NCBI GenBank assembly: GCA_018400815.1
Contig: JAGYLS010000039.1
Span: 1-16,419, forward strand
Reading direction: 5' to 3'
Length of the DNA stretch: 16,419 bases
Origin: Candidatus Oleincola secundus
GTDB taxonomy: Bacteria > Atribacterota > Phoenicimicrobiia > Phoenicimicrobiales > Stramentimicrobiaceae
Part shown: positions 1 to 16,419 of the stretch, piece by piece
How the letters are laid out: each line of letters opens with the position of its first letter
How positions within the stretch are numbered: position 1 is the first letter of the stretch
Program-made: the position numbers and the translations under genes
The notes under the pieces: model-generated
The model's input: the letters and a program-made list of their open reading frames with translations, nothing else
The model's database searches: none
Told to the model about the DNA's origin: nothing

Positions 1-1
1 T

Positions 2-436
2 CCGCATATTGGTTTTACCAGCCATAGATTCAGGGAAACTTGAGACCGCTGCATTGAAGGAGCAAGCATCCATAATCACATCAGAAGTAGATGCTCCGGT
101 AAGGGTAAGTTCTTCGGAGCCGGTATAAATAGTAGCTCCGCCGGAAGAAGGCTCAGTAGCATCCTTAACTTCTTTATCGACCTTGATCCATTCACCATCG
201 CCATCAACTTCTGTGATAATAAAAATCCGGTTGTTTTCTTCGTCATCCCAACCTGTCATTTTAATTACATCACCAGCAGTTTGCCCGGCAAAGGCATTTG
301 CGCCACTTGAAGTATCGGTAATTTTGCTGTTTTCAATTTTTATATCATCGTAACTATTAACCGTACCATGTGCAACTTCGGCATTACCAGCAGAAGTTAC
401 TATATCCGCTCTAAATGTTTCAATCCAATTCTTCAT
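2..436 (-). CDS. Virion structural protein downstream of the major capsid gene (possible decoration/head-associated protein); runs off the window edge
   Basis: Not in ORF track. My translation from ATG 436: MKNWIETFRADIVTSAGNAEVAHGTVNSYDDIKIENSKITDTSSGANAFAGQTAGDVIKMTGWDDEENNRIFIITEVDGDGEW..., open to the window edge. SD AAGGAG upstream. Acidic, G/S/T-rich; position right after MCP. Function inferred. Confidence 0.7.
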   Translation of the reverse strand, partial: MKNWIETFRADIVTSAGNAEVAHGTVNSYDDIKIENSKITDTSSGANAFAGQTAGDVIKMTGWDDEENNRIFIITEVDGDGEWIKVDKEVKDATEPSSGGATIYTGSEELTLTGASTSDVIMDACSFNAAVSSFPESMAGKTNMR

Positions 437-469
437 TTTAATTTGTCTCCTTATTATAAATATTTATAA

Positions 470-498
470 TTTGGCAAGGTTTATTCAGCCTTGCCAAA
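470..498 (-). terminator. Stem-loop after the capsid gene (partial terminator or mRNA stabiliser)
   Basis: TTTGGCAAGG (470-479) / CCTTGCCAAA (489-498) 10-bp inverted repeat 5 nt after the MCP stop; the U-tract is weak. Confidence 0.6.
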
Positions 499-503
499 GT
501 TTA

Positions 504-1415
504 TTACACATCAAGATTAGTGATTTTAACAGCGGCATCCGGCTCTTCCATAATCGTATCAACTCTACAAGTCATAACCACTACCAACATTCTCCTACGA
601 ATATCTTTCTCAGTTTCAATAGTAACATCCCTATGAAGACCAAGAATAATATTTTCAGGGAACGTAAACAGAATAGTATCGCTCGGCATATTAGCGCAAG
701 CCCGAACCGGAACTCCCCAACCATAAAGACTGGGTCTTTCCGTATAGTAGGTATAACCCTGATCAGCCGTTACCTGGGAAAGTGCATCACGATACTCAAT
801 TTCATTATGCTTGGACATATAAAATCTCATATCGGCCAGCCGTCCGAGGTACTTTTCAGGCATAGTCTGCATAGCCGCTTTCCATACGGTTTTATCAATG
901 GCAGTTATAGCAGAACCATCATAGGTATGGTCAGGAAGTTGCAAAGCCCCGTCCGTCAAAGCAAGAAAGGCATCACTGGAAGAAGTGTCAGCATTAATTA
1001 CAAACTCTTCAAGATCAATAGCGGTTCTTCGCTGTGCCATCTGCATGAAGGTCTGTTGCAATGTGCCTCGTTCAATATTGTCTTCAAGCACATCATAAGG
1101 AATCTGAAGCTCACACATAATTTCGTTTACATCCAACTGAAGCTGATCGAAAGTAGGACGATAACGATCATCAGCCGGAAGTGTAGTACCAGCAGAAGGG
1201 GCGGCACGCCACATTCTGGAGCCGAAATTTACTTTATCAATATTATATTTATCAGAAGGCATCTGTACCGTTCTAATCTCATTCAAGATAGTCGGCTCAG
1301 AGATTACTCCACGATAAAATTCATCAGACTGAGTGGGGTTTAGCTTACCCCCATCACTTGTTAAATCGCTAACAGCGACATCCGCTTTTTCTATAATTTC
1401 TTTTACGTTAGGCAT
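504..1415 (-). CDS. Major capsid protein, HK97 fold (XkdG/P2-family-like)
   Basis: 303 aa; N-terminal 'DLTSDGGKLNPTQSDEF', 'PYDVLEDNIE', 'DLEEFVINAD', 'ENIILGLHRDVTIETEKD' resemble PBSX XkdG/P2-type capsids; follows protease and scaffold; SD AAGGAG. Confidence 0.9.
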   Translation of the reverse strand: MPNVKEIIEKADVAVSDLTSDGGKLNPTQSDEFYRGVISEPTILNEIRTVQMPSDKYNIDKVNFGSRMWRAAPSAGTTLPADDRYRPTFDQLQLDVNEIMCELQIPYDVLEDNIERGTLQQTFMQMAQRRTAIDLEEFVINADTSSSDAFLALTDGALQLPDHTYDGSAITAIDKTVWKAAMQTMPEKYLGRLADMRFYMSKHNEIEYRDALSQVTADQGYTYYTERPSLYGWGVPVRACANMPSDTILFTFPENIILGLHRDVTIETEKDIRRRMLVVVMTCRVDTIMEEPDAAVKITNLDV

Positions 1416-1442
1416 TTTGTTATTTCTCCTTTAAAAATATGT

Positions 1443-2441
1443 TTATGCAAAAGTTACAAAACTTCTATTTGTTTTAATCGGTTTAAGGTGTTTCTTTTCG
1501 GCAGCCTTTTTCTCCTCAAGCTCGCTATTGCGCTTGCTTGAAGTATTTTTTAGCTTTTCCAACTCATCTTTCAGCTCTTTCAACTGCACTTCAAGTTCAG
1601 ACTTCAAAGTGTAATCTTCAAACTGTTTATTAAGATTTTCATTAAGGCTCTTTTTCATAGTTTCAAATTCATCTTTAAAAGAATCCAAACCTTCAACAAC
1701 CTTGACTTGGGCTTTTTCCTCAGCGGAGGCTACAGCTTTTTCCTGGTACTCTTTGAATTTTTCTTCCAAATCTTCCGGTTTTTCTTCTTTTTCCGCTTTT
1801 TCTTCAACAATAAAAAGCTCCTTGAGATTTTCTCCTTCAACTTTAACAGATTTAATATCCATTACATCTGTAGATTTAGAATTAGAAAGAACAACTTCCG
1901 TATATTTTCGGAAATTATCTACAGCAGAAAGAATAGCATTTCTGCGTTGTGCTGTAGTTCCTTCCGGCTGCCTCAAAGTACCAAAAATAATATCCAACAT
2001 AGCCATAGCAGCATCGCCAACCCCGTCCATAGTAGCATAATCCATTTCTTTCTCGATAGGCTCGACTTCTGATTTTTCAGCTTTTTCGGCTACGATACAA
2101 TAAATTCCAGCTTCCTTATCTACAACCGCCAATGCCTTTGTTTCAAGATCAATATCTTCATCTTTAACTTGTTTATAAATTGTATGATCTTCCAAAGACT
2201 CTTCATCCTTATTATCAAAAGAATATTCTTTTGAAAGTTCTGCCAGCTTTTCGTCCCCTACACTTTTGGGAACCAATAAGCTATAAATAACTTTATTCAT
2301 GTTATCTCCTTTAACTTGTCCTTTAACTATTTTAAATGGTTGCTGATTAGCCGCATAATTAACAAGGCTAACAAACTCAATATCAGCATCTTTCATTAAC
2401 ATAATATCATCTTCAATCAAGAATGACTTTACTTTTGCCAT
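1443..2441 (-). CDS. Capsid scaffolding protein carrying an N-terminal prohead-protease strand (VSLVNYAAN)
   Basis: Lies between protease and MCP; E/K-rich coiled-coil C-terminal half; N-terminal 'KDADIEFVSLVNYAANQQPFKIVK' resembles the XkdF/HK97-protease VSxVxxxAN motif; SD GAGGA. Confidence 0.75.
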   Translation of the reverse strand: MAKVKSFLIEDDIMLMKDADIEFVSLVNYAANQQPFKIVKGQVKGDNMNKVIYSLLVPKSVGDEKLAELSKEYSFDNKDEESLEDHTIYKQVKDEDIDLETKALAVVDKEAGIYCIVAEKAEKSEVEPIEKEMDYATMDGVGDAAMAMLDIIFGTLRQPEGTTAQRRNAILSAVDNFRKYTEVVLSNSKSTDVMDIKSVKVEGENLKELFIVEEKAEKEEKPEDLEEKFKEYQEKAVASAEEKAQVKVVEGLDSFKDEFETMKKSLNENLNKQFEDYTLKSELEVQLKELKDELEKLKNTSSKRNSELEEKKAAEKKHLKPIKTNRSFVTFA

Positions 2442-2443
2442 TA

Positions 2444-3175
2444 TTAGTTATCCTCGTTCAAATCTATTCTATGGGAATGGCTCAAAGCTTTATCTGTAGC
2501 CGTTCCGTATGTTATTGTATGCCTATGGTCGGTAGTGTGGTCTGTTTTACCGCCGATAATTTTTCCATGTTTATCACAATGTATTAGAAATTGATGTGTA
2601 TGCTCAGGAATAACATCTTTATTTAAATTAGCTTCTGTAGTACCTGAAATCTCTTTAGCCACTTCCAATAAAGCCCTTGCGGGGTATTTATTTACTGTAC
2701 CGCCGAAAGAGAACCCATTCAACTCACCATTTTCTACTTGCTTCCAAATCTCATCAGTGCATTTAACAGCCATCACCCAACTACCTTCAGGGAAGTTAGG
2801 GTCTTCTTTCTCAGTAATATATGTTTCAACTACCTGGCAACCGCTTTGCGCCCAATCATGTTGAATATCAATATTTTTTTCTTTTCTGGTAATAAGGAAA
2901 TCCCAGGCTGCTTTTCTGACCCCTTCGGCTGTCATCGTTTCCCCATCACTATCTATATATCCCGGGGAATACACAATCCCTTTAACAACTTGATTCGGCT
3001 TGTCTTTCTTTTCAATTTTTACATAATGAGATTTCTTAGCATTATCCCATATAGAACTACAAACAGCCATTCGTTGTTTCTTATTTGGAAATTCCTTTTT
3101 CATTTGGTCATTAGACATACAACGCTCATCCCATTCATCACGATTTTCATTTTTTTTAGGTTCAGGTAATGGCAA
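2444..3175 (-). CDS. XkdF-like prohead serine protease with a C-terminal His-rich domain
   Basis: 'VVKGIVYSPGYIDSDGETMT', 'IDIQHD' (His), 'VVETYI', 'GSWVMAVK', 'IWKQVENGELNGFSFGG' (Ser) are typical of the XkdF family; TTG start with SD GGAG. Confidence 0.88.
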   Translation of the reverse strand: MPLPEPKKNENRDEWDERCMSNDQMKKEFPNKKQRMAVCSSIWDNAKKSHYVKIEKKDKPNQVVKGIVYSPGYIDSDGETMTAEGVRKAAWDFLITRKEKNIDIQHDWAQSGCQVVETYITEKEDPNFPEGSWVMAVKCTDEIWKQVENGELNGFSFGGTVNKYPARALLEVAKEISGTTEANLNKDVIPEHTHQFLIHCDKHGKIIGGKTDHTTDHRHTITYGTATDKALSHSHRIDLNEDN

Positions 3176-3187
3176 AACAGTAATATC

Positions 3188-3240
3188 TCCTATATAGTAT
3201 AAATTACTAAATAAGAATGATTCCTATTTAGTATAAATTA
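3188..3240. repeat. 19-bp direct repeat pair and overlapping palindrome in the head-operon leader
   Basis: TCCTATATAGTATAAATTA (3188-3206) and TCCTATTTAGTATAAATTA (3222-3240), 1 mismatch; near-perfect palindrome at 3206-3232. Confidence 0.75.
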
Positions 3241-3267
3241 TTATTTAATAATTACTCTTAACTAAGA

Positions 3268-3296
3268 ACAATAACTATATAGGGATATAATGTCAA
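3268..3296 (-). promoter_or_regulatory. Sigma70-type promoter for the head operon
   Basis: TTGACA (3296-3291), 17-nt spacer, TATTGT (3273-3268); directly downstream of the rep terminator. Confidence 0.6.
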
Positions 3297-3338
3297 GAAA
3301 AGGAAAAGCCCGAATCCTGACTAAAGGAAACGGGCTTT
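3297..3338 (-). terminator. Rho-independent terminator of the replication initiator gene
   Basis: Minus strand AAAGCCCG-TT-TCCT-TTAGTC-AGGA-TT-CGGGCTTT followed by TCCTTTTC, ~26 nt after the stop at 3365. Confidence 0.75.
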
Positions 3339-3364
3339 ATAATAAGGTATGAAAAAGGAAAGGT

Positions 3365-4495
3365 TTAAGCGGTTTGGGCTACCGAATTTGACTCTATTGA
3401 AACATTCTCTAAAACAAAGTTAAGGAAATTATCGGCTAACTCCATAGCATCAACTACGGAGCAAGCTATCGAATTATCCTTGGATATATAATGGACATTT
3501 TTACCTGGAAGCATTTTCTCACAAAAAACATCAACAAATTGTCTGTCTTCTTCACATAAAGTTCTTAACCATTTATCGGCAACATCAAATTTATCACTGG
3601 TATAATAATTTTTTCTGTGATCTTTCCTCCAGCCAGCAACACGAAAATCCTGAAGTTCTCTTTTTCTGTCAGCCGAAGCGGTATTCAAAACATCTATTGC
3701 TTTTTTAACAATAGGACAATTTTCCGTCGTGTATAAGATGCCCGACGAAGATAAATTTTTCGATCCTACTATACTACACTTTTTAGAAATAGGAGAAAGA
3801 GAAATTTTTTCGGAAGAAAAAGAACATGAGCGATTACGATCGCTCGTAGTATTTGCGTTTTCTATGTTATTTCTTAGCTTAGTATTAGTATAGTCGGGTA
3901 TCTTATACCCGACGGTCGGTACGTAGAGGGCTAAGCTAGTACCTCTGGAGCACGACGCGTCGGGTATCTTATACCTCACGATTTTATTGTCAATGAAATC
4001 CCTGATATCATCAATGTCTGCGCCTTTTAAGAATTGGTTTTGAACAAAAACACTTTCCCCTTTATGATTTTTTGTTTTAGCTTTTGTAAATTTATTCATT
4101 CCTTCAGCCACATACATGAACAGCACCAAAGGATGATCGAGATTCAACTCATAGGTGTATATTTGCCGATTGTAAGCTAGCCCCCCTCTCCACCTATAAA
4201 CAATTTCCAATTTATCCAAAAGTTCTAAATGATTTTTTATGCTTTTAATATTTATATTGGGAAGCTCCTCATGCAGCTCCACAGCACTTTTATAAAAATG
4301 ATGTTTCTTCTTGTTTTCTCGACATTTTAAATCAAACCAGTATTTCAGTTGATATAAAACAGCGCAAGCATCGGAAGAACTATTTATTTTAAATTTTGGT
4401 TTGATTTGGGTGATATAGGTGTGTAAAAGTTTTATAGTTGCAGTGTTGGTCAGCCGGAAGCCGAAAGCAGCTTCCTCCAAAAAATTAGTGTCCAT
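3365..4495 (-). CDS. Phage replication initiator protein (N-terminal winged HTH, lambda O/RepA-like)
   Basis: 'VLYQLKYW...FYKSAVELHEELPNINIKSIKNHLELLDKLEIV...YNRQIYTYELN' resembles the wHTH of phage initiators; internal iterons; adjacent to DnaB; SD AAAGGA. Confidence 0.8.
   Translation of the reverse strand: MDTNFLEEAAFGFRLTNTATIKLLHTYITQIKPKFKINSSSDACAVLYQLKYWFDLKCRENKKKHHFYKSAVELHEELPNINIKSIKNHLELLDKLEIVYRWRGGLAYNRQIYTYELNLDHPLVLFMYVAEGMNKFTKAKTKNHKGESVFVQNQFLKGADIDDIRDFIDNKIVRYKIPDASCSRGTSLALYVPTVGYKIPDYTNTKLRNNIENANTTSDRNRSCSFSSEKISLSPISKKCSIVGSKNLSSSGILYTTENCPIVKKAIDVLNTASADRKRELQDFRVAGWRKDHRKNYYTSDKFDVADKWLRTLCEEDRQFVDVFCEKMLPGKNVHYISKDNSIACSVVDAMELADNFLNFVLENVSIESNSVAQTA
3726..3979. 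repeat. Putative replication origin: three 21-bp palindromic iterons inside the initiator gene
   Basis: GTCGGGTAT-CTT-ATACCCGAC (3893-3913, perfect 9-bp IR); 3959-3979 direct copy with 2 mismatches; 3726-3746 inverted copy with 2 mismatches; hairpin GAGCGAT-TACG-ATCGCTC (3828-3845); AT-rich stretch ~3858-3892. Confidence 0.75.
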
Positions 4496-4540
4496 AAACT
4501 TTTCCTTTCAAAATATAATTTGACTTTGATAATAAAGGCA

Positions 4541-4568
4541 TTGACACGACCTATTCATGTCTTATATT
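4541..4568 (+). promoter_or_regulatory. Counter-oriented sigma70-like promoter in the rep leader
   Basis: TTGACA (4541-4546), 16-nt spacer, TATATT (4563-4568); points toward the bidirectional terminator at 4645-4674. Confidence 0.5.
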
Positions 4569-4618
4569 AAAGATAAGCACAGATGGTAAAATTTCAACGT
4601 CTGTCGTGTGCCTTTCGG

Positions 4619-4648
4619 AATATAATTTTTGTTGAACGACCTAGTAAA
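4619..4648 (-). promoter_or_regulatory. Candidate rep promoter
   Basis: TTTACT (4648-4643), 18-nt spacer, TATATT (4624-4619); a promoter is needed here because the dnaB transcript terminates just upstream. Confidence 0.4.
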
Positions 4649-4674
4649 AAAGCCCCGATTAAGGGGCTTTTTTA
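4645..4674. terminator. Bidirectional rho-independent terminator after dnaB
   Basis: TAAAAAAGCCCC-GATTAA-GGGGCTTTTTTA, with T-tracts on both strands. Confidence 0.9.
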
Positions 4675-4680
4675 TTTTGT

Positions 4681-4698
4681 ACTGAACTTGGAGTTCAG
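4681..4698. promoter_or_regulatory. Palindromic protein-binding site, copy 1 (CTGAACT-TGG-AGTTCAG)
   Basis: ACTGAACTTGGAGTTCA (4681-4697) is identical to the reverse complement of 14759-14775. Confidence 0.55.
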
Positions 4699-4701
4699 GC
4701 T

Positions 4702-5997
4702 TTATATTTCATTTATGAAATCAGGGTCTTCAAAAGCCGGCTCGCTTTCACCATTTTGAGATACGACCCCTTTCTCTTTAATAGTAGTGGTTTTAAAATT
4801 TAATTCAATAACGATACTAATTGAATCCCCATCCCTACTTTTCTTGGTTTTAAGATGCCGATGTTGGATCGGCTTCATGGTATCTTTATCATCAATATTT
4901 ACATATTCAAAGCTGAAATAATTTGAGGCTGTTTGGTAAGCCGATTGTGTGCCCCTTGTCCCTTCCATTTTTCCTGGTTTTGACCTGTTGTATTGAGTGG
5001 TAGCTAATATTGGCAAATCCCCATGAATAGCAAAGTCCTTTAACAAAAAATATATAGACTCGTCCTCTTTCCATGAATTGTTAAATCTTCGGCTAATATT
5101 TTTTAACAGGTAAATACCATCAATATATAAAATATCCGGCTTATACTCTGAGCAGATACTTATCAGATTATTAATATCAGAATACATCCCTGAGGGCAAT
5201 AATTTAAAATAATTGTCTTTATTTTCCAATAAGCTAATCGGCTCACATATTGTACGTAAGGCTTTTTGAACAGCGAAATAGGACAACTGCCCTTTCCTTA
5301 AAGCCCTATCCTTTAAACCGGCTTGCATAGCCAATAAACGCCTAGCTACTTGTAATGTAGGCATTTCAGGGCTGATAAAGATAACATTAGCCCCTTGCTC
5401 ACAAGCTGTTAAGGCGCTTCTTAATGTAATATAAGATTTACCTACCCCTGTTTCCCCTACTACTAGATTAAAGTCCCCTTTTTGGTTGCCGTAAGTCAAT
5501 TCATCTAAGGAAGGAAAGCCAAAAGGTATCCCTGTTATTCCAGGATTGAGTTGTGTTTCATTATGTTTATTGATTACCTCTAATTGCTCTTGCTGAAGAT
5601 CAACCAAGGTATAACCAATATCTGTTTTATTGATTAAATCAGTATAATAATGTAATTTTTCAATAGCCGCATTTTCATTATTATTTTTAAGATTCTTTGC
5701 TATTTCCCCTTGAAGCCGGTTTAATAAATTAAACTTTCTGCGGTTGCGTAAATGACTTGCCCAATATTCTAAAGGCTCTGAAGGTAAACTATCAAATAAA
5801 TTATATTTGTCAATCTCAATTTCAACTGTTGATAGCTTTGGATAAGTTTTGTGTTTGTACCTAAAATTCTTTATGAAGATATAAGCTTGCTTCTCCTGCC
5901 CTTCAAAAAAATGTTCGTCTATACCATGTTCAATAAGTTCAGAAAAAGGGCTGTCATTTTCTATAACAGATTTTAAAATACCAAATCCAATACTCAT
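4702..5997 (-). CDS. dnaB: Replicative DnaB-like (SF4) helicase
   Basis: 'GIPFGFPSLDELTYG', Walker A 'GETGVGKS', 'FISPEM', Walker B 'LYIDGIYLL', 'TTQYNR', 'KSRDG'. Confidence 0.93.
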   Translation of the reverse strand: MSIGFGILKSVIENDSPFSELIEHGIDEHFFEGQEKQAYIFIKNFRYKHKTYPKLSTVEIEIDKYNLFDSLPSEPLEYWASHLRNRRKFNLLNRLQGEIAKNLKNNNENAAIEKLHYYTDLINKTDIGYTLVDLQQEQLEVINKHNETQLNPGITGIPFGFPSLDELTYGNQKGDFNLVVGETGVGKSYITLRSALTACEQGANVIFISPEMPTLQVARRLLAMQAGLKDRALRKGQLSYFAVQKALRTICEPISLLENKDNYFKLLPSGMYSDINNLISICSEYKPDILYIDGIYLLKNISRRFNNSWKEDESIYFLLKDFAIHGDLPILATTQYNRSKPGKMEGTRGTQSAYQTASNYFSFEYVNIDDKDTMKPIQHRHLKTKKSRDGDSISIVIELNFKTTTIKEKGVVSQNGESEPAFEDPDFINEI

Positions 5998-6143
5998 ATT
6001 TGCCCAAACTTATCAAGTAAATTATCAATATTTTCAGTATTTTCCAATTCTTTTTCTATTTCTTCTTTTGACAGCCCACTAACATCTGATATTATCTGTA
6101 ATGTTTCCTCGTATTCTTTTTTAATATCCTCAAATTCCGGCAA
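5994..6143 (-). CDS. Small acidic hypothetical protein (49 aa)
   Basis: Not in ORF track. TTG 6143 with GGGGG SD; MPEFEDIKKEYEETLQIISDVSGLSKEEIEKELENTENIDNLLDKFGQI*; stop overlaps the dnaB start (ATGA). Confidence 0.7.
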   Translation of the reverse strand: MPEFEDIKKEYEETLQIISDVSGLSKEEIEKELENTENIDNLLDKFGQI

Positions 6144-6145
6144 TA

Positions 6146-6496
6146 TTATATACCCCCTATTAACCTTAAATTTTCATCAATTATAAATATTGGCTTGCCG
6201 TTTTGATTAGCCAAGGCAATATGATTTTGTAAATCTGTATCTTTTTTCCATTCTTCTAAAGCCAATACAAATACAATATCACACCTGATAACTAATTGAG
6301 ATATAATAATTTGGTCAGTATGGGTAACAGCCAAAAATCCTTTTTCATCCAGTACAGCCAACACTTTATCAACTCTTTCTGATTGTTCTGCCTCAGCCCT
6401 TTTAACCTCGTCTGAGTAATCCGGCTTATTTAATCCAATCTCTTTGCTTTTTGGCTTATACGGACTTGGTGTTGCTAAATAAATTAATGGTTTCAT
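6146..6496 (-). CDS. DUF1937 / nucleoside 2-deoxyribosyltransferase-like fold protein (degenerate)
   Basis: 'LIYLATPSPY', 'CDIVFVLALEEW', 'ALANQNGKPIFI' match the family pattern; the usual GVxxE is replaced by DLQNH. Confidence 0.6.
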   Translation of the reverse strand: MKPLIYLATPSPYKPKSKEIGLNKPDYSDEVKRAEAEQSERVDKVLAVLDEKGFLAVTHTDQIIISQLVIRCDIVFVLALEEWKKDTDLQNHIALANQNGKPIFIIDENLRLIGGI

Positions 6497-6497
6497 A

Positions 6498-7118
6498 TCA
6501 ATTCCTTTTTATAAAAATAATTTTGGCATTTGATTTTTCATCCATAAACATAGGGAAGGCCTGATCTCCAAATACGTTCCCTAAATTTTTAATGGTTTCA
6601 CATAATTGAGCTTTATTTGTTGTGGTTGAATTGCCGAATGTATCTGTTATGGTGGGCTTATTATTAGCCTTTCGATAACTGATAATATTGCCCATCGTTG
6701 TTTTTATCCTTCTAAGGTTATAATCAGTAGGGTCAACATAAGGGATTATTAACAACCCTATTTCCTTATATTTATAAACAGCAGTAGCAAATTCATAATC
6801 AAAAGGATTTAAAGAGATTAAATCAACTATTTCAAAGCCCAACTCTGTCGTAAGAGTCCAGATAGCGGCTACCTGATGATATAATTCTATTATATAGGAA
6901 GGATTTTGGGACACCAATAAAATAAAATTCCTTGACCCTAATAAAGACTTACAGATGAATTTCAGTTTTTTTTCTTTTTGTTTCCCCGGGTTATTTAAAC
7001 AAGATAAAGGCAGCCCTTTCTTATTTAAATATTGAACAATCCAAGTATAATATTCATCTTCTGCTAAAGCCTCTTGATACTCCCAAGGTAATTTTAATCC
7101 CATAACCCATCCTGCCAA
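6498..7118 (-). CDS. Degenerate DnaC/IstB-like helicase-loader homolog
   Basis: 'GLLIIPYVD...IISYRKANNKPTITDT' mirrors DnaC 'LLIIDDLG...IIxxRxxNxKPTIITTN'; no Walker A; upstream of dnaB. Confidence 0.55.
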   Translation of the reverse strand: MAGWVMGLKLPWEYQEALAEDEYYTWIVQYLNKKGLPLSCLNNPGKQKEKKLKFICKSLLGSRNFILLVSQNPSYIIELYHQVAAIWTLTTELGFEIVDLISLNPFDYEFATAVYKYKEIGLLIIPYVDPTDYNLRRIKTTMGNIISYRKANNKPTITDTFGNSTTTNKAQLCETIKNLGNVFGDQAFPMFMDEKSNAKIIFIKRN

Positions 7119-7558
7119 ATATCTATTAAACTCCTGCTATCTTCCGTTTCAATTTTTTTCGGCTTCTCTTCTATCTTATTCAAAATAAAGTCCCTGCATA
7201 TTATAATATCCATCAAATTCGGCTTGCTGTCCAATGTGTAAGGCTTCCTGTTATTAGTATAAGCTTCGGTATTTTTTAATCTATACCATCTTTCAAAGAT
7301 TTTGTCAAGCATTAAATAAATATCCTTATCAGTATACCCATTGTGCTTTAAAATTCTTATCAGCCCTGATACCTTATTAACAGTGTCTTTTTTTATAATT
7401 GGGGGCTTATTGTAGTTATACACCTCAAATAAATCATGGAAGTATTGAATAAACCCTTTTTTTGTTAAAGGGCGCTGTATTCTTTTAGCCTTTTCCGCTT
7501 CCCTTGATTTATTATTAATTTCCTTAGCCCTTTTCATAGCATCTTCTAAATTAGCCAT
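7094..7558 (-). CDS. Hypothetical basic protein in the replication block
   Basis: 154-aa ORF with SD AAGGAG; overlaps both neighbours; no recognisable motif. Confidence 0.7.
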   Translation of the reverse strand: MANLEDAMKRAKEINNKSREAEKAKRIQRPLTKKGFIQYFHDLFEVYNYNKPPIIKKDTVNKVSGLIRILKHNGYTDKDIYLMLDKIFERWYRLKNTEAYTNNRKPYTLDSKPNLMDIIICRDFILNKIEEKPKKIETEDSRSLIDIWQDGLWD

Positions 7559-7736
7559 TTAACTCCTTATCTTTAACATTATAATAAATAATTTCAGCCA
7601 CACATAAAATAAATACAAGTATAAAAGGTATAATTATCGGGAAAAAAACCCAAAACCAACTCCAGTCTATAGTATTAGTCACTTTTAAGACAAAAAACAA
7701 CCATGCGTTGTAAAATAAAATTCTAAAAATTTCCAT
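7551..7736 (-). CDS. Small membrane protein ('LKxxxxIDWSWxWVxxP' phage family)
   Basis: Two hydrophobic segments around 'LKVTNTIDWSWFWVFFPIIIP', a motif I recognise from small phage transmembrane proteins. Confidence 0.7.
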   Translation of the reverse strand: MEIFRILFYNAWLFFVLKVTNTIDWSWFWVFFPIIIPFILVFILCVAEIIYYNVKDKELNG

Positions 7737-7784
7737 ATTTACTACACCCTTTCTTTATTTAAATTAATAAGGATTATTTTTAGG

Positions 7785-8014
7785 CTAACCAAAACAACAT
7801 TCAATCTTATCAATAGAAATATCTTCTAATACTTCTGAGTCTTTAATATATTGTTCATCAACAAGATAAGCACTAATCATATCACAAAGCTCGCCTAAAT
7901 TAATTTTAATTAACCTTGTTTTTCTATAATTACCATCTTTAATATAAGCTCGTACTGTTCGAGCTCTGTTTTATGCCTGTTTTCCAATAACTTTTCTAAA
8001 GTGTCTTTATCCAA
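7785..8014 (-). pseudogene. Possibly frameshifted ~76-aa gene after terL
   Basis: TTG 8014 frame (MDKDTLEKLLENRHK...) stops after 34 codons; the -1 frame (NRARTVRAYIKDGNYRKTRLIKINLGELCDMISAYLVDEQ...CCFG*) is open to 7785. One extra A in an A-run would join them. Confidence 0.35.
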
Positions 8015-8015
8015 A

Positions 8016-10058
8016 TTAAATACTATATTTTTTCTCCCAATCCTCCCATCTTTGTTTTAATGAGCGCCTTCCTCTTGATAATTGCCAATGCGCCGGTCTG
8101 TTACCGGAAGACGGCCTATTTGATTTATCGAAGCGCCCTCGTCTTTTGTTGGTATCTGTAGTTTTCATTTTAAGCATTTCTCTTAATGTAACTGGTTTCC
8201 CTTTTTTGTTATAAGTAGCTTTTCTTTGCGAAAGCCGATATACACATCCAGCTATGGCATCGGCAACATCCTTTTCAGAATTAATATCATGGTCTATTTT
8301 GCCGGTAGCCATATCCTGCTTCAGCCCCTTAACTTCACTTTTTATCATTTCATTTTCGGGCAGCCAAAGCCTTGATTCAGATAAAGAAGTTTTCATTTCG
8401 ATATAAGGGTCTGGCTGTTTGTCCACAGATTGCCTTGCGGTGGCTATCCCAACTTTTCTCAACATTTGACTGATAGTTGTGCTGTAAGCAAAATCGGCTG
8501 ACCATGAATCTAAATTTGTCAAATGCTCTTTAAGCGCAAAGAACATCTCCCATATCTTTTCCCTTTTAATTTCACCTTCCAGCGGTGGCACTATTTTTAA
8601 TAACCCAAATATTACATAAATAGGCGCAAAAGCCTCCACTTCCTTTTCAAATTGTTCTTTTTCTTCGTTGAATACATTTTTAGCACTTACAATTTTAGAC
8701 CCCATAGCAGCCCCGATGGCAATACCGGAATTATCTGTATGAAGGGATAAATCGTTATGAGAATGAAACTTTCCATAATTATTAATAGCTTCAATAAAAG
8801 GAATATTAAAAAGACTTTTCAAATTATTTACCTGATTAATATCCACTTCAAATGTGTTGAATATTTGGCTAAACCCATAAAACGCTTCATATTTCTCAAA
8901 GTTTTCAATTAAATAACTTGAGGGTATAAATTTAGAATCTCTTAAAATAGGTTTTCCGGCCACTTCCTGTATAGCTTTAGCTAAATCATCTTCAAAAGTG
9001 TCCAACATTTCAATAGGGATTTCTATAATATCATCGTCCATAGGCCGGGGTTTTTTCTTAAATACCCTTCCCGCACTTAATTCATTAGGAGGCTTCACCC
9101 AAAACTTTTTGCCTGAATATTTATCAGTATCTTTAACCTCCCATAAAGGATAATCGACAACATAAATATAATCTACTTTTTTAGCCTTTTTCTTTCGTGT
9201 TTGGGTAAAATCTTCACTATGATTGGCTGATGATGCCAAATACAACTTTCCCGGCCATTCCCCTGTAGCAAAATTTTCAAATTGGTATTTAATTCTTGCT
9301 TTGATAGCATTGTAATTTTCAGTAGCTTGATCTACCCATTTACCATCTTCTTTGCTTCTTATAGTTTTCATAAAATTGGCTTCATCAATAAAGCCAGAAA
9401 ACACATTTTCTGAAATAGCGGCTGTAGAAGTAGCCGGAACAGGATTAACTTTTATATTATTAGGGAAAACAGCATAATTCTTACCTTTTAATGGAAAATG
9501 GTTATTAAAATAATCTGAAGCCGTAACCATCCCTTTAAATTCTTGGAAGTTTCGTACTGCCTTTATTTCTTTTACAGATTGCATAATAAAAACAATCTCT
9601 GACCCAGGAGCCAACTCATAATGGATTTGAGGGCTATAAAGACAACTTAATTTATAAACATGATAAGCAAAAGCGCAGCAAGCCAAATAAGTTTTCCCTA
9701 TTCTCAGACCCCCTGTCAATACTACTTCATAACAATTATTTTTAGACCCAAAAATATTTATAAGTTCTTCAAGTATTTTAGGCCTTATGGTATTACTGAC
9801 ATTAAGATATTCTCTTCCAAGTAAAAATTCTTCAATATCTACAGGCTGTACTCTGTACCCTGTTTTTAATGCCGCTTGCTGCTTTCCAAATAGCTCTAAA
9901 AAATCAGCTCTTGGTATCTTATCGCCATAAATTTCCTGCATCTTGTAAACTTGCCCAATCATTGCAGTTTTAAATGTATTAGGCAAGTTATATTTAACGG
10001 CTATTTCATTTATATATCTGTTTAAGGTTTCGGCTGATACAAATTTTTTCATAATCAT
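8016..10058 (-). CDS. terL: Terminase large subunit
   Basis: Walker A 'LTGGLRIGKT', Walker B 'GFIDEANF', coupling motif 'LASSA', nuclease 'HNDLS' and 'KIDHDINSEKDVADAIAG'. Native start reassigned to ATG 10058 (or 10052) because the 15 upstream codons lie inside the IS end. Confidence 0.9.
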   Translation of the reverse strand: MIMKKFVSAETLNRYINEIAVKYNLPNTFKTAMIGQVYKMQEIYGDKIPRADFLELFGKQQAALKTGYRVQPVDIEEFLLGREYLNVSNTIRPKILEELINIFGSKNNCYEVVLTGGLRIGKTYLACCAFAYHVYKLSCLYSPQIHYELAPGSEIVFIMQSVKEIKAVRNFQEFKGMVTASDYFNNHFPLKGKNYAVFPNNIKVNPVPATSTAAISENVFSGFIDEANFMKTIRSKEDGKWVDQATENYNAIKARIKYQFENFATGEWPGKLYLASSANHSEDFTQTRKKKAKKVDYIYVVDYPLWEVKDTDKYSGKKFWVKPPNELSAGRVFKKKPRPMDDDIIEIPIEMLDTFEDDLAKAIQEVAGKPILRDSKFIPSSYLIENFEKYEAFYGFSQIFNTFEVDINQVNNLKSLFNIPFIEAINNYGKFHSHNDLSLHTDNSGIAIGAAMGSKIVSAKNVFNEEKEQFEKEVEAFAPIYVIFGLLKIVPPLEGEIKREKIWEMFFALKEHLTNLDSWSADFAYSTTISQMLRKVGIATARQSVDKQPDPYIEMKTSLSESRLWLPENEMIKSEVKGLKQDMATGKIDHDINSEKDVADAIAGCVYRLSQRKATYNKKGKPVTLREMLKMKTTDTNKRRGRFDKSNRPSSGNRPAHWQLSRGRRSLKQRWEDWEKKYSI

Positions 10059-10872
10059 CTGCGAAGAAACCACTATCCCTTTAGGGTAGTGGAGGAATCG
10101 CACCTTCTTTCTATTATTAAATTTTTACGTTTACTTATAATATCTAATTTCTTATAGTTAGCTGATTTATGAATTGTGGTTCCGTCTAATTTTCGTAAAT
10201 CGAAATACCCACTGCTTCTTCTTCCAAAAATAAAACATTCGATATTATCATATTTAACTTTATCAAACAGTCTATATCCTTTGACTATATACGGAGCTTG
10301 ATTGAGTTTCTTTTTACCACCCTTTGTGATATTGGCTTTATGAATTTGTCTATTATGACATCTAACTTTTTTAATATAATACCAATTATTTAATTTTTCG
10401 ACGAGCGGATTGCCGGTTATACATAAAGCATCAATCCTATGAGATTTAGGAAGATTGTTTTTAATCCGGGTGTTCTTGGTGATGTAACCAAATGTCAATT
10501 CTACATATGGCGTTCTTTTAACTACATTCGCTTTACCTTGTTTTAATAGTTTTCTTGCTGTTCGTGGTTTACACGGCATTAACGGTTTTTTGTGTTTGTT
10601 AATAACATAGACTAGCATATAGTCTATCTCCTTTCAGAGTTATTAGCCATCGACAATGTTATAAAGGCTTGTCTTGCAAAGCACACCGTTTCTTACTCTC
10701 AAAACTTTTAATACTTTGCGATAGAGCTACAGACTTGGCTAAACATCCGTAGGTATCATGACCTAAACAACGTAGTTGGAAGTATTTAAGACTCCCAACT
10801 GAGTCTAATCAACCAGGCTTTTTTGGTATTTCTACCTCAAGCTCCGAACCTTTAGGTTCGTGAGTTGTTGAC
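10059..10872 (-). mobile_element. Non-autonomous IS200/IS605-family IscB (ISC/OMEGA) element, internally deleted
   Basis: Starts GTCAAC (10872); subterminal hairpins with identical CCTAAAGG apex at 10842-10864 and 10070-10092; contains omegaRNA and an iscB derivative; no tnpA; 3' flank ATGA. Boundary uncertain by 1 nt. Confidence 0.88.
10073..10618 (-). CDS. iscB: IscB derivative (PLMP/RRXRR N-terminus fused in frame to RuvC-III and C-terminal domain); lacks RuvC-I, bridge helix, RuvC-II and HNH
   Basis: 'MLVYVINKHKKPLMPCKPRTARKLLKQGKANVVKRTP' joins directly to 'YVELTFGYITKNTRIKNNLPKSHRIDALCI...HNRQIHK...GYRLFDKV...FIFGRRSSGYFDLRKLDG'; no GIDxG, RRxRR helix or CxxC/HNH; SD GAAAGGAG. Confidence 0.88.
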   Translation of the reverse strand: MLVYVINKHKKPLMPCKPRTARKLLKQGKANVVKRTPYVELTFGYITKNTRIKNNLPKSHRIDALCITGNPLVEKLNNWYYIKKVRCHNRQIHKANITKGGKKKLNQAPYIVKGYRLFDKVKYDNIECFIFGRRSSGYFDLRKLDGTTIHKSANYKKLDIISKRKNLIIERRCDSSTTLKG

Positions 10873-10892
10873 AAAAGTTTATCCAAAAATCG
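10630..10892 (-). ncRNA. omegaRNA (HEARO-type) scaffold with 5' guide derived from flanking phage DNA
   Basis: Minus strand GTCAAC..hairpin..GCTTG...GTTGATTAGACTCAG...CTACGTT...GGATG..CCAAGTC..GCTCT...AACATTGTCGATG, the conserved HEARO/omegaRNA motif series; guide ~10873-10892 (CGATTTTTGGATAAACTTTT). Confidence 0.85.
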
Positions 10893-11066
10893 TTGACTTA
10901 TTTCGTATTGATTAAAAACCTTGCCGCATAAAGGACACACCCCGCAATCTTCATAGCAAGGTTTATCCCCGAAAAATCCTACAAAATCACTTTTGATTTG
11001 AATATTATACTCCCCACACTCACAAGGTATGTCTGAGTTATAAATAATAAAGCTATTTGTATTCAT
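10809..11066 (-). CDS. Zn-ribbon protein whose last ~20 aa are contributed by the inserted element
   Basis: CECG and CPLCG motifs; native sequence ends at ...FLDKLL (10873); 'STTHEPKGSELEVEIPKKPG' is read from the IS end. Confidence 0.7.
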   Translation of the reverse strand: MNTNSFIIYNSDIPCECGEYNIQIKSDFVGFFGDKPCYEDCGVCPLCGKVFNQYEISQRFLDKLLSTTHEPKGSELEVEIPKKPG

Positions 11067-11067
11067 G

Positions 11068-11304
11068 TCAATTAATATCCTTTTTATCTAAATGTTTGAC
11101 CATTTCAGCATAGTAGGCTGTATGGATTTTTTCTTCCATTTTTAGTACTAATTCGTCTATCATTTTCAGCCCAATTAAATGTGAAAACAGTTTGCATAAT
11201 TGGCTACCATCAAACTCTTTATAAAGCGCATGAGTTAATTCATTACATTTTTTACATTGATTTCCTTCATCAATTTCTTTTCCGCATAAAGTACATTTTG
11301 GCAT
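11068..11304 (-). CDS. Small Zn-finger protein
   Basis: CTLC...CKKC at the N-terminus; SD GGGGAG; tight packing. Confidence 0.7.
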   Translation of the reverse strand: MPKCTLCGKEIDEGNQCKKCNELTHALYKEFDGSQLCKLFSHLIGLKMIDELVLKMEEKIHTAYYAEMVKHLDKKDIN

Positions 11305-11305
11305 T

Positions 11306-11995
11306 TTAATTTCTCCCCTGAATTAGGATTTTTGTCAGTTCTTCCCCTTTTCTTAATCTTGCCAGTTCCTCACAATAATCGTATAAATGTAGTCCGCTAC
11401 AAGAATATATTATTTCACCAGGGATTACCCCAATTTCATCAGCCATATATTTTTGTAATACAGCGGTTGCCGCCATATTAGCACAAAAAGCAGACCACAA
11501 ATCATTTGACCTGTATTGGACATAAAACATAAGGTTATTATGTTTAATTTTCAAGTTAGCCGCTCTCCAACATGGAGGATGCTCTAATTTATAATCATCT
11601 GGAGAAGCCACCTGAAGCACTGCTTGATTAGTGTTAGGGGTTTTTTTCAGCACTTCAATCCAATACGGTATTTGTTTATAAATCCGGCTACCATAAGAAT
11701 AAGACTCCCCCGGCTCAACATAATCCGTCATTATATATGGCAGATATTGTTCTGTATAGCCATTTGGAATTGGGTTAGGAACATTTAAATGTGGGGGCAT
11801 TTGCGGGAGCATCAAATCATAAGGCTCTTGATAAGGGTGTTTGATCCTTATTGTTATATAATCATATTCCAACCGAGTTTGCCCTACAAATGATCCGTGT
11901 TGTATTTTATACCTGTTGCCTTTTTCAAAAATATTATAAACGGCTTGAAAAAAAGCATCAGGTATATTTGTTGCCTCTATATAATAAGGTGTCAA
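11306..11995 (-). CDS. thyA: Thymidylate synthase (short, archaeal-like ThyA fold)
   Basis: 'YSYGSRI', catalytic 'PPC', 'YRSNDLWSAFCAN', 'GLHLY'; Asn at the dUMP-specificity position; TTG start with SD AAGGA. Confidence 0.85.
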   Translation of the reverse strand: MTPYYIEATNIPDAFFQAVYNIFEKGNRYKIQHGSFVGQTRLEYDYITIRIKHPYQEPYDLMLPQMPPHLNVPNPIPNGYTEQYLPYIMTDYVEPGESYSYGSRIYKQIPYWIEVLKKTPNTNQAVLQVASPDDYKLEHPPCWRAANLKIKHNNLMFYVQYRSNDLWSAFCANMAATAVLQKYMADEIGVIPGEIIYSCSGLHLYDYCEELARLRKGEELTKILIQGRN

Positions 11996-12005
11996 TTTTT
12001 TTTCC

Positions 12006-12587
12006 TTATAATTTTGATTTTACACTTTGTTCTTTCGCTATTTTCTCGTAATATGGTGAATTGTAAACAACTGCCAAGGTTACAGAAGAAAACAGACCTT
12101 CACCTTTTCCTAAATACAATAATATATCAGTTTGTTTTGTTTTCCATTTACTATAAAAAGATGTTGTCCCAAGCTCTATTGCATCGGCGGCTGTAGAATA
12201 TTCAGGAACATTCTTTGAGATACTACCAGGCTGACCGTATTTATCTTTTAAAGCATTAAAAAAATTATCAAAATTGTATAGTCCTCTCTTAATGTCCTCC
12301 GATGTGCCGAACAATGGGTTTTGAACGCTATGAAATATTCGGACTTCCTTTAATTTGTCTTCAAAAAAGAAAAAATATATTTTAACATCAATGTCTATTA
12401 TTTTATCTTCAATAAAAATATCCCCGTCATCATCTTTTTGAAATTTATAGCCTTTGAAGCAAGATTTTACTTTTTCAACAGACATCCCCCATTTAGCATC
12501 TCTGTAGCCTTCCGTAAATTCTTGTGCAAATCCCCATAAGGGAAAAAATAATAATAGAATTGCAATAACTATAATTTTTTTATACAT
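12006..12587 (-). CDS. Exported/periplasmic protein with Sec signal peptide
   Basis: Start reassigned to ATG 12587 (GGGGGG SD; removes the overlap with the upstream gene); MYKKIIVIAILLLFFPLWGFA|QE signal peptide; 'GYRDAKWGMS' motif. Confidence 0.75.
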   Translation of the reverse strand: MYKKIIVIAILLLFFPLWGFAQEFTEGYRDAKWGMSVEKVKSCFKGYKFQKDDDGDIFIEDKIIDIDVKIYFFFFEDKLKEVRIFHSVQNPLFGTSEDIKRGLYNFDNFFNALKDKYGQPGSISKNVPEYSTAADAIELGTTSFYSKWKTKQTDILLYLGKGEGLFSSVTLAVVYNSPYYEKIAKEQSVKSKL

Positions 12588-12609
12588 ATTATACCCCCCA
12601 AAATGTATT

Positions 12610-13047
12610 TTAGTCAAAACAAACCACTTCTTTTCTGTATTCATTCACAACTTTTGAATTAATCACTTTATTTAAAATTTTACAATGCGCTGAAGAGTCC
12701 ATATCAAAAGAAATAGTATCATTTGAATAATTAATATACAGTGTCAAAGGGTCATTTTCTTCCGAGCAGGTTTTTTCTTTGTCATAAAGATATTGATCCA
12801 TAAAAAGATTTATGTCTTTCATACCATCTTCTTCACTAACCTTTAAAACTAAATCCATAGACACAAAACAAAGGGAACATACACTAATCTTAGCGTCTCT
12901 GCCTTCTCGTTCTGCCAGCCACTTGTTTTTCAAATATTCAAATCTAACCAACCTTGGAAATTTTTCATTAAGTTCTGTCTTAGTCCTTCTGTATCGCTCG
13001 TTAATTACTTCTATTTCCTCATTAAACAATTTAGCAGCTTCACCCAT
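12610..13047 (-). CDS. Hypothetical protein
   Basis: 145 aa with strong SD AAGGAGG. Confidence 0.75.
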   Translation of the reverse strand: MGEAAKLFNEEIEVINERYRRTKTELNEKFPRLVRFEYLKNKWLAEREGRDAKISVCSLCFVSMDLVLKVSEEDGMKDINLFMDQYLYDKEKTCSEENDPLTLYINYSNDTISFDMDSSAHCKILNKVINSKVVNEYRKEVVCFD

Positions 13048-13062
13048 TTTTTACCCTCCTTT

Positions 13063-13410
13063 TTATTTCAAACTTCTTATCCAAGGTATAACCTTAAAAA
13101 TTAAGAACCTTGCCTCGGCCTTTGCCAGCTCAAAGCATTCATTGCATTGCACTTGAAAGAGTCCTATACGCTTTTGCGGGCTATGTCTACTTTTTTGATG
13201 CTTTATCCATGCTTCATACGGCGTTCGGTTGCACCATCCTTCGCCAACAATATTTCTAACAGGGCAACCAATACACTCATCGTCACTATAATATTGGCAT
13301 AAAGGGCAATTTATAGTCCCTTCATCAACCCCGCCCCGAAAAGCTATATTCAGCCACTTGGCAGCGCTAAGTACTGCCAACCGCAAATTCCTTTCTCGGT
13401 AATTAATCAT
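13063..13410 (-). CDS. Cys-rich hypothetical phage protein
   Basis: CPLC...CIGCPV...C...CNEC; SD GAGGA. Confidence 0.75.
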   Translation of the reverse strand: MINYRERNLRLAVLSAAKWLNIAFRGGVDEGTINCPLCQYYSDDECIGCPVRNIVGEGWCNRTPYEAWIKHQKSRHSPQKRIGLFQVQCNECFELAKAEARFLIFKVIPWIRSLK

Positions 13411-13467
13411 TTATTTTTTCCTCTTTTTTTTATATTGGCTGACCATACTATTGTATTATTTGGTATA

Positions 13468-13695
13468 TCATTTTAGTTTAATAGGTGGGTATACCACTTG
13501 TTGTTGAACCGTCATATTATAGACAGCCTTTTTTAAATCTTCGTATGACTCCTTGACTATCAAGAGTTCGCCCTCATTCCAGCCAAGCAGTGCTCCGCCG
13601 TCGTCTGATGGCCTGGTAACAACTTTGAGTCTGTCAAGATTAATCATCCATTTTGTATCATCATTTCGAGCAGTTACTTCAATCCATTGTGCCAT
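13468..13695 (-). CDS. FlbD-like small beta protein
   Basis: 'WIEVT..ND.TKWMINLDRL......G....VKESYEDL' resembles the FlbD-family pattern; SD GGAGG favours ATG 13695. Confidence 0.5.
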   Translation of the reverse strand: MAQWIEVTARNDDTKWMINLDRLKVVTRPSDDGGALLGWNEGELLIVKESYEDLKKAVYNMTVQQQVVYPPIKLK

Positions 13696-13708
13696 GTTAG
13701 CCTCCATT

Positions 13709-14062
13709 CTATTTTAACGGCAATTTTGCGGGGCCTTTTTTCCCTTCTGCTACTCTTTCAGGCATAAAATTTGGCTGATCCATCAAAGGGGAGTTAGATA
13801 TAACTTTAAGTCTTCCAACATCAAGCCATGCTCCGCTTTGAAAATCGCCATCTTCTCTTAATTTAGATGGCCTAACCAGCGCTTGCACGCATCCGTATAA
13901 GTCGAAGGTTACTGAAGTAACAACCCCCTTATAATCTGAAACTTTATCTTTAACTTCATGCCCTAACAATTCTAAATGTTTTTTAATCATTCCATCTATC
14001 CTTTCTTGCATTTGTGGTTGAGTTGGCTGTCTTTTTCTTTGAGATCGTCCAAATAATTTCAT
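13709..14062 (-). CDS. Hypothetical phage protein (SH3-like 'LGxxVxDxVxxxxGVV...GCxQxxVxP...WxDxxRL' family)
   Basis: Motif recognised from small phage proteins; SD AGGA. Confidence 0.7.
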   Translation of the reverse strand: MKLFGRSQRKRQPTQPQMQERIDGMIKKHLELLGHEVKDKVSDYKGVVTSVTFDLYGCVQALVRPSKLREDGDFQSGAWLDVGRLKVISNSPLMDQPNFMPERVAEGKKGPAKLPLK

Positions 14063-14094
14063 TTATACATCCTAATATTCTTTGCCTGTTCCTA

Positions 14095-14331
14095 CTATAT
14101 TATAGAAAATAAATTAAAGCCTAATTTTAGATTTATGCCATTCATAGCCTCTATAAACCTTCTATTTCCTTCTTCTTTATCTTCTTTGGTAGGAGAACCA
14201 GTGTCCTTGCGATCATCTCGAACCCAACAACCAGGTCTCGTTGTAAAGCAACCTTCAATTTCCCAGGCGTCCTCAATTTCGCTAAGCAATCTTTTTTCAT
14301 CTTTAGTCAATTCCATAAATAATGTTTTCAT
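14095..14331 (-). CDS. Hypothetical protein
   Basis: SD AGGAGG; first gene after the promoter at 14389-14417. Confidence 0.7.
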   Translation of the reverse strand: MKTLFMELTKDEKRLLSEIEDAWEIEGCFTTRPGCWVRDDRKDTGSPTKEDKEEGNRRFIEAMNGINLKLGFNLFSII

Positions 14332-14388
14332 AATTTCCTCCTGTTTAATTTTGTTTTTTAATTAAACTTCATTTCTATTATTTCTTGT

Positions 14389-14417
14389 CTTATACCGTAT
14401 CTGATTTTATTTGTCAA
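14389..14417 (-). promoter_or_regulatory. Strong sigma70-type promoter
   Basis: TTGACA (14417-14412), 17-nt spacer, TATAAG (14394-14389). Confidence 0.75.
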
Positions 14418-14727
14418 GGGTTTTTTGATAATTTATTATTTTTCTTACTTCGTCCAATTTTTGATTAGCTTCAAATCCAGCTTCTTCCTTCTCCATTAGC
14501 ATTAGAAGATACTTGCCCATTGACAAGTTATTGACCTTAGCCCTTTTAGCCAATTTTGGCATCACATCCCTTCTTATATGAAGAAATACCGTTTTTGAAT
14601 TTGTAGGGAGCGGGAGGTTTCCATAGATATAATCAAACCAGCGGCTCGGTGTTAGTCCGGCTTCCCTGGCTTCCTCCCTGATCTTTTTCGCTGTTTCCTC
14701 TGCAATAACATCAAGTCTTATTCCCAT
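14407..14727 (-). CDS. Tandem ribbon-helix-helix (CopG/Arc-like) DNA-binding protein
   Basis: Two strand-helix-helix units: 'IRLDVIAEETAKKIREEAREAGLTPSRWFDYI' and 'KTVFLHIRRDVMPKLAKRAKVNNLSMGKYLLMLME'; SD AAGGAG. Confidence 0.6.
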   Translation of the reverse strand: MGIRLDVIAEETAKKIREEAREAGLTPSRWFDYIYGNLPLPTNSKTVFLHIRRDVMPKLAKRAKVNNLSMGKYLLMLMEKEEAGFEANQKLDEVRKIINYQKTLDK

Positions 14728-14758
14728 ATTAAATCATCTCCTTATATTTTAGTTGCTT

Positions 14759-14775
14759 TGAACTCCAAGTTCAGT
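14759..14775. promoter_or_regulatory. Palindromic protein-binding site, copy 2, upstream of the RHH gene
   Basis: TGAACTCCAAGTTCAGT, the exact reverse complement of 4681-4697. Confidence 0.55.
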
Positions 14776-14930
14776 CATTTTCTGCCTTGCGCAATCCTGA
14801 TTCCCAGCTCAACAAACAAATAAAACCAGTGTCTCAGCGTCCAGCATCTTGCAAACTTGACATCTTTGAGAAAGTCCAATTTGTGTTTTTGCCAATACTC
14901 CTCAACCATTTTCTGTTCAGATTCAGTCAT
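14775..14930 (-). CDS. Small hypothetical protein (51 aa)
   Basis: Not in ORF track. MTESEQKMVEEYWQKHKLDFLKDVKFARCWTLRHWFYLFVELGIRIAQGRK*; SD AAGGGTG. Confidence 0.6.
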   Translation of the reverse strand: MTESEQKMVEEYWQKHKLDFLKDVKFARCWTLRHWFYLFVELGIRIAQGRK

Positions 14931-14944
14931 TTTTCACCCTTTCA

Positions 14945-15058
14945 TTAACTCGCCTCGGCCGTTGTTATTGTAATAATTATAGTTAATGGTGAACTATACT
15001 CTTTGACTTCAGAAACAAGCAGATGCCCATAGTCTTCCGTTGTTGTCGTGTCATTCAT
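14945..15058 (-). CDS. Small hypothetical protein (37 aa)
   Basis: Not in ORF track. MNDTTTTEDYGHLLVSEVKEYSSPLTIIITITTAEAS*; preceded by the shared junction motif; fills the gap. Confidence 0.4.
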   Translation of the reverse strand: MNDTTTTEDYGHLLVSEVKEYSSPLTIIITITTAEAS

Positions 15059-15260
15059 TTTTCAGCCTTTCATAAAGATTTTCAAGCAAATTTAGTGTTT
15101 TTTGTGTGCATTCCGCTTTTGTCCTGCCCGATATAGTAGCAATATAATCAACACGTTCTCCGCCATCTGTTTGAATTGTTTTGTAGGCCGGAATCTCTAA
15201 CCCCTTTTTGTCAACGAGACGCCAAGGATTGACAGTATAGTCTTTTTTTATTATTTTCAT
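15051..15260 (-). CDS. Hypothetical protein (69 aa)
   Basis: Start reassigned to ATG 15260 (MKIIKKDYTVNPWRLVD...), which removes a 173-nt overlap with the upstream gene. Confidence 0.65.
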   Translation of the reverse strand: MKIIKKDYTVNPWRLVDKKGLEIPAYKTIQTDGGERVDYIATISGRTKAECTQKTLNLLENLYERLKNE

Positions 15261-15264
15261 TTTT

Positions 15265-15582
15265 TCAGCCTTTCCCAACTGTAAACTCATAATCGCAATA
15301 CCAGCACGTCCAATACTCAAAATAGTCGTTATCGACCCATTGAAACCTCGTTGTATACCGTGATCCGCACAACGGACAGTAAACGATCGGCTTTCCGTAA
15401 ACGCAGAAATCATCATATCGACACGTTTTATGGCCACCGTTCAATGCCATGATATGTGTGTTTTTGCACACACCCTCAAACCTGCTATGAAATGCCGGAT
15501 ATCGCCAATACCGGCATTCCCAGCACTCGATGAAATCCGTGCCTTTTGCTCTTGCAGTTGCTATATCGTCCCAAAAATCCAT
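15265..15582 (-). CDS. Cys-rich Zn-binding protein
   Basis: CWEC, CPLC, CWYC plus extra Cys; SD AGGAGG. Confidence 0.75.
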   Translation of the reverse strand: MDFWDDIATARAKGTDFIECWECRYWRYPAFHSRFEGVCKNTHIMALNGGHKTCRYDDFCVYGKPIVYCPLCGSRYTTRFQWVDNDYFEYWTCWYCDYEFTVGKG

Positions 15583-15768
15583 CAAACCTCCTTGTTTAAA
15601 TAATCCTTTAAAACTTTAATTTCATCGACCAATAAATACACACCTCCACGGAGCTTTAATTCAATATCGCCAAATAGGGTAACGGTCTTTAATGATTTGG
15701 GATTTTCAGGGCCAACAAATCCCAAGCCGGTTGCAGGCTTCAAGAGTCTTCTCTGTATCTTCTTTCAA
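15582..15768 (-). CDS. Small hypothetical gene, possibly expressed via +1 shift at CCC-TGA
   Basis: TTG 15768 frame ends CCC TGA (15711-15706); the +1 frame runs ENPKSLKTVTLFGDIELKLRGGVYLLVDEIKVLKDYLNKEV* to 15582. Confidence 0.4.
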
Positions 15769-16001
15769 GGGCCGGTTATTTTGCGTCTTTCGCATTCCTC
15801 TTTGAGCTCTAAATTTAGTTGGTCCAATTCTGCCGCACTTGGCTGTGAAATAAATGTACCCTCCCATAATCTTTTTCTTGGGTAGGTTGTTAAGTTCCCA
15901 ACCCGTTTTTTCGCTACCTCTTCGATAACTGGCTGGTTGCAGTCACATTCCTCATCACCACACCACCAAATATATGCTTCTATTTTTGGATATTCACTCA
16001 T
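15765..16001 (-). CDS. Hypothetical protein with CxxxxCxC motif
   Basis: Start reassigned to ATG 16001 (MSEYPKIEAYIWWCGDEECDCNQP) to avoid overlap with the upstream gene. Confidence 0.65.
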   Translation of the reverse strand: MSEYPKIEAYIWWCGDEECDCNQPVIEEVAKKRVGNLTTYPRKRLWEGTFISQPSAAELDQLNLELKEECERRKITGP

Positions 16002-16017
16002 AGTAAAACCATTCCGA

Positions 16018-16320
16018 CTACACCTTTGAAGTGGTCTGGTTAGGAGAAAGTAGTGCGAAAAACCGGTCTGCTTCTTTTCGATCACTTTCTTTCTCTTCTT
16101 CAGGGAGATCGGTATAAGACGTTTTCATTTGTCGCCGCCAACGCTTAACAGCCCACCCCGGAATAACAAGGTTTCCCGTTTCTCTATCGAATTGACCAAC
16201 CTCTGCAAAACATTTGGAAAATAGATATTCCATCCATCCAGACCACTGTTTATGGCACAAGTCAGCCACCCTTTCCCTTATACATATATCACAAGCACAA
16301 AACCCTTTTGGTTCTGTCAT
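16018..16320 (-). CDS. Conserved hypothetical phage protein
   Basis: 'HKQWSGWMEYLFSKC...RWRRQMKTSYTDLPEEEKESDRKEADR' pattern, familiar from phage accessory proteins; SD AGGA. Confidence 0.75.
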   Translation of the reverse strand: MTEPKGFCACDICIRERVADLCHKQWSGWMEYLFSKCFAEVGQFDRETGNLVIPGWAVKRWRRQMKTSYTDLPEEEKESDRKEADRFFALLSPNQTTSKV

Positions 16321-16419
16321 GGTTTCCTAGTTTACAAAACCTAACTAAATCGTTCAGGTCTTGAAGGATGCCTTTCATCACCCTTGAAAATTAAACTTTC
16401 ACGTCCCTGACTAGTTGTA

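Follow-up and report, generated by a model that had tools for sequence, protein, structure and literature searches.

The window, our term for the whole 16,419-nucleotide stretch of DNA that was analysed, carries on its reverse strand an 820-bp insertion (10053..10872) that we regard, with a probability of roughly 0.85, as an ordinary non-autonomous ISC derivative. An ISC2 element, an IscB-encoding member of the IS200/IS605 family, would have inserted 5′ of the ATGAA with which a predicted terminase large subunit gene (terL) begins, and would subsequently have lost approximately 700 bp of its nuclease gene. Four features of the element are established, namely its ends, an intact omegaRNA, an in-frame deletion, and the identity of its target with a start codon. 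The element type, the ATGA target and the cleavage of empty sites have been published before; what is added here is the pattern in which related insertions separate genes from their start signals, and a short motif at the foot of the end hairpin that covaries with the target.

Protein family matches to capsid, maturation protease, DnaB and thymidylate synthase genes identify the window as a phage contig, which has been assigned to a genome bin that is 86% complete. The element DNA matches nothing among annotated phages, and a comparison with plasmids returns seven distant iscB records. Another contig of the same bin (C35), also from a phage and encoding a polymerase, a primase, a portal protein and RNR, holds a pseudogenised iscB element and an omega element that is devoid of a gene (7640-9323 and 32290-32661; loci L007, L006, L309 and L310). 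The two contigs may belong to the same phage, given piece depths in run X1 of 22-30 for C35 versus 26 for the window.

The iscB remnant and its relatives

The only ORF inside the element is an iscB remnant, an open frame of 181 aa (10073..10618, reverse strand) recognised by RRXRR and guided_IscB matches and by alignment to IscBs. Its PLMP/RRXRR N-terminus and conserved C-terminus mark it as an IscB-family ORF, and its score of 71.8 bits against guided_IscB (NF040563), which falls under the 175-bit cut-off, marks it as a defective derivative. Alignment with 13 full-length IscBs (66-75% identity) reveals that the N-terminal PLMP part is joined in frame, near Pro37 (10510-10508), to the RuvC-III/C-terminal part, with approximately 237 codons deleted in frame after Pro37. 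The deleted segment presumably comprised RuvC-I, the bridge helix, RuvC-II and HNH. Judged from this frame, the IscB copy is nuclease-dead and homing in cis is excluded, because approximately 237 residues that include the catalytic domains have been deleted. Full-length sibling elements measure 1491-1612 bp. The same deletion is absent from the nine loci compared, seven of which were inspected and all contain full-length frames. Likewise, the 86%-complete bin contains no intact IscB, and its other iscB copy carries 11 stop codons.

Other hallmarks of ISC2/IscB elements are present, including an omegaRNA that lies upstream of iscB and begins at a GTCA terminus, and a subterminal 3′ hairpin situated 17 nt from the target. 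This arrangement resembles that of the ISC2 transposons of Kapitonov, Makarova and Koonin (2016; PMC4810608), where ISC2-1_HM, ISC2-1_MS and also ISC1-1_MA have an N|ATGA target. Both have the 5′ GTCA end, the subterminal hairpin, no transposase, and an iscB placed behind a conserved RNA, and the insertion 5′ of ATGA reported for ISC2 is likely for the window element too. Unlike ISC2, the window element has an internally deleted iscB, resides in a phage, and has a start codon as its target, a term that the main text of the ISC2 paper never uses. No Y1 transposase is encoded in the element, and the Y1 transposase matches of the bin all lie on other contigs, none with ends similar to those of the element. 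By analogy with the family, insertion would have been carried out by a Y1 transposase supplied from elsewhere and guided by the TTTC at the hairpin foot.

The predicted terminase and its translation

The predicted TerL (8016..10052, reverse strand; 678 aa) is likely a terminase large subunit. The protein itself has no direct family match, and 16 of 28 aligned relatives match the terminase large subunit family phrog_2 (best E value 2e-10); capsid and protease genes are located nearby. A search with the single protein returned nothing in viral contigs, and only one match, at 28%, among 40 related genomes. Members of this terminase family that carry inteins with homing endonucleases were also encountered (P0005, P0015, P0042-P0044 and P0049-P0052), indicating that the terminase gene is a repeated target for selfish inserts. 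Homing endonucleases occur in introns and inteins of phage terminase genes. The window element resembles these in being a selfish insert at a conserved packaging gene that would cut the empty allele, but differs in being RNA-guided, outside the coding sequence and non-splicing, and in having a dead nuclease.

Relatives of TerL begin with MKK or MNK, which corresponds to the second of two in-frame ATGs, at 10052. The other ATG (10058-10056), which the first-pass annotation had adopted as the start, is contained in the 17-nt tail of the element. The stop codon of the iscB remnant lies 14 and 20 nt upstream of the two ATGs. No Shine-Dalgarno sequence is present in the element end, wherein the sole GGGA is paired within the hairpin, and only 1 of 85 sibling ends supplies a Shine-Dalgarno as strong as -6 kcal/mol. 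Ribosomes probably reach TerL by re-initiating once they have passed the remnant stop, 20 nt before the start, or else by binding in the AU-rich tail. Re-initiation would be the likeliest route, and the siblings show no sign of selection for it. In 16 of the 85 siblings, the iscB stop lies no more than 5 nt from the target ATG or overlaps it, and several have the TGA of the target itself as their stop.

These features could also mean that the remnant is itself under selection as a leader frame, such that translating ribosomes open the hairpin at the element end and start again on terL, thereby replacing a coupling that the insertion broke. The sequestered GGGA, the spacing of the stop, the scarcity of Shine-Dalgarno sequences in sibling ends and the coupling of terL to an upstream gene in relatives all agree with this proposal, as does an in-frame deletion that leaves 181 codons free of stops, compared with the stop-ridden iscB elsewhere in the bin. 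However, a deletion is in frame by chance one time in three, and this one may be young. Moreover, siblings that precede a long ORF do not differ from the others in the distance from stop to ATG (p 0.37), and three of the four gene-less ends of the TTTC type that precede long ORFs have open frames of fewer than 40 codons entering the end. We consider selection on the remnant rather unlikely. If a dead remnant were shown to drive terminase translation, it would provide a modest example, accessible to experiment, of dependence of a phage on a transposon relic. According to the reading we prefer, the deleted ISC2 derivative would today be a passenger, dependent for any activity on an IscB provided in trans.

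The rebuilt junction and the predicted guide RNA

The ORF that precedes the element is small and Cys-rich (10809..11066, reverse strand); it encodes 85 aa as it stands, reading 20 codons into the omegaRNA, and 65 aa in the rebuilt empty site. The earlier claim that excision of 10059-10872 restores a DKLL-stop end to this 65-aa ORF, with its stop and the terL start overlapping as ATGA, is correct, and the overlap survives our correction of the element end, as removal of 10053-10872 likewise leaves DKLL-stop overlapping the terL start at 10052. The same coupling had been noted for dnaB, whose start (5997) does overlap the stop of ORF 6143-5994 as ATGA. The small ORF is an accessory, lineage-specific insert between a conserved 78-aa gene (11068..11304, reverse strand) and terL: a homology search with its 64-aa form returned only itself, and the 65-aa ORF is found in none of the related terminase loci compared. 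An atlas offers unnamed viral proteins of 60-63 aa at 0.92, which we note as a lead.

In related phages, homologues of the 78-aa gene lie directly against the terL start or overlap with it, and in more distant phages they are coupled directly to terL. One locus (L094, 71%) has an ATGA overlap between this homologue and terL, another (L095, 65%) has an ATGA overlap with a different ORF, and further loci (L015-L020, L101, L102, L103 and L107) exhibit a TTGA overlap or an abutting stop between the homologue and terL. Since coupling of stop and start is the norm at this position in relatives, the rebuilt overlap is plausible, and the original insertion site was probably a stop/start overlap. For ISC elements, Kapitonov et al. 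(PMC4810608) report N|ATGA targets and, in some Firmicute families, cutting at GT|GA. Cutting at GT|GA would count against an ATGA empty site and would yield GTGA, which would still form a stop/start overlap.

Four sequencing runs contain the stretch. The element is present in X1, X2 and X4, which represent two samples of one study (P1), one of them possibly the source of the window, and contigs of the four runs contain no joint between the flanks without the element. The X2 word share of 0.86 equals the value expected of an empty allele, but this is a coincidence, as X2 contigs carry the element; the listed X2 pieces leave 10033-10066 uncovered, a gap that proves nothing. No RNA dataset is among the listed holders of the stretch. 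In X3, from another study, a terL relative that lacks the element was found (11 differences in 653 bases, approximately 98%), but its upstream DNA differs and the empty junction is not seen. This relative matches exactly up to 10052 and then continues with 202 unlike letters, a TAA abutting its ATG; the small Cys-rich ORF is present there for its first half and then diverges, nothing joins the left flank even at 80% likeness, and the guide target is absent. The ancestral junction is thus a reconstruction, because upstream DNA differs in the only close relative that is free of the element. The hairpin spacing and the covariation of end motif and target fit an insertion 5′ of ATGA that duplicated no target, with the empty allele itself not observed.

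The omegaRNA scaffold (HEARO, RF02033; 10639..10872, reverse strand; 124.8 bits) matches model positions 1-211, the full model, and is therefore intact. Its predicted 20-nt guide (10873..10892, reverse strand) is flanking phage DNA from the 3′ end of the small Cys-rich ORF, the position following from the omegaRNA match and the guide role from what Meers et al. describe for GstIscB (bioRxiv 2023.03.14.532601). As predicted for the window element, ISGst5/GstIscB takes its guide from the flank and has a TAM (TTCAT) that reads ATGAA when seen on the coding strand, and both elements point the same way as the gene upstream of them. Meers et al. (bioRxiv 10.1101/2023.03.14.532601) report such a co-orientation bias and show that IscB cuts the empty donor joint, an activity that the intact stage of the window element would have shared. 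GstIscB is active; the window copy, devoid of RuvC-I/II and HNH, has gone some way towards a gene-less element of the PATE type. Following the family pattern, an intact stage would have relied on read-through transcription to yield the guide from the flanking gene, and IscB would have cut empty alleles into which the element was then copied back.

The first-pass annotation had attributed to the element this attack on empty alleles, like that of a homing endonuclease. Such cleavage is the published function of the family (bioRxiv 2023.03.14.532601), but it is neither new nor supported for this copy, given its missing catalytic domains and a bin that contains no intact IscB. The guide followed by ATGA has no target in its own genome or in any fetched locus, and viral contigs contain no exact match to the guide. 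It is conceivable that the omegaRNA is taken up by a full-length IscB, encoded by the host or by a phage infecting the same cell, which then cuts element-free terL alleles and drives the element through the phage population. A scaffold complete at full model length would permit this, the rebuilt site would be an exact match to the guide followed by ATGAA, full-length IscB relatives are common in phage contigs, and the element is found, with no empty joint, in each of the three P1 runs. Nevertheless, we think homing in trans unlikely, as the bin has no intact IscB and its other iscB copy is riddled with stops, the target is missing from everything searched, including the X3 relative, and the three runs amount to just two samples from a single study, of which one may be the source itself.

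End motifs, target code and sibling insertion sites

The left end of the element (10053..10092, reverse strand) comprises a hairpin (10092-10070), a TTTC foot motif (10069-10066) and the 17-nt tail, and is followed by ATGAA (10048..10052), which is both the target, or TAM, and the terL start codon. The hairpin foot lies 17-22 nt from the target in relatives, and the two ATGs of the window lie at 11 and 17. We compared 160 sibling loci, 80 genomic and 80 viral. A strict hairpin rule gave 32 rows, or 31 unique tails, in which ATGA lies mostly at 17-19 nt and never at 11. A looser rule gave 104 tails, with ATGAA in 70 and ATGAT in 5, but it admits only spacings of 15-23 nt and favours ATG, and so is partly circular. 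An independent sample, selected by the hairpin core alone from 80 of 86 viral loci, contained 25 end-type hairpins, and again none has ATGA at 11. The annotation was right to place the element at the terminase start, yet its alternatives of an 814-bp element ending at 10059, so that terL would start at the first ATG, or of an 813-bp excision that fuses the small ORF in frame to TerL, both of which yield readable junctions, are very improbable in view of this spacing (0 of 31 and 0 of 25 relatives), the start of TerL relatives at the second ATG, an X3 relative that lacks the six bases concerned, and the absence of any fused form among 52 TerL matches (lengths 374-1190 searched).

The right end is a GTCAA at the 5′ start of the omegaRNA, and sibling 5′ ends are alike; a profile search with nhmmer, which agreed with Rfam in 19 of 21 cases, replaced a regular expression that agreed in 12 of 21. 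A second GTCAAC occurs 25 nt beyond this end (10897-10892) as a possible alternative excision boundary. We rejected it, since the Rfam match begins at 10872 and only that copy continues in the manner of the siblings.

Among the 25 core-selected hairpins, those with a TTTC foot have ATGAA at 17-22 nt in 12 of 12 cases (one of these rows was tallied by script as ATAA at 15, and has ATGAA at 20 as well), and those with a TTTT foot have ATAA in 13 of 13. The window foot is TTTC. The C35 elements have a hairpin core identical to that of the window, but TTTT feet followed by ATAA. Four bases at the hairpin foot therefore predict whether the target is ATGA or ATAA, which permits the TAM to be predicted from sequence alone. 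Rows outside this tally (loci L323-L402) pair CTTC with GTGA (2) and CTTT with GTAA (4).

The proposal that ATGA serves as TAM and target is upheld by this covariation and by related IscBs. The TAM of GstIscB, TTCAT, is the reverse complement of ATGAA (bioRxiv 2023.03.14.532601), and eight rows in supplementary file 8 of PMC13180657 share the motifs of the remnant, of which four have an ATGA TAM, one has RTGR and three have none, such that four of five measured TAMs are ATGA. PmeIscB (Petrotoga mexicana), EoxIscB1, HfmIscB-1 and MgmIscB1 share C-terminal motifs with the remnant and have a measured ATGA TAM, and, unlike the remnant, these proteins are full-length and active (PMC13180657). By eye, the PmeIscB row there looks nearly the same as a Petrotoga relative (P0149) that is 67% identical to the C-terminal part of the remnant over 138 aa. 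From these relatives, the TAM of the window element would be ATGA(A).

Both ends and sufficient flank could be called in 47 loci including the window, which gave 45 unique sibling junctions from the 160 loci; loci without a called end or flank were dropped. Start codons account for 21 of the 45 rebuilt sites, compared with 156 of 1537 background sites, which are the ATGA sites of like orientation within these flanks (odds ratio 7.7, p 1e-9), with classes assigned by our own simple ORF rules and several non-independent loci per genome. The enrichment appears in both viral (13/28 versus 94/939) and genomic (8/17 versus 62/598) sets, is stable under other thresholds, and persists when gene-internal sites, which include 14 of the 45, are removed from both classes (21/31 versus 156/404, p 0.002). 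In 22 of 45 cases the site lies behind a Shine-Dalgarno at least as strong as -6 kcal/mol, compared with 162 of 1537. True stop/start overlaps make up 3 of 45 versus 12 of 1537 of all sites, but among starts they are not enriched (3/21 versus 12/156, p 0.39; p 0.19-0.39 with other thresholds included), and we reject a specific preference for overlaps. The habit of the family is to land at starts, usually between the ribosome site and the ATG, and overlaps are a subset of these.

The suggestion that ATGA steers such elements to gene junctions is borne out as an enrichment at start codons and not at overlaps as such. The idea that coding sequence is thereby spared finds no support: the upstream ORF runs 20 residues past the point where its stop used to be, and the insertion severs the downstream gene from its ribosome site or coupling. 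Approximately half of the sibling insertions come between a gene and its ribosome site or the stop to which it was coupled, and the element ends rarely bring a new Shine-Dalgarno. Landing at start codons would most likely reflect three filters, namely the ATGA target, the loss of insertions that break genes, and a need for co-orientation within a transcribed operon. The literature searched, whose coverage excludes two founding papers, contained no report of this separation of starts. One might go further and propose that ATGA-targeting IscB elements habitually park between ribosome sites and start codons, that this phage domesticated a dead remnant as the leader of its essential terminase, rendering the element irremovable save by precise excision, and that the guide RNA still arms foreign IscBs against empty alleles; as a whole we find this doubtful.

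Two further observations concern the rest of the window. A weak match to caiA RNA (434-507; 29.8 bits against a cut-off of 55.5), located downstream of the capsid gene and including a hairpin at 468-500, is probably a terminator-like chance match. In addition, three 22-nt repeats with inverted copies (3724-3980) lie inside a DnaD-like ORF of 376 aa (3365-4495), and could represent a replication origin.

Follow-up and report, generated by a model that had tools for sequence, protein, structure and literature searches.

The locus analysed here raises the question of whether a reading frame that joins the start of IscB to its C-terminal part, next to an intact omegaRNA, encodes a domesticated RNA-guided module or is what a decaying transposon has left behind. 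The window (the whole stretch of 16,419 nucleotides) is contig C147 of a 2.0-Mb assembly that is 86% complete. We found that it is phage DNA, with capsid, head protease, DnaB-like helicase and thymidylate synthase genes that all lie on the minus strand, as do all window features located below. A preliminary description, made from the sequence alone, had offered three options for this mini-iscB: a detoxified relic, an RNA-binding or dominant-negative decoy for host IscBs, or a guide donor loaded in trans by a full-length IscB. Our analysis favours the first of these, in that the element is probably a non-autonomous ISC relic that is turning into a PATE.

An in-frame deletion within iscB

The mini-iscB ORF (10073-10618) is open for 181 codons without internal stops, as had been described, and its Shine–Dalgarno sequence (SD; 10627-10634) is indeed strong, with a duplex energy of -8.7 kcal/mol. 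The Pfam RRXRR/PLMP model (PF14239) matched residues 3-39 only, which correspond to the first 37 of 174 model positions, and this match and the alignment to OgeuIscB placed the PLMP part at residues 1-37 (10508-10618). OgeuIscB (PDB 7xht, 7utn; Kato et al. 2022, PMC9640706) aligned to the ORF through PLMP, RuvC-III, wedge and TAM-interacting (TI) domains, in two separate blocks (residues 2-43 and 41-160, the second being chain residues 320-438). Unlike OgeuIscB, the mini-protein has no RuvC-I, bridge helix, REC linker, RuvC-II or HNH. Alignment to full-length IscB, which had been proposed as a way to map the deletion, gave the same picture: relative to a protein of 416 residues, the mini-protein is kept up to residue 38 and the match resumes at 274, so that a gap of about 235 residues takes out RuvC-I, the bridge helix, RuvC-II and HNH, the motifs of which are absent. 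The junction is the hybrid codon Tyr38 (10505-10507), in agreement with the in-frame joint previously placed at about 10505-10510, and is followed by the RuvC-III helix, wedge and TI domains (residues 39-181; 10076-10504). This C-terminal part reached 81% identity to a full-length IscB over 115 residues, and the whole mini-protein scored 71.8 bits with the NCBIfam model guided_IscB, below the cut-off of 175, compared with 383.1 for a full-length relative. The relatives are too distant for any microhomology at the junction to be fixed.

By its domain content, the mini-protein is neither an IscB nor an IsrB, as the preliminary description had recognized. It has PLMP, RuvC-III and wedge/TI but not the four segments that fall in the gap, and its split RuvC is incomplete through the loss of RuvC-I and RuvC-II, whereas IsrB, also omegaRNA-linked, keeps a split RuvC in the account of PMC11610941. 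In the same account, IshB resembles the mini-protein in its length of about 180 residues and its link to an omegaRNA, but it keeps HNH and has no RuvC; the mini-protein, with RuvC-III and without HNH, is on this basis not an IshB.

The deletion is real, as seen within one study. A 598-nt contig from run X2 (10077-10674) bridges the junction with 0 differences, and no loose end or joint at the junction was among those listed for it. Run X2 is another sample of the same study, so that the support amounts to one study and not two, and run X1, which may be the source of the window, was left out of it. An assembly artefact was rejected as the cause of the junction on the strength of the X2 contig. 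Contigs from run X3 (the sample of X1, depth 5.75) contain small deletions inside the ORF at 10311 and 10367, and two further small deletions outside it at 11127 and 11248; these are likely errors, with real frameshifted variants a possibility.

Judging by the loss of both nuclease centres, the mini-protein cannot cut DNA, which upholds the earlier statement to this effect. The preliminary description had also called guided binding doubtful because of the missing bridge helix, and this is borne out by the published work on OgeuIscB. There, the guide seed is anchored by the bridge helix, which together with the REC linker and RuvC/wedge forms the channel for the heteroduplex, and deletion of the REC linker harms the complex; PLMP, wedge and TI contact peripheral RNA (terminal hairpins and linker) and the TAM (PMC9640706). 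The mini-protein is most likely unable to hold a guide–target duplex, and guided DNA binding is very unlikely; it may bind RNA weakly. In a model built from an 89-row alignment, the TI barrel was confident (pLDDT about 90 for residues 111-160), the junction had a pLDDT below 50, the pTM was 0.44 and the RuvC sheet was gone. A fold search with this model gave no match at E <= 0.001, the best rows being IsrB and IscB. A single-sequence fold (pLDDT 39.7) was not used.

The element and its insertion at a terminase start codon

The ORF lies in a whole non-autonomous ISC element (IS200/IS605 superfamily, IscB) of 820 bp (10053-10872, ends ±2 nt), one end of which is given by the start of the omegaRNA, while the far end was placed by the ends of relatives and by a relative in run X4 whose likeness to the window starts at 10052. 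Compared with the span first given, 10073-10892, the far end lies at 10053 (±2), and 10873-10892 is flank at the guide position; the anatomy first described holds, but the placement at a terminase start codon had been missed. The omegaRNA and both end hairpins had been judged intact, and both judgements stand. The HEARO search that had been suggested returned a full-length scaffold (10639-10872; RF02033 positions 1-211) at 124.8 bits against a cut-off of 83, with the omegaRNAs of relatives scoring 83.7-150.4 bits. The subterminal hairpins at the omegaRNA end (10837-10871; DNA fold z -3.4 / -2.9) and at the far end (10070-10092, containing the ORF stop at 10073-10075) folded with z between -2.0 and -3.4, and 0 to 9 of 200 shuffles were equally stable. 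The element has no terminal inverted repeats and instead has these hairpins at both ends; no flanking direct repeat indicative of target duplication was among those listed.

The guide of an omegaRNA lies 5' of the scaffold (PMC9640706), and in the window this position (10873-10892) is coding DNA of an upstream Cys-rich ORF of 85 residues (10809-11066), the final 20 or so codons of which run into the omegaRNA and for which a homolog search found none. At the other end, the target-adjacent motif ATGAA (10048-10052) is also the terminase start codon. GstIscB has the TAM TTCAT, the other strand of ATGAA (10.1101/2023.03.14.532601), and the ISGst IscB element of Geobacillus stearothermophilus described there, along with its PATE-like derivatives, is similar in that the omegaRNA is bounded by one end and the guide is derived from the flank; unlike the ISGst element, the window element has no nuclease and so no cut-and-copy retention. 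The element also resembles the non-autonomous ISC2 transposons of PMC4810608 in its 5'-GTCA end, its subterminal hairpins, its unduplicated target and its lack of a transposase of its own, with a Y1 transposase elsewhere in the assembly. ISC targets in that work are cut either between N and ATGA or between GT and GA, which leaves the element boundary open by 2 nt. Whereas the corrupted ISC2 copies described there are C-truncated, the iscB of the window is missing about 235 codons, from an original of about 416, with its frame intact. A PATE has no protein gene, whereas the window element still has its 181-codon open ORF with an SD.

We also observed that this placement is usual among relatives. 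ATGAA followed the far end in 15 of 25 distinct relative ends (automatic calls, a few of them misplaced by some bases), and 19 of the 25 were followed by an open frame of at least 50 codons or ran off the locus. One end was uncalled, and the set excluded duplicates, loci with an open end and six irregular ones. Thirteen of 16 full-length relatives had an SD-like sequence immediately next to the omegaRNA end, on its outer side, the 16 being drawn from the 20 relative sources scored for omegaRNA. Taken together, the ATGAA at far ends and the SD-like sequence beyond the omegaRNA end indicate that such elements usually land between SD and ATG. Two of the relatives' loci additionally carry a Twister-P5 ribozyme (L002:6031-6080) and a RAGATH-18 RNA (L045:4348-4413).

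The gene at the insertion site (8016-10052) encodes a phage terminase large subunit-like protein of 678 residues, with which homologs align from residue 2. The label comes through these homologs, 29 of 61 aligned ones matching the terminase large subunit family phrog_2; no direct terminase label for the window protein came from Pfam, PHROGs, NCBIfam or PDB. The family comprises 2804 homologs at E <= 0.001, with poor library coverage, and many of them have long insertions that may be inteins; the ESM Atlas neighbours of the protein are viral clusters carrying PF27249. The best sigma-70-like match of the region (11044-11071, 11/12) is directed at the element and the terminase gene, in a promoter scan in which the number of sites (6, versus 7.2 expected) was not above chance.

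In silico removal of the element shortened the upstream ORF to 65 codons and placed its stop on the terminase ATG, an outcome with a 1-in-3 chance given the motif. The run X4 relative, which comes from another study, has 13 silent and 6 amino-acid differences (pS 0.05) in the covered terminase stretches and matches the window to 10052, followed by at least 202 letters unlike the window and a stop right before the ATG. Run X4 gives almost no cover of 10053-10976, and only the loose end at 10052 was taken as evidence; since the likeness ends there, this relative has no element end at that spot. It differs from the predicted empty allele in that the predicted flank is absent, and the second half of its upstream Cys-rich ORF has diverged (window 10977); either a deletion close by or variability of the upstream gene would account for this. 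Searches through the terminase protein for close relatives of the phage, in which an empty allele might be seen, yielded 0 of 2 candidates in viral contigs and 0 of 50 in metagenome contigs, and the exact empty-site pattern had 0 matches in viral contigs.

Recurrent deletions, their age and other elements in the assembly

The mini-protein cluster has one member, on three contigs, and the Tyr38 junction was in none of the other protein clusters listed. The search for the same junction elsewhere that had been suggested found no copies among 9 viral, 2 genome and 41 metagenome loci, a degenerate junction pattern gave 0 matches in viral contigs, and GenBank phages or plasmids held none (best cover 42%). 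The preliminary description had held that a junction unique to this contig or unsupported by reads, along with neutral evolution and no omegaRNA expression or binding, would point to an ordinary decaying insertion sequence; the junction was indeed in no other listed cluster or viral contig, but the second-sample contig supports it.

Other in-frame deletions of this kind were readily found. Eleven further proteins in which an IscB start is joined to a C-terminal part were present in the best 120 of 755 similar-length matches. Their breakpoints all differ, being kept to residue 40-137 and resuming at 203-292; the nearest, P0094, has a breakpoint a few codons off and is 59% identical. For each of the 12 deleted IscBs, there is a full-length IscB that is nearer to it than any of the other 11. 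In a tree of 47 rows and 115 columns, with 35 representatives of 120 proteins as the full-length set, the deleted/full label needs 8 changes, at least 3 of which are forced by well-supported branches. These proteins were taken from a protein database, which shows open frames only, and some of the 11 may be misassemblies, with one lineage present in complete Mesotoga genomes. The differing breakpoints and separate origins indicate that in-frame loss of the nuclease core is a recurrent accident. A 267-residue in-frame deleted IscB occurs in several Mesotoga genomes (P0046, P0393, P0394, P0400) and shows as many as 18 amino-acid differences, some of which affect conserved positions. Among the papers listed in literature searches, no title or abstract opening described an in-frame PLMP-to-RuvC-III deletion or a domesticated nuclease-dead IscB; earlier surveys may catalogue such fragments.

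At columns that are at least 95% conserved, the mini-protein deviates at 3 of 46; in distance-matched full-length proteins, this many deviations occurred in 2 of 39 and 0 of 40. This excess is a weak hint of decay, and conservative Tyr/Phe swaps make up two of the three changes. Relative to two full-length loci (L022 and L023), the mini-ORF has dS of 1.38 and 1.49 and dN of 0.18 and 0.17, values that are saturated and reflect pre-deletion history; with the nearest full-length DNA at dS 1.4-1.5, no date can be assigned to the deletion. An insertion more recent than the divergence of the X4 relative would imply neutral change of at most about 2-3%. The frame would then have stayed free of stops with a probability of 0.38-0.68 and, with indels assumed at 10% of substitutions, would have survived with one of 0.11-0.23; the prior for an in-frame deletion is 1 in 3. 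With these no-stop chances at the likely age, the open frame needs no protein function, and selection remains compatible with it.

No intact IscB was found in the 86%-complete assembly, and one full-length query found 0 IscBs in 85 other genomes of the phylum, which suggests another host as the probable source of the element, or else a wrong binning of the phage. An intact IscB may be present in the true host of the phage or in the missing part of the assembly. The 12-nt guide seed had four other matches in the assembly, none followed by ATGA; the host of the phage may differ.

Two later-stage elements lie on contig C35 of the same assembly, both followed by ATAAA. One is a shattered IscB pseudogene (G000:C35:7640-9294; L012, L016) with an omegaRNA of 100.6 bits, which has 11 stops in its RRXRR match and belongs to a distant IscB subfamily. 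The other is an ORF-less, PATE-like element (G000:C35:32290-32650; L015) with an omegaRNA of 122.8 bits. The window element's far-end hairpin has a 17-nt core in common with both, and in the ORF-less element this core is present at both ends. Because the shattered and ORF-less elements keep their omegaRNAs, an intact omegaRNA is no proof of protein function. The pseudogene was rejected as the parent of the mini-ORF, as it is about 30-48% identical to full-length relatives, compared with 76-77% for the mini-ORF in its C-terminal part. Just downstream of it (C35:9770-10500) is a tandem repeat of low complexity, each unit about 18 codons long, which may be an artefact of assembly or reads.

Judging by its ORFs, C35 also looks like phage DNA. 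The ORF at 614-1894 is similar to the replication-initiator-like protein of the window (3365-4495), and its pieces in run X1 have a depth of 22-30 versus 26 for the window; the two are possibly the same or sister phages. Elsewhere in the assembly, Y1 transposase is represented by 4 PF01797 matches, the best at C133, where an intact-looking IS200 element (C133:17100-17640; L017) with a TnpA of 100.5 bits is a candidate helper transposase. The loops of its end hairpins resemble those of IscB elements.

A probable decaying element and the alternatives

These observations fit best with the detoxified relic: the singleton cluster, the recurrence of such deletions, the retained ends and a guide that is flank DNA all point this way. 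A non-autonomous ISC2 (IscB) transposon would have inserted where such elements usually do, at an ATGA that opens a gene, in this case the phage terminase gene. A single internal deletion would later have taken out the two nuclease centres together with the segments that bind the guide, with the frame kept by chance. We infer that the shortened element has no function, can no longer re-home into vacated sites and persists passively; because both ends are intact, a Y1 transposase acting in trans could still excise or move it. Against a relic, the ORF has no stop or frameshift and has kept its strong SD and an omegaRNA that matches at full score.

The main alternative, which we think rather unlikely, is that the frame has been selected in cis rather than for its protein, with terminase translation depending on reading of the mini-ORF. 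Insertion would have cut the terminase off from its upstream signal; ribosomes would load at the iscB SD, translate as far as the stop within the end hairpin, melt this hairpin and restart at an overlapping in-frame GTG, or at ATGs 14 and 20 nt further on, and only frame-keeping deletions would leave terminase expression intact. Consistent with this, the terminase ATG lacks its own SD (-2.2 kcal/mol, versus -8.7 for the mini-ORF), the 105 nt around the terminase start fold at -23.6 kcal/mol, and the three genes upstream are tightly packed, with gaps of 1 nt and 10 nt, like a coupled operon. A split between SD and ATG is moreover routine, as the same 13 of 16 full-length relatives leave their SD-like sequence across the element. 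The mini-ORF stop overlaps by one base with a GTG in the terminase frame (10071-10073), but this overlap is inherited from the element end and had a 1-in-3 chance of matching the frame. Selection in cis is, in addition, compatible with a relic as the explanation of the protein itself.

It is highly improbable that a nuclease-less PLMP–wedge–TI protein has been domesticated to bind omegaRNA or TAM DNA, and either counters intact IscBs, as a decoy or inhibitor, or has a regulatory role at the terminase start. The retained domains are those which, in OgeuIscB, touch the terminal hairpins and linker of the omegaRNA as well as the TAM (PMC9640706), the TI barrel is modelled at a pLDDT of about 90, and the ORF, SD and RNA are intact; there is also a precedent in TldR, a nuclease-less derivative of TnpB that was domesticated in phages together with its RNA (PMC10705468). 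However, TldRs as presented in that work form conserved clades with active-site decay, have promoter-aimed guides and, in the fliC-linked clade, have lost the transposon ends. None of this applies here: the ends are kept, no conserved clade shares the inactivation, and the other deletions have other breakpoints and origins. The modelled protein, with its RuvC sheet gone, its poor junction and global scores and its empty fold search, likewise argues against domestication, as do the lack of a guide target in the assembly and of any partner IscB found. The same absence of an intact IscB, in the assembly and in 85 other genomes of the phylum, and of an ATGA-flanked guide match leaves both the decoy and the trans guide donor of the preliminary description without backing. 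In the latter case, for which the chance is equally slim, the omegaRNA would guide an intact host IscB to cut phage copies without the element, and the ORF would be irrelevant. The scaffold is intact, the guide and ATGAA match the vacated site by construction, and trans use has been proposed for PATE omegaRNAs with TnpB (Meers et al., 10.1101/2023.03.14.532601) and for standalone omegaRNAs in a review (PMC11610941). No empty-site allele was found among run contigs or in viral contigs, however, and guide donation would be a known behaviour.

Each of these alternatives would have consequences of its own. Frame retention in cis, if true, would explain how elements between the SD and ATG of essential genes are tolerated. 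If the protein binds omegaRNA by itself, it would mark out a minimal core of the Cas9 ancestor that suffices for RNA binding, and domestication would make it an IscB counterpart of TldR that arose from one domain-scale deletion. As a relic, which is the explanation we prefer, the mini-iscB element would represent a middle stage in the decay of an IscB element, with the later stages, shattered and ORF-less, in the same assembly. In-frame nuclease-less IscB ORFs would then be common by-products of this decay and, alone, no sign of domestication.
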